A stretch of DNA of 64,000 bases, from positions 32,001 to 96,000 of the IMG/VR virus record IMGVR_UViG_3300028394_000001; one strand, 5' to 3'. Position numbers and translations under genes: made by a program. The notes beneath the pieces are model-generated. The model saw only the letters and a list, made by a program, of their open reading frames with translations. It was not told the origin of the DNA and did not search any database. Source of the DNA: a virus. Positions 1 to 64,000 of this stretch are shown here, one piece after another (the first letter of the stretch is position 1; the number at the start of each line of letters is the position of its first letter).

Positions 1-9
1 AATCCACCC

Positions 10-498
10 GTGAATGCCAACGAATTTGCATCCACTTTGGTGGAAACTTGTAAAAAGAATGGAGGCCTAGGATTATCCGCAAATCAGTGTGGGTTTCCTT
101 ATCGTATATTTGTCATGGGTGCCAATGATGAATATGTGGCATTTGTTAATCCTAAAGTTGTTTCATCTGAAGGTGAAGCACACATGATTGAAGGATGTCT
201 ATCTTTTCCACTTCTAGGACTTAGAATTACGAGACCGCAGGATATTGTGGTAGAATACCAAGATTTTCTAGGTGCAAAACATACCACAAGACTTAATGGT
301 ATATCTGCAAGGTGTTTTCTCCACGAGCTTGACCATATGGATGGAATAGTATATACTGACCGTGCAAAGCCTTTGGCGCTTAAATCTGGCCAAGATAAAC
401 GTCAGAAAACTATTAGAAATATTTCTAAAGCACAAGCTAATTATATGAACATGATGAAGAAAATTGAGAAACAAGATAATGGCAAAAAAACCAATTGA
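10..498 (+). CDS. def: Peptide deformylase (probably truncated at the window edge)
   Basis: Motifs GLSANQCG, EGCLS and HELDH. Confidence 0.93.
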   Translation: MNANEFASTLVETCKKNGGLGLSANQCGFPYRIFVMGANDEYVAFVNPKVVSSEGEAHMIEGCLSFPLLGLRITRPQDIVVEYQDFLGAKHTTRLNGISARCFLHELDHMDGIVYTDRAKPLALKSGQDKRQKTIRNISKAQANYMNMMKKIEKQDNGKKTN

Positions 499-1744
499 AC
501 CTTTAGACAAACAATGGGAGCGGTGGCAAGCAAAAAATCCACCAACCAAAAATATTAATGTTGATTTACTGAAGCAAACTTTGATTGATGATTTGACCCG
601 TGCATCACAGATGGATGTAAAAGAATATACACTCTTTCAGAAATGGACTGAAGTTAAAGAACGATATCCAGGTAAAGCAACACACAATCTTTTTGGTGAA
701 CCTGATATTGATTGGGGTGATGATAAACAAGCTGCTATTATCAATAAAGTAAAAAATAATATTTGGGTACCAAAAAACGCAGACGACTATGAAAAATTAG
801 AACCTCAAATGTATTTGGCCAATTCAAAACGAGTTGATGAGTGGAACGCAATTAGAACTTTTTCATCCACAATGAAAAACAATTCTAATATTGGCAGAAA
901 TTTATACTATATCGTTAGAGACCTTGTGACTGAAAAGTATCTTGGCGTTGTTTGTATTTCTTCTGATTTTCTGGACCTTACACCTAGAGATTCTGCAATT
1001 GGATGGCCTAGAGACATTAAGACACAACAAAAAATGATTAATCATACAGCAATTGGTTCTACTATTGTTCCATTGCAACCTCTTGGTTATAATTATATGG
1101 GTGGCAAGTTGTTAGCTATTCTTTGTTTGTCAGATACTGTACAGAAAGATTGGAAAGAAAAATATGGAGACACTCTTGTTGGTGTTACTACAACGTCACT
1201 ATATGGAAAAACAAAAGCCAACGGGCTTTCTCAGTATGATGGTTTGGAACATTGGCAGAAAATGGGATTTTCTTCTGGATCAGTTGCGTTTGAGCCTTCA
1301 CGTTCTACTCGTAATATGGTATATCAATGGGTTAAAGAAACCGATCCAAGAAAATATTTCGAATGGTGGGAAGCAAAACAAGGAAAAGGACTTCCATTAA
1401 AACGTGACCACAAAAACCGTTCATTGAATTATGCGTATTCAAAATTGAATATTCCAAAAAATATGATTCGAACGGAACACCAACGTGGAATTTATTTTTC
1501 TCCTCTTTATGATAATACAAATGAATTCCTAAGAAAAGAAATTGATGATAATGACTTGATTAAATCCTTCGACACAAGTGTAAAAACTTTGACGGATATT
1601 TGGAAAACAAAGTATGCAAAAGGCCGTATTAGGCAACTACAGAAACAAAACAAGGTTTCATATGAAAGTCTTTTCTATGATGACCTAATCTATTTGACTT
1701 GGGAAGAAACCAAGGCAAAGTATCTGCCACAAGTTGGCAGGTAA
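464..1744 (+). CDS. DUF4338/DruA-like protein; likely start ATG near 479
   Basis: IVPLQPLGYNYMGGKLLA and TTSLYG..SQYDG motifs, shared with 23583..24689. Confidence 0.6.
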   Translation: MRNKIMAKKPIEPLDKQWERWQAKNPPTKNINVDLLKQTLIDDLTRASQMDVKEYTLFQKWTEVKERYPGKATHNLFGEPDIDWGDDKQAAIINKVKNNIWVPKNADDYEKLEPQMYLANSKRVDEWNAIRTFSSTMKNNSNIGRNLYYIVRDLVTEKYLGVVCISSDFLDLTPRDSAIGWPRDIKTQQKMINHTAIGSTIVPLQPLGYNYMGGKLLAILCLSDTVQKDWKEKYGDTLVGVTTTSLYGKTKANGLSQYDGLEHWQKMGFSSGSVAFEPSRSTRNMVYQWVKETDPRKYFEWWEAKQGKGLPLKRDHKNRSLNYAYSKLNIPKNMIRTEHQRGIYFSPLYDNTNEFLRKEIDDNDLIKSFDTSVKTLTDIWKTKYAKGRIRQLQKQNKVSYESLFYDDLIYLTWEETKAKYLPQVGR

Positions 1745-1766
1745 ATCAAGTATACCACAAATATGC

Positions 1767-1795
1767 TTGACAAACATCATATATAAATGTATGAT
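1767..1795 (+). promoter_or_regulatory. Sigma70-type promoter
   Basis: TTGACA-17-TATGAT. Confidence 0.75.
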
Positions 1796-1844
1796 GGTGA
1801 CACTCACGCAATGTGAGGTATTTTTTAATTATTGGAGTTATATT

Positions 1845-2114
1845 ATGGAAAAAGTTTCCGCAAAACAAAAAATCTTGACCGCACTTAAACAAACTGAGGG
1901 TTACAACACCTTTACTGTTAAGGCTGCACAACGCCGTTTCGGTATCAAGAATGTTTCCGCACGGATCGAAGAGCTTCGCAAAGAAGGTCATGTTATTTAC
2001 ACTAACACACGTTACACAGAAAGTGGCGAAAAAATCAGTTTCTATCGTCTTGGTTCACCAACCAAATCAATGGTTAGAGCTGCAATGAGCGCAGGTTACT
2101 CACTAACTGCTTAA
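1845..2114 (+). CDS. Small winged-helix DNA-binding protein
   Basis: GGAG RBS before ATG 1845; NVSARIEELRKEG HTH-like motif. Confidence 0.6.
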   Translation: MEKVSAKQKILTALKQTEGYNTFTVKAAQRRFGIKNVSARIEELRKEGHVIYTNTRYTESGEKISFYRLGSPTKSMVRAAMSAGYSLTA

Positions 2115-2126
2115 TAAGCAAATCAT

Positions 2127-2153
2127 AAACCACTTCTCTGCGGAAGTGGTTTT
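2127..2153 (+). terminator. Intrinsic terminator
   Basis: AAACCACTTC/GAAGTGGTTT hairpin followed by T tract. Confidence 0.75.
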
Positions 2154-2174
2154 CCCTATTTTAATGGAGTTTAC

Positions 2175-2972
2175 ATGGAAATAAATATTAAAACTGAAGA
2201 GCTTCGCAAACTTAGCCTTTTTATAGCTACACCTATGTATGGTGGTATGAACCATGGTTTGTACATGAAGGCTTGTTTAGATTTACAAGGCCTCTGTATG
2301 CAATATGGAATTCAAGTAAAGTTCTCTTTCTTGTTCAATGAATCTTTGATTACAAGGGCAAGAAATTATTTGGTGGATGAATTTTTGAATCGGTCAGAAT
2401 GCACACACATGCTGTTTATTGATTCTGATATTAATTTTAATCCCCAAGATGTTATCGCATTGTTAGCACTCGACAAAGATGTTATTGGTGGTCCTTATCC
2501 TAAGAAAGCCATCAAATGGAGAGCAGTCAAGAAAGCTCTTGAACGAAACCCAACACTTGAACCACAAGAACTGGAAAAAGTTGCAGGTGATTTCGTTTTC
2601 AATCCTGTTAAAGGAACTCAGCAATTCTCTGTACATGAACCTCTAGAAGTATTGGAAATTGGTACAGGTTTTATGATGATTAAACGTGAAGTATTTCCCA
2701 AATTCGCTGCACAGTATCCACAACTCAAATACAAACCTGACCATGTAGGCCAGGCAAACTTTGATGGTTCACGATACATTCATGCATATTTTGATACCGT
2801 AATCGACAAAGATTCTGAGCGTTATCTGTCGGAAGATTATATGTTCTGTCAGTGGTGGAGAAACATGGGCGGTTCAATTTGGTTGTGTCCTTGGATGCGT
2901 ACACAACACATCGGCACTTATCATTTTCATGGAGATATGCCAGCTGTTGCTAATTATGTTGGAGAAATGTAA
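2175..2972 (+). CDS. GT-A fold glycosyltransferase-like protein
   Basis: HMLFIDSD (DxD), GTGFMMI and SEDYMFC motifs. Confidence 0.7.
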   Translation: MEINIKTEELRKLSLFIATPMYGGMNHGLYMKACLDLQGLCMQYGIQVKFSFLFNESLITRARNYLVDEFLNRSECTHMLFIDSDINFNPQDVIALLALDKDVIGGPYPKKAIKWRAVKKALERNPTLEPQELEKVAGDFVFNPVKGTQQFSVHEPLEVLEIGTGFMMIKREVFPKFAAQYPQLKYKPDHVGQANFDGSRYIHAYFDTVIDKDSERYLSEDYMFCQWWRNMGGSIWLCPWMRTQHIGTYHFHGDMPAVANYVGEM

Positions 2973-3316
2973 TGCCTAAATTAGTTTACGAAATTGGTCG
3001 TAAATATGATGCTGAAAAATTAGAATACGGTTTACTGCCGCCTTTAGCATTAGAAGAAACTGTTAGAGTTTTAACATTTGGTGCTAAAAAATATGAGCGT
3101 GATAATTGGAAAAAAGTACCTGATTCAAAACGCAGGTACTTTGATGCACTAGAAAGACATGTGTGGGCATGGAAGAAGGGTGAAATTATGGACCCTGAAT
3201 CTGGCATACATCACTTGGCACATGCAATGTGCTGCTTGATGTTTCTATATGAACATGATATAATGTATTCTAATGAAAATTTTGTAATGGAGAAAAAAGA
3301 TGAAACTATCAAATGA
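2972..3316 (+). CDS. dATP/dGTP diphosphohydrolase domain protein (DUF5664-like)
   Basis: VLTFGAKKY..NW, RH and DPESG.HHLAHA motifs. Confidence 0.8.
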   Translation: MPKLVYEIGRKYDAEKLEYGLLPPLALEETVRVLTFGAKKYERDNWKKVPDSKRRYFDALERHVWAWKKGEIMDPESGIHHLAHAMCCLMFLYEHDIMYSNENFVMEKKDETIK

Positions 3317-3965
3317 AACCCTAAATGTATTGAAGAATTTCTCATCAATCAATCAGGGTATTGAATTTAAAAAAGGTAATAAACTTACCACAATTTCCGC
3401 AGGTAAATCTATACTTGCACAAGCAACTTTGAAAGATGATATTCCAGAAGATTTCTGTGTATATGATTTGAATCAATTTTTATCTGCATATTCTTTGTTT
3501 AAAGACACAGAATTAAAATTTGATTCCGCAAATGTTATTTTTGATGGAGGCCGCCGTAAGACTAAGTTTCGTAAAGCTGCAAAGGAAATGATTGTCACTC
3601 CTCCTAATAAAGAAATTAAATTAGATGAAGTTGATTGCTCGTTCACTCTAACCTCTGATGATTATGCTGATATCCTGAAAACAGCTTCTGTGTTATCTTC
3701 TCCAAATGTTACCTTGCAATCAGACGGAGAGTCGGTTGAATTGGTTGCTTTTGATGCAAAAGACGATTCACAACATAACAGTTCTATTAGTGTTGGTGCC
3801 GGCAACGGTAAATCATACAGGATTGTTTTTAAAGTTGAAAACTTAAAAATGGTTCCTGGTGAATACGAAGTGCAAATCTCTTTCAAAGGATTCGCACATT
3901 TTAAAAATACAAAAGAAGACATTCAATACTGGGTCGCTTTTGAAAAGAATGAAAGTGTGATGTAA
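3300..3965 (+). CDS. gp45: Sliding clamp
   Basis: MKLSNETLNVLKNFSSIN, YDLNQFL; synteny with gp44 and gp62. Confidence 0.95.
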   Translation: MKLSNETLNVLKNFSSINQGIEFKKGNKLTTISAGKSILAQATLKDDIPEDFCVYDLNQFLSAYSLFKDTELKFDSANVIFDGGRRKTKFRKAAKEMIVTPPNKEIKLDEVDCSFTLTSDDYADILKTASVLSSPNVTLQSDGESVELVAFDAKDDSQHNSSISVGAGNGKSYRIVFKVENLKMVPGEYEVQISFKGFAHFKNTKEDIQYWVAFEKNESVM

Positions 3966-4156
3966 TGTTAATTCCATTTCTAGATGCTGAAACAGAAGGC
4001 ACAATTTTTGTAAATCCAAAACAAATTTCTGTTGTATTTGAAGGTAAAAATCCTGAAGGTATCCAATTAACTATGATTAATCTTTTGAACGGTAATGTTG
4101 CAACAAGAGAACCTTTGTTGGACGTTGTTGGTAAACTACAAGCGGAGCTAAAATGA
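3965..4156 (+). CDS. Hypothetical protein
   Basis: Translationally coupled ORF. Confidence 0.6.
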   Translation: MLIPFLDAETEGTIFVNPKQISVVFEGKNPEGIQLTMINLLNGNVATREPLLDVVGKLQAELK

Positions 4157-4428
4157 CTACAGTAAATACACTATTTGGTACATTCGATGAGAAACAACTA
4201 AAGAGCCTGAGGGGTTATATTGAGGAGATTGTTACATGTATGAACAGAACAAGATCCAATAATGAATCTATTTCCGACATGATTGATTTGGCTCACGATG
4301 AACTTAATCTTCCAAAAAAGATTATTCGTAAAATTGCCGTATACGAATTCAAACAGTCACTATCAACCGACTTTGCCGAATTCAAAGAAGTTGAGGCTCT
4401 AATTGAAGGTATCAAGGAAGCTAAATGA
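4153..4428 (+). CDS. T4 DsbA-like dsDNA-binding protein
   Basis: Size and helical pattern (DELNLPKKIIRKIAVY) resemble T4 DsbA. Confidence 0.6.
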   Translation: MTTVNTLFGTFDEKQLKSLRGYIEEIVTCMNRTRSNNESISDMIDLAHDELNLPKKIIRKIAVYEFKQSLSTDFAEFKEVEALIEGIKEAK

Positions 4429-4760
4429 CACCTACCGGTCGTAGAAGTTTTGCAAAATCATTAGGCCTTTTAGGCCTTTTTGCGGTTGGTGTAGAAGGAT
4501 ATAACCAAGTGACGGAACGAATTGTCTACAAAGATGACAAGATTGCTTCTGATGAAATGTCCAAAAAACTTGACGATGGTTATCATCTTTCTTTTACCGC
4601 CAAATACGGTGAAGTTGATAATAATCTATACTCACGTTATTCTCTTTATACTGGTACAAAATATGTTCCTGGGACAGAAAAAGATGTTACTATACATTTG
4701 AAACCTGGACCAGATGGTAAACTTTACGTCAAGGAGGGTGACATTTGGCGTAAAGTGTGA
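4425..4760 (+). CDS. Hypothetical protein with twin-arginine-like N-terminus
   Basis: GRRSFAKSLGLLGLFAVG. Confidence 0.55.
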   Translation: MTPTGRRSFAKSLGLLGLFAVGVEGYNQVTERIVYKDDKIASDEMSKKLDDGYHLSFTAKYGEVDNNLYSRYSLYTGTKYVPGTEKDVTIHLKPGPDGKLYVKEGDIWRKV

Positions 4761-4793
4761 TACAATGAATTTTTTATATTATGGAGTCTTTGA

Positions 4794-5726
4794 ATGACTG
4801 AACACATGTTATGGGTTGAGAAGTATCGCCCAAAAACTATTGGAGATTGTATTCTCCCGGAATCACTGAAAGCGACATTTCAGGAATTCGTGAATCGTAA
4901 AGAGATACCTAATCTCTTATTGTCTGGCACCGCCGGTGTCGGTAAAACTACTGTTGCTCGAGCGTTATGTTTGGAAGTTGGTTGTGATTATATCATAATT
5001 AACGGTTCTGATGAAAATGGCGTTGATACTATCCGCGTTAAGATTAAAAATTATGCTTCTTCTGTGTCACTTATGGGTGGCAGAAAAGTAATCATTATAG
5101 ATGAATCGGACTATCTTACACCGAATGCACAAGCAATCCTTCGTGCATCCATTGAAGAATTTGCATCTAATTGTTCTTTCATCTTCACTTGTAACTTTAA
5201 GAATAGGATTATTGATCCAATTCATTCTCGTTGCACATGTATTGACTTCAAGTTGAATGGTTCTAAAGCCACTATGGCTTCTAGGTTCTTCAAACGGGTT
5301 GAGAGCATTCTTTTACTTGAACATGTAAAATATGATAAAGAAGTTGTTGCTGCACTAATCACAAAACATTTTCCAGATAATCGTCGGATTCTAAATGAAT
5401 TACAGAGATTTTCTGTTTCTGGTGTTATCGATAAAGGTGTTTTAGGTTCAGTTGCTGATATTGAAATTACTGGTCTAATCAAATCACTCAAATCAAAAGA
5501 TTTTGCAGGAGCACGAAAGTGGGTTACACAAAATATAGACAATGATGCAACAAAAATATATCGAAAACTTTATGATAGTCTGTATGAGCTGTTGCAACCA
5601 AATTCTGTTCCACAATTGGTTCTACATCTAGCTAAGTACCAGTACCAGGCTGCTTTCGTTGCAGACCATGAAATTAATATGATTGCCTGCCTGACTGAAA
5701 TTATGGTTGACTGTGAGTTTAAATGA
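4794..5726 (+). CDS. gp44: Clamp loader large subunit
   Basis: LWVEKYRP, Walker A GVGKTT, DESD, SRC. Confidence 0.96.
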   Translation: MTEHMLWVEKYRPKTIGDCILPESLKATFQEFVNRKEIPNLLLSGTAGVGKTTVARALCLEVGCDYIIINGSDENGVDTIRVKIKNYASSVSLMGGRKVIIIDESDYLTPNAQAILRASIEEFASNCSFIFTCNFKNRIIDPIHSRCTCIDFKLNGSKATMASRFFKRVESILLLEHVKYDKEVVAALITKHFPDNRRILNELQRFSVSGVIDKGVLGSVADIEITGLIKSLKSKDFAGARKWVTQNIDNDATKIYRKLYDSLYELLQPNSVPQLVLHLAKYQYQAAFVADHEINMIACLTEIMVDCEFK

Positions 5727-6325
5727 TTTACACTAATGAAAATATGAAACTCTTTTGGACAACAAAAGACAATGTTTACAACCTTACAAAAGGACTTACT
5801 AGTGTTGTTTATGCTTTTTGCTGGGCAAATTCAGTTCCAACGGAACATGAATGGCCTTTTATGTTAAAAGAAACTTTCTATTTTGGTATGGCTGGTGGGT
5901 TAAGAGATAATTATATTGGAGATAGAAAAGAACCACATAGAGTACCTGTATTGACTACTGCACCGCATCAACGGATGAAAACTCATTTGTCTAAGTTTAA
6001 TGATAAGTATGGTAATTTTGGCCAAGAAAAGAGAAAGTATGAATTGTATCATAATTTATTTTCGGAAGATTTTATCAGCAAAAAGACTTTATGCATTGCT
6101 CTCTTGGTACCAAAATCACATGTGGCATCTATTGGCATGAGAAATTTATTGTCTTTGGTGGAAAGTGAACAGATATATCAATATCAAAAAATGTTTGGCC
6201 AACTTCCAGCATTGAATCTCGCAGAAGCTGATAATCTAAGTGATTCTAGAAAAGATGAAAAATCCATTTCTCAAACCTTCGTACAGAATCTGAAGAAACA
6301 AGATTTAACTCAGTGGATGAATTGA
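5723..6325 (+). CDS. Hypothetical protein, possibly a degenerate GIY-YIG nuclease
   Basis: VVY..YFG..R..E..N order; lies between gp44 and gp62. Confidence 0.4.
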   Translation: MIYTNENMKLFWTTKDNVYNLTKGLTSVVYAFCWANSVPTEHEWPFMLKETFYFGMAGGLRDNYIGDRKEPHRVPVLTTAPHQRMKTHLSKFNDKYGNFGQEKRKYELYHNLFSEDFISKKTLCIALLVPKSHVASIGMRNLLSLVESEQIYQYQKMFGQLPALNLAEADNLSDSRKDEKSISQTFVQNLKKQDLTQWMN

Positions 6326-6326
6326 T

Positions 6327-6734
6327 ATGCCAGATTTATTTAAAGAGATTATACCGTCTATTCTCCAAACAAAAAAGAATGTTTTTGAAGGTGAATATTA
6401 TGAAGATTACAAACCTTTTCTTATTAACCGCTCTCTGTCCTATCACATGGACTGTGTACTGTATGCCAATGAAATGAACATCAATTCCAGTATTGATAAA
6501 GACATGCAATACCAGTATCTTCTAAATACTATTAGACCCATGAAACGGAAATTTCAACCGTGGCAAAAAACAGAGGTTTTGAAAGATTTGGAATGCGTGA
6601 AAATACATTTTGGTTATTCAAATGAAAAGGCCAAAGAAGCCCTCCGCATACTTAATGAAGACCAAATCGCTGAAATAAGAGCAAAAACAAATAAAGGCGG
6701 AATTAATAATGATAGGAATACAGGACTTAGTTGA
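6327..6734 (+). CDS. gp62: Clamp loader small subunit
   Basis: YKPFLINRSLS, ANEMN, YGY/FGYS motif; synteny. Confidence 0.92.
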   Translation: MPDLFKEIIPSILQTKKNVFEGEYYEDYKPFLINRSLSYHMDCVLYANEMNINSSIDKDMQYQYLLNTIRPMKRKFQPWQKTEVLKDLECVKIHFGYSNEKAKEALRILNEDQIAEIRAKTNKGGINNDRNTGLS

Positions 6735-7113
6735 AGTAACTTTAACACAACCAGACGATTTTCTAAAAGTAAGAGAGACATTGACCAGAATTGGTGTTGC
6801 TTCGAAGAAGGACAAAACTTTATTCCAGTCTTGCCATATCTTACATAAACAAGGCAAATACTATATTGTACACTTTAAAGAATTGTTTGCACTTGACGGG
6901 AAACCGACAGATTTATCTGAAAATGATTTATCCCGTAGGAACGCCATTGCACTCCTATTAGAAGATTGGGGTTTAGTCAAGATTGTTAATGAAGCACAAG
7001 TACAACAACCTGAACCAATTTTTATTTCGCAAATCAAAATATTGTCACACAAAGAGAAGAATGAATGGCAATTAACACCTAAGTATAACATAGGCACTAA
7101 AAAGAAAATATAA
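6709..7113 (+). CDS. regA: Translational repressor RegA
   Basis: DDFLKVRETLTRIG, SCHILHKQG.YYIVHFKELF. Confidence 0.97.
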   Translation: MIGIQDLVEVTLTQPDDFLKVRETLTRIGVASKKDKTLFQSCHILHKQGKYYIVHFKELFALDGKPTDLSENDLSRRNAIALLLEDWGLVKIVNEAQVQQPEPIFISQIKILSHKEKNEWQLTPKYNIGTKKKI

Positions 7114-7505
7114 TGTCATATTCAAGCAAGGTTATAGACCATTACGAAAATCCAAGAAATGTTGGAAAATTTGTAGTTGATGATTCCATAGGAACAGGAA
7201 TGGTAGGCGCTCCTGCGTGTGGAGATGTGATGAAACTACAAATAAAAGTGGAAGATGGAATAATTACCGATGCTAAATTTAAAACATATGGATGCGGATC
7301 GGCGATTGCAAGCAGTAGTCTCGTCACTGAGATGGTTAAGGGACTCACTCTGGCACAAGCCGGAGAAATCAAAAATAATAGAATTGCGGCTGAGCTCGCC
7401 CTCCCTCCTGTCAAAATTCATTGCTCTATCCTTGCAGAAGATGCGGTCAGAGCAGCCATTAACGACTATCAAGGAAAACATGATAAACTTAACTGCCAGT
7501 GCTAA
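7113..7505 (+). CDS. iscU: Fe-S cluster scaffold IscU
   Basis: DHYENPRNVG, GAPACGD, GCGSA, LPPVKIHC. Confidence 0.96.
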   Translation: MSYSSKVIDHYENPRNVGKFVVDDSIGTGMVGAPACGDVMKLQIKVEDGIITDAKFKTYGCGSAIASSSLVTEMVKGLTLAQAGEIKNNRIAAELALPPVKIHCSILAEDAVRAAINDYQGKHDKLNCQC

Positions 7506-7791
7506 AGAACAAATAACAGAAATTCTTATGGATGAAGATGCTTCTTATGTGAGAGCTTTCATTTCAGGTGGTGGTTGTTCTGGTTTCAATTACGGTTTTA
7601 CTTTAGAAAGCCAAAAAGAAGAAGATGATATTTTGGTTGAAGACAATTTTATAATTGATGCACTAAGCATGCAACATTTTCTTGGTGCCACAATAGATTA
7701 TACAAGAGACAAATTAAAAGGTTCACAATTTGTTATAAAAAATCCAAATGCGAAAACAACTTGTGGTTGTGGAAGTAGTTTCAGCGTATAA
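7480..7791 (+). CDS. erpA: A-type Fe-S carrier (ErpA/IscA family)
   Basis: GGGCSGF and NPNAKTTCGCGSSF; AAGGA RBS before ATG 7480. Confidence 0.88.
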   Translation: MINLTASAKEQITEILMDEDASYVRAFISGGGCSGFNYGFTLESQKEEDDILVEDNFIIDALSMQHFLGATIDYTRDKLKGSQFVIKNPNAKTTCGCGSSFSV

Positions 7792-7794
7792 ATA
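7787..7794 (+). promoter_or_regulatory. T4-type late promoter
   Basis: TATAAATA. Confidence 0.7.
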
Positions 7795-7800
7795 TAACAC

Positions 7801-7945
7801 AGGCCCACCTTAGGGCTGTTTGATGCTACGGTAAAAGGCGTCCGGGCAATTGCACTGTCACCCGTTAGTTGGCCCTGTATTAAGTAAGCAGGATTATCGT
7901 TACGCCTTCGGGGTAACAAATTATTAACTCGCTTTTAAAGGAGCA
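7801..7945 (+). ncRNA. Unassigned structured RNA or 5' leader
   Basis: GC-rich intergenic tract with consecutive hairpins and possible loop-loop pairing. Confidence 0.45.
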
Positions 7946-7949
7946 AAAA

Positions 7950-8153
7950 ATGCTATCATATGCAAATATGGCTATTGACGCCATTCAATCCGGTAAATCT
8001 TCTTGGGTCAACACATTCATTAAAAACGAAAGTGTCAGCAAACCTATGCAAGAATTCATTACAGCACAATCCGCATACACCAAACAAGTCTGTAAGACTC
8101 TTTGGGAATTATCTGGTTCAGTTGCTGGTGATGTTTTTAAATCTAAGAAGTAA
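7950..8153 (+). CDS. Small helical hypothetical protein
   Basis: AAGGAG RBS, 67 aa ORF. Confidence 0.7.
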   Translation: MLSYANMAIDAIQSGKSSWVNTFIKNESVSKPMQEFITAQSAYTKQVCKTLWELSGSVAGDVFKSKK

Positions 8154-8163
8154 GGAGAATATT

Positions 8164-8613
8164 ATGACATATATTAAAGATGTATTTGGTAATGACCTTT
8201 TTGGTAAACTTCAACCTTTCACAATCGGCTTTGACGAAACAATGGATATGTTGCGTAAAACTGCCGAACAAACACAAAAGGCTGTTGGTTATCCGCCATA
8301 TAACATCAAGCAAGTAAAAGAAAACAAGTACGTCATTGAAATGGCAGTTGCTGGTTTTGCTAAAACTGACCTTGAGATTACTATGGACGGAAACAAGCTT
8401 CTAGTCAAAGGTTCAACCAAAGATGAAGAAGGTGAACAATTCCTATACAAAGGTATTGCAAACCGTGGATTTGAACGTGCTTTTACTTTGAATGACAAAG
8501 TTGAAATCAAAGATGCAGAACTGGTAAACGGTATGCTTAAAATTTGGTTGGAAAACATCGTCAAGGCTCAAGATGCCATTAAGAAAATTGGCATCAAGGA
8601 CAAATCAGAATGA
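8164..8613 (+). CDS. hsp20: Small heat-shock protein Hsp20/IbpA
   Basis: YPPYNI, EMAVAGF, YKGIANRGFERAF, NGML; RBS before ATG 8164. Confidence 0.95.
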   Translation: MTYIKDVFGNDLFGKLQPFTIGFDETMDMLRKTAEQTQKAVGYPPYNIKQVKENKYVIEMAVAGFAKTDLEITMDGNKLLVKGSTKDEEGEQFLYKGIANRGFERAFTLNDKVEIKDAELVNGMLKIWLENIVKAQDAIKKIGIKDKSE

Positions 8614-8780
8614 AAACCATTTTCAAATTTATCCAAGAAAAAATCCAAGAACTAAACCATTTACAAAATTATGGAAATGCTCTAGAGCAATACATTCTTG
8701 CAAATAATCCAACAAGTATCCACGATGTGGAAAAGTTGGAAAGACAATTTGACAAGAGAAATTCCATAAAAAATTGGTAA
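8610..8780 (+). CDS. Small hypothetical protein (56 aa, absent from ORF track)
   Basis: ATGA overlap with hsp20 stop; MKTIFKFIQ... Confidence 0.6.
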   Translation: MKTIFKFIQEKIQELNHLQNYGNALEQYILANNPTSIHDVEKLERQFDKRNSIKNW

Positions 8781-8788
8781 TCTAGGAC

Positions 8789-8824
8789 GGGGGGCTTGAC
8801 AAAGCCCCCTCTTTATGTTATACT
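8789..8824 (+). promoter_or_regulatory. Terminator-like hairpin containing a sigma70 promoter
   Basis: GGGGGCTT-GACA-AAGCCCCC hairpin; TTGACA-17-TATACT. Confidence 0.7.
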
Positions 8825-8833
8825 GCGTTCATT

Positions 8834-9037
8834 ATGAAAAATCTTGAACAAAAACCAATCAAATTGCGTAATAAATTGAACCCGACGGAGTTCTATTGGA
8901 CATACTCGACCTGGGGTGTTGAACAGATTGACGGGGTAGATTTTTTACCTGTAACCAAATTCGAACCTTCGGATAAAAGAAATCATCAATTATATCGGAT
9001 TCGTAAAGATTCCTTGGAGAAAGTGAAAAATGGCTGA
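8834..9037 (+). CDS. Hypothetical protein
   Basis: ORF directly after promoter. Confidence 0.6.
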   Translation: MKNLEQKPIKLRNKLNPTEFYWTYSTWGVEQIDGVDFLPVTKFEPSDKRNHQLYRIRKDSLEKVKNG

Positions 9038-9371
9038 TAAGAAACTCTATATTGTCGAAACTATTTCTATGTTTCGTATGCGTTATGTCGTGGAAGCTAA
9101 TGAATCTGAACATGCAGCAGATGAAGTTGTGTTTGGACTAGGTAATAGTGAATTGAAAGAATTCTCACAACACCATGTGGATGAGGTAATCACAAGCACC
9201 CGTGAAATCTCGCAAGAAGAATATGTGAAATTGTTTGATGTAGATAATGATTATTTGAAAGAATGGACTGTTGTACAAAAACTTGACTTTGTAAACAAAA
9301 TTGATTACGATAAAAACGACCGCAACGAGATTGGTGATCCACTCTTTGAACCGTTTGGTTCAACATCGTAA
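9030..9371 (+). CDS. Hypothetical protein
   Basis: Coupled ORF with phage-like codon use. Confidence 0.7.
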   Translation: MADKKLYIVETISMFRMRYVVEANESEHAADEVVFGLGNSELKEFSQHHVDEVITSTREISQEEYVKLFDVDNDYLKEWTVVQKLDFVNKIDYDKNDRNEIGDPLFEPFGSTS

Positions 9372-9383
9372 TAAATAAAACTC

Positions 9384-9458
9384 CTGGCGGTAGTTCAATG
9401 GACAGAACAGTAGCCTTCTAAGCTATCAATCCAGGTTCGATTCCTGGTCGCCGGACCA
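9384..9458 (+). tRNA. tRNA-Arg(TCT)
   Basis: Cloverleaf, loop CTTCTAA, 3' ACCA. Confidence 0.93.
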
Positions 9459-9464
9459 GATAAA

Positions 9465-9539
9465 GCGCCAATAGCTTAATGGTAAAGCGTTCGACTCATA
9501 ATCGACTGAGTGTAGGTTCAATTCCTACTTGGCGCACCA
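9465..9539 (+). tRNA. tRNA(CAT), probably Ile2 (lysidine type)
   Basis: CGACTCATAATCG anticodon arm, 3' ACCA. Confidence 0.85.
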
Positions 9540-9557
9540 ACCTATCAAGGAGATAGC

Positions 9558-9878
9558 ATGAAGAAGATGGTAACGGGACTTTTATTATGTGTGACTGTTG
9601 CCATTAGTCATGGCCAAGATGCTGGTTTGGATAATATCAAATTTATAGATGCAAAGAAACCAATTAAATGTGCAGAAACAAAAGCACTTTTAATGGGACT
9701 AGAAAAAATATACGGAGAGAAAATACTTCGGGTTGCACCAAACGATTTGGCAATAGATGGGAAACCTACACAGATAGCGTTTCTAGAAAATGTAAAAACA
9801 AAATCATGGACAGTAATAGAATATGATGCAAAATATGCATGTGTCCTAGGTTCAGGAGAATACCCGGAAGTATATTAA
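9558..9878 (+). CDS. Secreted hypothetical protein
   Basis: Signal peptide; AAGGAG RBS. Confidence 0.7.
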   Translation: MKKMVTGLLLCVTVAISHGQDAGLDNIKFIDAKKPIKCAETKALLMGLEKIYGEKILRVAPNDLAIDGKPTQIAFLENVKTKSWTVIEYDAKYACVLGSGEYPEVY

Positions 9879-9882
9879 TAAG

Positions 9883-10320
9883 ATGAGACAAAAATTTATT
9901 GATGCGTACATGGATGTAGCAAGAAGGTTTGCACAACTATCGTCCGCAAAACGCCTACAGGTGGGTGCCATTGTTGTGAAAGATGACCGAATCATTTCTA
10001 TTGGATATAATGGAATGCCATCTGGATGGACAAATGAATGTGAAACCGTATTCTATGATGAAAATGGTGATGAAAGATTAAAAACCAAAGATGAAGTTAT
10101 CCATGCGGAAGCGAATGCGATTGCCAAATTGGCTAAGTCTTCAGAATCTGGAGATGGTGCCACAATGTTCCTAACGCACGCTCCATGTATTCATTGTGCT
10201 AAACAGATATACACAGCAGGTATCAAGAAAGTTTACTTTGGAGAACCTTACCGTGATGAATCTGGTGTTGCCTTTTTGATGAAATGTGGAGTTAGTGTTT
10301 GGTCAGATAATAATAAATAA
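9883..10320 (+). CDS. cd: dCMP deaminase
   Basis: GYNG, HAEANA, PCIHC. Confidence 0.95.
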   Translation: MRQKFIDAYMDVARRFAQLSSAKRLQVGAIVVKDDRIISIGYNGMPSGWTNECETVFYDENGDERLKTKDEVIHAEANAIAKLAKSSESGDGATMFLTHAPCIHCAKQIYTAGIKKVYFGEPYRDESGVAFLMKCGVSVWSDNNK

Positions 10321-10334
10321 TATGAACAAATGGG

Positions 10335-10859
10335 GTGCCTATGTATTTGAAGATTGTTGGTTGTCCTGATGAGAACTTCAAACCTTATCTAAAAAAGGCC
10401 GCCCACTTCTTCGCTAAAAATTTGTTCTCACCGCAATTATCTCCACACATTTACGTTCTGGTTAAGTTTGATAAAACATTAGATAGTCATGGAAGTTGTG
10501 AAGTTGCTGATTATGAAACAAGTAGAAAACCTAGAGAGTTTCTAATCAACATGAAACCAGGAATTGGTGCACCAGCTTTGTTTAGAACACTGGCTCATGA
10601 AATGGTCCATGTGAAACAATTTGCATATCAACATACGAATGCTTCTTTGAGTGTTTGGCATAAGAAAGAAATTGATTCGGATAATTTAGATTACTGGTTT
10701 CATCCGTGGGAGATAGAAGCATATGGTTTGGAAACAAGCCTTGTAACAAAATTTTCAGTTGAAGAAAAGTTGTGGGAAATCTTTGAAGAATTTAAAAATC
10801 CAGAAGAACCTGCAAAATATGAAGAAATAAAGTGGAAAACTTTAGAAACCACTAAATAA
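10335..10859 (+). CDS. Zincin-like metallopeptidase
   Basis: LAHEMVHVKQ and PWEIEA. Confidence 0.75.
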   Translation: MPMYLKIVGCPDENFKPYLKKAAHFFAKNLFSPQLSPHIYVLVKFDKTLDSHGSCEVADYETSRKPREFLINMKPGIGAPALFRTLAHEMVHVKQFAYQHTNASLSVWHKKEIDSDNLDYWFHPWEIEAYGLETSLVTKFSVEEKLWEIFEEFKNPEEPAKYEEIKWKTLETTK

Positions 10860-10902
10860 GTTGTATATATAGAGTTATAGTTAAATCTTTTTTGGAGTTA
10901 TA

Positions 10903-11010
10903 GTGTCTCAGTTTCTCAAGTCCTTATCGTCAGCCTGTGAGTATCGCACACCGTTTATTGGTAGCGATAATCAACCATGGGCGCATCTAGGGGGTTGTGG
11001 AGGACGATAA
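10903..11010 (+). CDS. Putative attenuator leader peptide (35 aa)
   Basis: GGAG RBS at 10894, GTG start, TAA-TAG double stop; 31 distinct codons among 35. Confidence 0.6.
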   Translation: MSQFLKSLSSACEYRTPFIGSDNQPWAHLGGCGGR

Positions 11011-11039
11011 TAGAGTAAGAAAACTAAATCAGAATTCAC

Positions 11040-11069
11040 AAACCTCACCCTAAAAAAGTGGGGTTTTTT
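11040..11069 (+). terminator. Intrinsic terminator with a competing antiterminator
   Basis: AAACCTCAC/GTGGGGTTT hairpin plus T tract; 10990-11001 can pair with 11035-11046. Confidence 0.75.
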
Positions 11070-11174
11070 GTTGTTCCAATACAACAAATGTGTTGACAGA
11101 AGCATCGACTTCTGTTACACTAGGTTCTTCGGTTGAGAAATCAATCATGTTCTTTAAAAAGTAAGTGTAATTTG
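11069..11174 (+). promoter_or_regulatory. tRNA operon promoter 1 with palindrome and boxA-like leader
   Basis: TGTTGT-N6-ACAACA; TTGACA-17-TACACT; GAAA-loop hairpin; TGTTCTTTAAAAA. Confidence 0.75.
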
Positions 11175-11175
11175 T

Positions 11176-11249
11176 TGGGGCATTGTGTAGTGATAGCACA
11201 GGAGACTTTGAATCTCTTAGTCTAGGTTTGATTCCTAGTGCCCCTGCCA
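11176..11249 (+). tRNA. tRNA-Gln(TTG)
   Basis: Loop CTTTGAA, 3' GCCA. Confidence 0.9.
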
Positions 11250-11390
11250 TATTGAAACATATTTTAAAATCCAGTAACTTTCTAGCACGTCCGGCCGGCA
11301 ATCTAGAAAGCAACCCGTAGAGGGGTAAGAGTCGAAAGAGTGATGGATAATCGGCGGTGAGAATCCGCAGAAAGTGTGTTTCAATATGGT
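11246..11390 (+). ncRNA. Long-stem RNA, family 2 copy 1
   Basis: CCATATTGAAACATATTTT pairs with AAAGTGTGTTTCAATATGG. Confidence 0.6.
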
Positions 11391-11438
11391 AATGTTATCT
11401 GCAGGTAGCATCCATACTGGGGAGTAATTGCCCTCAGG

Positions 11439-11513
11439 AACTCGTAGTCTTCTAGTGGTAAGAAGCCCCATTAAAGGGGTGAACACAGGTTCGATTCCTG
11501 TCTACAATGAGTT
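11439..11513 (+). ncRNA. Degenerate tRNA-like element without CCA
   Basis: D arm CTTC/GAAG, T arm ACAGG-TTCGATT-CCTGT, short anticodon arm. Confidence 0.5.
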
Positions 11514-11618
11514 TGCTATATAAGAACACATTGCATGCCTGACCGAAAAAGTCGTGGTAAACTACAAGAGAAAGAGGTTCGAATCCTCGGGACTGGTAGT
11601 GTGTTCCTATATGGTAAA
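11512..11618 (+). ncRNA. Long-stem RNA, family 2 copy 2
   Basis: CTATATAAGAACACATT pairs with AGTGTGTTCCTATATGG; internal GAGG-TTCGAAT-CCTC. Confidence 0.6.
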
Positions 11619-11623
11619 ATTTA

Positions 11624-11715
11624 GGAAGATGATGCAGCTGGGATGGTCCGGCGACTAGCCTTGAAAACTAGGTTCTCAGAAATGGGATGGGGTTCGACTC
11701 CTCCGTCTTCCGCCA
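11624..11715 (+). tRNA. tRNA-Ser(TGA)
   Basis: Loop CTTGAAA, long variable arm, GCCA. Confidence 0.88.
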
Positions 11716-11721
11716 AAAATT

Positions 11722-11808
11722 GGAGAGTGGGCTGGATGGTAAGGCACCGGATTGCTAATCCGACGCTCCGAAAGGGGCGAGTGGGTTCGACTCCCACACT
11801 CTCCGCCA
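11722..11808 (+). tRNA. tRNA-Ser(GCT)
   Basis: Loop TTGCTAA, long variable arm, GCCA. Confidence 0.92.
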
Positions 11809-11813
11809 AATTT

Positions 11814-11891
11814 GTACAGATGGCCGAGCGGTCCAAGGCAACAGTCTGCAAAACTGTAAAACCGTGGGTTCAAATCCCACTCTGTACTCCA
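11814..11891 (+). tRNA. tRNA-Cys(GCA)
   Basis: Loop CTGCAAA, U73, CCA. Confidence 0.92.
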
Positions 11892-11894
11892 GTA

Positions 11895-12022
11895 TGTTGT
11901 TTTTTTACAACAATGTACCGAAAAGTGTTGACAAAGTGTGTGGTTGTGTTATACTCCATGCATGAGTTGAGAAAGTCATCGAACTTCTCAACAAGGCTCA
12001 TTAAAAAAATAAGTGTAATTTG
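11895..12022 (+). promoter_or_regulatory. tRNA operon promoter 2 with palindrome and boxA-like leader
   Basis: TGTTGT-N6-ACAACA; TTGACA-16-TATACT; GGCTCATTAAAAA; TAAGTGTAATTTG shared with leader 1. Confidence 0.72.
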
Positions 12023-12023
12023 T

Positions 12024-12098
12024 GCTCCCGTCGTCTACTGGCTAGGACGCTGCCCTTTCAAGGCGGAGAAGACGGATCGAAACCGTTCGGGAGTACCA
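12024..12098 (+). tRNA. tRNA-Glu(TTC)
   Basis: Loop CTTTCAA, ACCA. Confidence 0.9.
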
Positions 12099-12178
12099 TA
12101 GATAAACGCATTACCTCATAAGCCTGTCGGTGAAAACTGCTGTTACGCTTTTTGAGACTGGTGTGTTTTTCTATGGTA
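12094..12178 (+). ncRNA. Long-stem RNA, family 2 copy 3
   Basis: TACCATAGATAAACGCATT pairs with GGTGTGTTTTTCTATGGTA. Confidence 0.55.
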
Positions 12179-12187
12179 GTGTTATTT

Positions 12188-12262
12188 GGGGGTATAACTT
12201 AACGGCTAAAGTAGTAGGCTTTTAACCTATTAATCAGAGTTCGATTCTCTGTGCCCCTACCA
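12188..12262 (+). tRNA. tRNA-Lys(TTT)
   Basis: Loop CTTTTAA, ACCA. Confidence 0.92.
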
Positions 12263-12270
12263 AGAATTTT

Positions 12271-12347
12271 GCCCTGGTGATGGAATTGGTATACATACTG
12301 GTCTTAGAAACCAGGTTCTGGGAGTTCAAGTCTCCCCTAGGGCACCA
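12271..12347 (+). tRNA. tRNA-Leu(TAG), short variable region
   Basis: Loop CTTAGAA, ACCA. Confidence 0.88.
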
Positions 12348-12353
12348 AATTTA

Positions 12354-12428
12354 GGCTCGTTCATATAATGGCTATTATCGCGGATTGTCTATCCGTAGAT
12401 GGGAGTTCGATTCTCCCACGAGTCGCCA
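12354..12428 (+). tRNA. tRNA-Asp(GTC)
   Basis: Loop TTGTCTA, GCCA. Confidence 0.9.
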
Positions 12429-12437
12429 AGTTAGTAT

Positions 12438-12511
12438 TCTTTCGTAGCTCAATGGTAGAGCAATCGGCTGATAACCGATAGACAAAAGTTCAATTCTTTT
12501 CGAAAGAACCA
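12438..12511 (+). tRNA. tRNA-Ile(GAT)
   Basis: Loop CTGATAA, ACCA. Confidence 0.92.
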
Positions 12512-12517
12512 AGATAT

Positions 12518-12603
12518 GGAGTAGACGCCTGAGAGGAAGGGCACCCGGCTGTAACCCGGAGGTCAGTAATGCTGTAGAGGTTCGAACCCTCTCTGCTCCA
12601 CCA
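12518..12603 (+). tRNA. tRNA-Tyr(GTA)
   Basis: Loop CTGTAAC, long variable arm, ACCA. Confidence 0.9.
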
Positions 12604-12604
12604 A

Positions 12605-12796
12605 TCTCGTTACTACTTTCGTTAAAGTAGCGTTTGATTAGCGATAGAGATCCGGTGGCAGAAGACCGTTAGTGAGGAGAACCCTCTGAATCTGATAGGC
12701 AGTATTCCTCTGCACACAGACGTTAGAATAAAAGGAATGGACAGAGTAACTGCTCAATCAAGGGCTGGCGTAGAACCCAGTAGCTTGTACTTATTT
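12605..12796 (+). ncRNA. Unassigned structured RNA of about 190 nt between tRNAs
   Basis: Multiple stems (CTACTTT/AAAGTAG, TTCCT/AGGAA, GCAGT/ACTGC); no ORF. Confidence 0.5.
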
Positions 12797-12871
12797 GGGC
12801 TGTTAGTGCTAATGGTAACACATCTGGTTTGCAACCAGAAATTAAGAGTTCGATTCTCTTACGGTCCACCA
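12797..12871 (+). tRNA. tRNA-Ala(TGC)
   Basis: G3:U70, loop TTTGCAA. Confidence 0.93.
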
Positions 12872-12878
12872 AGTTTTT

Positions 12879-12952
12879 GCCCTATTAGTATAATGGTATT
12901 ACACCTGTTTTGTAATCAGGTTACGGCAGTTCGATTCTGTCATGGGGCACCA
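12879..12952 (+). tRNA. tRNA-Thr(TGT)
   Basis: Loop TTTGTAA, ACCA. Confidence 0.9.
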
Positions 12953-12960
12953 AGTTTTAT

Positions 12961-13026
12961 GCAGACGTTTTTTAACAATAGAGGGGTCCACCCTTTATCT
13001 ACGCGGAAACCGTAGTGTCTGCTCCA
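12961..13026 (+). ncRNA. D-armless tRNA-like RNA ending in TCCA
   Basis: Acceptor GCAGACG/TGTCTGC, T-like arm CTACG-CGGAAAC-CGTAG, central ATAGAGGG/CCCTTTAT stem. Confidence 0.65.
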
Positions 13027-13031
13027 GTTTT

Positions 13032-13105
13032 CTCGGTATGGTGAAATGGTATCACTCATGGTTTGGGACCATGGAGCGAAGGTTCGATTCCTTCTACCGA
13101 GACCA
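13032..13105 (+). tRNA. tRNA-Pro(TGG)
   Basis: Loop TTTGGGA, ACCA. Confidence 0.92.
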
Positions 13106-13110
13106 ATTTT

Positions 13111-13180
13111 TAGGATGCGTTCAGCAAATTTTATACATTGAACTTTTAATTCAAACCGTAAAAAAGCATCCTGTTGTTTT
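13111..13180 (+). ncRNA. CAGCAA hairpin RNA, copy A
   Basis: TAGGATGC/GCATCCTG stem, GTTCAGCAA, internal TTGAA-CTTTTAA-TTCAA. Confidence 0.7.
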
Positions 13181-13182
13181 AT

Positions 13183-13257
13183 TCCCTTGTAGCTCAGCGG
13201 TAGAGTAGGTGACTGTTAATCATTTGGTCCGTGGTTCGATCCCACGCAGGGGAGCCA
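13183..13257 (+). tRNA. tRNA-Asn(GTT)
   Basis: Loop CTGTTAA, GCCA. Confidence 0.93.
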
Positions 13258-13261
13258 GTTT

Positions 13262-13330
13262 TAGAGTAGGTTCAGCAAACATAAAGCTAACTTTTGGATG
13301 TCTAGCGACAAAAACTACTCTGTTATTTTT
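13262..13330 (+). ncRNA. CAGCAA hairpin RNA, copy B
   Basis: TAGAGTAG/CTACTCTG stem, GTTCAGCAA. Confidence 0.7.
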
Positions 13331-13331
13331 A

Positions 13332-13406
13332 GGTCATATGACGTAGACGGATGCGTAGCGGTCTCATAAGCCGACGAGAGTGGCTCGGTACCACTTATGA
13401 CCACCA
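13332..13406 (+). tRNA. tRNA-Met(CAT), elongator type with atypical T loop
   Basis: Loop CTCATAA, ACCA; T loop CTCGGTA. Confidence 0.8.
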
Positions 13407-13410
13407 ATTT

Positions 13411-13485
13411 CGGTCCTTAGTAAAATGGATATTACACTAGGCTACGAACTTAGGAGTGGGAGTTCGATTCTCTCAGGACCGGCCA
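13411..13485 (+). tRNA. tRNA-Arg(ACG)
   Basis: Loop CTACGAA, GCCA. Confidence 0.92.
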
Positions 13486-13503
13486 ATTTTAGGAGCATTA
13501 AAT

Positions 13504-13701
13504 ATGAGTGATGGTGGTAAAGGTTCTTCACCAAGACCGTTCAGTGTCGCTGATGAAGAATATGCAAAAAGATGGGACATGATTTTTAGTCGTGACCTGG
13601 AAGAAGTGAAAGAAGTAAATATCTCGGTAGCTCAATTGGCAGAGCAGCGGCCTCCAAAGCCGAAGGTTGAGGGTTCAACTCCTTCTCGGGGTGCCAATTA
13701 A
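13504..13701 (+). CDS. Small protein MSDGGKGSSPRP...; frame continues through tRNA-Trp
   Basis: AGGAG RBS at 13491, ATG 13504. Confidence 0.6.
   Translation: MSDGGKGSSPRPFSVADEEYAKRWDMIFSRDLEEVKEVNISVAQLAEQRPPKPKVEGSTPSRGAN
13621..13696 (+). tRNA. tRNA-Trp(CCA)
   Basis: Loop CTCCAAA, GCCA. Confidence 0.9.
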
Positions 13702-13716
13702 AAAAGGTGGTGTAAT

Positions 13717-14205
13717 ATGAAAGATTTTGATATTGAAAAAGTGAAGCAATTCATTGTGAATCAAGGACCAGATACTAAAATCTATCTTGGTGCCGATTCA
13801 GAAAGATTGCGTGTTGATGGCGTATGGTATGCAGATTACGCATTAGCTGTTGTTGTTCATATTGATGGCCGCCACGGTTGTAAAATCTTTGGTTTCGTAA
13901 ACCGTGAATTAGATTACGACCACAAGAAAAGCAAACCTGCTATGCGACTGATGACAGAAGTTTATAAAGTTTCAGAATTGTTCCAAGCAATGTCTGATGT
14001 ACTTGAAGACCGCCACGTTGAAGTTCATTTGGACTTGAACAAATCAGTTGAACACGGAAGTTCTTGTGTTGTGCAGCAAGCGATTGGTTATATCAAAGGT
14101 ACATGTAATGTGACACCAATGGTTAAACCTGATGCACCTGCAGCAAGTTTCTGTGCAGATAGGTTGAAACGTATTTTGGCTGAACAAGAATTGGCCGAAG
14201 CGTAA
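13717..14205 (+). CDS. RNase H-like protein, YkuK/DUF458 family
   Basis: IYLGADS, RLMTEV, EVHLDLN, KPDAPAASFCAD. Confidence 0.8.
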   Translation: MKDFDIEKVKQFIVNQGPDTKIYLGADSERLRVDGVWYADYALAVVVHIDGRHGCKIFGFVNRELDYDHKKSKPAMRLMTEVYKVSELFQAMSDVLEDRHVEVHLDLNKSVEHGSSCVVQQAIGYIKGTCNVTPMVKPDAPAASFCADRLKRILAEQELAEA

Positions 14206-14211
14206 GAAAAT

Positions 14212-14286
14212 GCGGGTATGGTGCTAGTGGTAACACAAGACCTTGCCAAGGTTTAGTTGAGAGTTCGATTCTCTCTACCCGCTCCA
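14212..14286 (+). tRNA. tRNA-Gly(GCC)
   Basis: GCG acceptor, U73, loop TTGCCAA. Confidence 0.93.
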
Positions 14287-14308
14287 AATTCTCCAAAGTT
14301 TACTTTGG

Positions 14309-14385
14309 GGTGACTATAGTGTAACGGTTTAGCACACCACTCTGTGAAAGTGGTAGAATGGGCTCGTCTCCCATTAGTCACCCCA
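14309..14385 (+). tRNA. tRNA-His(GTG)
   Basis: G-1:C73, loop CTGTGAA. Confidence 0.9.
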
Positions 14386-14395
14386 AAGTAAATTT

Positions 14396-14470
14396 GCCTT
14401 GTTAACTCAGCGGTAGAGTAACTCTTTTACACGGAGAAGGTCGGCGGTTCAATCCCGTCACAAGGTACCA
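14396..14470 (+). tRNA. tRNA-Val(TAC)
   Basis: Loop TTTACAC, ACCA. Confidence 0.9.
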
Positions 14471-14519
14471 AATATCGCCTTTGTTGACGGCGTACAATGA
14501 GATAAATTGTCAACAACTT

Positions 14520-14593
14520 GCTCTTATAGTATAATGGCATTACACGTCCTTGGTAAGGATGAAACACAAGTTCAATTCTTGTTAAGAGCACCA
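14520..14593 (+). tRNA. tRNA-Thr(GGT)
   Basis: Loop TTGGTAA, ACCA. Confidence 0.92.
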
Positions 14594-14599
14594 AATTTT

Positions 14600-14675
14600 G
14601 CAACTTTAGCTGATGTGGTCATAGCGGTGGTCTGAAGAACCATTGAAAGAGGTTCGATTCCTCTAGGTTGCACCA
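14600..14675 (+). tRNA. tRNA-Phe(GAA)
   Basis: Loop CTGAAGA, ACCA. Confidence 0.9.
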
Positions 14676-14679
14676 ACAT

Positions 14680-14771
14680 GCCAGCGAGACTGGGTAGTCA
14701 GAGAGGCCTTATACACCTTTTAGCGCCAGATTAGCGTTCTTGAGTGAGTTCGAATCTCACCGCTGGTACCA
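14680..14771 (+). tRNA. Atypical tRNA with TAT anticodon (nominally Ile) and long variable arm
   Basis: GCCAGCG/CGCTGGT-ACCA, loop CTTATAC, canonical T arm. Confidence 0.75.
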
Positions 14772-14778
14772 AATTTAT

Positions 14779-14856
14779 GCCCCCGTGGACAAATTGGCAA
14801 AGTCACTTCTCTCAAAAGGAAGAATTCTCTCGGTTCAACTCCGAGCGGGGGTACCA
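14779..14856 (+). tRNA. tRNA-Leu(CAA), short variable region
   Basis: Loop CTCAAAA, ACCA. Confidence 0.86.
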
Positions 14857-14857
14857 T

Positions 14858-14932
14858 CTCTCTATAGTTCAATGGATAGAACACGTTCCTCCTAAGAATG
14901 AGATGCAGGTTCGATTCCTGCTGGAGAGACCA
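14858..14932 (+). tRNA. tRNA-Arg(CCT)
   Basis: Loop CTCCTAA, ACCA. Confidence 0.92.
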
Positions 14933-14956
14933 AAACGGTATATTTTTTAAAAGGGC

Positions 14957-14985
14957 TTGACAAATTACACTTATTTTGATAGAAT
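14957..14985 (+). promoter_or_regulatory. Sigma70 promoter for CAGCAA RNAs C and D and the DUF2828 gene
   Basis: TTGACA-17-TAGAAT. Confidence 0.8.
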
Positions 14986-15004
14986 ACGTTCATTGTTAGA
15001 TTTT

Positions 15005-15140
15005 TAGGATAGGTACAGCAACACCCTTATTTAAAGGATGGTTCGAGCAAGTATGAGGCAATAAAACCCTTATATCTTGAACCCATGTGAGTTTCGAATT
15101 CTCACTTGAAAGAAAAAGTAGAAAACTATCCTGTTATTTT
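15005..15140 (+). ncRNA. CAGCAA hairpin RNA, copy C (long insert)
   Basis: TAGGATAG/CTATCCTG stem, GTACAGCAA, internal hairpins. Confidence 0.7.
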
Positions 15141-15141
15141 T

Positions 15142-15204
15142 TAGGTTGAGTTCAGCAAACTTTAAATTTCAACGTCTATGAAAAAAAGTTCAACCTGTTG
15201 TTTT
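15142..15204 (+). ncRNA. CAGCAA hairpin RNA, copy D
   Basis: TAGGTTGA/TCAACCTG stem, GTTCAGCAA, internal TTTCA-ACGTCTA-TGAAA. Confidence 0.7.
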
Positions 15205-15218
15205 GAAAGGAAATTATT

Positions 15219-24699: not shown

Positions 24700-25770
24700 A
24701 TGGCTTCAGGTGCAGGTTCCGAAATTACAGCTTTAGCTGAAAGTTTACAAGCATATGCTTGTGCTACAAGACAGTATCTTGGCAAAGATTTAACAAGTGT
24801 TACTGATATAAGCGATAAAACTATAAAAGACGCTGATTGTGATAGAACATTGGATCAATGTATTGATGGTCTAAATGCACAATGGTTTCACAGTGTTGTT
24901 GTTACCTCCAACAAAATAGCCAAAGATTTTAGAATTAACAAATCATCAAATTACATATACTATCGTGGTGGTGATTTAGTTGCTTCAATATATTCTGAAT
25001 TTTCCAATTTTAGAAAACAGAGTGGTATTGTTGGTGATGACAAATGGAATCCAGCTGATATTTGGATGGCAAAAAAAGGATTCAAATTTAAAAGTGATTG
25101 GCCTTCTTTAGAAGATTATAATAGATACATTTATGACAACTACCATGATAAAGAACTTATAGGTATTTCATTGAAATTAGTTCCAAAAGGTGATGCAACT
25201 TCCAAGGTGTATAACGATGGTATGCCAATTACTGCAAAATATGAAAACATTAAAATCAATCCTATTCCAATCGAATCAAAAGATGTATACATCCAATTCA
25301 AAACGGATGGAAACAAAACAGGTGAAATTCAATTGAGAAATTTTTCTAGTCGGCCAGTTCCATCTTCATGGCAAGGTGAAATTAAAGGTAAAACTGCTGC
25401 TGGTGGAAAAATTGGTGGAGGCCTTTTAATCAAAGCTGCACAAGAAAGTGGTGTTCCAAATAGTAAACTAACACCACCTTCAAGCTTTTCTTCTAGCATT
25501 GACAAACCTTCAGAACAATTAATAAAAGATTTTGTCGATATGTTTTGTTCACTTGCAAAAATTACAAATGCAGCCGAGAAAAAAAGAATTATGCAATTGG
25601 TTAAGATAAAGCAAAAAGAAGATAAAACTTGGTGGTTATCCAAGTATTTGGGTGTTGCATATTGTTATGCTATTCTCAATTCAGGCAAAGTTGATGATGT
25701 TACCAAATGGTTATATGGTTATGGTTCATCAGCAACAAAAAATAGTAGCATATTCATTAAATATAGTTAA
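24700..25770 (+). CDS. Putative PD-(D/E)xK-fold nuclease-like protein
   Basis: DKWNPADIW..IGISLK. Confidence 0.5.
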   Translation: MASGAGSEITALAESLQAYACATRQYLGKDLTSVTDISDKTIKDADCDRTLDQCIDGLNAQWFHSVVVTSNKIAKDFRINKSSNYIYYRGGDLVASIYSEFSNFRKQSGIVGDDKWNPADIWMAKKGFKFKSDWPSLEDYNRYIYDNYHDKELIGISLKLVPKGDATSKVYNDGMPITAKYENIKINPIPIESKDVYIQFKTDGNKTGEIQLRNFSSRPVPSSWQGEIKGKTAAGGKIGGGLLIKAAQESGVPNSKLTPPSSFSSSIDKPSEQLIKDFVDMFCSLAKITNAAEKKRIMQLVKIKQKEDKTWWLSKYLGVAYCYAILNSGKVDDVTKWLYGYGSSATKNSSIFIKYS

Positions 25771-25787
25771 AAAGGCATTTTTATATT

Positions 25788-26495
25788 ATGACAGCAACAG
25801 TGATTATACCAACAACAGGTGCACCTGAACTCCGCAAAGCAGTTGAAAGTGTTTTAAATCAAACATACGACACACAATGTTATGTTGTTGGTGATGGTGA
25901 ACAATATAATGGCCCTGCAAAGGTTATTTTGGATGAATTTGCCGGTAACAAGAATTTAAGAGTTGCATATCTTCCAATTAATGTCGGCGCCAATGGATTC
26001 TACGGTCATAGAGTTTATGCGGCCTTCACTCACCTAATCAATACAGATTATGTACTGTATCTTGACCAAGATTGTTGGTTTGAACCGAATCATGTACAAT
26101 CATGTATAGATAAGATTGAAAAAGACAAACTTGATTGGTCTTATTCCTTGAGATTAATTACAGACAAAAATGGTAACTACATATGTGAAGATAATTGTGA
26201 ATCTTTAGGTAAGTGGCAAACATATCATGGAATTAATCATATAGATACTAATAACTATTGCATTCCTACTAAAACTGCGATAAGATTAGCTTCTGTTTGG
26301 CATGGCGGATGGGGACAAGATAGAGTATGGTTTCAAACATTGGCAACACACTTTAAAAACTTTGATTGCACTGGTGAATATACAGTCAATTATCGTGTAG
26401 ATGGTAATGCTGGTTCCGTGAATGCTGATTTCTTTAAGAACGGTAATAACATAATGAATGAAAAATACAAAGGTGTTTTTCCTTGGAAAAAATGA
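25788..26495 (+). CDS. Glycosyltransferase family 2
   Basis: VIIPT, SVLNQT, YLDQD. Confidence 0.88.
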   Translation: MTATVIIPTTGAPELRKAVESVLNQTYDTQCYVVGDGEQYNGPAKVILDEFAGNKNLRVAYLPINVGANGFYGHRVYAAFTHLINTDYVLYLDQDCWFEPNHVQSCIDKIEKDKLDWSYSLRLITDKNGNYICEDNCESLGKWQTYHGINHIDTNNYCIPTKTAIRLASVWHGGWGQDRVWFQTLATHFKNFDCTGEYTVNYRVDGNAGSVNADFFKNGNNIMNEKYKGVFPWKK

Positions 26496-26505
26496 TAGGA
26501 GTATT

Positions 26506-27360
26506 ATGAAAAATTTGATTATTGGTGGTTGTACAAACTACGGAATTAACCAGTTGAAACCTTGGGTTCTTTCTATTAAAGAAACGATGCCTGATGCAGA
26601 CAAAGTGATGTGTGTTGGTAATGCATCAACTACAACTAGAGAATGGCTTGTTGAAAATGGATTCAAGTTGGTTAATATGCCAACAATGAATGTTCCAATC
26701 CATGTTCTCCGTTTTCTTTCAATCTATGAATATTTGAGAGAACACTGGCAAGAATATGAATATGTTATCACAACTGATGTTAAAGATGTTTATTTTCAAA
26801 AAAATCCATTTGTTTGGTTGCGTCAAAGACTTGAAATGAGTTCGACAAAAATGGTTGCAGGTTCAGAAGGTATGTTGTATAAAGATGAACCTTGGGGCAA
26901 TGACAATCTTATGCAAGCATATGGTGCATATGTACATGAACTATTTAAAAACAATGAAATTTATAATGTTGGAACAATTGGTGGCAAATCCGAATATGTT
27001 AAAGATTTAGTGTTCAATATTTTTACGAATGCAATTCACAGACCAATTTCTATTTGTGACCAAGCCGTATATAATGTATTGTTACAAACACAACCTTATA
27101 AGGCATGTACCTTTTTTGCTAGTCAACTTGATGGTTGGGCTTGTCAGGCTGGTACAACTGTTGATCCGTCCAAGATTGAACAATTTAGGCCATTTTTAAC
27201 CGAAAAAGAACCTATATTTGTCGATGGATTAGTTAAGACTTGTATGGGTGACATTTTTAATATTGTACATCAATATGATAGAGTACCGGAATGGAAAAAG
27301 TTTGTGCAGGAAAAGTATGAACAAGAAGATGAATCAAAATATTTTACTTATAGAACATAA
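26506..27360 (+). CDS. GT-A-like glycosyltransferase
   Basis: TDVKDVYFQ, DQAVYN, HQYDR. Confidence 0.65.
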   Translation: MKNLIIGGCTNYGINQLKPWVLSIKETMPDADKVMCVGNASTTTREWLVENGFKLVNMPTMNVPIHVLRFLSIYEYLREHWQEYEYVITTDVKDVYFQKNPFVWLRQRLEMSSTKMVAGSEGMLYKDEPWGNDNLMQAYGAYVHELFKNNEIYNVGTIGGKSEYVKDLVFNIFTNAIHRPISICDQAVYNVLLQTQPYKACTFFASQLDGWACQAGTTVDPSKIEQFRPFLTEKEPIFVDGLVKTCMGDIFNIVHQYDRVPEWKKFVQEKYEQEDESKYFTYRT

Positions 27361-27369
27361 GGTTTTGAA

Positions 27370-28332
27370 ATGAAAAGAATATTATATGTTGTTCACCGTT
27401 ATGCTCCATTTCCTGGCGGGTCTGAGAATTATGTTAGAGATATGGCTGAAGAAACTTTATCTAGAGGCCATGAAGTTGCAGTATTTACCGGAGAACACCA
27501 AGGAGATTGGAATGGTGTTAAAGTTACATCTGAACCGAATGTACTTCTTGAAAAGTGGGATTTAATTGTTGTGCATGGTGGTGATGTTGGACTTCAAGAT
27601 TTTGTACTCAACAATATCAGCAAAATACCATCACCAGTTTTGTTTATGTTAATTAGGCCAAGCACTTCTTTGACTTATATGAATGCCATGCGAGAAACCA
27701 GTTTCATCGCTTGTTCAACAATTGAAGATTGGGAATTTGTAAAGAAAATGGGTGTTGAAAATAAATCAGTACAAGTTTCCCATGGAATTGATGCAAAAGG
27801 ATCTCTAGCTAAGAATAAAATTAATTTTAGAGAGAAATATGGAATCAAAACAGATTACATGTGGTTATCTTCTGGTGGTTTTTGGCCTAATAAAGCTTTT
27901 CATGAATTGATTGGTGTCTTTAAAGAAGTTGGCCGCAAAGATGTTACTTTAGTTCTAACAGGTTATGATAATCGTCATGGAATTATGCCTAAAGAAGAAG
28001 ATAACCTTCGTGTAATGATGTTAGATGACCGTAGTGAAGTCTTGGATGCTATATCAGGTGCAGACCTATATATTATGCATAGTCACAGTGAAGGTTTCGG
28101 TTTAGTTCTATTAGAATCTATGTTAAACAAAACACCTTGGGCCGCACGAAATATTGCTGGATCAAAGTTGATGAAAGATTATGGTTTTACATATGATAAC
28201 GATGCAGAATTGATAAAATTCTTGGGTGAATTTAAAACAGCACATGATGATGTCCTCGCAAATAATTTTTTATTTGTTAATAATAACCATTTGATTAAAA
28301 ATACAGTTGATGATATTTTAAAAACACTATGA
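27370..28332 (+). CDS. Glycosyltransferase family 4 (GT-B)
   Basis: GGSE, EGFGLVLLESM. Confidence 0.88.
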   Translation: MKRILYVVHRYAPFPGGSENYVRDMAEETLSRGHEVAVFTGEHQGDWNGVKVTSEPNVLLEKWDLIVVHGGDVGLQDFVLNNISKIPSPVLFMLIRPSTSLTYMNAMRETSFIACSTIEDWEFVKKMGVENKSVQVSHGIDAKGSLAKNKINFREKYGIKTDYMWLSSGGFWPNKAFHELIGVFKEVGRKDVTLVLTGYDNRHGIMPKEEDNLRVMMLDDRSEVLDAISGADLYIMHSHSEGFGLVLLESMLNKTPWAARNIAGSKLMKDYGFTYDNDAELIKFLGEFKTAHDDVLANNFLFVNNNHLIKNTVDDILKTL

Positions 28333-29702
28333 ATAAACTTGTAATATTTGACCTTGACGGCGTTTTGATTGATAGCCGAGAATTACATTATGATGCACTT
28401 AATGATGCTTTGCGTAAAGTTGGTGAACAATATGTTATTACTAGAGAAGAACATCTTTCAACTTATGATGGTTTAAACACAACCAGAAAATTAAAATTAC
28501 TGTCGGAACAAAAAGGTTTACCTAGTAATCTTTATGACCAAATCTGGCAAGATAAACAAAATGCCACATTTGAACTGATTAGAACTTGTCCCAAAAATGC
28601 TTCAATTACTTATATTGTAACACAACTTAAACTGAAAGGTTGGAAAGTTGCAGTTGCTTCTAATAGTATTCGTGAAACAGTTAGACTTGCATTGAAGCGG
28701 GTTGGTATTTTGGAAGAAATTGACTTCTTTGTTTCCAATGAAGATGTGTTTCATCCAAAACCATTTCCCGAAATGTATTGGCAGTGCATGACTAAATTCA
28801 AAGCATTACCAAAAGACACGATTATCGTAGAAGACTCGCATATTGGCCGTGAAGCTGCTTTAAGTTCTGCGGCTACTTTATATCCAGTTGCGGATGCATA
28901 TGAATTGAATGGCAACAAGTTCATGGAATTCATTGATGAATTTGAAGCAGCAGACCGTAGAAAAAATATACCATGGAGAAATAAGAAAATGAATGTTTTG
29001 ATTCCAATGGCGGGTGCAGGCTCAAGATTTGCACAAGCTGGTTATACATTTCCTAAACCGTTGATTGATGTTAATGGAAAACCAATGATTCAAGTTGTCG
29101 TTGATAATTTGAATGTTGAAGCTCATTTTATCTTCTTAGTTCAAAAAGACCATTATCAGAAATACAATTTACAATCTGTTTTGAATCTAATTGCTCCTGG
29201 TTGTGATATTGTTCAAGTGGACGGCTTGACAGAAGGCGCTGCATGTACTACACTACTTGCAAAGGAACTGATTGATAACAATGAACCATTATTGATGGCT
29301 AATTCAGACCAATTTGTGGAATGGAATTCTAATGAGTGTTTGTATGCTTTCACCGCTGACGTTATAGATGGCGGCATTGTAACATTCGAATCAACCCATC
29401 CAAAATGGTCGTTTGCGAAGTTAGATTCTAGTGGTTTTGTTTCTGAGGTTGCTGAAAAGAACCCAATTTCAAATCTAGCTACAGTTGGTATTTACTATTG
29501 GAAGCATGGTTCAGATTATGTTAAGTATGCTGAACAAATGATTTTAAAAAATATCAGAGTGAATAATGAATTCTATGTTTGTCCTGTTTTTAATGAAGCT
29601 ATTGCAGACGGCAAAAAAATCAGAACTAAGAATATCAATAAAATGTGGGGATTAGGAATTCCTGAAGATTTACAATACTATTTGGAGCACCATAAAACAT
29701 GA
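28329..29702 (+). CDS. HAD phosphatase fused to a sugar-phosphate nucleotidyltransferase
   Basis: DLDGVL, KP.P, EDS; PMAGAGSRF..PKPLI. Confidence 0.88.
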   Translation: MNKLVIFDLDGVLIDSRELHYDALNDALRKVGEQYVITREEHLSTYDGLNTTRKLKLLSEQKGLPSNLYDQIWQDKQNATFELIRTCPKNASITYIVTQLKLKGWKVAVASNSIRETVRLALKRVGILEEIDFFVSNEDVFHPKPFPEMYWQCMTKFKALPKDTIIVEDSHIGREAALSSAATLYPVADAYELNGNKFMEFIDEFEAADRRKNIPWRNKKMNVLIPMAGAGSRFAQAGYTFPKPLIDVNGKPMIQVVVDNLNVEAHFIFLVQKDHYQKYNLQSVLNLIAPGCDIVQVDGLTEGAACTTLLAKELIDNNEPLLMANSDQFVEWNSNECLYAFTADVIDGGIVTFESTHPKWSFAKLDSSGFVSEVAEKNPISNLATVGIYYWKHGSDYVKYAEQMILKNIRVNNEFYVCPVFNEAIADGKKIRTKNINKMWGLGIPEDLQYYLEHHKT

Positions 29703-30418
29703 ACATAGCACTAATACTTACAGGACACATGCGTTGTTGGGAACAAGTTTTCCCAAATACCAAAGAAGTTATCCTCGATAGATACAAGCCTGATATTTTC
29801 ATTCATGCATGGGATGAACAAGCTTGGTGGGATCCTCACAGTAAAGAGGGGTTTGTTGCAAACTCACCCAAGATTGACCAAAAAGGTATTTTGGAATCTT
29901 ACAAACCAACAGCCATGTTTTTTGAGGATTTTGAACATAAGCGTGCAGATTTTGAAAAGGCTGCTGAGAATTATGAAAAACACTATCATGTAAAAAGGAA
30001 TATTCTTTCCATGTTTTACAAAATAGGTCGAGGTGTTGATATGATGAATGAACATACCTCTAGAACAGGCAAACAATATGATTTAGTTATTCGTATGAGA
30101 CCTGATTTGGTTTTTAAACAACAGTTACCAAATTTTGATTCCAATAAATTTTATACCATATTGCATCGAAATCACGTTGGCCAAGGAACAGGAGATATGT
30201 TTCAAGCAAGTAATCAATGGCTCATGACAATTTTTAGTAACATATCACTTATTTTGCCACAATTATACAAAGAAACTGGAATACTTTGTCCACACATTGT
30301 TTCTGAACATATGTTTAGACAATTACAATTGCCTTGGGAAGAATTTCCTATTGAACGAATGTTGATGCATACACCAGCTGGCGAATATAAACCAAAACAA
30401 CTTTATGGATACAATTAA
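29699..30418 (+). CDS. Glycan-cluster hypothetical protein
   Basis: IALILTGHMR, YDLVIRMRPD. Confidence 0.65.
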   Translation: MNIALILTGHMRCWEQVFPNTKEVILDRYKPDIFIHAWDEQAWWDPHSKEGFVANSPKIDQKGILESYKPTAMFFEDFEHKRADFEKAAENYEKHYHVKRNILSMFYKIGRGVDMMNEHTSRTGKQYDLVIRMRPDLVFKQQLPNFDSNKFYTILHRNHVGQGTGDMFQASNQWLMTIFSNISLILPQLYKETGILCPHIVSEHMFRQLQLPWEEFPIERMLMHTPAGEYKPKQLYGYN

Positions 30419-31157
30419 AATGACAAATGAAATTAAACTCACATCTGGTGAAGTTACACTTAGAGTATATGATGAACCAACCATCTTCGATGAAATTATT
30501 TCATTAAAAGACGGACCTGTCCAATATGAGAGAGTTGGTACAGGTAACATTAAAATGGTTCAACATCCTTATCCATATTCCATTAAACTAGAAGAATTTA
30601 ATTTTTTAACAAACTTGATTAAAGATAATAATCTACAAAGAGGTTATGAATGTGCAACAGCTTTTGGAATCAGCTCACTAGCCATTGGTTTAGGTTTTAA
30701 AGAAACTGGTGGAAAATGTGTTACCATGGATGCCTATATTGAAGAAAAATGTGGAGATGCCGGTGCATATGAAAAATTCGAAAGAGAAGTATATGAAAAG
30801 GCTGATGGGTTGAAATCGGTAAAGTATCTTATTGAAAAATACAATTTAGGAAATACATTGTATCCTGAAATTGGTTGGAGTCCAACAGATACAGAATCTG
30901 CTGTCAGAAAACATATCACTGAACCATTGGATTTTGTTTTTATTGATGCTGGTCATTTCCCTGAACAGATGATAAAAGACTTTGATGCATTCTTACCATT
31001 GCTCGGTGAAAAGTATGTGTTAGCTTTCCATGACGTTTATCCTTGGAGTTATTCAGATATGGTACATGACCATATTTACAAAAGGATAGGAAAACGTGTA
31101 GAAATTAAAGTTCCACATCCAGCTGGTGAAAACTTAGGTGTTATTATTAACTTATGA
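30405..31157 (+). CDS. Class I SAM methyltransferase
   Basis: ECATAFGISS, DFVFIDAGH, FHD. Confidence 0.78.
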   Translation: MDTIKMTNEIKLTSGEVTLRVYDEPTIFDEIISLKDGPVQYERVGTGNIKMVQHPYPYSIKLEEFNFLTNLIKDNNLQRGYECATAFGISSLAIGLGFKETGGKCVTMDAYIEEKCGDAGAYEKFEREVYEKADGLKSVKYLIEKYNLGNTLYPEIGWSPTDTESAVRKHITEPLDFVFIDAGHFPEQMIKDFDAFLPLLGEKYVLAFHDVYPWSYSDMVHDHIYKRIGKRVEIKVPHPAGENLGVIINL

Positions 31158-31603
31158 TTTATATTGCTCATCGTGGACTAACAACCGGGCCCAATAAAGA
31201 TATTGAAAACTGGCCGAAACAGATTGAGAAAGCAATTTCAGAAGGTTTTCATTGTGAAATCGATTTGTGGGTGATGGATGATAAGAAAACTTTGATGTTG
31301 GGTCACGATAAACCTCAATATTTGATTGATTATACCTTTCTCTATGATAAACCCCTTTGGATACATGCAAAAAACTTTGAAGCTTTAAGTTGGTTATCTG
31401 AACGAATATTAAACTATTTTTGGCATGATAATGACAGTTATACATTAACCAGTAATGGTTGTATTTGGACATATCCCGGTTCCAAACTAAATGAAAATAG
31501 TATATGTAATCAGCCGGAATGGAATACACCAATTGAAAAACTATTAAATTTTAAAGAAAACTGTTTTGGTGTATGTTCCAAGTATGTGGGATTGATGAGA
31601 TAA
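31154..31603 (+). CDS. GDPD-like phosphodiesterase
   Basis: IAHRG, EN, EID, GHD, WIHAKN. Confidence 0.75.
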   Translation: MIYIAHRGLTTGPNKDIENWPKQIEKAISEGFHCEIDLWVMDDKKTLMLGHDKPQYLIDYTFLYDKPLWIHAKNFEALSWLSERILNYFWHDNDSYTLTSNGCIWTYPGSKLNENSICNQPEWNTPIEKLLNFKENCFGVCSKYVGLMR

Positions 31604-31610
31604 AAAGTTG

Positions 31611-31618
31611 TATAAATA
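31611..31618 (+). promoter_or_regulatory. T4-type late promoter
   Basis: TATAAATA. Confidence 0.8.
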
Positions 31619-31660
31619 ACAGATGGTAACCAGAGTGTGTTACAATTCTAAGGGCAATCA

Positions 31661-32107
31661 ATGAAAACTTTTATTTCCTTCTTAAAAGAAGAAGCGGAGC
31701 CAGAAGGTTCGGCTTTAAAGCATATTCACCATGCGGAAGACCGTCCGTTAATGCACGGCGCCGAAGGGTTTGAACATGCACATGGTGCTTTAATGCAGGC
31801 TCACGAACACGTTAAAGCCAAAGCAAATAGCAGCAATCTAACCATGAAATATGATGGTTCACCTGCAATTGTCTTTGGTCACCATCCAAAAACAGGTAAA
31901 TTCTTTGTTGCAAGCAAGTCAGCCTTCAACAAGACTCCAAAAATTAACCACACAGAAAAAGATGTTGACAAGAATCATGGTCACGCACCTGGACTTGCAT
32001 TAAAACTTAAAGCTGCTTTGAAACATTTGCCAAAAGTTACACCAAAGCATGGTGTTTATCAAGGTGACATGATGCATTCATCAGAGGATTTACACCACCA
32101 TGACTAA
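31661..32107 (+). CDS. N-terminal half of a His-rich ligase-like nucleotidyltransferase (DUF6267-like)
   Basis: MKYDGSP (KxDG), VYQGD; N-terminus MKTFISFLKEE. Confidence 0.6.
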   Translation: MKTFISFLKEEAEPEGSALKHIHHAEDRPLMHGAEGFEHAHGALMQAHEHVKAKANSSNLTMKYDGSPAIVFGHHPKTGKFFVASKSAFNKTPKINHTEKDVDKNHGHAPGLALKLKAALKHLPKVTPKHGVYQGDMMHSSEDLHHHD

Positions 32108-32855
32108 AAAAGTATCGTTTACTCCAAATACAATCACTTACACCGCGCATGGTGATAATGCTAAAAAAGTTGCTGCGTCTAAGGTTGGTGTAGTGGTTCA
32201 CACAAAATATCATGGTTCCGATATTGGTACTATGTCTGCACACCACGATGTTGACCACCACAACTTTAAACAACATAAAGATGTTCACCATCATGGTGCA
32301 GAACATGATACTGCAAAAGTTGATTATCCATCTCATGCACAGGATGAATTTCATAAACACATGGCAGCTGCAAAAGAAATCCATGATACACACGGATCAA
32401 AAATGTATCATGCAACAGCAAAACACAGAGGTGAAAATACACATCTGACAACCTACATCAACAAAACCGTTGACACCGGTGAAGTTCCAAATGTTTCATC
32501 ATTAAAAACTCACATTAAAACACAACACGCCAAAATGGCAGATAAAGTCAAAACCGACGCTGCCAAGAAAGCAAAAACTTCTGCGGGACAGGAACATGTT
32601 GACCATATTGAAAAGAACAAAGAACATTATCAGAATCTTCTAACAATGCACCATCATTTAGCACAAGCTAAGAACACTCTAGTTAAACACCTAGAAGGTC
32701 ATGAAGGACATTATGAACATCACATTGGTGGTGTTAAATCTAAACCCGAAGGATTTGTGGTTCACCATACTCCAGAATCTGGAAAAACTGAACCAACAAA
32801 GTTAGTAAATAGAGCGGAGTTCGCAAAACAAAACAGATTAAAAATCAGAAAATAA
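32100..32855 (+). CDS. C-terminal half of the same His-rich protein
   Basis: FTPNTITY, PEGFVV, TKLVNRAEF. Confidence 0.6.
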   Translation: MTKKVSFTPNTITYTAHGDNAKKVAASKVGVVVHTKYHGSDIGTMSAHHDVDHHNFKQHKDVHHHGAEHDTAKVDYPSHAQDEFHKHMAAAKEIHDTHGSKMYHATAKHRGENTHLTTYINKTVDTGEVPNVSSLKTHIKTQHAKMADKVKTDAAKKAKTSAGQEHVDHIEKNKEHYQNLLTMHHHLAQAKNTLVKHLEGHEGHYEHHIGGVKSKPEGFVVHHTPESGKTEPTKLVNRAEFAKQNRLKIRK

Positions 32856-34607
32856 ATGAAATCCTTTTTAGAAGTTATACAAGAAAAAGCATCTGGTGAT
32901 GTTCACCATGTGATGTCCTTTGGTCGGATGAATCCTCCGACTACTGGTCACCTAAAGCTTATAGACAAAGTAAAAGAAGTTGCAAAGAAACAACATGCGG
33001 ATCATTCCGCTGTGGTTGTTTCACATTCACAGGATTCAAAAAAGAACCCACTTTCTTCTCAACAGAAGATTAAACACCTGAAAAGATATTCACCTGGTAC
33101 ACATTTTGAAGCTTCTTCTAAAGAGAAACCAACATTTCTACAACATGCAGCTGAATTACACAAAAAAGGTGTGACACACTTGCACATGGTTGTTGGTTCA
33201 GACCGCGTGAAAGAAATGCACGATAAGTTACACCAATACAATGGAAATCATCCTGGAGCTCTGTACCATTTTAAGAAGATAACAGTTCATTCGGCTGGCC
33301 AAAGAGATCCTGACGCAGAAGGTACAGAAGGAATGTCTGGCACCAAGATGCGTGAACATGCTAAGAGCAGTAACTTTGGAGAATTCCGTAAAGGTGTTCC
33401 CTCTCATGTACCTGAACACCATGCAAAAGAATTGATGCATGATGTTCGCAAGGGAATGGGATTACATGAAGATTACAGTTATGGTCGCCATAAAGCAATC
33501 TTCGTAACTGGTGGTCCAGGTTCAGGTAAAGACATTATCGTCCGTGAGTGTATTGCTTCACAGAAGATTGTTGAACATAATTTCCAACAAGTTGTAGATA
33601 TTCTAAATGATAAACACAAACTTGCAATGAGATCCATGAGTCCAAAATTTGAATCCATACGCACCCGCGCACCACTAATCATTAATGGACCAGCAGACGA
33701 TTTGCAGAAAATTGGCCAAATCAAAGAAGAATTGGAAGAATTGGGTTATCAAACAATGATGGTGTTTGTGGATACAACCAATTCAGTCAGTAAAGAAAGA
33801 AACACACTATTATCTAAGATGATGATGGAATCTATTCGCCAAGAAAAGTGGCAAAAAGCACAAAAGAATGCTGAACAACTTTCTGAAATGTTTACTGATT
33901 TTGTGAGATTCGATAATTCTGGTGACTTAGAATGCAAAGAGGAAGATATTACAGAAACTTATAAACTAACAAAAGAGTTTCTATCTTCAAGCTCTATCAT
34001 TGAATCTTTACAGAACGGAAATCGTTTTAGAGGATTGTATGAAAGTTCTAAGACTAAAGTTAAAGTTTTAAAAGATAACAATAGTCCATTCATGCAAATT
34101 CAAAACAAAATGGGCAAACGGGATGATGTTCGTGATGGTGATGTAAAGTCAAATAGTACATATGCATTTAGGACATATGCGGAAGCCAATTTTAATAAAG
34201 ACAAAGAAACCGGTAAGAAAAAGACTGCATTGTCTGCCGGCCGAGTTGGTGATCCAGGTGGTATTGGTCCAACAATGAATGCTCGCACAGGTGGAGGTTC
34301 CAGTTCGGCTGGTGCTGGACTAGGTAACCAAACTTACAGTGAAGCTGAAGAATTTGATAACATAAATGTTGCCGCTGCGGGTTTAGATTCTAAACCTAAA
34401 AAAGTTAGTCCAAATCCGTTAGGTGAAAAGAAAAAACTTAAAGGTTTCAAAGAATCAGTTTACTCTGGTGAAACCGGAAATGAAATGGGAGTTGCAGGTG
34501 TTATGGGTGGTGCAATGAAAAAAGAACCTCTAGTTAAGCCTACAGATAAATACATAAAAGCGGGTATTACAACTAAAACACAAAAGAAAAAATTGGGAGC
34601 CAAATAA
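32856..34607 (+). CDS. Cytidylyltransferase-like domain plus P-loop kinase
   Basis: [22 protein letters not shown]; GGPGSGK. Confidence 0.78.
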
Positions 34608-36154
34608 TGTTTACTAAGAATAGTGTTTCACAATCAATGATAAGCGCAGTTGAGTCTGTGTTGGCTGAAGATAAGAAGTTGCTCCTTGAACCTGATGCTG
34701 AGAAAAAAGGCCGCAAAAAGAAAGATGGAGTTAACGAAATGGACAAGAGCCAAACACCTCCAGGTCGTGACGGTGGTCATCGTCCTGGTGGTCCAGACCG
34801 GTATGTAAAGCCAATAACAAAAGAAAAAATGGTCAAACACGCTCTTGACATTCTTAGTAAATCAAATGCTAAAAAAGATGACAAGAAAGATGTGAAAGAA
34901 GAATTAAAAGGTGACCAACACAAGTTGGACAAGAATCACAACGGTAAATTGGACGGCCAAGATTTCAAATTACTAAGAATGAAAAAAGAAGGCGTCCTTG
35001 ATTCAATTAGATCCGGTACAAGAAAAGTTATGAATAAAGTTGCTCCAGGTGACGATAAGTTACTAAGTAATTTAGAAAGAGACACTGGTGGTAAGCGTCC
35101 TAATATGTACAACAAACCCAATGCTGGGCCTAAAACTGATGATAACTTCCGTGCATATCTTGCTTCAAAGAAAAATAAAACAAATGAAGAAATTGAAACT
35201 GTAGAAGAAGGTTCGTCCGCTATCATGAACAGGACGAGGAGTAACCTTAAAAGCGACTCAAATGTTGATATGAAAAAACACATTGGTGCTCAGGCTGACA
35301 GACATGAAAAACTCATGAACGCGAAACATGATGACCACATCCACAACATTCACCAAGACCAAAAAAGACGAGAAATTGATACAGATTTTCACGCTAAAAA
35401 AAGAGAAATAGAATTAAAGCATATGGAACATGGCCATCCTCACGATGTAAATTTAAATGATATGGTTCCAGCAATAGTTCATAGATACAAAAATTACGGA
35501 AAAACAAATGAAGGACTTGATCCAGTTGGCAAAGAAGATGACGATGTTAATAACGACGGCAAAACAGATAAATCAGATGACTATTTAAAGAATCGCCGTA
35601 AAGCAATTTCCGCATCAATGAAAAAAGAAGAAGTTGAAGAACTTGATGAATTGTCAAAGTCCACTCTTGGTTCGTATGCTAAGAAAGCATCCCGTGATGC
35701 TACAATTATGCGTAAAATTGGAGCAGATTTTGAAAACAGGGCTGACAGAGCAAGAAGTCCAGGTATGAAAGATTCCAACACTCAACTATCCAGTAAATAT
35801 AAACAAACGTCTTGGAAACGCAGAGACGGTGTTGAAAAAGCAATTGACCGTTTAACCAAAGAAGACATTGGTGCAATGCAAAGTGTCGTTGGCGAAAACA
35901 AAGGTAAGAAATCTGTAAGAGTGGATACACTTAAAGGACCTACAATCTCTAATGATCCGGAAGTGAAAAGTGCAAATGCTCATTTTTCCGGTAAAGCAGC
36001 AACATTGAAAGCTGAAGGTAAAGGCACAGATACTGCTGTACCTTTTGTTACCGATTCTGCAACACACAGAGAAATCAATAAAGCTGTTAAACCTACATTC
36101 AAGAGAATCAAAGAAATGTTGGGTAAAACAGGAACTTCGGAAGAAAAAAAGTGA
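34607..36154 (+). CDS. Charged low-complexity late protein, probable internal head protein
   Basis: Modular K/D/E-rich sequence with EF-hand-like DxNxxG motifs. Confidence 0.55.
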
Positions 36155-37524
36155 AAAATAAAAAAGATGTAATTAAGGATGTAATGAAACCTACATCTAT
36201 TTCACCAAAAAGTAGTTTTACTGACCCAAATGAACCTTGGTCAGCAAAAGCTAATGTTGCTGAAAATATTACATCAAAGCGTTCAGATTTACTGAAACAA
36301 TTTTACAAGTCAAAAGGTTGGAATGTGAATTACATTACTAAAAATAAAAGAGTATCTCAATCTAAAACTGGTGACTATGATAAATGGAAAAGAGACCATG
36401 GCATTTATGAAGATGACCAAATCGATGAAGTGTCAAATGAATTACTGGGTCGTTACAAGACTGCTGCAGGAAGTCAAGCATCAACATTAGATAAAGCTGG
36501 TGGTAAAGAAAACATTCAGAAAGCTAACAAGCGTTTCTCTGGTATTGTTAAAGCAACCAAGAAACAATTTGCAAATGATGATAAAAAACAAGGCGTAATG
36601 GAAATGGACAAATCACAAACTCCCCCAGGCCGTGATGGTCCACCAAGACCTGGACCAGACAAATATGTCAAACCTATCAGTGCTAAAAAATTTGTAAATC
36701 ATGCATTAAGCATTTTGCAAAAATCATCGCAGGCCGGGGATAAAAAGAAGGATGTGAAAGAGGCAAAAGATGCTGGTGAATATGATTATGAAGGTGCAAT
36801 GGCCAAAACACAACTTCAAACAATTTGCAGAAACGCTGAAGCTTTAAAAGATATGCTTGATGATGATGAGAATCTTCCAGAATGGGTACAAGCAAAAATC
36901 ACAAAAGCTGAAGACTATATCACAACATCACTGGATTATTTAAAATCCACCGATGAATTAGAAGAAGAAATTAGTTTAGATGAAGCTCTATCTAAAAATT
37001 CAACTGCTTACAATTGGATCCATGATTTTGTCCATTCAGACAATCCAAAGTTTGATGGAAAATCTAAAGCACAACGTATGCAAATGGCTCTTGCTGCGTA
37101 TTATGCAATGCAAAAAAGAAGTAGAACAAAAAATGAAGGTGTTGGTGACCCACAGGCAGCAACACAATCTCCAGCTGATGGTGCAAACGGAGGTGAAGAA
37201 CTCGCACCTCCAAAGAAGTCCATTAAAAGAATTGTAAAAGAATTTCACTCAGCTTCTCGTAAAGTACAAGAAGATTTATATGATTGGGAGAAAGACGATA
37301 AGGCCGCAAAGCCTTATGGCAAAAAACCAACCACACAAAAAATAGACGGTGTGAATAACATAGGTGACGATAAACCGGATGCAAAGTTGATACTAAAAGG
37401 TGGTAAAACATTGACTGGTGAACCAAGAGATACCGTTGAAATTGATCCCATGTTAAAAAATCGTAGTAAGATGCCAGACTACAAGAGTATGGACAAAATC
37501 AAGCAGAAACCACAAGAACAATAA
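36151..37524 (+). CDS. Charged late protein, probable internal head protein
   Basis: Shares the [13 protein letters not shown] module; [10 protein letters not shown]. Confidence 0.55.
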
Positions 37525-37558
37525 ATAGATAGAATACCTTTCTACCCAAGGAGAAAAA

Positions 37559-38182
37559 ATGACAAACGTATGGAATAAAACCGATACCCCAGAAACACCA
37601 GGTAACTTTGGACATCCAGAGTGGCCTGTTCAACGCCAAGTTAGAACTGTTGCACAACTAGTTACATCCAATTTGACAGTTACTGGCGCAACAACGATTA
37701 AATTTACACTTCCAGCAGCTGTTTCCACTGTTGGTCTTGCCGCTGGTCAATTTGTCAATCTTCTAGGTGGTGGTTCAGCAGTTGCAAACCTTTCTTCAAA
37801 TGGTTCTCCTGGAATGTTCGTTTCGAATAACACTGTTGCTTCTGTTTCTGCAAATTTGGTTGTATTAACAACCGGTGTTACAGGAAACATTGCGGCAGGA
37901 TCAACGATTGGTTTTGATGCAGCTATTGTAAGACCTACAGGTGAAGTTTCTGCAACTTATTACGCAGATACAGTTCTTGCAACAGATTCTAGAATTACTA
38001 ATGCTAATAATAAAATTGGCGGTTCAGTCAATACAGGTTGGGTTCACGTTAGAAAGAAAACAAATGGTTTAACTGGTGAAGTTCGTTACATTAGAGAAAC
38101 TCTGGTTTGTTTGACTGATGCTTCATCCGTAAACACTGCTGGTGGTAACACTTCATGGGGTAGAGCATTCGCTAATACCTAA
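37559..38182 (+). CDS. Probable virion structural protein
   Basis: T/G/A/N-rich; ATAAATA at 37521; AAGGAG RBS. Confidence 0.6.
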   Translation: MTNVWNKTDTPETPGNFGHPEWPVQRQVRTVAQLVTSNLTVTGATTIKFTLPAAVSTVGLAAGQFVNLLGGGSAVANLSSNGSPGMFVSNNTVASVSANLVVLTTGVTGNIAAGSTIGFDAAIVRPTGEVSATYYADTVLATDSRITNANNKIGGSVNTGWVHVRKKTNGLTGEVRYIRETLVCLTDASSVNTAGGNTSWGRAFANT

Positions 38183-38197
38183 TGTAATCTTTTTATA

Positions 38198-38587
38198 ATG
38201 AATTTTGATGACCTAAATGAAGACAACTTTGTGATGTATGCAGTAAAATGTTATACATCACCTAGTTGTTTAATGTCTGAGTTTGAGGGAGACTTAAAAA
38301 GAACAAAATACCTAAAAAGGTTATTTCGTAGATATAAGGCAACTAAAAACATAAAAGAAAGACTAATTCTCAATCATATTATTCTCTTAAATAATGTATT
38401 CGGACCTGAAGCAACTTCCAGAATATTGTTTTTTAGAATTGATGAGAAGGATTACGATTCACTAAAGACATTTCTGTTATTCTTAAATATATTGCCAAAG
38501 GTAATAAAGGGTATAAGAGGTAAACACATAGATACAGATTTAATATCAGTAGACATGAAAATAGCAGACATACTAAGAAACATATGA
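38198..38587 (+). CDS. Conserved T4-like hypothetical protein
   Basis: KYLKRLF, ERLILNHII..NVFG. Confidence 0.75.
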   Translation: MNFDDLNEDNFVMYAVKCYTSPSCLMSEFEGDLKRTKYLKRLFRRYKATKNIKERLILNHIILLNNVFGPEATSRILFFRIDEKDYDSLKTFLLFLNILPKVIKGIRGKHIDTDLISVDMKIADILRNI

Positions 38588-39099
38588 TAACATTCAAACA
38601 ATTCCTAGAAGAAAAGAAAACCCTAAGAAACACAAATCCATGTTGGACTGGTTATCATCCAATTGGTACTAAACAAAAGGGTGGCCGAACAGTTCCTAAT
38701 TGTGTTCCAGAAGAAGTGGAAGCAATGTTCGATATTATTGAAGAACTGGTCATGGAAATCTCAGAAGTACACCATATTGATCCTGAAATCATTTGGGAAG
38801 AACTTGCAGATGTATCAGATGAAGAACTATACGAATCTGCTGCATGGAGACGCAGCGAAGGTAAAGATCCTAAGGGTGGCTTGAACAGAAAAGGTATCGC
38901 ATCTTATCGCCGTGAAAATCCAGGTTCGAAGTTAAGTATGGCAGTAACTACAAAACCATCAAAATTAAAACCAGGTTCTAAAGCAGCAAATCGCCGTAAA
39001 TCATTTTGTGCTAGGATGGGCGGTATGCAAGGTGCAATGAAAAAACCTAATGGTGAACCTTCACGCAAAGCTTTAGCACTGAGAAAATGGAATTGCTAA
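38584..39099 (+). CDS. Late protein with capsid-targeting-like N-terminus
   Basis: MITFKQFLEE; CWTGY..VPNCVP; RRKSFCARM. Confidence 0.7.
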   Translation: MITFKQFLEEKKTLRNTNPCWTGYHPIGTKQKGGRTVPNCVPEEVEAMFDIIEELVMEISEVHHIDPEIIWEELADVSDEELYESAAWRRSEGKDPKGGLNRKGIASYRRENPGSKLSMAVTTKPSKLKPGSKAANRRKSFCARMGGMQGAMKKPNGEPSRKALALRKWNC

Positions 39100-39296
39100 T
39101 GCAAACCTTCAAACAATTTGTAACTGAAATTGAAATAAAAGAAGACGGCATGGCTGCTGCTGGTCCAACTAATGTAGTTGGAAACGGTGCTATCGCCGGT
39201 ACAGGTGGTCCAGGTGGTGAACCTGGCGTCAATCTTAAAAAGAAAAAGAAAGTTGTTCTTCAACCAATGAGACTTAGAGCTCCACCGAGGATGTAA
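39099..39296 (+). CDS. Small late protein with capsid-targeting-like N-terminus
   Basis: MQTFKQFVTE. Confidence 0.6.
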   Translation: MQTFKQFVTEIEIKEDGMAAAGPTNVVGNGAIAGTGGPGGEPGVNLKKKKKVVLQPMRLRAPPRM

Positions 39297-39298
39297 TT

Positions 39299-39724
39299 AT
39301 GTTTATGTGGTTATTGGATTTCTTACCTGATTGGGTTTTTTATGTTCCATTCTTTCTGAGTCTATTTGGGTTAATCATATCATTTTTTGCACCAATGCAT
39401 AAGACACTCATACAAGTTGTTTGTGTGTGTGTTTTATTGTTTTCCGTATACATGTTTGGTGGCATTTCTGAAAACAAAAAATGGAAAGAACGTGTCACTG
39501 AATTAGAAGCTAAAGTTGTTGTAGCTGAAAATAAATCTGCAATAGAAACGGTAAAAGTTGTTGAGAAGGTTGTTTATGAGAAACAAATCATCAAACAAAA
39601 AGGTGCAGATGTTATTAAGTACATAGACAAAGAAGTTGTCAAATATGATACCAAGTTTCTACCTGGCGGACCTTGTGAAATGCCTAAAGAATTTATCGAA
39701 TCTTTGAATAAGGCCGCAGAATGA
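39299..39724 (+). CDS. Inner-membrane spanin (Rz-like)
   Basis: Transmembrane segments plus coiled coil and C-terminal Cys; precedes a lipoprotein. Confidence 0.72.
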   Translation: MFMWLLDFLPDWVFYVPFFLSLFGLIISFFAPMHKTLIQVVCVCVLLFSVYMFGGISENKKWKERVTELEAKVVVAENKSAIETVKVVEKVVYEKQIIKQKGADVIKYIDKEVVKYDTKFLPGGPCEMPKEFIESLNKAAE

Positions 39725-40005
39725 ACCTAATTAAATTATTCATCCTCTGTATTTTTATCGTATTAATGTTTCTTGTTACGGGATGTTCAACAACTGTTCC
39801 TGTAACAGTTAATTTTCCTTCTATTCCGGAAGAACTGAATGTACAATGTCCTCCGTTGAAGAAAATACCAGATGAATCAAAACTAAGTGACATTTCAAAA
39901 ACAATAACAGAAAACTACAAACAATACAAAGATTGTTCTGCTAATAATAGTGGATTGATTGAATGGTTTAATAAACAAAAGAAAATATTTGAGGAGTTAC
40001 AATGA
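39721..40005 (+). CDS. Outer-membrane spanin (Rz1-like lipoprotein)
   Basis: Lipobox VTGC, Pro-rich. Confidence 0.78.
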   Translation: MNLIKLFILCIFIVLMFLVTGCSTTVPVTVNFPSIPEELNVQCPPLKKIPDESKLSDISKTITENYKQYKDCSANNSGLIEWFNKQKKIFEELQ

Positions 40006-40610
40006 TTACACTAGAACAACTACAACAACTTCTTCCAAACAATCAATATGTTCAACAATGGCATGAAGCATTAGAGCAACTATTGCCTGACTATGAGATT
40101 AATACACCACATCGGATCGCAGCATTTATTGCTCAATGTTCACATGAGTCTGGTAGTTTCACTACATTAAAAGAAAACTTAAACTACAGAGCTGTAACTC
40201 TCCGCAAAGTATTTCCAAAATATTTCACTGATGCAGCGGCCGAACAGTTCGCAGGCAAAGCTGAAGCTATTGCAAATCGTGTATACGCAAATAGAATGGG
40301 TAATGGTCCCGAAGAATCGGGTGACGGTTATCGTTACTGCGGCCGAGGCCTAATTCAGTTGACAGGTAAACAAAATTATCAAAATTTTGCCGATAGTTTA
40401 CAAATGGCAGTAGAAGATGTTCCTGAATATCTTGCCACATTTGAAGGCGCTGTACAAAGTGCCTGCTGGTTCTGGGAAAGCAACAACCTAAATCAATTTG
40501 CCGATACAGGCGATATCCTAACAATGACCAAACGCATCAATGGAGGAACCATTGGTTTAGAAGATAGAATTAAACACTACGAACATGCACTGCATGTATT
40601 AGGAGCATAA
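40002..40610 (+). CDS. GH19 endolysin
   Basis: AQCSHES, ENLNY, GRGLIQLTG, INGG..GLEDR. Confidence 0.93.
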   Translation: MITLEQLQQLLPNNQYVQQWHEALEQLLPDYEINTPHRIAAFIAQCSHESGSFTTLKENLNYRAVTLRKVFPKYFTDAAAEQFAGKAEAIANRVYANRMGNGPEESGDGYRYCGRGLIQLTGKQNYQNFADSLQMAVEDVPEYLATFEGAVQSACWFWESNNLNQFADTGDILTMTKRINGGTIGLEDRIKHYEHALHVLGA

Positions 40611-40611
40611 A

Positions 40612-41064
40612 ATGTCAACACAAGAACATGATATTGAAGCACTAGTTAAAGATGTAAAAGAATTACGGGATGCTCAGATGGCTGCTGCCAGCAAAGGCGG
40701 CCTGGTTGAGAAGATAACCTTTGCAGGCATACCCATCATGTTTTCATGCATAGTGTATCTCATGACAGCCTTGAGCGCGGCCAGCCATGACCTTACTGTG
40801 CTGCAAAGCAAAATCAATGTGGTAGTGAGTGCCGAGAACAAGGCCATTCCACCTCAAGGAACCACTATTGAGATGGAAAAGATCAAAGAAGAAGCGGCAT
40901 TGGCTCGAGCAGCAATGACTTTAGAACGCACCAAAGATATGGCTGCCATGAGAGAAGAATCAGCATTGGGCAGAGCAAAAATCCGTGAAGACTCAGCCTT
41001 GGCCCGTGCAGATTTGGACAGCCGCCTTGACCTACTTGAATACAAAGTGTTTGGCAAAAGATAA
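40612..41064 (+). CDS. Membrane-anchored coiled-coil protein
   Basis: Single transmembrane segment; internal REE(S/A)AL(A/G)RA repeats. Confidence 0.65.
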   Translation: MSTQEHDIEALVKDVKELRDAQMAAASKGGLVEKITFAGIPIMFSCIVYLMTALSAASHDLTVLQSKINVVVSAENKAIPPQGTTIEMEKIKEEAALARAAMTLERTKDMAAMREESALGRAKIREDSALARADLDSRLDLLEYKVFGKR

Positions 41065-41069
41065 GAGAA

Positions 41070-41456
41070 ATGTCACGACACACCCATAAAAAAGAAGATT
41101 GGATGAATTCTAAATGGCGTCCAGCCATGGGATGGATGTACATGCTGGTATGTACCTGTGACTTTGTAATATTTCCAATTTTGTGGAGTCTATTGCAAGC
41201 ATTTAGTCATGGCCAAGTTACAAGTCAATGGCAACCACTAACACTTCAAGGTGCAGGTTTGTTTCATCTTGCTATGGGTGGTGTATTAGGTGTTGCGGCT
41301 TTTGGCAGAACACAAGAGAAGATAAGTGGAACAAATTATGTTGCTCCACCTGTACCACCAACACCTAACAATCAACCAATTATAAATAATCAAACACCAA
41401 CAACAGTTGTTGGTCGTAAAAGTCCAGTTCCCGAATCTAGTCAACCAATGCTTTGA
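41070..41456 (+). CDS. Holin, 3TM GTA type
   Basis: WRPAMGW..MGGVLG..RTQEK. Confidence 0.78.
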   Translation: MSRHTHKKEDWMNSKWRPAMGWMYMLVCTCDFVIFPILWSLLQAFSHGQVTSQWQPLTLQGAGLFHLAMGGVLGVAAFGRTQEKISGTNYVAPPVPPTPNNQPIINNQTPTTVVGRKSPVPESSQPML

Positions 41457-41462
41457 GGTCCT

Positions 41463-41663
41463 ATGAAACAAATTAAACACTATGTCAGTTTATTATTCCT
41501 TGCATGTTTCTTGCTTGTAACAGTAACACCAACAATAGCTGCAACCAAAGAAGTTTGCAGAACAGTAAAAAATACTCAAGGAAAAATCAAAAGTGTTTGC
41601 AAAAAAATTAAAGTCCATAAGAAATTGGATGGCACTAAAGTTCCAGAGAAAAAGAAAAAATAA
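41463..41663 (+). CDS. Small secreted basic protein
   Basis: Signal peptide, two Cys. Confidence 0.6.
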   Translation: MKQIKHYVSLLFLACFLLVTVTPTIAATKEVCRTVKNTQGKIKSVCKKIKVHKKLDGTKVPEKKKK

Positions 41664-42088
41664 TGGCAACACCAGACGATTTAACGAAGGTCCAAGTGGA
41701 TGTTGGTGTTTTAAAGACGCAAGTCACAACAATCACTACACTCTGTAACAAGATGGACCAAGTAATAGAAAAATTGGTGGATCAGCATGACCGCCATATA
41801 TCTAAAGTCTATGACGATATTGATAAGAGGCGCGTGGAGACTGATATGGATATTAAAGAGATACATGGACGTATTGATACCGTCTTAGAAAAAGTTCAAG
41901 ATACTGAAAAAACTCTATTGGGTGAAATCAAAGGTCTCCGCAAAGAAATGCAAGACCACAATACCAAGGAAAAAGAAAAGCTTCAACAACTTCTGGATTG
42001 GAAGTGGATGATTGTTGGTGGCATAATTGTCGTTACATGGTTGCTTTCTCATGTAGGACCTGATATACTACTAGGAAATATAAAGTAA
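41663..42088 (+). CDS. Coiled-coil protein with C-terminal transmembrane segment
   Basis: WKWMIVGG. Confidence 0.7.
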   Translation: MATPDDLTKVQVDVGVLKTQVTTITTLCNKMDQVIEKLVDQHDRHISKVYDDIDKRRVETDMDIKEIHGRIDTVLEKVQDTEKTLLGEIKGLRKEMQDHNTKEKEKLQQLLDWKWMIVGGIIVVTWLLSHVGPDILLGNIK

Positions 42089-42107
42089 CTTAACTTCCTG
42101 GTTTATT

Positions 42108-43109
42108 ATGAGCGTCTTCATTGACAGAAATTTCCTATTACAAGTATCACCAAAATTGCAGAGGTTTTCCAAGAAAAAGGATGACCTCTACAACTTTCGG
42201 TGTCCTCTCTGTGGAGACTCACAGAAAAACAAAAGCAAATGCCGTGGTTATGTCTATCGTAAGAAGAATGACTACTTCTATATGTGCCACAATTGTGGTG
42301 TATCTACATCGTTCTATAATTTTCTAAAACAAGTTGATCCTAATCTCCTTGATGAATATCAGATGGAACGGTATAAGAATTCCGCAAACACAAATTCACC
42401 TGAACCTGAGTTCTCCGAATTAAAAGTTAAACCGGCATTTGTCAAGAAATTGGATCTACCAACTATTGAATCATTGCCAGATGAACACTACGCTAAGAAA
42501 TATGTTATAGGTAGAATGATACCAAAAAACATGTATTCGCAGTTGTATTATTCTGATGACTTCAAGGCTTTTGTGGATTCTTTTGGAGTTGAAAAAGATA
42601 TTATGGAAGGTGACAAACGCCTAATCATTCCTTTCTTTGATAAAGAAGGGAACCTGACCGGATTTCAAGGCCGCGCTCTCGGTGAGTCGAAGATTCGTTA
42701 CATCACAATCAAACTCATGGACGATGTTCCACGCATGTTTGGAATCAACCGCGTAGATGAAGACAAACCAATTTATGTCTTTGAGGGACCAATTGATTCA
42801 ATGTTTATTAAAAATTCTGTAGCTGTCGCCAGTTCGTCACTAGAATCGGCCGCAGAATACTTGGACAAATCAAAAATTGTACTAGTATTCGACAATGAAC
42901 CTAGGAATAAAGAAATCGTGAAATTGATGGAACATGCCGTTGATAATCATTTCAATGTTGTTGTTTGGCCAGGAATCATAACAGACAAAGACATTAATGA
43001 TATGGTATTAACTGGATTTGACATTGAAGATTTGCATGATATAATGGAGAAACACACTTTTGTGAATCTTAGAGCTAAAATGGAATTTGTGAATTGGAAA
43101 AAAATATGA
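42108..43109 (+). CDS. gp61: DNA primase
   Basis: RCPLCGDS, CHNC, EGPIDSMF, DNEPRN. Confidence 0.96.
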   Translation: MSVFIDRNFLLQVSPKLQRFSKKKDDLYNFRCPLCGDSQKNKSKCRGYVYRKKNDYFYMCHNCGVSTSFYNFLKQVDPNLLDEYQMERYKNSANTNSPEPEFSELKVKPAFVKKLDLPTIESLPDEHYAKKYVIGRMIPKNMYSQLYYSDDFKAFVDSFGVEKDIMEGDKRLIIPFFDKEGNLTGFQGRALGESKIRYITIKLMDDVPRMFGINRVDEDKPIYVFEGPIDSMFIKNSVAVASSSLESAAEYLDKSKIVLVFDNEPRNKEIVKLMEHAVDNHFNVVVWPGIITDKDINDMVLTGFDIEDLHDIMEKHTFVNLRAKMEFVNWKKI

Positions 43110-43753
43110 ATGTAAATTTGATTTCGTACTCTCAAGGAGTGGATGGTAAAAGTTTGATGGACCAGGTTGCATATGCGGCCCGTGTGTCTAATCCAGCAAA
43201 CCAAAACAACTCAGAGACTGCTGAGAAGTTGGTCAGATACTTGATTAACAACCAACACTGGTCACCGTTGGAGATGGTTTCCGTATGTCTGGAGATTGAA
43301 ACAACCCGTGACATTGCAAGGCAGATTTTGCGACACCGTTCATTTTCATTCCAAGAATTTTCTCAACGATATGCTGATGCATCACAACTTGGTTTTGAAT
43401 TGCGTGAAGCAAGATTGCAAGATACCAAAAATCGGCAAAATAGTTTGCCTAGTACAGACTTCACACTGGATGATATGTGGCAAATTCAACAAAATAAACT
43501 TTTAGAACAAGTGCAAAAAACATACAAATGGGCCCTCGACAACGGTATTGCAAAAGAACAAGCTCGCGCAGTTCTACCTGAAGGTATGACAAAATCTCGT
43601 ATGTATATGAACGGAACCTTGAGGTCTTGGGTACACTATATACAACTCCGAAGCGCAAATGGTACACAGAAAGAACATCAAGAAATAGCTCTTGCATGTG
43701 CGGCCGCAATTGAACCAATTTTCCCAATGATTATGGAGTATACAAATGAATAG
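43106..43753 (+). CDS. thyX: Flavin-dependent thymidylate synthase
   Basis: RHRSFSFQEFSQRY, HWSPLE. Confidence 0.96.
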   Translation: MNVNLISYSQGVDGKSLMDQVAYAARVSNPANQNNSETAEKLVRYLINNQHWSPLEMVSVCLEIETTRDIARQILRHRSFSFQEFSQRYADASQLGFELREARLQDTKNRQNSLPSTDFTLDDMWQIQQNKLLEQVQKTYKWALDNGIAKEQARAVLPEGMTKSRMYMNGTLRSWVHYIQLRSANGTQKEHQEIALACAAAIEPIFPMIMEYTNE

Positions 43754-44117
43754 TTCTGATGATGTTAAACGATTTATGGATGCCTGTGACCAAAAAGAAA
43801 CAGGATTTGGAAAACAAGCAACTCTTTATATTGCCTTAATTCGAGAAGAATTTGATGAATTGATGAATGCGTTTTTTCGCCAAAACATGGTAGACATTGC
43901 AGATGGTTGTGCTGATTTAAAATGGGTCATTGAAGGACTAGAACATACATTGAAAATTCCACAACAAGATGTTTGGAATGAAGTTGCAAGAAGTAACCTG
44001 GCGAAAATTGACGATGAAACTGGAAAAGTATTAAAAAGAAACGATGGAAAAGTCCTAAAACCTGAAGGTTGGACTCCTCCTGATATTAAAAGTATTTTGA
44101 ATAATAATAAGGAATAA
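43746..44117 (+). CDS. MazG-like NTP pyrophosphohydrolase
   Basis: LIREEFDE, DGCAD, SNLAK, DGKVLKP. Confidence 0.85.
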   Translation: MNSSDDVKRFMDACDQKETGFGKQATLYIALIREEFDELMNAFFRQNMVDIADGCADLKWVIEGLEHTLKIPQQDVWNEVARSNLAKIDDETGKVLKRNDGKVLKPEGWTPPDIKSILNNNKE

Positions 44118-44119
44118 AC

Positions 44120-45904
44120 ATGGAATACCTGGGTATAAATATAGATTTAGAAAGAGATAAACTTTTTGATGAATTAGGAATAAAAAGACTTAAAGAGTCT
44201 TACATGAAAGATGATGAAACTTCACCACAACAACGATTTGCCTTCGTTTCCGCAGCCTTCGGAACTGACTCAGCTCACGCTCAACGATTGTACGACTATT
44301 CCTCAAAACACTGGTTATCTTATTCAACTCCTATTCTATCTTATGGTCGTTCTAAAAAAGGACTTCCAATATCGTGTTTCCTCAATTTTATCGATGATAC
44401 AGCGGAGGGTCTAGTTGATAACCTATCTGAAACAAATTGGCTCTCGATGTTCGGCGGCGGTGTCGGAATCGGTTTTGGTATTCGCTCAGCGGATGATAAA
44501 TCGACTGGAGTTATGCCTCACCTTAAAATCTATGATGCATCATCTCTCGCTTATAGACAAGGTAGGACTCGTCGTGGTAGTTATGCCGCTTATCTTGATA
44601 TTTCTCATCCGGATATTACAGCTTTTCTAGAAATGCGTAAACCTACAGGCGATCCGAATGTTAGATGCCTAAACTTACACCACGGGATAAATATAACAGA
44701 TGACTTTATGCAGTTGATTGAAGACTGTATGTTGGATCCAAATGCTGACGATTCTTGGAATTTAGTAGACCCATTCAGTAAAGAAATTCGTGAAACTGTT
44801 TCAGCTAAACACCTATGGCAACAGATTCTTGAATTGCGTATGCACACGGGTGAACCATATATTCACTACATCGATACCAGCAATAGAATGCTTCCGCAGT
44901 GGTTGAAGGACAAAGGCCTAAAAGTACACCAATCTAATCTTTGTTCAGAAATCATTTTACCGACAAATAAAGAAAGAACAGCTGTTTGTTGTCTTTCTTC
45001 ATTAAATCTGGAGAACTATGATGAATGGAAAGATGAACCATTATTTCTCAGGGATGTTGCAGAAATGCTGGATAATGTTTTGCAGTATTTCATTGATAAT
45101 GCTCCTAATACAGTTCAACGTGCTAGGTATTCTGCCGAGCGTGAGCGTTCTATTGGCGTTGGCGCCTTGGGCTTTCATGCCTACCTCCAACGAAACGGAA
45201 TTGCTTTTGAAGGAGTTATGGCCAAGGTCGCAAACAATAGAATCTTTAAGTCAATAAGAGAGGGATTAGATGAAGCTAATCTCATTTTGGGAAAAGAGCG
45301 TGGTGAAGCTCCAGATGCTCTTGGTACTGGCAAGCGTTTCAGTCATCTTATGGCTATTGCTCCAAATGCTTCTTCGTCTATCATTATGCGAAACACTAGC
45401 CCTAGCATCGAGCCTTATCGTGCTAACGCTTACCGTCAGGACACTTTATCTGGATCATTTTTGAATAAGAACAGATGGCTTGATATAATAATCAAAGGAT
45501 TGACACAAACAGAAGAAGAATATAATGAAGTGTGGTCTTCTATTATTGCTAATGATGGTTCTGTCCAACATTTGAATATTTTAAATGAAAATCAAAAAGC
45601 GGTATTCAAAACATCTATGGAAATTGACCAACGCTGGGTTATTGACTTGGCTGCCGATAGACAAGTGTATATCGACCAAGCACAGTCATTGAACCTATTC
45701 TTTAGACCTGATGTTAATATCAAGTATCTCCATGCTATTCACTTTATGGCCTGGAAAAAAGGATTGAAGACATTGTACTACTGCCGTTCAGAGAAGATTG
45801 GCAAAGCTGATAAAGTTTCAAAGAGAATTGAAAGACAAGTCATCAAAGAAATTGACATGACACAAATTGCACAAGGTAACGATTGTATAGCTTGTGAAGG
45901 TTAA
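44120..45904 (+). CDS. nrdA: Ribonucleotide reductase alpha subunit (class I, no ATP cone)
   Basis: ISCF, SNLCSEI, APNASSS, TLYY, C-terminal CIACEG. Confidence 0.96.
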   Translation: MEYLGINIDLERDKLFDELGIKRLKESYMKDDETSPQQRFAFVSAAFGTDSAHAQRLYDYSSKHWLSYSTPILSYGRSKKGLPISCFLNFIDDTAEGLVDNLSETNWLSMFGGGVGIGFGIRSADDKSTGVMPHLKIYDASSLAYRQGRTRRGSYAAYLDISHPDITAFLEMRKPTGDPNVRCLNLHHGINITDDFMQLIEDCMLDPNADDSWNLVDPFSKEIRETVSAKHLWQQILELRMHTGEPYIHYIDTSNRMLPQWLKDKGLKVHQSNLCSEIILPTNKERTAVCCLSSLNLENYDEWKDEPLFLRDVAEMLDNVLQYFIDNAPNTVQRARYSAERERSIGVGALGFHAYLQRNGIAFEGVMAKVANNRIFKSIREGLDEANLILGKERGEAPDALGTGKRFSHLMAIAPNASSSIIMRNTSPSIEPYRANAYRQDTLSGSFLNKNRWLDIIIKGLTQTEEEYNEVWSSIIANDGSVQHLNILNENQKAVFKTSMEIDQRWVIDLAADRQVYIDQAQSLNLFFRPDVNIKYLHAIHFMAWKKGLKTLYYCRSEKIGKADKVSKRIERQVIKEIDMTQIAQGNDCIACEG

Positions 45905-45906
45905 TT

Positions 45907-46152
45907 ATGTTTGAGTATATACTGACATTTTTTGCTGTATTTTTTACCGACATATTTTATACTTACTATTTGAAATCGGTACAAGAAGAAAAAGTAATTA
46001 ATGCCAGTATATGGGCTTCTATAGTTTTCGTTATTGCTTGTGTTGCAGTTATAAATTATACAGTTGACCATTGGTTATTAATTCCCGCCGGTGCAGGTGC
46101 ATTTTGTGGTACTTTCGTTGGTATGATTTTAAGACGGAGATTAATAAAATGA
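45907..46152 (+). CDS. Small membrane protein
   Basis: Three hydrophobic segments. Confidence 0.65.
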   Translation: MFEYILTFFAVFFTDIFYTYYLKSVQEEKVINASIWASIVFVIACVAVINYTVDHWLLIPAGAGAFCGTFVGMILRRRLIK

Positions 46153-46793
46153 AAACTATAGCTCTATTCCAAGATGACCGAAATAAAGAATCACTATCTT
46201 GTGTTGATGGTGTGATTGAAGCACTGTCACCACATTTTAATATTAAAATCTTTAAAAAAGAACAATGTACAGAAGAAACATTTGAGGGTGTTGATATGTT
46301 GGCATTTCCTGGAGGTGTTGGTGATGCAGATGATTATTTTCATATGTTTCCTAGGAAAAGAGCAAACGCAGTAGCTAAATTTGTTGAAAATGGTGGCGCA
46401 TATCTTGGTATATGTGTTGGTGCTTATTGGGCTGGTCCAAACTATTTTGACATCTTAAAAGGTGCAGAACCTGTACAATATATCAAAAGGCCTACCGCCG
46501 ATATTATGAGAAGTTTTAACATTGCTGCACATTGTATGTGGGAAGGTGAAGAAGAACAAATATTCTTCCGTGACGGCTGTACGTTTGTAGGAGACCTTAG
46601 TCATTCAGAAATAGTAAGCACATATTATAATAAAGAACCAATGTGTATTAGACAAGGTAAAATTGGTGTTATGGGTGCCTGTTTAGACTCTTTGGAATGG
46701 TGGTATGATAACAAGAAATTAAAACAATATTGGCATGAAGGCAGACACCATAAGTTATTATTGGAATTTGTTAATAAATTAACGGAGAAATAA
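46149..46793 (+). CDS. BPL_N / class I glutamine amidotransferase-like protein
   Basis: FPGG, GGAYLGICVGAY. Confidence 0.75.
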   Translation: MKTIALFQDDRNKESLSCVDGVIEALSPHFNIKIFKKEQCTEETFEGVDMLAFPGGVGDADDYFHMFPRKRANAVAKFVENGGAYLGICVGAYWAGPNYFDILKGAEPVQYIKRPTADIMRSFNIAAHCMWEGEEEQIFFRDGCTFVGDLSHSEIVSTYYNKEPMCIRQGKIGVMGACLDSLEWWYDNKKLKQYWHEGRHHKLLLEFVNKLTEK

Positions 46794-46794
46794 A

Positions 46795-47040
46795 ATGAAA
46801 AGAATTTTAAGATTTACCGCAGAGTGGTGCAGACCTTGTAAATCATTGGCTGCTATTTTGGAAGATGTTAAAGGAGATACCTTAATTGAGGTAATTGATA
46901 TTGACAAATATTCCGATATTGCAGTTGAGTTTGGTATTAGGTCTGTGCCGACTCTTGTAATGATGAATGAAAATATTGAAGTTAAGAGAATGACCGGTTT
47001 GAAAACTAAGAACGATTTGGAAATTTGGTTAACAACATAA
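46795..47040 (+). CDS. Thioredoxin
   Basis: WCRPC, IRSVPT. Confidence 0.9.
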   Translation: MKRILRFTAEWCRPCKSLAAILEDVKGDTLIEVIDIDKYSDIAVEFGIRSVPTLVMMNENIEVKRMTGLKTKNDLEIWLTT

Positions 47041-47049
47041 ATTTAAAAA

Positions 47050-47814
47050 ATGCAAAAGACATATAGAAGTATATTCATTTCAGATGTTCACTTAGGAACC
47101 AAAGATTGCCAAGCAGATAAATTGAATAACTTTTTAAAACATAATACCTGCGACACTCTTTATCTTGTGGGTGACATTATTGATGCATGGAGAATACAAC
47201 AAAATAAGTGGCGTTGGAAACAAAGCCATACAAATGTTGTCCGTAGAATTCTCGGCCATGCCAAGCGGGGTACAAAAGTAATTTATGTAGCTGGAAACCA
47301 TGATGAATTTTTAAGACCTATGATTCCCTATGGATTCAGTTTTGGTCTAATTGAAATACATAATCAAATAGAACATATTGGTGCTGACGGTAAACATTAT
47401 CTTGTTGTACATGGAGATTTATTTGATGGAATTACCAGACTAGCTCCTTGGTTAGCATTCTTGGGTGATAGAGCATATGATTTGATTTTGAGTCTAAATT
47501 CCAAATTCAATTGGTTTAGACACAAGTTTGGATTTGGTTATTGGAGTTTAAGTCAGTATTTAAAACAACGTGTTAAAAAAGCTGTTGACTTTATATTTAA
47601 GTTTGAGTATAATCTATCCAACTACTGTAAGAAGCGTGGATATGATGGCATAATTTGTGGCCACATCCACAAAGCTGAAATTAAAGATATTAATGGTATT
47701 GTATACATGAACGATGGTGATTGGGTGGAAAGTTGTACTGCACTGGTTGAACATCATGATGGTAAGTGGGAAATAATCACTTGGACAAAAGGATCAGATG
47801 ATGTTGAGCAATAA
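47050..47814 (+). CDS. LpxH-like metallophosphoesterase
   Basis: SDVHLG, GDIID, GNHD, HGD, GHIH, NDGDWVES. Confidence 0.85.
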   Translation: MQKTYRSIFISDVHLGTKDCQADKLNNFLKHNTCDTLYLVGDIIDAWRIQQNKWRWKQSHTNVVRRILGHAKRGTKVIYVAGNHDEFLRPMIPYGFSFGLIEIHNQIEHIGADGKHYLVVHGDLFDGITRLAPWLAFLGDRAYDLILSLNSKFNWFRHKFGFGYWSLSQYLKQRVKKAVDFIFKFEYNLSNYCKKRGYDGIICGHIHKAEIKDINGIVYMNDGDWVESCTALVEHHDGKWEIITWTKGSDDVEQ

Positions 47815-48508
47815 AATAACAATCGTTATTCCTTGCAAGAATGAAGAAAAATACATAGGGTGGTTATTATTACAATTACGCAATCAACTGATAGGCAGTA
47901 CAAGAATTATAATTGCAGATTGCTCTACTGACAATACTCGTAAAGTTATTGAATCCACCAAAGGAAGATTGAATGTTGAGATTATTGATGGTGGTCCAGT
48001 TAGTATTGCTAAAAACAATGGAGCCAAGTTAGTAACTACTCCGTACATCTTGTTTATCGATGCGGATGTTCGTTTCTTTAATATCGATACTATTCGTGAC
48101 GTAGTTGATGAAATGGAATCCCACAATCTAGATTTAATCGGATTGTACGCAAAGTGTTATGATAGTGATATAAGAGCACAGATTGGGTTTATGTTATTCA
48201 ACTTTGTAAATCGCATTATGAGTTACAAAGTTCCTTTTGCTGTTGGTGCATTTATGTTAACTCGCCGAGATAAGTTTGAAGAATTCGGTGGCTTTGCTGA
48301 AAATTATGGAACAAGCGAAGACTTCTTTCTGTCGAAGAAATATGATACAAAGAAGTTTAAATTGGTCAATCATTATGTTGGACAAGATAGTAGAAGATTT
48401 CAAAAAATGGGATACTTTGGTATGGCCTGGTACCTAATCAAGAATTTTTGGAATAGAAATAATAAAGAATACTGGAATAAAATAGACCATTCAAAATATT
48501 GGAATTAA
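47798..48508 (+). CDS. Glycosyltransferase family 2
   Basis: IVIPCKNEE, FIDAD, ED. Confidence 0.88.
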   Translation: MMLSNKITIVIPCKNEEKYIGWLLLQLRNQLIGSTRIIIADCSTDNTRKVIESTKGRLNVEIIDGGPVSIAKNNGAKLVTTPYILFIDADVRFFNIDTIRDVVDEMESHNLDLIGLYAKCYDSDIRAQIGFMLFNFVNRIMSYKVPFAVGAFMLTRRDKFEEFGGFAENYGTSEDFFLSKKYDTKKFKLVNHYVGQDSRRFQKMGYFGMAWYLIKNFWNRNNKEYWNKIDHSKYWN

Positions 48509-48520
48509 AGAAAGAAAAAA

Positions 48521-49507
48521 ATGATTAAAAAAACAAACCAAGACGTTACACAAGAACGTACATACTTTAAACCATTCAACTACGCCTGGGCATATGATGC
48601 ATGGTTGAAACATGAACAATCACATTGGTTGCATACAGAAGTTCCAATGATGGAAGATGTTAAAGATTGGAAGAAAAAACTATCAACGGAAGAAAAACAA
48701 TTTCTAACACACATTTTTAGATTTTTCACACAAGGTGATATTGATGTTGCTGGTGGTTATGTAAACAACTACTTGCCATATTTTCCACAACCTGAAATGC
48801 GTATGATGTTGTTAGGCTTTGCTGCTCGTGAAGCTCTACACGTTGCTGCTTATTCACACTTAATTGAAACACTTGGTCTACCGGAAACAACCTATAATGA
48901 ATTCTCTGAATATGCTGAAATGCGTGAGAAACATGATTATGTAATCGACATATCTAAACAAAATACAACTAAACAAAATACTGCAACACACATAGCTGTA
49001 TTCTCCGCATTCACCGAAGGTATGCAGTTGTTTTCCTCATTCATCATGTTATTGAATTTTCCCCGTCATGGTAAAATGAAAGGCATGGGCCAGATTGTTA
49101 CTTGGTCTATTGTCGATGAAACGCAACACGCAGAGAATATGATTAAATTGTTTAGAACATACATAGGTGAGAATCCAGAAATCTGGAATGATGAACTAAA
49201 ATCTCGCATCTACACTATCGCAGAAAAGATGGTTGAACTTGAAGATAAGTTTATTGATTTAGCTTTTAACATGGGTGCTATGGAAGGTCTATCTGCGGAA
49301 GATGTTAAGAAATATATTCGTTACATTGCTGACCGTAGATTGATTTCATTGAGTTTGAAAGGTATTTTTAAAGTTAAGAAAAACCCACTACCATGGGTTG
49401 AAGAAATGATTAATGCACCAACGCATACAAACTTCTTTGAGAATAGAGCAACCGACTATGCAAAGGGTGCTTTGTCTGGAGATTGGGGTGATGTGTGGGC
49501 AAACTAA
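48521..49507 (+). CDS. nrdB: Ribonucleotide reductase beta subunit
   Basis: EALHVAAY, EGMQLFSSF, DETQH, NFFE. Confidence 0.96.
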   Translation: MIKKTNQDVTQERTYFKPFNYAWAYDAWLKHEQSHWLHTEVPMMEDVKDWKKKLSTEEKQFLTHIFRFFTQGDIDVAGGYVNNYLPYFPQPEMRMMLLGFAAREALHVAAYSHLIETLGLPETTYNEFSEYAEMREKHDYVIDISKQNTTKQNTATHIAVFSAFTEGMQLFSSFIMLLNFPRHGKMKGMGQIVTWSIVDETQHAENMIKLFRTYIGENPEIWNDELKSRIYTIAEKMVELEDKFIDLAFNMGAMEGLSAEDVKKYIRYIADRRLISLSLKGIFKVKKNPLPWVEEMINAPTHTNFFENRATDYAKGALSGDWGDVWAN

Positions 49508-49528
49508 CAACAAAAATGGGAGATAAAA

Positions 49529-49717
49529 ATGAAAAACAAGATAGTATCAGGAGAATGTCTAAGTTGTGAATCAACTTATGAAGTTGAGTTTTATGAGGAA
49601 CTAACCTCACAAGAAATGCCAGAGTTTTGTCCATTTTGTGGTGAACCCATCGAAGAATTATCCGAAGAATATATAGAGGATGATGACATTGATGAAGATG
49701 ACTTAAAATGGGAATAA
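49529..49717 (+). CDS. Zinc-ribbon protein with acidic tail
   Basis: CLSC..CPFC. Confidence 0.72.
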   Translation: MKNKIVSGECLSCESTYEVEFYEELTSQEMPEFCPFCGEPIEELSEEYIEDDDIDEDDLKWE

Positions 49718-50139
49718 ACTGGTTATATAAAGACTCAGACTTTGTAGAAGATTTGATTGGAGATAGTTACGGGTTTGTTTACATAATAACAAACCTAGAA
49801 ACAAATAGAAAATACATTGGTAAGAAACTTTTCTATTTCTCCAAAACAAAACAAGTAAAAGGTAAAAGAAAAAAATATAAAGTGGCTAGCGATTGGCCAA
49901 CTTATTATGGTAGCAGTGAAGAATTACAAAAAGATGTTGAGCTCTATGGAAAAGATAAATTCAAAAGAGAAATACTACATCTATGTAAATCAAAAGGTGA
50001 ATGTAGTTATCTTGAAGCAAAAGAACAATTTGCACACAAGGTTATGGAGAGTGATGAATATTACAATAGCTGGATTATGGTTAGGGTAAGAAAATCACAT
50101 ATTAAGGATTATAATGCTAGACTACTTAAAGAAATTTGA
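49708..50139 (+). CDS. GIY-YIG nuclease
   Basis: GFVY..KYIGKK, YYGSS, YYN. Confidence 0.85.
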   Translation: MGINWLYKDSDFVEDLIGDSYGFVYIITNLETNRKYIGKKLFYFSKTKQVKGKRKKYKVASDWPTYYGSSEELQKDVELYGKDKFKREILHLCKSKGECSYLEAKEQFAHKVMESDEYYNSWIMVRVRKSHIKDYNARLLKEI

Positions 50140-50455
50140 TAAGGCAAATTTTCATACGTTTATGTTTTTACCCGGTGAAGAAGAAGATTCTTTACACATT
50201 GAAGTTAATGAATTAAAAGAAGCTGGTGAAAAAGTTTCGGGTAGTGTTTTAGGTGATTGTTATGATGTTATAATATTCAAAGAAACCGAAGATGGTGACA
50301 TTGATAACTTGGAAAGATTTGATGCAATCCTTGCAGCTCCGTTGGAATATATGTCCATGTTGATACCTTTGGATTTTTATGGTGTAATTTGTAAAAAAAC
50401 AACAACATCTGGTAAACTTATGGATGGAATATTTGACAAATTTCAAGAAACGTGA
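50114..50455 (+). CDS. Hypothetical acidic protein
   Basis: ORF in operon. Confidence 0.65.
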   Translation: MLDYLKKFDKANFHTFMFLPGEEEDSLHIEVNELKEAGEKVSGSVLGDCYDVIIFKETEDGDIDNLERFDAILAAPLEYMSMLIPLDFYGVICKKTTTSGKLMDGIFDKFQET

Positions 50456-50487
50456 TATAGTGTAGTTTTATAACTTATGGATTTATA

Positions 50488-51348
50488 ATGATTCTCGTTG
50501 ACCTGAACCAGGTTCTTTTAGCCGGACTAATGGCACAATTGTCAAATCAAAAAGGAGTTAAGTTAGAAGAAGACTTAATTCGCCACTTGGTCTTGAATAT
50601 CCTTAGGATGCACCTAAAGACTTTCCGTAACGAATACGGAGAAGTTGTACTCTGTTGTGACAACCGCAAATATTGGCGTAAGGAGTTCTTTCCATTCTAC
50701 AAGGCGGGCCGTAAAGCAACCCGTGAAAAGTCTGCACTAGATTGGCATCTGATTTTTGAATTGTTGACCAAGCTCAAACAAGAACTGAAAGAAAACTTTC
50801 CTTACAAGGTTATTGATGTTGACGGAGCAGAAGCTGATGACATTATTGGTACACTTGCACCAAGATATGCAGCACATCAAAAAGTATTGATTTTATCCAG
50901 TGACGGAGATTTTCTCCAGTTGCAACAATACGGACCAAATATTAAACAATACAATCCATCACAAAAGAAATTTATCAAATCACAAAACCCGTTGGTTGAG
51001 TTAAAAGAGAAAATCATTCGCGGTGATAAAGGTGACGGCATTCCAAACATCTTTTCATCCTCAGACTGTTTTGTCCGCGGTATTCGGCAAAAGAGTATTT
51101 CAGAAGATAAATTGAATAAACTGTTAAAAGAAGATATGGTTCAAACCAGTGACTTGATTGACAGTAATGCTTTAACGGGGTTCTCACGCAATAAGACCTT
51201 AATTGACCTTACTTGCATACCTGTTGAAATTAAAGAGAAAATCATAAATACTTATGATGAATCTAAACCCGCATCTAAACAAAAGATGTTTAACTATTTT
51301 ATTCAGTACAAGCTGAAAAATTTAATGGAAGTAATTGAGGACTTTTAA
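50488..51348 (+). CDS. rnh: T4 RNase H (5'-3' exonuclease)
   Basis: YWRK..YK..R, EADDII, SSDGDF, GDKGDGIPN; sigma70 promoter at 50433-50461. Confidence 0.95.
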   Translation: MILVDLNQVLLAGLMAQLSNQKGVKLEEDLIRHLVLNILRMHLKTFRNEYGEVVLCCDNRKYWRKEFFPFYKAGRKATREKSALDWHLIFELLTKLKQELKENFPYKVIDVDGAEADDIIGTLAPRYAAHQKVLILSSDGDFLQLQQYGPNIKQYNPSQKKFIKSQNPLVELKEKIIRGDKGDGIPNIFSSSDCFVRGIRQKSISEDKLNKLLKEDMVQTSDLIDSNALTGFSRNKTLIDLTCIPVEIKEKIINTYDESKPASKQKMFNYFIQYKLKNLMEVIEDF

Positions 51349-51770
51349 TGAAAAATGTATATGAAATTTTTGATGAATTTGAACTTGCTGTAACTAATCA
51401 ACAACGAATGGATGTAATTGGAAAAAATCTATCCAAAGTATTGACCGAAGTGTTGAAATTGGGATTTCATCCAGGACCACAATGGTATTTTAATGATATG
51501 CCTGATGGATATGTAATAAAGAATGTTCCAGCAGGAATGAGTTACTCAAGTCTTTCGACTGAAATGCGGAAACTTTACATGTTTCAAAAAGGCAATGAAA
51601 CAGCTGATAAACTAACAGATAAAAAGCGTGAACAGCTTTTAGTTGAGTTTTTGCAGAATTTGGAACCCCGTGAAGCAGAAGTTGTCATGGGTATTTTTAG
51701 AAAAGATTTTGGTGTAAAAGGACTTAATTACAAGTTCATTAAATCGGCTTTCCCGGCAATGTTGCCATAA
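51348..51770 (+). CDS. Conserved T4-like hypothetical protein following rnh
   Basis: KREQL..L..LEPREAE. Confidence 0.7.
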   Translation: MKNVYEIFDEFELAVTNQQRMDVIGKNLSKVLTEVLKLGFHPGPQWYFNDMPDGYVIKNVPAGMSYSSLSTEMRKLYMFQKGNETADKLTDKKREQLLVEFLQNLEPREAEVVMGIFRKDFGVKGLNYKFIKSAFPAMLP

Positions 51771-51785
51771 CTATAGGAGTTTTAG

Positions 51786-51965
51786 GTGTCAAAAGATGTA
51801 GAGAAGTTTCGCAAAGATAGAAACTACAACGAAGATTATGGTTTTGAAAAAAACCAATATGATAAGCGTAAAAAGCGAGACAAACAAAAGAGTTTTACTA
51901 GACAATCCCAATTTGATAAGTACGAAACCGATTGGGGTGCCGATAAAATGAAATTTAGACGTTAA
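51786..51965 (+). CDS. Small basic protein (59 aa, absent from ORF track)
   Basis: AGGAG RBS, GTG start. Confidence 0.55.
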   Translation: MSKDVEKFRKDRNYNEDYGFEKNQYDKRKKRDKQKSFTRQSQFDKYETDWGADKMKFRR

Positions 51966-51966
51966 G

Positions 51967-52019
51967 TGTTGTATTAAAACAACAAAAAACTTGACAATTA
52001 CTTGAAAGTTCTGTATAAT
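51967..52019 (+). promoter_or_regulatory. Palindrome plus sigma70 promoter
   Basis: TGTTGT-N6-ACAACA; TTGACA-17-TATAAT. Confidence 0.8.
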
Positions 52020-52043
52020 GTGAATCTTGTACGGAAATATATT

Positions 52044-52388
52044 ATGTTTATCCACTGTAAAGTTCCCAAATCTAAAAAACGCAAAGTGCCTAAGAACCAA
52101 CAGGCACAGTATGAAGAATGGCTCAAATCCATCGAGGATATGAAGCCTAAGTCATTAAGTAAATACTCAAAAACAATGGAAATCAAAACTCCTGTTGTGG
52201 CCAGTGTTTATGTCCGCGAAACGGCTAAATTTAAGTCATTGGATACGGGACCAGGTGATGCAACTAAAGCTCCAGCTAAAATATACACTGGAAATATGGT
52301 CAAAGGGATTGCAACAATGCATAAATCTAATGCCGTACCTGTTTTTACTGATGAGCAAGCAAAAGACATTTCAAGTATGAGGCGTTAA
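52044..52388 (+). CDS. Conserved T4-like hypothetical protein
   Basis: GIATMHKSNAVPV. Confidence 0.72.
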   Translation: MFIHCKVPKSKKRKVPKNQQAQYEEWLKSIEDMKPKSLSKYSKTMEIKTPVVASVYVRETAKFKSLDTGPGDATKAPAKIYTGNMVKGIATMHKSNAVPVFTDEQAKDISSMRR

Positions 52389-52389
52389 C

Positions 52390-52539
52390 ATGAAAAAACT
52401 CAATTTTACACTAAAACTAGCACGTCCGCACTGCCGGACTCCCATAAAACCCGTGCAAAAGCACAAAATTGTGTCAGAGCACGACCGGAAAGTCAAACAT
52501 CCGCAGAAACTGTCACGAATTCTTCTCGGAGAGCAATAA
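52390..52539 (+). CDS. Small basic protein (49 aa)
   Basis: ATG one base after the upstream stop; K/H/R-rich. Confidence 0.5.
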   Translation: MKKLNFTLKLARPHCRTPIKPVQKHKIVSEHDRKVKHPQKLSRILLGEQ

Positions 52540-52541
52540 AA

Positions 52542-52694
52542 ATGACAGAAAATACAGAAATTGACAATAATAAACCAAAATTCACTGAGGAATCACTAAA
52601 TGAGCTCAATCAAGCTGTCCGTCGATGGGCTGTTATGACACAATTTGAACAGGATCAAGAAAATTATGAACAACTACGACAATATACCAACTGA
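52542..52694 (+). CDS. Small hypothetical protein (50 aa)
   Basis: GGAG RBS. Confidence 0.5.
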   Translation: MTENTEIDNNKPKFTEESLNELNQAVRRWAVMTQFEQDQENYEQLRQYTN

Positions 52695-52881
52695 AAACAC
52701 TTGGATTACATACATTCAAGAAGCCGAAGACGGATCCGGCGATGGAATTCTGACTTTTCCACCAGAGTTAATCGAAAAAATGGGTTGGAAAGAAGGAACA
52801 ACACTACACCTAGAGGTGAACGAACAAGGCACACTAATTATTACTGATAAAAGCTTGACAAATAACGAAAATAGTGTATAA
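52666..52881 (+). CDS. AbrB/MazE-like DNA-binding protein
   Basis: LTFPPELIEKMGWKEGTTL. Confidence 0.7.
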   Translation: MNNYDNIPTENTWITYIQEAEDGSGDGILTFPPELIEKMGWKEGTTLHLEVNEQGTLIITDKSLTNNENSV

Positions 52882-52907
52882 TACATACATTATCTTTAGG
52901 AAATACC

Positions 52908-55109
52908 ATGGAACTAATCGAATCCAAGTCAATTCTTGCCAAACTTATGGCAACCGAGAACCTTCATATCGAACAACGCAAGGTTCCGACAGCATCCTTT
53001 GATGTTAAAAATCGTATTCTAACCATTCCTATTCTGGAAAACGGAATCTCATCTTATCTGTACGACCTTTTCATGGGTCACGAAGTCGGTCATGCACTTT
53101 ATACACCAGAAGATGGTATGAAAAAGGCCTACGACCTAAAATACTCCATGAGTGTTATGAATGTACTGGAAGATTCCCGTATTGAACGTAAAATCAAAAC
53201 AAAATATCCCGGCATTCGTCAGTCTTTCATTCGTGCTTACAAAGAATTGGTTGACCAAGATTTCTTTGGAACCGAAGGCAAAGACCTGAATGAACTAAAT
53301 TTCATCGACCGTGTTAACCTTTACTGCAAAGGTGGTGCATCAACTGGCATTAAATTCAGTGATGTTGAAACCGAACTCCTGGAAGAAATCGAAAACACAC
53401 AAACCTATGATGATGTAATTGAAGTTTACAAAAAAGTTTCAGATTACATGAAAAGTGAAGAAGAAGACAATCCTGAACCTGAAACTGAAACCAAAAAAGG
53501 TGATGGTGAATTGTCTGATGAAGAAATGGAAGAAATGCTTGAGGAAATCCTTGGTGAAAAAACTGATGAGCAACCAGATGAAGATAGCAAAAAAGATAAA
53601 GCACAAGATGAAGGCTTGGGTGGTGAAGAAGGAAACAAAAATTCTTCTCCTGGTGATTCACAAGAAGAAGGTGTAAGTGACGACTCCGGTAAAAACCAAG
53701 GTGGTGGTGCCGGCGGCCGTAAAACAAAACAAGTTGAAGAACCTGTTTCAGAAACAGATGAAGCTTACCGTAAAAACGAAAGCCGAATGTTTTCTTCTAG
53801 TTCTTTAGAATATGGATATGGTAATGTTCCAAATTTAGACATTGATAGAATTATTGTGAATCACAGTGTAGTTTGGTCTCGTTATGAAGATGATGTTACA
53901 TCCAAGTATAAAGAGTTGGGTGGACCCAAATCCGAATGGAAAGAATTCTTAGTAAAAGATAAAGAAGAATTTCTTAAATTCCGTGAAGATTCTAAGAAAG
54001 TGGTTTCTTATCTTGTAAAAGAATTTGAGCTGCGTAAGAATGCTGACCAAATGAAACGTGCTAGCATTTCCAAAACTGGTGAACTGAATATGAGTAAGAT
54101 TTTCTCTTATCAATTCAGTGAAGATATTTTCAAGAAGATTACTGTTGTACCTGGTGGTAAATCACATGGTCTGGTTATGTTCATTGATTGGTCAGGTTCT
54201 ATGTCTGATAACATTGGAAACACCGTAAAGCAATTATTGAACCTTGTAATGTTTTGCAAGAAGATTAATATTCCTTATGAAGTATATGCTTTCAGTACCG
54301 AATATGAAGATATTGATAAAGGTTGGCAACATCAAAGTAACCTAAAACGCGGTGATATGTGTCTTTCTGATTTTAGATTGTTGAATCTGCTTTCAAACAA
54401 AATGAGTGCAGTACAATTCACTAAAGCTGCTGGTGCTCTTTTGAGATATGAAACACACGGTCGTTGGACAATGCCTGAATGGTTTAAACTTGGTGGAACT
54501 CCTTTGAATGAATCTATTGTTGCTGCAATGAAAATTGTTCCAAGATTCAAAAAGGATAACCGTCTGCAAATTGTTAATACTGTATTCTTGACTGATGGTG
54601 AAGGAAATAAATGGACTTCTGTTGCTGATGGTTGTGGCCGTTATCTGTGGTCAGCTCAAGGTTATGGTAGCAAAAACCAAAGATTGATTATCCGTGATCC
54701 AATCACAAAATATGAAGTGATGGTTTCAGATATGACGGACAATGAACTGACTTCAGCTTACATCAAACTTCTGAAAGTCCGTACAGGTTGTAATATTATT
54801 GGTTTCTATGTTCTTCCTGGCCGTTCTTTTAGTTATGTTGTATCGAAATATATGCCAGACCTTGATTCAATTAAAACTGAAAAATTGAAGAAAGACTTTC
54901 GTACTAACAAGTTTCAAGTTATCACCAACGGTGGTTTTGATGAGTATTATTTGCTCCGTTCCGAAGGCCTAGATACTGATGAAGATTCAGAATTTGAAGT
55001 AGAAGAATCCGCATCTTTGAAAAAGATTGCTTCCCAATTCAACAAATTTAGTTCTTCAAGAAAAAGCAGCCGAGTTGTTCTCAACCGGTTTATTGATTTG
55101 ATTACATAA
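52908..55109 (+). CDS. HExxH metallopeptidase, acidic linker and vWA domain (CobT-like)
   Basis: HEVGH, NVLEDSRIE, IDWSGSM, GGTPL, LTDGE; promoter at 52855. Confidence 0.82.
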   Translation: MELIESKSILAKLMATENLHIEQRKVPTASFDVKNRILTIPILENGISSYLYDLFMGHEVGHALYTPEDGMKKAYDLKYSMSVMNVLEDSRIERKIKTKYPGIRQSFIRAYKELVDQDFFGTEGKDLNELNFIDRVNLYCKGGASTGIKFSDVETELLEEIENTQTYDDVIEVYKKVSDYMKSEEEDNPEPETETKKGDGELSDEEMEEMLEEILGEKTDEQPDEDSKKDKAQDEGLGGEEGNKNSSPGDSQEEGVSDDSGKNQGGGAGGRKTKQVEEPVSETDEAYRKNESRMFSSSSLEYGYGNVPNLDIDRIIVNHSVVWSRYEDDVTSKYKELGGPKSEWKEFLVKDKEEFLKFREDSKKVVSYLVKEFELRKNADQMKRASISKTGELNMSKIFSYQFSEDIFKKITVVPGGKSHGLVMFIDWSGSMSDNIGNTVKQLLNLVMFCKKINIPYEVYAFSTEYEDIDKGWQHQSNLKRGDMCLSDFRLLNLLSNKMSAVQFTKAAGALLRYETHGRWTMPEWFKLGGTPLNESIVAAMKIVPRFKKDNRLQIVNTVFLTDGEGNKWTSVADGCGRYLWSAQGYGSKNQRLIIRDPITKYEVMVSDMTDNELTSAYIKLLKVRTGCNIIGFYVLPGRSFSYVVSKYMPDLDSIKTEKLKKDFRTNKFQVITNGGFDEYYLLRSEGLDTDEDSEFEVEESASLKKIASQFNKFSSSRKSSRVVLNRFIDLIT

Positions 55110-55118
55110 GGAGTTAGT

Positions 55119-55316
55119 ATGTTTGATTTATGTTACACTGCACAAGTAGACAATAAGAAAAGTGAAGTCCGCAAGGATGCAATGGGTGTATACACTATTG
55201 CTTTTTATATGAACGATATGTTTTCACACTCCGCTCGGAGTTATGTGAAAGAAGAAGCTGAGAAGTTGGCTGATTCATTTGTTGGTAATAGCCGTCCTAC
55301 ATTCCTATCAGAATGA
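55119..55316 (+). CDS. Hypothetical protein
   Basis: AAGGAG RBS. Confidence 0.65.
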   Translation: MFDLCYTAQVDNKKSEVRKDAMGVYTIAFYMNDMFSHSARSYVKEEAEKLADSFVGNSRPTFLSE

Positions 55317-56134
55317 GAGTATTAATTACTGGTTCAAACGGGTACATCGGTAAGCATTTGTATAGAATGCTTATCGAGACTCGTCCTGATATTGAAATAT
55401 ATCGATTGGACTATAATGATCCTGCGTGGAATAAAAATATAGACATTCGTAATCATAATGACATTTACAATCATTTCTCTGATGTGTTCTTTGATGCTGT
55501 GATTCATCTTGCTGCACTTGTTCGTGTTGGTGAATCGGTTGAAAGGCCTAAAGCATATTGTGAAACGAATGTTAACGGTACAATCAATCTACTGGAGAAT
55601 TTGGAATATAAAAACTTCATTTTCGCATCTACCGGTGCTGCAAGTAATCCAACAAGTCCTTATGCCTACACCAAATTGATGGCTGAGCATATCATTAGAG
55701 AATATATGGGAGAAAAAGATTACACCATCTTTAGATTCTATAATGTAACTGGGTCTGGAGGTTATCCTGCAACGAATCCAGATGGTCTGTTCTACAATCT
55801 GACTAACGCTATACAAACTAGGGCTTTCACACTTTATGGAACGAATTATCCGACCAAGGATGGTACTGCTATCCGTGAGTATGTCCATGTGAATGATATT
55901 TGCAGAGCGCTCATTAAGGCTATAGATAAACCAAGCATGTCTATTGAGAATCTAGCATATGGTGATACTCGGACAGTCCAAGAGATTGTTGACATTTTTA
56001 AGAAAGTCAATGGTGTAGACTTTAAAGTGAATCATTCCCCTAGGAGAGATGGTGACTTGATAGAAAATTATTTGAAGAATCCCTCAACCTACATGGAACG
56101 TAATTATACTTACGAAGAAATGTTAAAAATATAG
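55313..56134 (+). CDS. NAD-dependent epimerase (GalE-like)
   Basis: TGSNGYIG, HLAA, YAYTK, DGTAIREYVHV. Confidence 0.88.
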   Translation: MRVLITGSNGYIGKHLYRMLIETRPDIEIYRLDYNDPAWNKNIDIRNHNDIYNHFSDVFFDAVIHLAALVRVGESVERPKAYCETNVNGTINLLENLEYKNFIFASTGAASNPTSPYAYTKLMAEHIIREYMGEKDYTIFRFYNVTGSGGYPATNPDGLFYNLTNAIQTRAFTLYGTNYPTKDGTAIREYVHVNDICRALIKAIDKPSMSIENLAYGDTRTVQEIVDIFKKVNGVDFKVNHSPRRDGDLIENYLKNPSTYMERNYTYEEMLKI

Positions 56135-56144
56135 AAAGAAAATT

Positions 56145-56405
56145 ATGCTAAAGCCTTTGAGAAATAAATTAGTGGTAGAGATTATTGAAAAAGAAAAAGT
56201 ATCATCGGGTGGTATTATTCTAACTAGGTCTGACCGTGATGAAGTTAACCGCGGTAAAGTTATCTTTGTTGGTTCTGGTGTGCTTGACATTTCTGTTGGT
56301 GATGTTATACTACCCAACTGGAACGCAGCAGTTAAGACTGTTGTTGAAGGAAACACTTTCTACATCCTTTCAGAAGAAGATGTAGTTTTGATTTTTGGTG
56401 ATTAA
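56145..56405 (+). CDS. groES: Co-chaperonin GroES
   Basis: LKPL..KVSSGGIIL..GKVIFVG. Confidence 0.88.
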   Translation: MLKPLRNKLVVEIIEKEKVSSGGIILTRSDRDEVNRGKVIFVGSGVLDISVGDVILPNWNAAVKTVVEGNTFYILSEEDVVLIFGD

Positions 56406-56723
56406 ATGGCAAAAGCAAATTGGAATATAAATCCTTGGGACGATTTTCACAAAACAGCGACAGAAACTCAACATGTAATCAAAGGTGAAATGTTGACGGC
56501 TAATTTTAAAATAACAGAATTTCAAAAATTAAGCCTCGATGTTGGAGATTCAGAAGCTTGGATTAAGAAAAGTTTATGTGATATGATTGCTGAAGACTTG
56601 TTACGGTCTAAATATGTTTTGTTTACAAAAAGGGAAGATAAAATAATAGGTGGCACCGATTATCTAGTTCGAGCCTTCCTTGTTCCTTCGGACATGGTAC
56701 AAATCTTGAAACAGGTTAAATGA
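56406..56723 (+). CDS. Hypothetical protein
   Basis: Coupled ORF. Confidence 0.6.
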   Translation: MAKANWNINPWDDFHKTATETQHVIKGEMLTANFKITEFQKLSLDVGDSEAWIKKSLCDMIAEDLLRSKYVLFTKREDKIIGGTDYLVRAFLVPSDMVQILKQVK

Positions 56724-56730
56724 ATTTATT

Positions 56731-56937
56731 ATGGAAAAACTTTATATGATTACTGAACCTACTGAACGGCTGTCCGATGCAGCCCTACAATCCAACCTGA
56801 GTTATTATACTACATTGTCTATTGAACACCAAATCAAGCATATGGAGTATGATGATAAAGCCTTTCTCATTGAAGAAGAACTGAGGCTCCGGGAAATGCA
56901 GAGAATGAATAATGGCGACCAGAACCAAGAAGCCTGA
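56731..56937 (+). CDS. Hypothetical protein
   Basis: ORF in operon. Confidence 0.55.
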   Translation: MEKLYMITEPTERLSDAALQSNLSYYTTLSIEHQIKHMEYDDKAFLIEEELRLREMQRMNNGDQNQEA

Positions 56938-57100
56938 ACCGTTTGTCGTAGAAGTCCTGAGTACCGAAGGTTACCGACATTTTTGGAATGATGTTGAGAT
57001 TGATGAAGAAACATTTAACAAAAATAACAAAGACCACGAAGAATGGATTGCAAGGTTCCAGGAGACTGTTGAACCTCCACCTAAGAGGAAAAAGAAATGA
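56912..57100 (+). CDS. Hypothetical protein
   Basis: ORF in operon. Confidence 0.5.
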   Translation: MATRTKKPEPFVVEVLSTEGYRHFWNDVEIDEETFNKNNKDHEEWIARFQETVEPPPKRKKK

Positions 57101-57636
57101 CCACAAGAAAGAAAATTTTTATAGTGGCGGGCAATGTCCAAGAGTTTGAAGCCTACAAAGCAAAGAAACTCCATGAGTGGACCGAATATGGTGGAGAATT
57201 AGAAGGATATTTTCCTGAGTATGTCTGTGTGCATAATGCATGGCAACTTAAAGGCCTGAATGAAATAGAAGGATACTATATTGGGTCCTATAAGAACAGA
57301 CCTGATTTGGATGAGATAGAATGGTGCATAAAAGCCATTAAGGGTAGGAAAAATAACGTAGATAACTTAAAGGGTGTTGCTGCGGCCGCCATTGCAAACG
57401 GTTCCAATGGTCTATCAGGTAAATCAATTCCGCAGGTCGATACAACAGCCGTTGGTACTATGTTACCACATACTATGTTACCAATAGGTACCGGTGGTAT
57501 AAGTTCAAGTATTACAAATGGCGCCACAGCCGTTACTCAGTATAGTTATCCGAACCCTAATTTGGAACAAAGAACGAAGGCGCTCGAAGAAGCCTTAGAG
57601 TGGATAAAAAAACAAATAGACTCTGCGGCCTCCTGA
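57097..57636 (+). CDS. Hypothetical protein
   Basis: Coupled ORF, last of the + strand block. Confidence 0.6.
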   Translation: MTTRKKIFIVAGNVQEFEAYKAKKLHEWTEYGGELEGYFPEYVCVHNAWQLKGLNEIEGYYIGSYKNRPDLDEIEWCIKAIKGRKNNVDNLKGVAAAAIANGSNGLSGKSIPQVDTTAVGTMLPHTMLPIGTGGISSSITNGATAVTQYSYPNPNLEQRTKALEEALEWIKKQIDSAAS

Positions 57637-57967
57637 AAAAAAATTAGGAGGCGAAAATAGTGAAAATTTGAAAGCTGCTTGGAGGGGCCAGAAAATAAAA
57701 TGGAAAAGAAAAGAGTTTCGCCATGGAGAACTTTTTCTTAGCACAGCCCGCCGGCGCGCCATAGCCTGTCGCCGGCACTGCTGCCAGCCCCTGTCAAACC
57801 ACTGTGCTTCCAAGCAGTGCTGGGGCTTGACCCCCAGCCCCACCTGTGTTATACTGGCCGATTAGCCTTGTGGATTATCTTGCCAACCACAGAGCAATCC
57901 AAAGCAGGCCCGATTCTCCCAGCCATATCATAACCCATCAAAATATTAACCATGTCCATCCAAAGCA

Positions 57968-58075
57968 TTATCCTGCCCTCCAATAAATTGTATCCATTAC
58001 CAATACCACCACGACCAGCATATAAACGGCACAGAATGCCATGCCGGTCAGGACCTTTTCCATGTCCTTGTCCAT
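57968..58075 (-). CDS. Small membrane peptide (35 aa)
   Basis: MDKDMEKVLTGMAFCAVYMLVVVVLVMDTIYWRAG. Confidence 0.5.
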   Translation of the reverse strand: MDKDMEKVLTGMAFCAVYMLVVVVLVMDTIYWRAG

Positions 58076-58076
58076 A

Positions 58077-58310
58077 TTATGCTTCCAATCCCTTGAGAGC
58101 CTCAGAGGTACGCTCCTCGAAGCATTCTAGCCAGTGCGCTTGCTGTGCCTTGGTCATCTCAGCAAACATGGACAGGACCGTGCTCTCCATGTAACCTGCC
58201 GAGAAGGCGTAGGTCTTATGCTTTTTAACAGAGGTTTCACCGAAGGTCCTCAAGAGCTCTTGCATACGGAGGGTACGGACTTTGCTTGCTGCGGATTGTG
58301 TCTTGAACAT
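58077..58310 (-). CDS. Early hypothetical protein
   Basis: Downstream of a repeated early promoter. Confidence 0.7.
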   Translation of the reverse strand: MFKTQSAASKVRTLRMQELLRTFGETSVKKHKTYAFSAGYMESTVLSMFAEMTKAQQAHWLECFEERTSEALKGLEA

Positions 58311-58320
58311 TTTGCTTCCT

Positions 58321-58385
58321 AGTTTCGTTTAGATGGTGCCATTATACCAGAGTCCAGTGGTCCTGTCACAAACTAGAGTTGCGAT
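58321..58385 (-). promoter_or_regulatory. Repeated early promoter module
   Basis: TCGCAAC..GTGACA-17-TATAATGGCACCATCTAAACG; near-identical to 59436-59500. Confidence 0.8.
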
Positions 58386-58603
58386 CCTAGGAATTCTTCA
58401 GGCAGGTAGCCTAGAAGCTGTTCCTCGGGGCAGCACATTAGGAGACCTTCGATGGCTGTCAGGTCACCCATGGCTATGTCGGTTTTAATCTGCTCCAGGA
58501 CGGCATCGATTAGGGAAGCAGGGTCATCCTTGAATAGTTCGGCACGGGTCAAGGTTTGTCCTTGTAAGCGTTGCATCAGGTCAGCTTTGTAATTTTCGTT
58601 CAT
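58373..58603 (-). CDS. Early hypothetical protein
   Basis: ORF in the minus-strand early block. Confidence 0.65.
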   Translation of the reverse strand: MNENYKADLMQRLQGQTLTRAELFKDDPASLIDAVLEQIKTDIAMGDLTAIEGLLMCCPEEQLLGYLPEEFLGSQL

Positions 58604-58650
58604 TTTATGCCTTAGAGGGGGCTTGACAAAGCAAGCCCCTTGTGATATAA

Positions 58651-58920
58651 TCAGCCCTTGGTCACAATAACTGCGGACGGTTTGCGATTCGCTTTGAGAG
58701 CTTTAGCGCCTACAGGAGCAGTCAGCTTTTCCAGTTTAGCTTTCGCTTTTGCGATAGCAGCTTCCTTGCGAGCAGCTGCCATAACCACTTTATCTTGCTT
58801 GATAGCGAAACGCTCATGAGCATATTGTTTAGCCATCTGAGCGACTTCAGCTTTGAGAGCTTTCAGCTCAGCACGCTTGTTTGCGAGAGCAGAACCGAGA
58901 AAAGATTTTGATTTAGCCAT
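58651..58920 (-). CDS. Lys/Ala-rich basic early protein
   Basis: AAGGA RBS, MAKSKSF start; promoter at 58954-58982. Confidence 0.7.
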   Translation of the reverse strand: MAKSKSFLGSALANKRAELKALKAEVAQMAKQYAHERFAIKQDKVVMAAARKEAAIAKAKAKLEKLTAPVGAKALKANRKPSAVIVTKG

Positions 58921-58978
58921 TTTAAAGTTTCCTTTTTTGTTTACGATGGGTGTATTATACACCCGGTTTAGTGAAATG

Positions 58979-59359
58979 TCAAGCAACCTTAGTTGCGAAA
59001 TCATAGTTTTTGGAAATGTAGCCGTAAGGCACGCCCAGCAGGTATTCGGCAAAATCAGGATCACCAGCGGCACCTTCAGCCTCCATGATCCAACGGATGG
59101 CCGTGGCACGGTCTTGAGCACCAGTGGCCATCAGGTTGGCCAAACGAGCCTCGAAGCGCTCGATGGCCTGACCTTCATTAAAGGCCCGCAGGAGCTCCTC
59201 TTGGCGAATGGCCAGCTCGAGAGCTTCGAATTCAGCCACGAACATTTCCTCGGTCCAGTGGGTGGTATCCACGTGGCGAGGACGGATGCCGTGAGCGTCC
59301 TTGTACATATCCCAGTAAATACACTGGAGCTCTTCGGTGCGGGTCATTTCGTTGGTCAT
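58979..59359 (-). CDS. Early hypothetical protein
   Basis: DMYKDAHGIRPR motif. Confidence 0.75.
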   Translation of the reverse strand: MTNEMTRTEELQCIYWDMYKDAHGIRPRHVDTTHWTEEMFVAEFEALELAIRQEELLRAFNEGQAIERFEARLANLMATGAQDRATAIRWIMEAEGAAGDPDFAEYLLGVPYGYISKNYDFATKVA

Positions 59360-59435
59360 ACTGTAGGCCTTAAATTAGATGGTTGATCCGTGCTTAACTT
59401 TTTGCTTTCGCGTGTCTTGCTTTTTGGATCAACCT

Positions 59436-59500
59436 TATTTCGTTTAGATGGTGCCATTATACCAGAGTCGGTCGTTCCTGTCACAAACTGTAGTTGCGAT
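59436..59500 (-). promoter_or_regulatory. Repeated early promoter module
   Basis: GTGACA-17-TATAAT; direct repeat of 58321-58385. Confidence 0.8.
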
Positions 59501-59506
59501 TTAGGA

Positions 59507-59731
59507 TTATTTCAGGACCTTTTTGGCCAGACGGAGAACCCGAGCCTCGATTTGGTATATCCGAGGGCCTGTGATTCCGTGTTCCTTAGCCAGCTGATTG
59601 ATAGCGACACCGTGGACTATCCGATCCACCATGATATTGTAGTCCCTTTCACTGACCTTGGAGGCCAGCTTGGTTGCCAGCATATCCTGAAGGCGGGAGG
59701 TGTAGACTGCGGCTTCGGTATCTGTTAGCAT
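59507..59731 (-). CDS. Stand-alone sigma70 region-4-like HTH protein
   Basis: SERDYNI..LAKEHGITGPRIYQIEARVLR. Confidence 0.7.
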   Translation of the reverse strand: MLTDTEAAVYTSRLQDMLATKLASKVSERDYNIMVDRIVHGVAINQLAKEHGITGPRIYQIEARVLRLAKKVLK

Positions 59732-59740
59732 GACCAGTCC

Positions 59741-59869
59741 TTATTTGGCAATCACCTCGACGGTAGCCGCCTTGACCTTGGTGAGGCCCACGTCGGCTAT
59801 CTTAGCGAAGCCTGTGAAACCAACCGTAGCCACTATGATACCAAAAGCCATGCCTAATAGAAAATTCAT
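59741..59869 (-). CDS. Small membrane peptide (42 aa)
   Basis: AAGGA RBS; MNFLLGMAFGIIVATVGF. Confidence 0.6.
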   Translation of the reverse strand: MNFLLGMAFGIIVATVGFTGFAKIADVGLTKVKAATVEVIAK

Positions 59870-59878
59870 TTTTTGTCC

Positions 59879-60187
59879 TTAATCGTGAGAGAAACCATAG
59901 TCCTCATCCGTACCGAAGCCCGCAGAGGCCATGGCCGAATCGTGGTCACCATCCATATCGACACCGAAATTCTCCTCTTGATCCTCATCGGTCCAGCCTT
60001 CGACATAGGTGCCGTCCTCAGCAAGAGTCTCCGTATATTCACCGAAACCCACACGGTAGGCGATAGGGTCCATCTCCTTCAGCACTGCGCTAGCCAGGAA
60101 AGAGGAGTAGCCCAGAGTAACCTCAGGGTATACCTCATCCAGCATTTGGTCATAGCGTTCGTAGGCTTCGTATTCGGAGAGTATCAT
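59879..60187 (-). CDS. Acidic early protein
   Basis: LKEMDPIAYRVG; C-terminal DSAMASAGFGTDEDY. Confidence 0.72.
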   Translation of the reverse strand: MILSEYEAYERYDQMLDEVYPEVTLGYSSFLASAVLKEMDPIAYRVGFGEYTETLAEDGTYVEGWTDEDQEENFGVDMDGDHDSAMASAGFGTDEDYGFSHD

Positions 60188-60218
60188 TTTCGTTTCCTTG
60201 TTTCGTTTAAGTGGTTGT

Positions 60219-60840
60219 ATTATACCACAACCAGTGGGAATGTCAAGCGAAAAATCACAACAATGGTTGCGAAATGGGGGCTTGACAGGGGCTCTGGATT
60301 GTGATAGGATGGAGGCACACCGACTGTGGGCGAATCGATAGAGTCCCTCTATGAGGCCTCAGAGGCTGATAGAGAAAAACAATAGGCGGAAGGGCTTGAC
60401 AAAGCTCAGAAACTCTGGTATAATGGACGCATGATTCGAAGCAATGAGCGGGATGGACGAGGAGAGTGGTCGTTATATTCTCAGAGCACCTCAGAGACCT
60501 GCGATAGTTTTTATCAATCGAAAACCTCGAAGCGATAGCGAAAATTGTGCGGAAAACGCTTGACAACCTTCGGATTTTCTGATATAATGCTGGATTATTC
60601 TTAGGAAAATCGGACACACAGACTAAACTTCGCTAAACTGTCTTAATTGCGACATATTATATCGTGGATGCGACAGGTTGCGACATATACTGCGGGCTGT
60701 TGTTTTAATGACACAAAAATGCACTTATTTGCACTAAAATATCAAATCGCAACTATTATCACTTGACAAGCAATACTGTACCGGTCTCTAATGTCTTTCC
60801 AAATAGTGCTTGACATTTTCTCGGATCCGTGTATAATGGC
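60219..60840. promoter_or_regulatory. Divergent early promoter cluster
   Basis: One - strand promoter (60219-60246) and four + strand promoters with TTGACA at 60282, 60396, 60560 and 60810. Confidence 0.8.
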
Positions 60841-60871
60841 ACTCATGTTAAACGATAAGAGCGATTATAAA

Positions 60872-61117
60872 ATGAATTATTATATTATTGGTGAATCTAG
60901 CAAATTTTCTGCTGATACTACCCCCGAGTTTTATTATTACAGTTTATTTGCTGATTCTAAACTAATCGGTACCTTTGTTCATAATACCGAATTTGATACT
61001 TTTACTGTAAATCATTCGGAAATTGATATTGGTGACGGTAAAACTGGTTGGTTGACTGATACTGTAGATAGTATGGCGGAAGCGATTCGCTATATTAAGC
61101 AGGAAGAATTAGTTTAA
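60872..61117 (+). CDS. Early hypothetical protein
   Basis: First ORF after promoter 60810. Confidence 0.6.
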   Translation: MNYYIIGESSKFSADTTPEFYYYSLFADSKLIGTFVHNTEFDTFTVNHSEIDIGDGKTGWLTDTVDSMAEAIRYIKQEELV

Positions 61118-61139
61118 TTTATAGTAATTAGGATATATT

Positions 61140-61313
61140 ATGACATTCGGACAAGCAATGGCGGTAGTTTCTCGCTTCGGTTACTCTAATAAATGCGAAT
61201 CATTTATGGACGCTATTGAAACAATGGAACTAGAATATGCGGACTTAACATCGGTCGAGCAGGATGCTTTTGATACTGTGGTATCGGAGTATGAAATGCT
61301 GGCGGAATATTGA
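61140..61313 (+). CDS. Early acidic protein (57 aa, absent from ORF track)
   Basis: AGGA RBS; MTFGQAMAVV... Confidence 0.55.
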   Translation: MTFGQAMAVVSRFGYSNKCESFMDAIETMELEYADLTSVEQDAFDTVVSEYEMLAEY

Positions 61314-61317
61314 TATT

Positions 61318-61518
61318 ATGAAAAATATAAATGAAATAAACGCAAAATATAATGAGTTATGTTCTGCTGTAGATATGGTCGATTGGAAATTGAGAGAATT
61401 TACCAAAGTATTCGATCCGCAAATTGATAATTTATATCTTACCAATGAACCTATGCATGATTTACTGATTAAAATCGGTGAAATGCTGGAACAATTGGAA
61501 CAAGCGGAAAACAATTAA
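61318..61518 (+). CDS. Early hypothetical protein
   Basis: ORF in operon. Confidence 0.6.
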   Translation: MKNINEINAKYNELCSAVDMVDWKLREFTKVFDPQIDNLYLTNEPMHDLLIKIGEMLEQLEQAENN

Positions 61519-61528
61519 GGTAGATATT

Positions 61529-61798
61529 ATGGCGAATAAGATATTATTTAATTCTCGGGAACTAATGAATAGCACTACCGCAGGTGAATCGAAGGTAGTA
61601 TATTCGGTACCATTTACTTTTGATAATAATGGTTATACCCATCTCCATGAAGCGAGACATAATCTATCCTATGAAGAGCAACAATTCAAGGATAATATTG
61701 TGAATAAAATAGAAGCGGCATTAACCGACCGTGAAATGTTTCTGGTCCATATATCTTTTTCTACTATGCGAATGGTAGTCGGAATTAGTCCAAAATGA
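61529..61798 (+). CDS. Early hypothetical protein
   Basis: AAGGT RBS. Confidence 0.6.
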   Translation: MANKILFNSRELMNSTTAGESKVVYSVPFTFDNNGYTHLHEARHNLSYEEQQFKDNIVNKIEAALTDREMFLVHISFSTMRMVVGISPK

Positions 61799-62010
61799 AA
61801 ATTATTGCAAACTGTGCAAGTTATAACGATTATAAAGATGTCCTCTTTATGATGGAATCGGATGATTATCGTTTGTCCGATCCTGATTATGGATATACTA
61901 AAGTATCGGCCGGAGAATATATGCATAAATTGCGGAAATTCATTACTCCTGACGGAGTTTATTCTGTATTTTCTGACTGGTCTGTAAAGAAAGACCAGGA
62001 TCGCAACTAA
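61795..62010 (+). CDS. Early hypothetical protein
   Basis: Coupled ORF. Confidence 0.6.
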   Translation: MKIIANCASYNDYKDVLFMMESDDYRLSDPDYGYTKVSAGEYMHKLRKFITPDGVYSVFSDWSVKKDQDRN

Positions 62011-62077
62011 GGTTGCTTGACAAATCCTTGGATTCGTGTATAATGGCACTCATGTTAAACGCAAACGGCAATAAATT

Positions 62078-62827
62078 ATGAAATTATTATCAGTCGGTAA
62101 TCCCAAAACGCTCAAGGGTATGACTCAAGGTTATATGACCTATATTCTGCACCTTGCTCCTGCTACATTATCAGGACATAATACTTGCCCCAAAGCAACG
62201 GCAGGTTGTATTGCTGCCTGCTTGAATACTGCTGGTCGCGGCGGTATGTTCAAAAAAGGTGAAAATACCAATGTTATTCAAAAGGCACGGATCCGTAAAA
62301 CTGTATTCTTTTACGAAGAGCGTGCTGGTTTCTTTGAGTGGTTGGTCGCTGATATTAAATTAGCAATCAAGCAGGCAGCGAAACAAGGTCTGGTTCCTGT
62401 GTTCCGCCTCAATGGTACCTCTGATATATCATGGGAAAAATATACTGTCGAGGTAGACGGTGTGACATATATCAATATTTTCGCGGCATTTCCTAATGTC
62501 CAATTCTATGACTACACCAAGGTGCTAGGTCGTAAAGTAAATAATATTGCTAATTATCACCTGACATTTTCTGCTGCTGACGGTAATGATGCTGATGTAA
62601 TGTCGGCGATGACCCAAGGTTATAATATTGCTGTAGTATTCGGCATCAAAAAAGGTTCAGCAATGCCTGAGACCTATAAATTTATGCCTGTATTTAACGG
62701 CGATGAGTCGGACCTGCGTTTCCTGGACCCTGCAAACTCTGTGGTCGGTCTCTATGCAAAAGGTAAAGCGAAAAAGGATACCTCTGGTTTCGTAAAATAC
62801 CCTTCAATTATGCTCAAATCGGCATAA
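62078..62827 (+). CDS. GP88-family protein with Cys cluster
   Basis: CP.AT.GC.AACL, RLNGTSD, FYDYTK, GDESDLRFLD; promoter at 62017-62044. Confidence 0.78.
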   Translation: MKLLSVGNPKTLKGMTQGYMTYILHLAPATLSGHNTCPKATAGCIAACLNTAGRGGMFKKGENTNVIQKARIRKTVFFYEERAGFFEWLVADIKLAIKQAAKQGLVPVFRLNGTSDISWEKYTVEVDGVTYINIFAAFPNVQFYDYTKVLGRKVNNIANYHLTFSAADGNDADVMSAMTQGYNIAVVFGIKKGSAMPETYKFMPVFNGDESDLRFLDPANSVVGLYAKGKAKKDTSGFVKYPSIMLKSA

Positions 62828-62851
62828 TTATTATTTAATTATTTAATTATC

Positions 62852-63091
62852 ATGAAAATATCTTTTAATTCTTTCGCTAATTACTCGGCACAGGCAGAAT
62901 ATTCTAATATCCCAATTAAATATCTTTCTGTATTTCGGGAAATATCTAAAATCACTGGTAAATATTACAAACTGCGATACCGTGGTCCCCGTAATACTCC
63001 TGCCGATGCGTTTCCTAATCGAAACCGTAACTGCCGCCAGTCTACCTGCCTGAAGCAGAATGCGGTTACTTTCTCAGCATATGAATATTGA
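62852..63091 (+). CDS. Early hypothetical protein
   Basis: RYRGPR motif. Confidence 0.6.
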   Translation: MKISFNSFANYSAQAEYSNIPIKYLSVFREISKITGKYYKLRYRGPRNTPADAFPNRNRNCRQSTCLKQNAVTFSAYEY

Positions 63092-63143
63092 TGTTGTTTT
63101 AATACAACACTGGCTTGACATATCCGTTGGATTCTGTTATAAT
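63092..63143 (+). promoter_or_regulatory. Palindrome plus sigma70 promoter
   Basis: TGTTGT-N6-ACAACA; TTGACA-17-TATAAT. Confidence 0.8.
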
Positions 63144-63171
63144 ATAGTTTGATTTGTTGATAGAGGTAATT

Positions 63172-63681
63172 ATGGAAAAAGTATTTAATTCTGGTGTTAA
63201 TCCTGTTCACTCTGGCCTGTATGTGGTCGACCGTGGTGAGAAACTCGGTACTCCGTATCGCTGGTTCGATGCCGAGTCTCAGGAATGGTCACGCTGCGAG
63301 TATCTCATGGAAGATGTGATGCAGGCCAAAGGTAAGACTGGTGCTCTCGGTTTCCTACCGTGGCGTGGTCCTGTCAAGGTCCTGGCCAAGCAACCTGTGA
63401 CCGTTGAATTGGTCGCCAATATTGAGACTGTCAAGGTAGCAAAACCCGCTAAAGCACCAAAAGCACCTAAGGCTGTCAAGGTAGCAAAAGTCAAAGTAGC
63501 GAAAGCATCTACTAAAGAAACCTTTGCAGATGGTACTATCGTGTTCCGTGCAGACCGTCAAAAATATATGGCCTGGTTCGGTGGTAAATCGGAAGCGGCC
63601 CGTCCTACGGTCGATGCTGCAAAATCATTTCTGACCAAAAAGTATGGTATCACCGAGTTTGTTGTGATTGATAACAAGTAA
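63172..63681 (+). CDS. Early protein with a KAP/KVA-repeat linker
   Basis: GAGG RBS before ATG 63172. Confidence 0.68.
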   Translation: MEKVFNSGVNPVHSGLYVVDRGEKLGTPYRWFDAESQEWSRCEYLMEDVMQAKGKTGALGFLPWRGPVKVLAKQPVTVELVANIETVKVAKPAKAPKAPKAVKVAKVKVAKASTKETFADGTIVFRADRQKYMAWFGGKSEAARPTVDAAKSFLTKKYGITEFVVIDNK

Positions 63682-63690
63682 GAGGTTAAT

Positions 63691-63939
63691 ATGAAAACTG
63701 CTGATATTAAAAAAGGTATGCGTGTCCGTATGCGTAATGGCTGGTACGGTACTATGATGGATAACCAACGAGGTACAACCCGTATGGTCGAGGTAGAAGG
63801 TTATTTTACTGAAATTGGTTCGGTCTATTCGCATGATATTGTGATGGCCTTGCCTGTCAAAGGTGGTATTTGGGAGATTATCGACCACACCACTAAAGAG
63901 TTACAAGTCCAAGAGATGGACGCTCAGATTTTTGGTTAA
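63691..63939 (+). CDS. Early hypothetical protein
   Basis: GAGG RBS. Confidence 0.68.
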   Translation: MKTADIKKGMRVRMRNGWYGTMMDNQRGTTRMVEVEGYFTEIGSVYSHDIVMALPVKGGIWEIIDHTTKELQVQEMDAQIFG

Positions 63940-64000
63940 AGGATTATTATGACTTCAATTTTTATTGTTCGTGCAGAGACCCGGGGATGTCCTGAGAGTT

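Follow-up and report, generated by a model that had tools for sequence, protein, structure and literature searches.

Organization of the leader locus

The window analysed here, a stretch of 64,000 nt, derives from a complete 170.5-kb virus record. The genome carries T4-like replication genes, including a clamp loader and a family B polymerase that is ∼50% identical to those of cyanophages; judged by this gene content, the uncultured phage is T4-like. It contains 29 tRNAs and one tRNA-like element. The genes, promoters, motifs and leader segments mapped between 10335 and 14932 all lie on the plus strand. The context gene at 10335–10859 encodes a 174-aa protein with an HExxH motif (phrog_10499, of unknown function). 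No terminator was found between this gene and the leader, and an operon with a promoter at 8796–8824 ends in the leader.

The leader ORF (10903–11010) has 35 codons. It starts with GTG at 10903, 5 nt downstream of a Shine-Dalgarno GGAG (10894–10897), and is closed by TAA (11008–11010) followed by TAG, exactly as described in an earlier note made from the sequence alone. Recounting also confirmed the unusual composition reported there: 31 distinct codons out of 35, 19 amino acids with the initiator included (18 after it), five Ser codons and both Gln codons. The codons CTC, TCG, CGC, CCG, GCG and GGG, which the note had called uncommon, indeed occur at 1.4–5.9 per 1000 in the genes of the window. 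Codons 2–29 contain 18 amino-acid types, with neither Val nor Met among them, and form the sensing window ahead of segment 2. The phage's own tRNAs decode 24 of its 28 codons, and 20 of the phage's 27 anticodons are sampled.

The leader contains four elements of an attenuator. Segment 1 (10911–10926, codons 3–8) is a protector that would pair with segment 2 in the absence of a ribosome. Segment 2 (10990–11001, codons 30–33) is the 5′ arm of the antiterminator and segment 3 (11035–11046) its 3′ arm. Segment 3 overlaps the 5′ arm of an intrinsic terminator (3:4, 11040–11069), which is built from a −9.4 kcal/mol stem (11040–11048/11058–11066) and a T run up to 11069. The pairing of segments 2 and 3 at 11 of 12 positions, and its overlap with the terminator, had been proposed in the note and are both present. 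An additional hairpin inside the leader (10933–10982) is a candidate pause site for RNA polymerase; the equivalent region folds better than shuffled sequences across the family (mean z −2.1). An Rfam search over the leader, which covered T-box and other Rfam leaders, gave no match at gathering score (best E-value 0.89). Among 106 terminator-like hairpins in the whole genome, three have both an antiterminator and a small ORF ending 21–36 nt upstream, and the leader site is one of them. The same geometric filter was passed by two other pairs of small ORF and terminator (G000:C1:76343-76472 and G000:C1:96402-96555).

The main tRNA array (11176–14932) encodes 24 tRNAs for all 20 amino acids and one tRNA-like element, and has an internal promoter (11928–11955). 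Two regions, 11093–11175 and 11928–12023, share an rrn-like layout consisting of a promoter, a short hairpin, a boxA-like motif, an identical TAAGTGTAATTTG and a first tRNA. The tRNA-like element (11441–11509) has an irregular anticodon loop and scores 36 bits against the Rfam tRNA model; near this position, relatives carry tRNA-Ile(TAT) or Ser. Structured spacers separate the tRNAs at 11249–11388, 11521–11614, 12097–12176, 12604–12790, 12960–13027, 13110–13180 and 13262–13325. Several of them, which are exchanged among relatives, have long terminal stems that close them (−12 to −45 kcal/mol), and Rfam returned no match to the spacers at gathering score. They are possibly small RNAs that are cut out along with the tRNAs. 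A 476-aa DUF2828/DUF7788 protein (phrog_850, RNA-binding protein) is encoded inside the tRNA region at 15219–16649. We take it to be Ro60/TROVE-like, and for this reason it is a possible partner of the structured spacers.

A family of leader-attenuators upstream of phage tRNA arrays

Relatives were collected in two ways. A leader-derived pattern retrieved ∼46 distinct viral loci, nearly all directly 5′ of a tRNA-Gln-led array. The boxA motif and the upstream HExxH gene served as anchors independent of the leader and were chosen to avoid selecting on the leader itself. The main set comprises 87 leader-attenuator loci, many of them found by the leader-independent anchors, and more were found later. 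Start sites were picked by Shine-Dalgarno or leaderless signals rather than by composition, with six corrected by hand, and calls of leader absence rest on the pipeline of this analysis. Comparisons were made on subsets of 36 representatives, 33 disjoint close pairs and 16 peptides of <50% identity; the p-values given below are optimistic because the loci are related. L003 and L215 have nearly identical anchor proteins and different leader families, which suggests that the leader cassette is exchanged as a module.

Neither BLASTN nor tblastn with the leader found a relative in cultured phages, and a profile search with the leader peptide recovered two members of the family plus a repeat protein matched by chance. 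When the leader pattern was run against bacterial genomes, none of the at least 80 matches listed had a tRNA within 1.5 kb downstream, and these matches look like chance. The regions 5′ of the tRNA arrays were compared by geometry in three cultured phages, two of which have the same leader-attenuator arrangement, unannotated in GenBank. In Xanthomonas phage X1 (OQ427096.1) it lies at L480:8505-8679 with 36 tRNAs downstream. The X1 leader has 39 codons, starts 6 nt past ATAAATA and stops 30 nt before the terminator; its 18 amino-acid types in 32 codons give P = 0.07 when taken alone. In Ralstonia phage RsoM2USA (MG752970.1) the leader-attenuator (L481:3985-4151) has 37 codons, and its terminator is 15 nt 5′ of the first tRNA. 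The 30 residues of its sensing window use only ten amino acids, all within the set of the next 15-tRNA block (its edge defined by a 4.6-kb gap), as against 64% in shuffles. The RsoM2USA genome paper does not mention attenuation (PMC8504454). No such leader-attenuator was found in Stenotrophomonas phage DLP6.

Evidence for translation of the leader

The note had suggested looking for a conserved short ORF ahead of the tRNA arrays of related phages. Such an ORF is kept in 87 leaders, with its frame, its start signal (Shine-Dalgarno or leaderless) and its stop spacing. The start codon is ATG in 49, GTG in 23 and TTG in 15. Leaderless starts are found in 33 of the 87 leaders, where ATG lies 4–8 nt past a −10 or TATAAATA box. 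The stop codon is positioned 22–35 nt 5′ of the terminator in all 36 representatives. In the 33 close pairs, single-base codon changes are synonymous in 68 cases and nonsynonymous in 51, compared with an expectation of 25% synonymous. The changes are distributed over the three codon positions as 68/62/124, the third position being about twice as variable as either the first or the second. By these patterns of substitution and spacing, the leader ORF is judged to be translated.

Alternative helices form a switch

The covariation of the antiterminator proposed in the note was examined across the family, with helix pairs counted on a C-run anchor because the MAFFT alignment set segment 3 out of register. 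The 2:3 helix covaries. Cognate 2:3 duplexes have an energy of −15.4 kcal/mol versus −11.3 kcal/mol for non-cognate ones, a value that none of 20000 permutations reached, and the inner helix columns 7–10 contain G-C/T-A swaps among relatives. The 1:2 duplex has a weak cognate preference (−10.6 versus −9.5 kcal/mol, p = 0.002), and cognate preference was not significant for two control pairings. On this comparative evidence, the alternative 2:3 and 3:4 helices constitute a real switch. The rival helix is not the one that had been proposed: the TTATCGTC/GACGATAA pairing is confined to the nearest clade and crosses 1:2, whereas the pairing of segment 1 with segment 2 holds across the family.

The leader region folds stably (−47 kcal/mol). 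When a ribosome footprint was moved along the leader of this window during folding, predicted termination was 0.95 without a ribosome (P(2:3) of 0.03), dropped to near 0 for A-site positions in codons 5–27 and returned to 0.95 at codon 28, where it stayed as far as the stop. The fold thus switches at about codon 28; segment 2 lies in the last codons and is covered once the ribosome gets to the end of the ORF. The family behaves similarly in the ribosome walk, with P(2:3) of ∼0.95 until ∼4 codons before segment 2 and near 0 thereafter. According to the model, the sensing window here would narrow to about codons 2–16 should segment 1 pair again around a stalled ribosome. Without a ribosome, the median P(2:3) over the relatives is 0.93; the protector in most of them loses to the antiterminator at equilibrium, which makes the outcome of the untranslated state uncertain.

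Leader composition tracks the tRNA set

The codon diversity of this leader was compared with simulations, as the note had proposed. Thirty distinct codons in 34 are rare when compared with the codon usage of the window or with real 34-codon gene windows (P = 0.001), but only moderately rare when compared with uniform or ORF-composition codons (P = 0.03–0.04). The diversity of this single leader is only moderately strong evidence, and the claim is therefore carried by comparative data. The sensing windows of the family contain a mean of 17.4 amino-acid types. The corresponding values are 14.4 for stop-free dinucleotide shuffles, 14.0 for the two remaining reading frames and 13.5 for phage genes. 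The mean of its own shuffles is exceeded in 34 of the 36 representatives, and the same result was obtained with the 16 peptides of <50% identity. With a mean z of 2.2, amino acids and decoding boxes are more enriched than single codons (mean z 1.4). The leaders of L078, L085, L246, L308 and L370 have little sequence in common with the leader studied here, yet contain 17–20 amino-acid types. Judging from these comparisons, composition rather than peptide sequence is what the family conserves.

The amino-acid alphabet of the leader grows with that of the array (rho = 0.68, n = 20). Ten small arrays have shrunken leaders, whose sensing windows nevertheless contain 67 of the 72 array amino acids; none of 50000 permutations of leaders against arrays reached this coverage. 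The leader of L329, a locus with tRNAs for Leu, Pro, Thr and Met, uses four different codons for Leu and none for Trp, and its sibling L375, in which the anchor gene is 94% identical, has gained both a tRNA-Trp and one extra TGG codon. The first tRNA of L329 is a tRNA-Leu whose anticodon is AAG, which is seldom seen in bacteria and phages; L375 has TAG there. In the L222/L311/L306 group, the tRNAs are largely tracked by Gln, Ser and Pro codons, with the exception of L343, which has a tRNA-Gln and no Gln codon. The small-array groups fall on separate branches of the anchor-gene tree but are few and related.

A leader was found in 24 of 25 arrays with at least 10 tRNAs, compared with 5 of 24 smaller arrays. 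No leader was found at the large arrays L360 (12 tRNAs) and, in addition to those counts, L392 (21 tRNAs), and L237 and L362 have broad leaders despite their small arrays. L226, L319, L323, L336, L337 and L390, which have few tRNAs, keep the same terminator type and have no leader or antiterminator; these are probable cases of sensor loss. The order of leader residues was also compared with the order of tRNA genes. The two are colinear here (longest common subsequence of 12 versus 9.0, p = 0.016), and 8 of 10 relatives gave p values of 0.28–0.98, so colinearity was rejected. Together, the family comparisons support the view that selection acts on the broad composition of the leader and that this composition follows the tRNA set.

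Promoters on both sides of the attenuator

The note had named CTAAATA as a late-promoter-like element. This sequence is present at 10852–10858, but it overlaps the upstream stop codon, is found at only 10 of the 87 loci and occurs upstream of none of the long genes of this genome, and its assignment as a promoter was dropped. The conserved motif ahead of the leader is instead of the TATATA/TATAAATA type (76 of 87 loci), with a canonical TATAAATA in the same flank of L024. In the window, the late-promoter-like TATATATA at 10864–10871 is the putative counterpart. A sigma-70 promoter lies 5′ of the leader at 52 of the 87 loci; this window has there the TATATA/TATAAATA-type motif and a bare −10-like hexamer, and no sigma-70 promoter.

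The array does lie downstream of the leader but, contrary to what had been stated, does not adjoin it. Between them are a second promoter (11093–11121), a sigma-70 type with TTGACA-17-TACACT and an extended −10, which is located 3′ of the terminator and bypasses the attenuator, and a boxA-like motif (11148–11160) 5′ of the first tRNA at 11176. The boxA-like motif is present at 67 of the 87 loci and a promoter downstream of the terminator at 69. At 14 of the 87 loci, the first tRNA is within 40 nt of the terminator with no promoter between, and no gate other than the attenuator is visible. Control of the tRNA array by the leader is thus upheld insofar as a translated leader-attenuator precedes it with a broad composition that tracks the tRNA set, but not as the sole control: given the downstream promoter and boxA here, the attenuator is a second input.

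A palindrome, TGTTGT-N6-ACAACA (11069–11086), precedes the second promoter. The sequence has eight plus-strand matches, compared with 1.35 in shuffles, and lies 5–15 nt 5′ of the −35 box in at least five strong sigma-70 promoters. Further sites are found at 11895–11912, 51967–51984 and 63092–63109 in the window and at genome positions 98648 and 99792, and the palindrome is present 3′ of the terminator in 67 of the 87 relatives. As a candidate operator, it may bind a regulator of early promoters.

Proposed mechanism and alternative explanations

We consider it likely that the locus is a ribosome-mediated transcription attenuator, which would monitor the supply of usable tRNA and, when ribosomes stall, admit upstream transcription into the tRNA array. 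As predicted by folding, a ribosome held within about codons 5–27 would let segment 2 pair with segment 3 so that the polymerase reads through, and a ribosome that reaches about codon 28 would cover segment 2, allowing the terminator to form and transcription to end near 11069. In this way the phage would probably raise its tRNA output whenever a shortage of any one tRNA stalls ribosomes. Stalling would be caused by tRNA loss, whether to anticodon nucleases of the host or to tRNA decay linked to infection, rather than mainly by a shortage of amino acids, since additional tRNA would cure only the first of these. At this locus, the downstream sigma-70 promoter may provide basal or early expression; the late-type promoter and the upstream operon would contribute further expression on demand, through the attenuator. 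The interpretation given in the note is, as a whole, partly supported. With somewhat less assurance, but still as the better bet, we propose that these loci belong to a class of phage feedback that is widespread but has escaped annotation. A compact leader in such a system would sample each tRNA of the array about once and evolve along with it, and the phage would detect tRNA-destroying host defences by the stalls they cause and supply replacement tRNAs when needed.

The attenuator could be real and yet serve as a non-specific gauge of translation speed or of transcription-translation coupling, like whiB7 or toiL, its broad composition producing a response to any slowdown, whether from antibiotics, rRNA or mRNA toxins, ribosome shortage or amino-acid starvation. 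The same fold is indeed expected whichever codon of the sensing window stalls; whiB7 answers antibiotics, amino-acid starvation and knockdown of tRNAs and synthetases alike, toiL answers five antibiotic classes, and amino acids are present in leaders without a matching tRNA in the array in 71 of 118 cases. A purely general sensor, however, has no need of a leader alphabet that narrows with the array and follows its tRNA gains and losses, and we regard this explanation as rather unlikely.

Less probable still is that the peptide itself acts, as an arrest peptide or small protein, the hairpin being mainly the terminator of the upstream operon. A ∼14-residue core is highly conserved in one clade, amino acids are under purifying selection and the array has its own promoter here, all of which would fit; against this stand unrelated peptides of the same position and composition (the five leaders named above), the covarying 2:3 helix, and the 14 loci where terminator and first tRNA lie side by side and no promoter separates them. 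The least probable explanation, which we hold to be very improbable, is a non-coding structured RNA that contains an ORF by chance. Its appeal is in the stable fold and in a codon diversity that, for this single case, has a P of about 0.04 against uniform codons, but it conflicts with the conserved frame and start signals, the third-position bias and the frame-specific amino-acid diversity of the 36 representatives, and no Rfam match was found.

Codon compensation and counter-defence are the competing answers to the long-standing question of why phages have tRNA arrays. An attenuator that opens on any tRNA shortage is predicted by the counter-defence or depletion view and is needless for fixed codon compensation. 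The leaders would also reveal which tRNAs each phage monitors. As two cultured phages carry leader-attenuators, the question is directly testable, and a leader-attenuator could be put to use as a compact reporter of toxins and defence systems that target tRNAs.

Comparison with known systems

Phage tRNAs counter tRNA-cleaving defences (PMC10264068), as illustrated by PARIS and the T5 tRNA-Lys (PMC11464382), and by analogy this is the likely purpose of the array; neither paper mentions attenuation. A literature search, from which subscription papers were mostly outside coverage, found no published account of attenuation of tRNA genes.

A precedent for broad sensing is the whiB7/wblC uORF of mycobacteria and Streptomyces, an attenuator of variable sequence in which composition decides what is sensed and stalling causes antitermination (PMC10274678). 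The M. smegmatis whiB7 uORF contains every amino acid except Cys and is enriched in Ala, and when its only Trp codon was removed, Trp starvation elicited a weaker response, so that one codon suffices (PMC10274678). The whiB7 system is bacterial and controls a transcription factor, whereas the leader of the phage is compact and has an alphabet that varies with the tRNA set under its control. No sequence relation between the two was found, and the genes downstream are tRNAs in a T4-like phage rather than a whiB7-family gene in Actinobacteria. By analogy, the phage leader works like the whiB7 uORF but is not a member of that class. The E. coli toiL uORF is a multipurpose stalling sensor on a toxin-antitoxin operon (PMC12121999); it uses translational repression and Rho-dependent termination, in contrast to the intrinsic terminator switch of the phage leader.

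In its architecture, the phage leader resembles the trp/his class, with a short translated leader, segments that pair as 2:3 and 3:4 and putatively as 1:2, a terminator overlapping the antiterminator, and predicted read-through on stalling. Control codons match the products of the downstream genes, as seen in the coverage of array amino acids in the small arrays. Attenuators of amino-acid operons include trpL, hisL and pheL, the multivalent thrL and ilvGMEDA leaders, and pheM of pheST. The note had set the phage leader apart from trp and his leaders, which repeat one amino acid, and this contrast is borne out: codon diversity is above chance, and tandem control codons are absent here, so that it is not a trp/his-type leader in the narrow sense. 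Instead of a run of one or few codons, the phage leader has about one codon per amino acid over 16–32 codons. Its output is tRNA genes, leaderless and near-cognate starts are common, and a bypass promoter often lies 3′ of the terminator.

What the first reader, a model, noticed from the sequence alone, without database searches (positions are those of the whole stretch)
13138..15183. Anticodon stem-loop mimics inside the CAGCAA RNAs
Seen: copy A carries TTGAA-CTTTTAA-TTCAA (13138-13154), a 5-bp stem whose 7-nt loop is identical to the tRNA-Lys(UUU) loop in this window. Copy D carries TTTCA-ACGTCTA-TGAAA (15167-15183), with GTC centred and GTCTA matching the phage tRNA-Asp loop. Copy B has both CTTTT and GTCTA in a larger loop. 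Copy C carries a T-loop-like TTCGAAT hairpin. Established: tRNA-Lys(UUU) is the target of PrrC and other anti-phage tRNases. Inference: the inserts act as decoys or cleavage sensors for anticodon nucleases.
Basis: partly seen in the sequence, partly recalled or inferred. Interest (0 to 1): 0.8.

Follow-up and report, generated by a model that had tools for sequence, protein, structure and literature searches.

The report
Anticodon-arm mimics on phage Y-like RNAs
Two of four small RNAs that an uncultured T4-like phage encodes beside its Ro60-like protein carry a hairpin built like a tRNA anticodon arm; related phages keep this design, so it may bait enzymes that read tRNA anticodons, possibly including bacterial defence nucleases.

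Summary
Copy A (13138-13154) has 5 bp and a 7-nt loop identical to the phage tRNA-Lys loop. Copy D (15167-15183) has the same geometry, and 5 of its 7 loop bases match the tRNA-Asp loop.

In the window alone this is near chance. Relatives decide it. In 80 related contigs, 42 of 69 unique short inserts fold as exactly 5 bp/7 nt (about 1 expected). U sits at loop position 2 in 48 of 54, and the stems covary.

The four RNAs share a covarying terminal stem and an unpaired CAGCAA. They lie beside a DUF2828/DUF7788 gene (15219-16649) whose model matches only Ro60 structures. Other RNAs with this handle carry permuted tRNA-like (YrlA-type) inserts. I read them as Y-RNA-like scaffolds with modular tRNA-mimic cargo.

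Copy C's T-loop-like hairpin is conserved. Copy B's motifs are coincidental.

The decoy function is untested. Hints in its favour:
- One insert class is always U-N-U followed by AAU, the motif shared by PARIS AriB targets.
- Another class is G-U-N.

The handle/Ro60-like pairing was noted earlier in this scan on other genomes. I found it neither in Rfam nor in the papers I searched.

The parts
13111..13173 (+). Copy A. Terminal handle stem 13111-13118 pairs with 13166-13173; unpaired CAGCAA at 13122-13127. The cargo is a short outer helix plus an anticodon-arm mimic at 13138-13154 (loop 13143-13149, same as the tRNA-Lys UUU loop).
   Evidence: The same cargo design is in Aeromonas phage LAh_9 (L084:2607-2671).
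13262..13322 (+). Copy B. Same handle (13262-13269 pairs with 13315-13322; CAGCAA 13273-13278). The cargo is a sequence-invariant block and not an anticodon-arm mimic.
   Evidence: Nine unique B-type relatives; the interior is invariant, so no covariation settles a fold.
15005..15133 (+). Copy C. Handle 15005-15012 pairs with 15126-15133; CAGCAA 15016-15021. The 104-nt cargo ends in a conserved hairpin 15087-15105 with a T-loop-like loop and a conserved A-rich 3' block.
   Evidence: -35.2 kcal/mol, z = -3.3. (46 unique C-type relatives; the stem covaries and the loop's 5' part is conserved).
15142..15197 (+). Copy D. Long handle 15142-15152 pairs with 15187-15197; CAGCAA 15153-15158. The cargo is an anticodon-arm-shaped hairpin 15167-15183 (loop 15172-15178, GUC centred). 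The element ends 21 nt before the start codon of the Ro60-like gene.
14957..14985 (+). Sigma-70-like promoter (11 of 12 matches, 17-nt spacer, extended -10) ahead of copy C, copy D and the Ro60-like gene.
   Evidence: Consensus match only; there is no expression data.
15219..16649 (+). Gene for a 476-aa DUF2828 + DUF7788 protein with a Ro60 fold (HEAT-repeat ring plus vWA domain with a MIDAS-like D-x-S-x-S). It is the presumed protein partner of the CAGCAA handle.
   Evidence: Pfam E 2.9e-25 and 3.9e-47. (invariant D277, S279, S281). (pLDDT 91.6). (the 12 best PDB matches are all Ro60; E 1.3e-7 to 4.8e-5).
12188..12262 (+). Phage tRNA-Lys(UUU), for comparison. Its loop is identical to copy A's loop. 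Its 31-39 pair is G-C, where copy A has A-U.
12354..12428 (+). Phage tRNA-Asp(GUC), for comparison. Its loop shares its last five bases with copy D's loop.

Best explanation
Copies A-D are phage Y-RNA-like scaffold RNAs. Each has a terminal stem formed by its 5' and 3' ends. The stem's sequence drifts while pairing is kept. Next to it lies an unpaired CAGCAA on the 5' strand and an A-rich 3' strand. Together these form a 'handle', which I infer is the binding site of the Ro60-fold protein encoded at 15219-16649.

The handle displays an exchangeable cargo. In A and D the cargo is a minimal mimic of a tRNA anticodon arm: a 5-bp stem, a 7-nt loop, U at position 33 (in A and in most relatives), and A at 37/38.

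I infer that the particle uses this mimic as bait for proteins that read anticodon arms. The most likely targets are host tRNA-cleaving defence nucleases, which would be titrated or held on the Ro60-like ring.

Shown here: the RNA family, its structure, its linkage to the gene, the protein's fold, and the anticodon-arm geometry.

Inferred: protein binding (about 0.8), bait function of any kind (about 0.5), and anti-nuclease decoy specifically (about 0.3).
For: Family and structure:
- The handle pattern occurs 3 times in the window against 0.02 expected, and only four true copies exist in the 170.5-kb genome.
- 170 unique handle elements are in 80 related contigs, all on the gene's strand.
- The handle stem is 100% paired, with double changes at 5 of 8 pairs.

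Linkage to the gene:
- 125 of about 219 handles lie less than 500 nt upstream of the gene.
- 38 of 78 loci have one ending 14-35 nt before the ATG.
- Handles also flank the gene in Cronobacter S13, Citrobacter Ci1, Aeromonas LAh_9, Stenotrophomonas DLP_6, Shigella Sf14, Campylobacter Los1, Mycobacterium phage DirkDirk and Listeria LMSP-25, where the protein is 32-48% identical to the window's (handles).

Protein partner:
- The protein has a Ro60 fold.
- A phage Ro60 binds RNAs encoded upstream of its own gene (PMC12135203).
- Bacterial Y RNAs carry a 5'-strand motif next to a terminal stem plus a tRNA-like module (PMC4201824).
- Elements with this handle carry a T-arm/acceptor-hairpin/D-arm cargo that Rfam YrlA matches over its full length (33.7 bits, E 9e-6, below the gathering score).

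Anticodon-arm mimicry:
- 42 of 69 short cargos are exactly 5 bp/7 nt, against about 1 expected.
- Loop composition: position 32 is C in 38 and A in 15; position 33 is U in 48 of 54; position 37 is A in 43; position 38 is A in 49.
- The hairpin stem covaries.
- 8 of 24 distinct loops equal real tRNA loops of these phages, against 4.6 expected (P about 0.04).

Hints toward nucleases:
- All 21 unique A-type cargos are U34-N35-U36-A37-A38 followed by U39.
- U36-A-A-U39 is the motif shared by the PARIS AriB targets Lys(UUU), Thr(UGU) and Asn(GUU), and a U39 change makes tRNA-Lys resistant (PMC12409363).
- The window's own tRNA-Lys has C39, while copy A has U39.
- E-type cargos are G34-U35-N36 (5 of 6).
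- A Ro60-like protein of phage Bas63, encoded next to its tRNA genes, counters the Ppl defence (preprint PMC11482910).
Against: - There is no expression, end-mapping or binding data for any element.
- The hairpins are thermodynamically marginal on their own (-0.4 to -2.7 kcal/mol).
- Copy D lacks U33 and has A32.
- D-position loops differ between near-identical phages. That fits an arms race, but it fits weak constraint equally well.
- The mimics depart from real tRNAs. A32 occurs in 15 of 54 against 9 of 1149, U37 in 10 of 54 against 11 of 1149, and A35 in 1 of 54 against 37%.
- AriB also needs D-loop contacts (PMC12409363), so a bare anticodon arm may be a poor ligand for it.
- A stoichiometric decoy is a weak answer to a catalytic nuclease unless binding is tight.
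- My scan found no handle within 3 kb of the gene in Vibrio phage nt-1 or Serratia phage BF.
- The host is unknown.
- The unique sequences are related to one another, so the counts overstate the number of independent events.
Confidence: 0.45

Rival explanations
1. Same Ro60-like particle, different job. The anticodon-arm mimic is an adaptor that recruits housekeeping or repair factors for tRNA turnover or repair, as proposed for the bacterial Ro60/Y RNA/PNPase machine and the rsr-yrlBA-rtcBA operon. Such factors could be an RNA ligase, a kinase/phosphatase, PNPase, or anticodon-loop modification enzymes. On this reading the mimic does not trap defence nucleases.
For: - The YrlA precedent: tRNA-like modules that tRNA enzymes recognise (PMC4201824).
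- The phiLo Ro60 with its Yrl RNAs binds host PNPase (PMC12135203).
- DUF2828 genes sit next to an RNA ligase (Serratia BF), an RtcB-type 'tRNA splicing ligase' and a phosphohydrolase (Listeria LMSP-25), band-7/SPFH genes (LAh_9 and DirkDirk), and a kinase and a phosphoesterase (DLP_6).
- The elements sit inside a 27-28-gene tRNA array.
Against: - No such repair neighbour lies between the tRNAs of this window apart from an RNase H-like ORF.
- The fast turnover of the displayed triplet at one scaffold position is more typical of conflict than of housekeeping.
- The one phenotype reported for a phage Ro60-like protein is counter-defence (PMC11482910).
Confidence: 0.25
2. The 5-bp/7-nt hairpin is a generic compact U-turn hairpin. 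It would be kept for folding, spacing or stability of the scaffold, or for an RNA-RNA loop contact. It would not be a functional imitation of tRNA. The identities with the tRNA-Lys and tRNA-Asp loops would be coincidence in A/U-rich sequence.
For: - The exact-loop match to real tRNAs is only modestly above expectation (8 against 4.6, P about 0.04).
- A32, U37 and the near absence of A35 are not tRNA-like.
- Copy D lacks U33.
- The hairpins are weak.
- What is conserved next to the ribosome-binding site of the gene is the handle, whatever the cargo. That suggests an operator role in which the cargo could be filler.
Against: - Loop length is held at exactly 7 and stem length at exactly 5 far above shuffles.
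- U33, A37 and A38 are kept while the central triplet varies.
- The same handle carries unmistakable tRNA parts in other members: permuted T/acceptor/D modules and near-whole tRNA-like inserts.
- Two cargo classes fix two of the three triplet bases (U-N-U and G-U-N).
Confidence: 0.15
3. The hairpins are decaying remnants of tRNA genes once captured inside the handle. They would no longer be under selection for anything beyond not disturbing the scaffold.
For: Cargos grade from near-complete tRNA-like inserts (L035:525-623, L063:1022-1119), through half-tRNAs (L015:1366-1459), to bare anticodon arms.
Against: Compensatory changes keep the 5-bp stem. The A-type design is shared between this phage and Aeromonas phage LAh_9, whose Ro60-like proteins are only 43% identical.
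Confidence: 0.05
4. The elements are only processing or termination signals of the tRNA operon (stem plus U-rich tail), with no ribonucleoprotein role.
For: Each element is followed by a U-rich tail and is packed between tRNA genes with 5-10-nt spacers.
Against: - The terminator scan finds none in 12900-15300.
- The stems are A/U-rich, with 50-200-nt interiors.
- An invariant unpaired hexamer and the tight linkage to one protein family across unrelated phages are not expected of terminators.
Confidence: 0.05

Closest known systems
Bacterial and phage Y RNAs of the YrlA/YrlB type bound by Ro60 (Rsr) (Chen et al. 2014, PMC4201824; Rfam RF02553)
   Same: - Small RNAs encoded beside, and on the strand of, a Ro60-fold gene.
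- 5' and 3' ends paired in a terminal stem, with a short conserved 5'-strand motif next to it.
- A distal module that imitates part of a tRNA.
- Relatives with the same handle carry the YrlA-type permuted T-arm/acceptor-hairpin/D-arm module.
   Different: - The motif is CAGCAA, not GNCGAA(N)G.
- The protein is Pfam DUF2828/DUF7788 rather than an annotated TROVE domain.
- The window's copies score nothing against RF02553.
- Copies A and D imitate the anticodon arm, which is exactly the part of tRNA that YrlA lacks.
Thermus phage phiLo Ro60 with Yrl1/Yrl2 (PMC12135203; PDB 9L5Y)
   Same: A phage-encoded Ro60-fold protein with its RNA partners encoded just upstream of the gene. It is the best structural match to the window's protein (E 1.3e-7, TM 0.58).
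   Different: The protein is 18% identical. The phiLo RNAs were defined by a CGAA motif in a large bulge. No anticodon-arm cargo is described for them.
Class I RNAs of dictyostelid amoebae (Rfam RF01414; PMC7919456)
   Same: - About 60 nt long, with a 6-bp terminal stem of drifting sequence.
- A conserved motif ending in CAGCAA next to the 5' strand, and a variable interior.
- A 3' end CUGU whose C pairs with a conserved 5' G.
- Rfam aligns copy A along the whole model.
   Different: The score is far below the family threshold (19.2 against 41.5 bits). Class I RNAs are eukaryotic, with their own promoter element, and are reported as restricted to Dictyostelia. Their known partner is an RRM protein. 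Whether dictyostelids have a DUF2828 protein was not tested.
Phage tRNAs that neutralise tRNA-cleaving defences (T5 tRNAs against PARIS AriB; PMC11464382, PMC12409363)
   Same: Both are phage-encoded RNAs in a tRNA cluster. A-type cargos carry the U36-A-A-U39 context shared by AriB targets.
   Different: The known mechanism is replacement by cleavage-resistant functional tRNAs. The RNAs here are not tRNAs and cannot decode. A bait or decoy role is hypothetical.
mRNA operators that imitate an anticodon arm (E. coli thrS leader; from my own knowledge, not checked here)
   Same: A hairpin shaped like an anticodon arm sits just upstream of a ribosome-binding site, as copy D does.
   Different: In the relatives here the handle, not the anticodon-like loop, is what is conserved at that position. 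The downstream gene is not an aminoacyl-tRNA synthetase.

Membership tests
Y RNA (Ro60-associated RNA), YrlA type | Encoded within a few kb of, and on the same strand as, a Ro60 ortholog | tested here: met
   The gene 15219-16649 has a Ro60 fold. Copies C and D lie 21-214 nt upstream and copies A and B about 2 kb upstream, on the same strand. This holds in 75 of 78 related loci.
Y RNA (Ro60-associated RNA), YrlA type | Terminal stem formed by the 5' and 3' ends, kept by compensatory change | tested here: met
   The handle stem is 100% paired, with double changes at 5 of 8 pairs.
Y RNA (Ro60-associated RNA), YrlA type | 5'-strand Ro60-binding motif GNCGAA(N)G (bacteria) or GGUCCGA (animals) | tested here: not met
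   The equivalent position holds an invariant CAGCAA. The Rfam YrlA alignment does not place its 5' motif on it.
Y RNA (Ro60-associated RNA), YrlA type | Permuted tRNA-like module (T arm, acceptor-like hairpin, D arm) | tested here: not met
   Absent from the window's four copies. Present in 37 of 170 unique relatives with the same handle. One is matched by RF02553 at 33.7 bits, E 9e-6, below the gathering score of 69.
Y RNA (Ro60-associated RNA), YrlA type | Physically bound by the Ro60 protein | not testable with these tools
   No RNA-protein binding tool is available; this needs pull-down or gel-shift experiments.
tRNA anticodon stem-loop (as the object imitated) | 5-bp stem closed by a 7-nt loop | tested here: met
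   Copies A and D. 42 of 69 unique short cargos, against about 1 expected.
tRNA anticodon stem-loop (as the object imitated) | Pyrimidine 32, U33, purine 37 | tested here: inconclusive
   Copy A meets all three. Copy D has A32, C33 and U37 (the phage tRNA-Asp also has U37). In the family, U33 occurs in 48 of 54 and A37 in 43 of 54, but A32 occurs in 15 of 54 against 9 of 1149 real tRNAs.
tRNA (functional) | Acceptor stem with a CCA end, D and T arms | tested here: not met
   ARAGORN and Rfam tRNA do not call copies A-D.
Dictyostelid Class I RNA (RF01414) | Rfam gathering score; dictyostelid genome with the upstream promoter element | tested here: not met
   19.2 and 18.0 bits against a gathering score of 41.5. 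This is a phage genome. The architecture (stem, CAGCAA, variable interior, stem, then UG) does align.
Intrinsic terminator | G+C-rich hairpin with a short loop followed by a U run | tested here: not met
   No terminator-like sites in 12900-15300.

The most novel reading that the evidence does not exclude
Phage Ro60-like particles may be a programmable display system. One protein-binding handle would present interchangeable anticodon-arm baits, in families that fix two of the three anticodon bases (U-N-U with AAU; G-U-N). These baits would neutralise whole classes of tRNA-cleaving immune nucleases (PARIS AriB-like, PrrC/colicin E5-like). The displayed triplet would evolve quickly in an arms race. 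The same handle in dictyostelid Class I RNAs would mean that a CAGCAA-RNA/DUF2828 particle spans phages and eukaryotes.
Probability: 0.2. Interest if true: 0.9.

Novelty: new variant of a known kind. Interest (0 to 1): 0.72.

Why it matters
tRNA anticodon arms are now known to be a main target of bacterial anti-phage systems. The known phage answers are replacement tRNAs and RNA repair. A protein-held RNA that merely looks like an anticodon arm would be a third kind of answer.

It would also give the widespread phage Ro60-like proteins a defined set of RNA partners and a testable activity. These proteins occur in 697 phage records, and one of them already has a counter-defence phenotype in a preprint.

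For the Ro60/Y RNA field, the finding adds a second handle motif. It also adds a cargo type that imitates the half of tRNA that YrlA lacks.

Cultured phages that carry the design (Aeromonas LAh_9, Campylobacter Los1, Felix O1-type phages) make the idea directly testable.

Tried and rejected
- Megablast of the region against phage records gave no match.
- A sequence search of the protein against PDB chains found nothing relevant. The Ro60 link appeared only by fold.
- Rfam at gathering score found only tRNAs. At loose E-values the window's copies gave only weak Class I RNA hits.
- I considered a pseudoknot between CAGCA and the 3' tail. I dropped it because the tail varies (UUG or UUA) without any change in the hexamer.
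- The terminator reading is not supported.
- Copy B as an anticodon-arm mimic is rejected.
- The 185-195-nt cargo class (for example L033:3516-3726) has no Rfam match.
- The handle scan near the gene in Vibrio phage nt-1 and Serratia phage BF found nothing convincing within 3 kb.
- In a second IMG/VR clade my strict upstream scan found almost nothing. Reading the flanks then showed the handles lie downstream there.
- The protein atlas returned only the same family, so it did not help with the eukaryotic range.
- A full-text search for DUF2828 found only plant and tardigrade mentions.
I re-ran it from stored files.
Full report
WHAT IS IN THE WINDOW

The window lies at 32001-96000 of a 170.5-kb, 37% G+C phage genome. 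It encodes T4-type UvsX and a family B DNA polymerase. The polymerase is at best 51% identical to those of cultured phages, the nearest being cyanomyoviruses, so the host is unknown.

Between 9384 and 17035 lie 27 tRNA genes by ARAGORN and one more by Rfam. Four elements among them share one architecture:
- a 5' arm beginning UAG-purine;
- two or three bases, then an invariant unpaired CAGCAA;
- a variable interior with an A-rich end;
- a 3' arm complementary to the 5' arm and ending CUG;
- a U-rich tail.

The elements are A 13111-13173, B 13262-13322, C 15005-15133 and D 15142-15197. A pattern built on these features hits 3 times against 0.02 expected. The whole genome holds only these four true copies.

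THE OBSERVATION

- Copy A's 7-nt loop equals the loop of the phage tRNA-Lys(UUU).
- Copy D's loop shares its last five bases, including an unusual U37, with the phage tRNA-Asp.
- Copy C has the hairpin 15087-15105, whose loop contains the T-loop pentamer.
- Copy B holds both quoted strings.

On the window alone none of this is compelling. The folds of A and D are not better than shuffles by much (z = -1.9 and -0.6). Five A/U pairs are easy to find in such sequence.

RELATIVES SETTLE THE STRUCTURE

Searching IMG/VR with the protein at 15219-16649 gave 80 contigs, with the protein 66-95% identical. They hold 170 unique handle elements, all on the strand of the gene.

Of the 69 unique elements with an interior of 45 nt or less:
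- 42 have a minimum-energy hairpin of exactly 5 bp and 7 nt; dinucleotide shuffles give a mean of 1.0 and at most 4;
- 48 contain such a hairpin with U at loop position 2, against a mean of 1.8 and at most 6.

The loop has the frame of an anticodon loop:
- position 32 is C (38) or A (15);
- position 33 is U in 48 of 54;
- position 37 is A in 43;
- position 38 is A in 49;
- the central triplet takes at least 14 values.

On an alignment of 46 such elements, three of them from distant phages:
- the handle stem is 100% paired, with double changes at 5 of 8 pairs;
- the hairpin stem is 92.7% paired, with double changes at 4 of 5 pairs;
- the covariation score is 0.452, against 0.110 in shuffles (0 of 500 reach it) and at most 0.085 when partners are slid.

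The hairpins are weak in isolation (-0.4 to -2.7 kcal/mol). The case for them rests on conservation, not on energy.

Copy C's hairpin is likewise conserved in 46 unique relatives. Its stem covaries, the 5' part of its loop is conserved, and a conserved A-rich block follows it.

Copy B belongs to a class of nine unique relatives whose interior is invariant. No fold can be chosen among them, and nothing there has anticodon-arm geometry.

WHAT THE ELEMENTS ARE

The gene just downstream of D is Pfam DUF2828 plus DUF7788. It has an invariant D-x-S-x-S of the MIDAS kind. Its AlphaFold model (pLDDT 91.6) matches Ro60 and nothing else at the top of the PDB. The matches are Thermus phage phiLo Ro60, Xenopus and human Ro60, and Deinococcus Rsr (E 1.3e-7 to 4.8e-5, TM up to 0.61).

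Ro60 proteins bind Y RNAs. In bacteria and some phages these are encoded next to the gene. They have a terminal stem with a short 5'-strand motif and carry a tRNA-like module (PMC4201824). The phiLo protein binds two such RNAs encoded upstream of its gene (PMC12135203).

The elements here fit that plan.
- 125 of about 219 handles lie within 500 nt upstream of the gene.
- 38 of 78 loci have one ending 14-35 nt before the start codon, whatever its cargo.
- 37 of the 170 unique elements carry a T arm, typically in the order T arm, acceptor-like hairpin, D arm. Rfam's YrlA model matches one such element over its whole length at 33.7 bits (E 9e-6, below the gathering score).

The pairing of handle and gene holds far beyond this clade.
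- Cronobacter S13 and Citrobacter Ci1: the handle is also found permuted inside the anticodon arm of oversized 'tRNA' genes.
- Aeromonas LAh_9: six tandem handles directly upstream of the gene.
- Stenotrophomonas DLP_6.
- Shigella Sf14, Campylobacter Los1, Mycobacterium phage DirkDirk and Listeria LMSP-25.
- A further IMG/VR clade, where the handles lie downstream of the gene.

The motif differs from the YrlA motif, and the window's copies do not match RF02553. I therefore file them as a variant, not a member, of the YrlA family. Earlier notes of this scan describe the same handle and gene pairing in other genomes. I found it neither in Rfam nor in the papers I searched.

THE ANTICODON-ARM CARGO

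The short cargos fall into sub-classes.
- A-type (the window's copy A) has a 2-3-bp outer helix that itself covaries. Its loop is always C32-U33-U34-N35-U36-A37-A38, followed by U39. Among unique sequences UGU occurs 12 times, UCU 5 times and UUU 4 times. LAh_9 carries the same design with the Lys triplet, although its Ro60-like protein is only 43% identical.
- E-type, absent from this window, is G34-U35-N36 in 5 of 6.
- D-type, the element in the leader of the gene, has a loop that changes even between phages whose proteins are 93-95% identical.

Across all mimics:
- A31-U39 closes the loop in 39 of 49, against 21% of 1149 real tRNAs from the same contigs;
- U36-A-A-U39 occurs in 26 of 49, against 112 of 1149.

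That four-base context is the one shared by the targets of the PARIS nuclease AriB: Lys UUU, Thr UGU and Asn GUU. A change at U39 makes tRNA-Lys resistant to AriB (PMC12409363). The window's own tRNA-Lys has C39, while copy A has U39.

These are suggestive parallels, not tests. The host is unknown. AriB also needs D-loop contacts. The mimics also depart from tRNAs: A32 is frequent and A35 is nearly absent. Only 8 of 24 distinct loops equal a real tRNA loop, against 4.6 expected (P about 0.04).

HOW IT MOST LIKELY WORKS

A sigma-70-like promoter at 14957-14985 precedes C, D and the gene. No terminator-like site lies in the region. A and B sit between tRNA genes with 5-10-nt spacers. They are probably released by tRNA processing.

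I infer the following steps.
- The Ro60-like protein binds the handle.
- The cargo points away from the protein and is read by a third party.
- For A and D that third party is something that recognises anticodon arms.

The reading I rank first is bait for host tRNA-cleaving defence nucleases. It is supported indirectly by the sub-class patterns above, by the rapid change of the displayed triplet, and by a preprint in which a Ro60-like protein of phage Bas63, encoded next to its tRNAs, counters a defence system (PMC11482910).

The main rival is an adaptor for tRNA repair or decay enzymes. It is supported by the Y RNA precedents and by RNA ligase, RtcB, band-7 and phosphoesterase genes next to DUF2828 genes in other phages.

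The handle abuts the ribosome-binding site in this phage, in LAh_9 and in DLP_6. The protein may therefore also limit its own translation. That is inference.

VERDICT

B is coincidence. The decoy interpretation is plausible and now sharper, but untested.

The system is a new variant of the Ro60/Y RNA kind. Its cargo imitates the anticodon arm, which I did not find described.

Noticed in passing
L082:5896-6138 (Cronobacter phage S13); L081:5891-6125 (Citrobacter phage Ci1); L084:346-462 (Aeromonas phage LAh_9): Oversized 'tRNA' genes of 113-121 nt downstream of or near the Ro60-like gene. In S13 and Ci1 they carry a roughly 40-nt insertion in the anticodon arm. The insertion holds the A-rich block, a capped hairpin and the CAGCA motif, which is the handle in permuted order on an otherwise complete tRNA body with an acceptor end.
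   Followed up: partly
window 13113-13173 and 15144-15197: Rfam's Dictyostelium Class I RNA model aligns along its whole length to copies A and D (19.2 and 18.0 bits, below threshold). It shares the stem, the CAGCAA motif, a variable interior, the second stem and then UG. Class I RNAs also keep a 3' CUGU and a conserved 5' G (PMC7919456). A possible deep relationship was not tested.
   Followed up: partly
window 15187-15221; L084:2963-2985; L085:2940-3003: The 3' arm of the last handle ends just before the ribosome-binding site of the Ro60-like gene in this phage, in LAh_9 and in DLP_6. In 38 of 78 related loci a handle ends 14-35 nt before the ATG, whatever its cargo. This suggests translational feedback by the protein.
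   Followed up: partly
L023:1003-1213, L033:3516-3726, L049:1140-1349, L019:3571-3789, L024:3512-3731, L025:3398-3618: A class of handles with a conserved 185-195-nt cargo, including a T-arm-like hairpin. It has no Rfam match at E <= 1. Its identity is unknown.
   Followed up: partly
L007:3172-3324, L036:3697-3850, L061:397-561 and about 20 others: A class of 125-160-nt cargos combines a conserved central domain with the copy C-type 3' hairpin and A-rich block. I did not analyse its structure.
   Followed up: no
window 13717-14205: An ORF of the RNase H-like family PF04308 (E 6e-14) sits inside the tRNA array between the handle RNAs. A homologous ORF is seen in relatives (for example L014 from about 880). 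It is a candidate processing or partner nuclease.
   Followed up: no
window 13332-13403: Rfam calls a tRNA here (38.9 bits) ending in CCA. ARAGORN does not report it, so it is likely a non-canonical tRNA or a tRNA-like RNA.
   Followed up: no
L035:525-623 and L063:1022-1119; L015:1366-1459: Some handles enclose a nearly whole tRNA-like insert, or a half-tRNA (anticodon arm plus T arm), with the Arg(UCU)-type loop. These are intermediates between tRNA and the bare anticodon-arm cargo.
   Followed up: no
L086:1319-2578; L090:5308-6464; L084:4534-5442; L089:685-1581; L085:4621-5187: DUF2828 genes of distant phages sit next to genes annotated as RNA ligase, RtcB-type ligase, SPFH/band-7 protein and kinase. 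This resembles the RNA-repair neighbourhoods of bacterial rsr.
   Followed up: no
L099:1240-1500: One clade has a handle with CUGCAA in place of CAGCAA, next to a standard copy. The hexamer is therefore not absolutely invariant.
   Followed up: no
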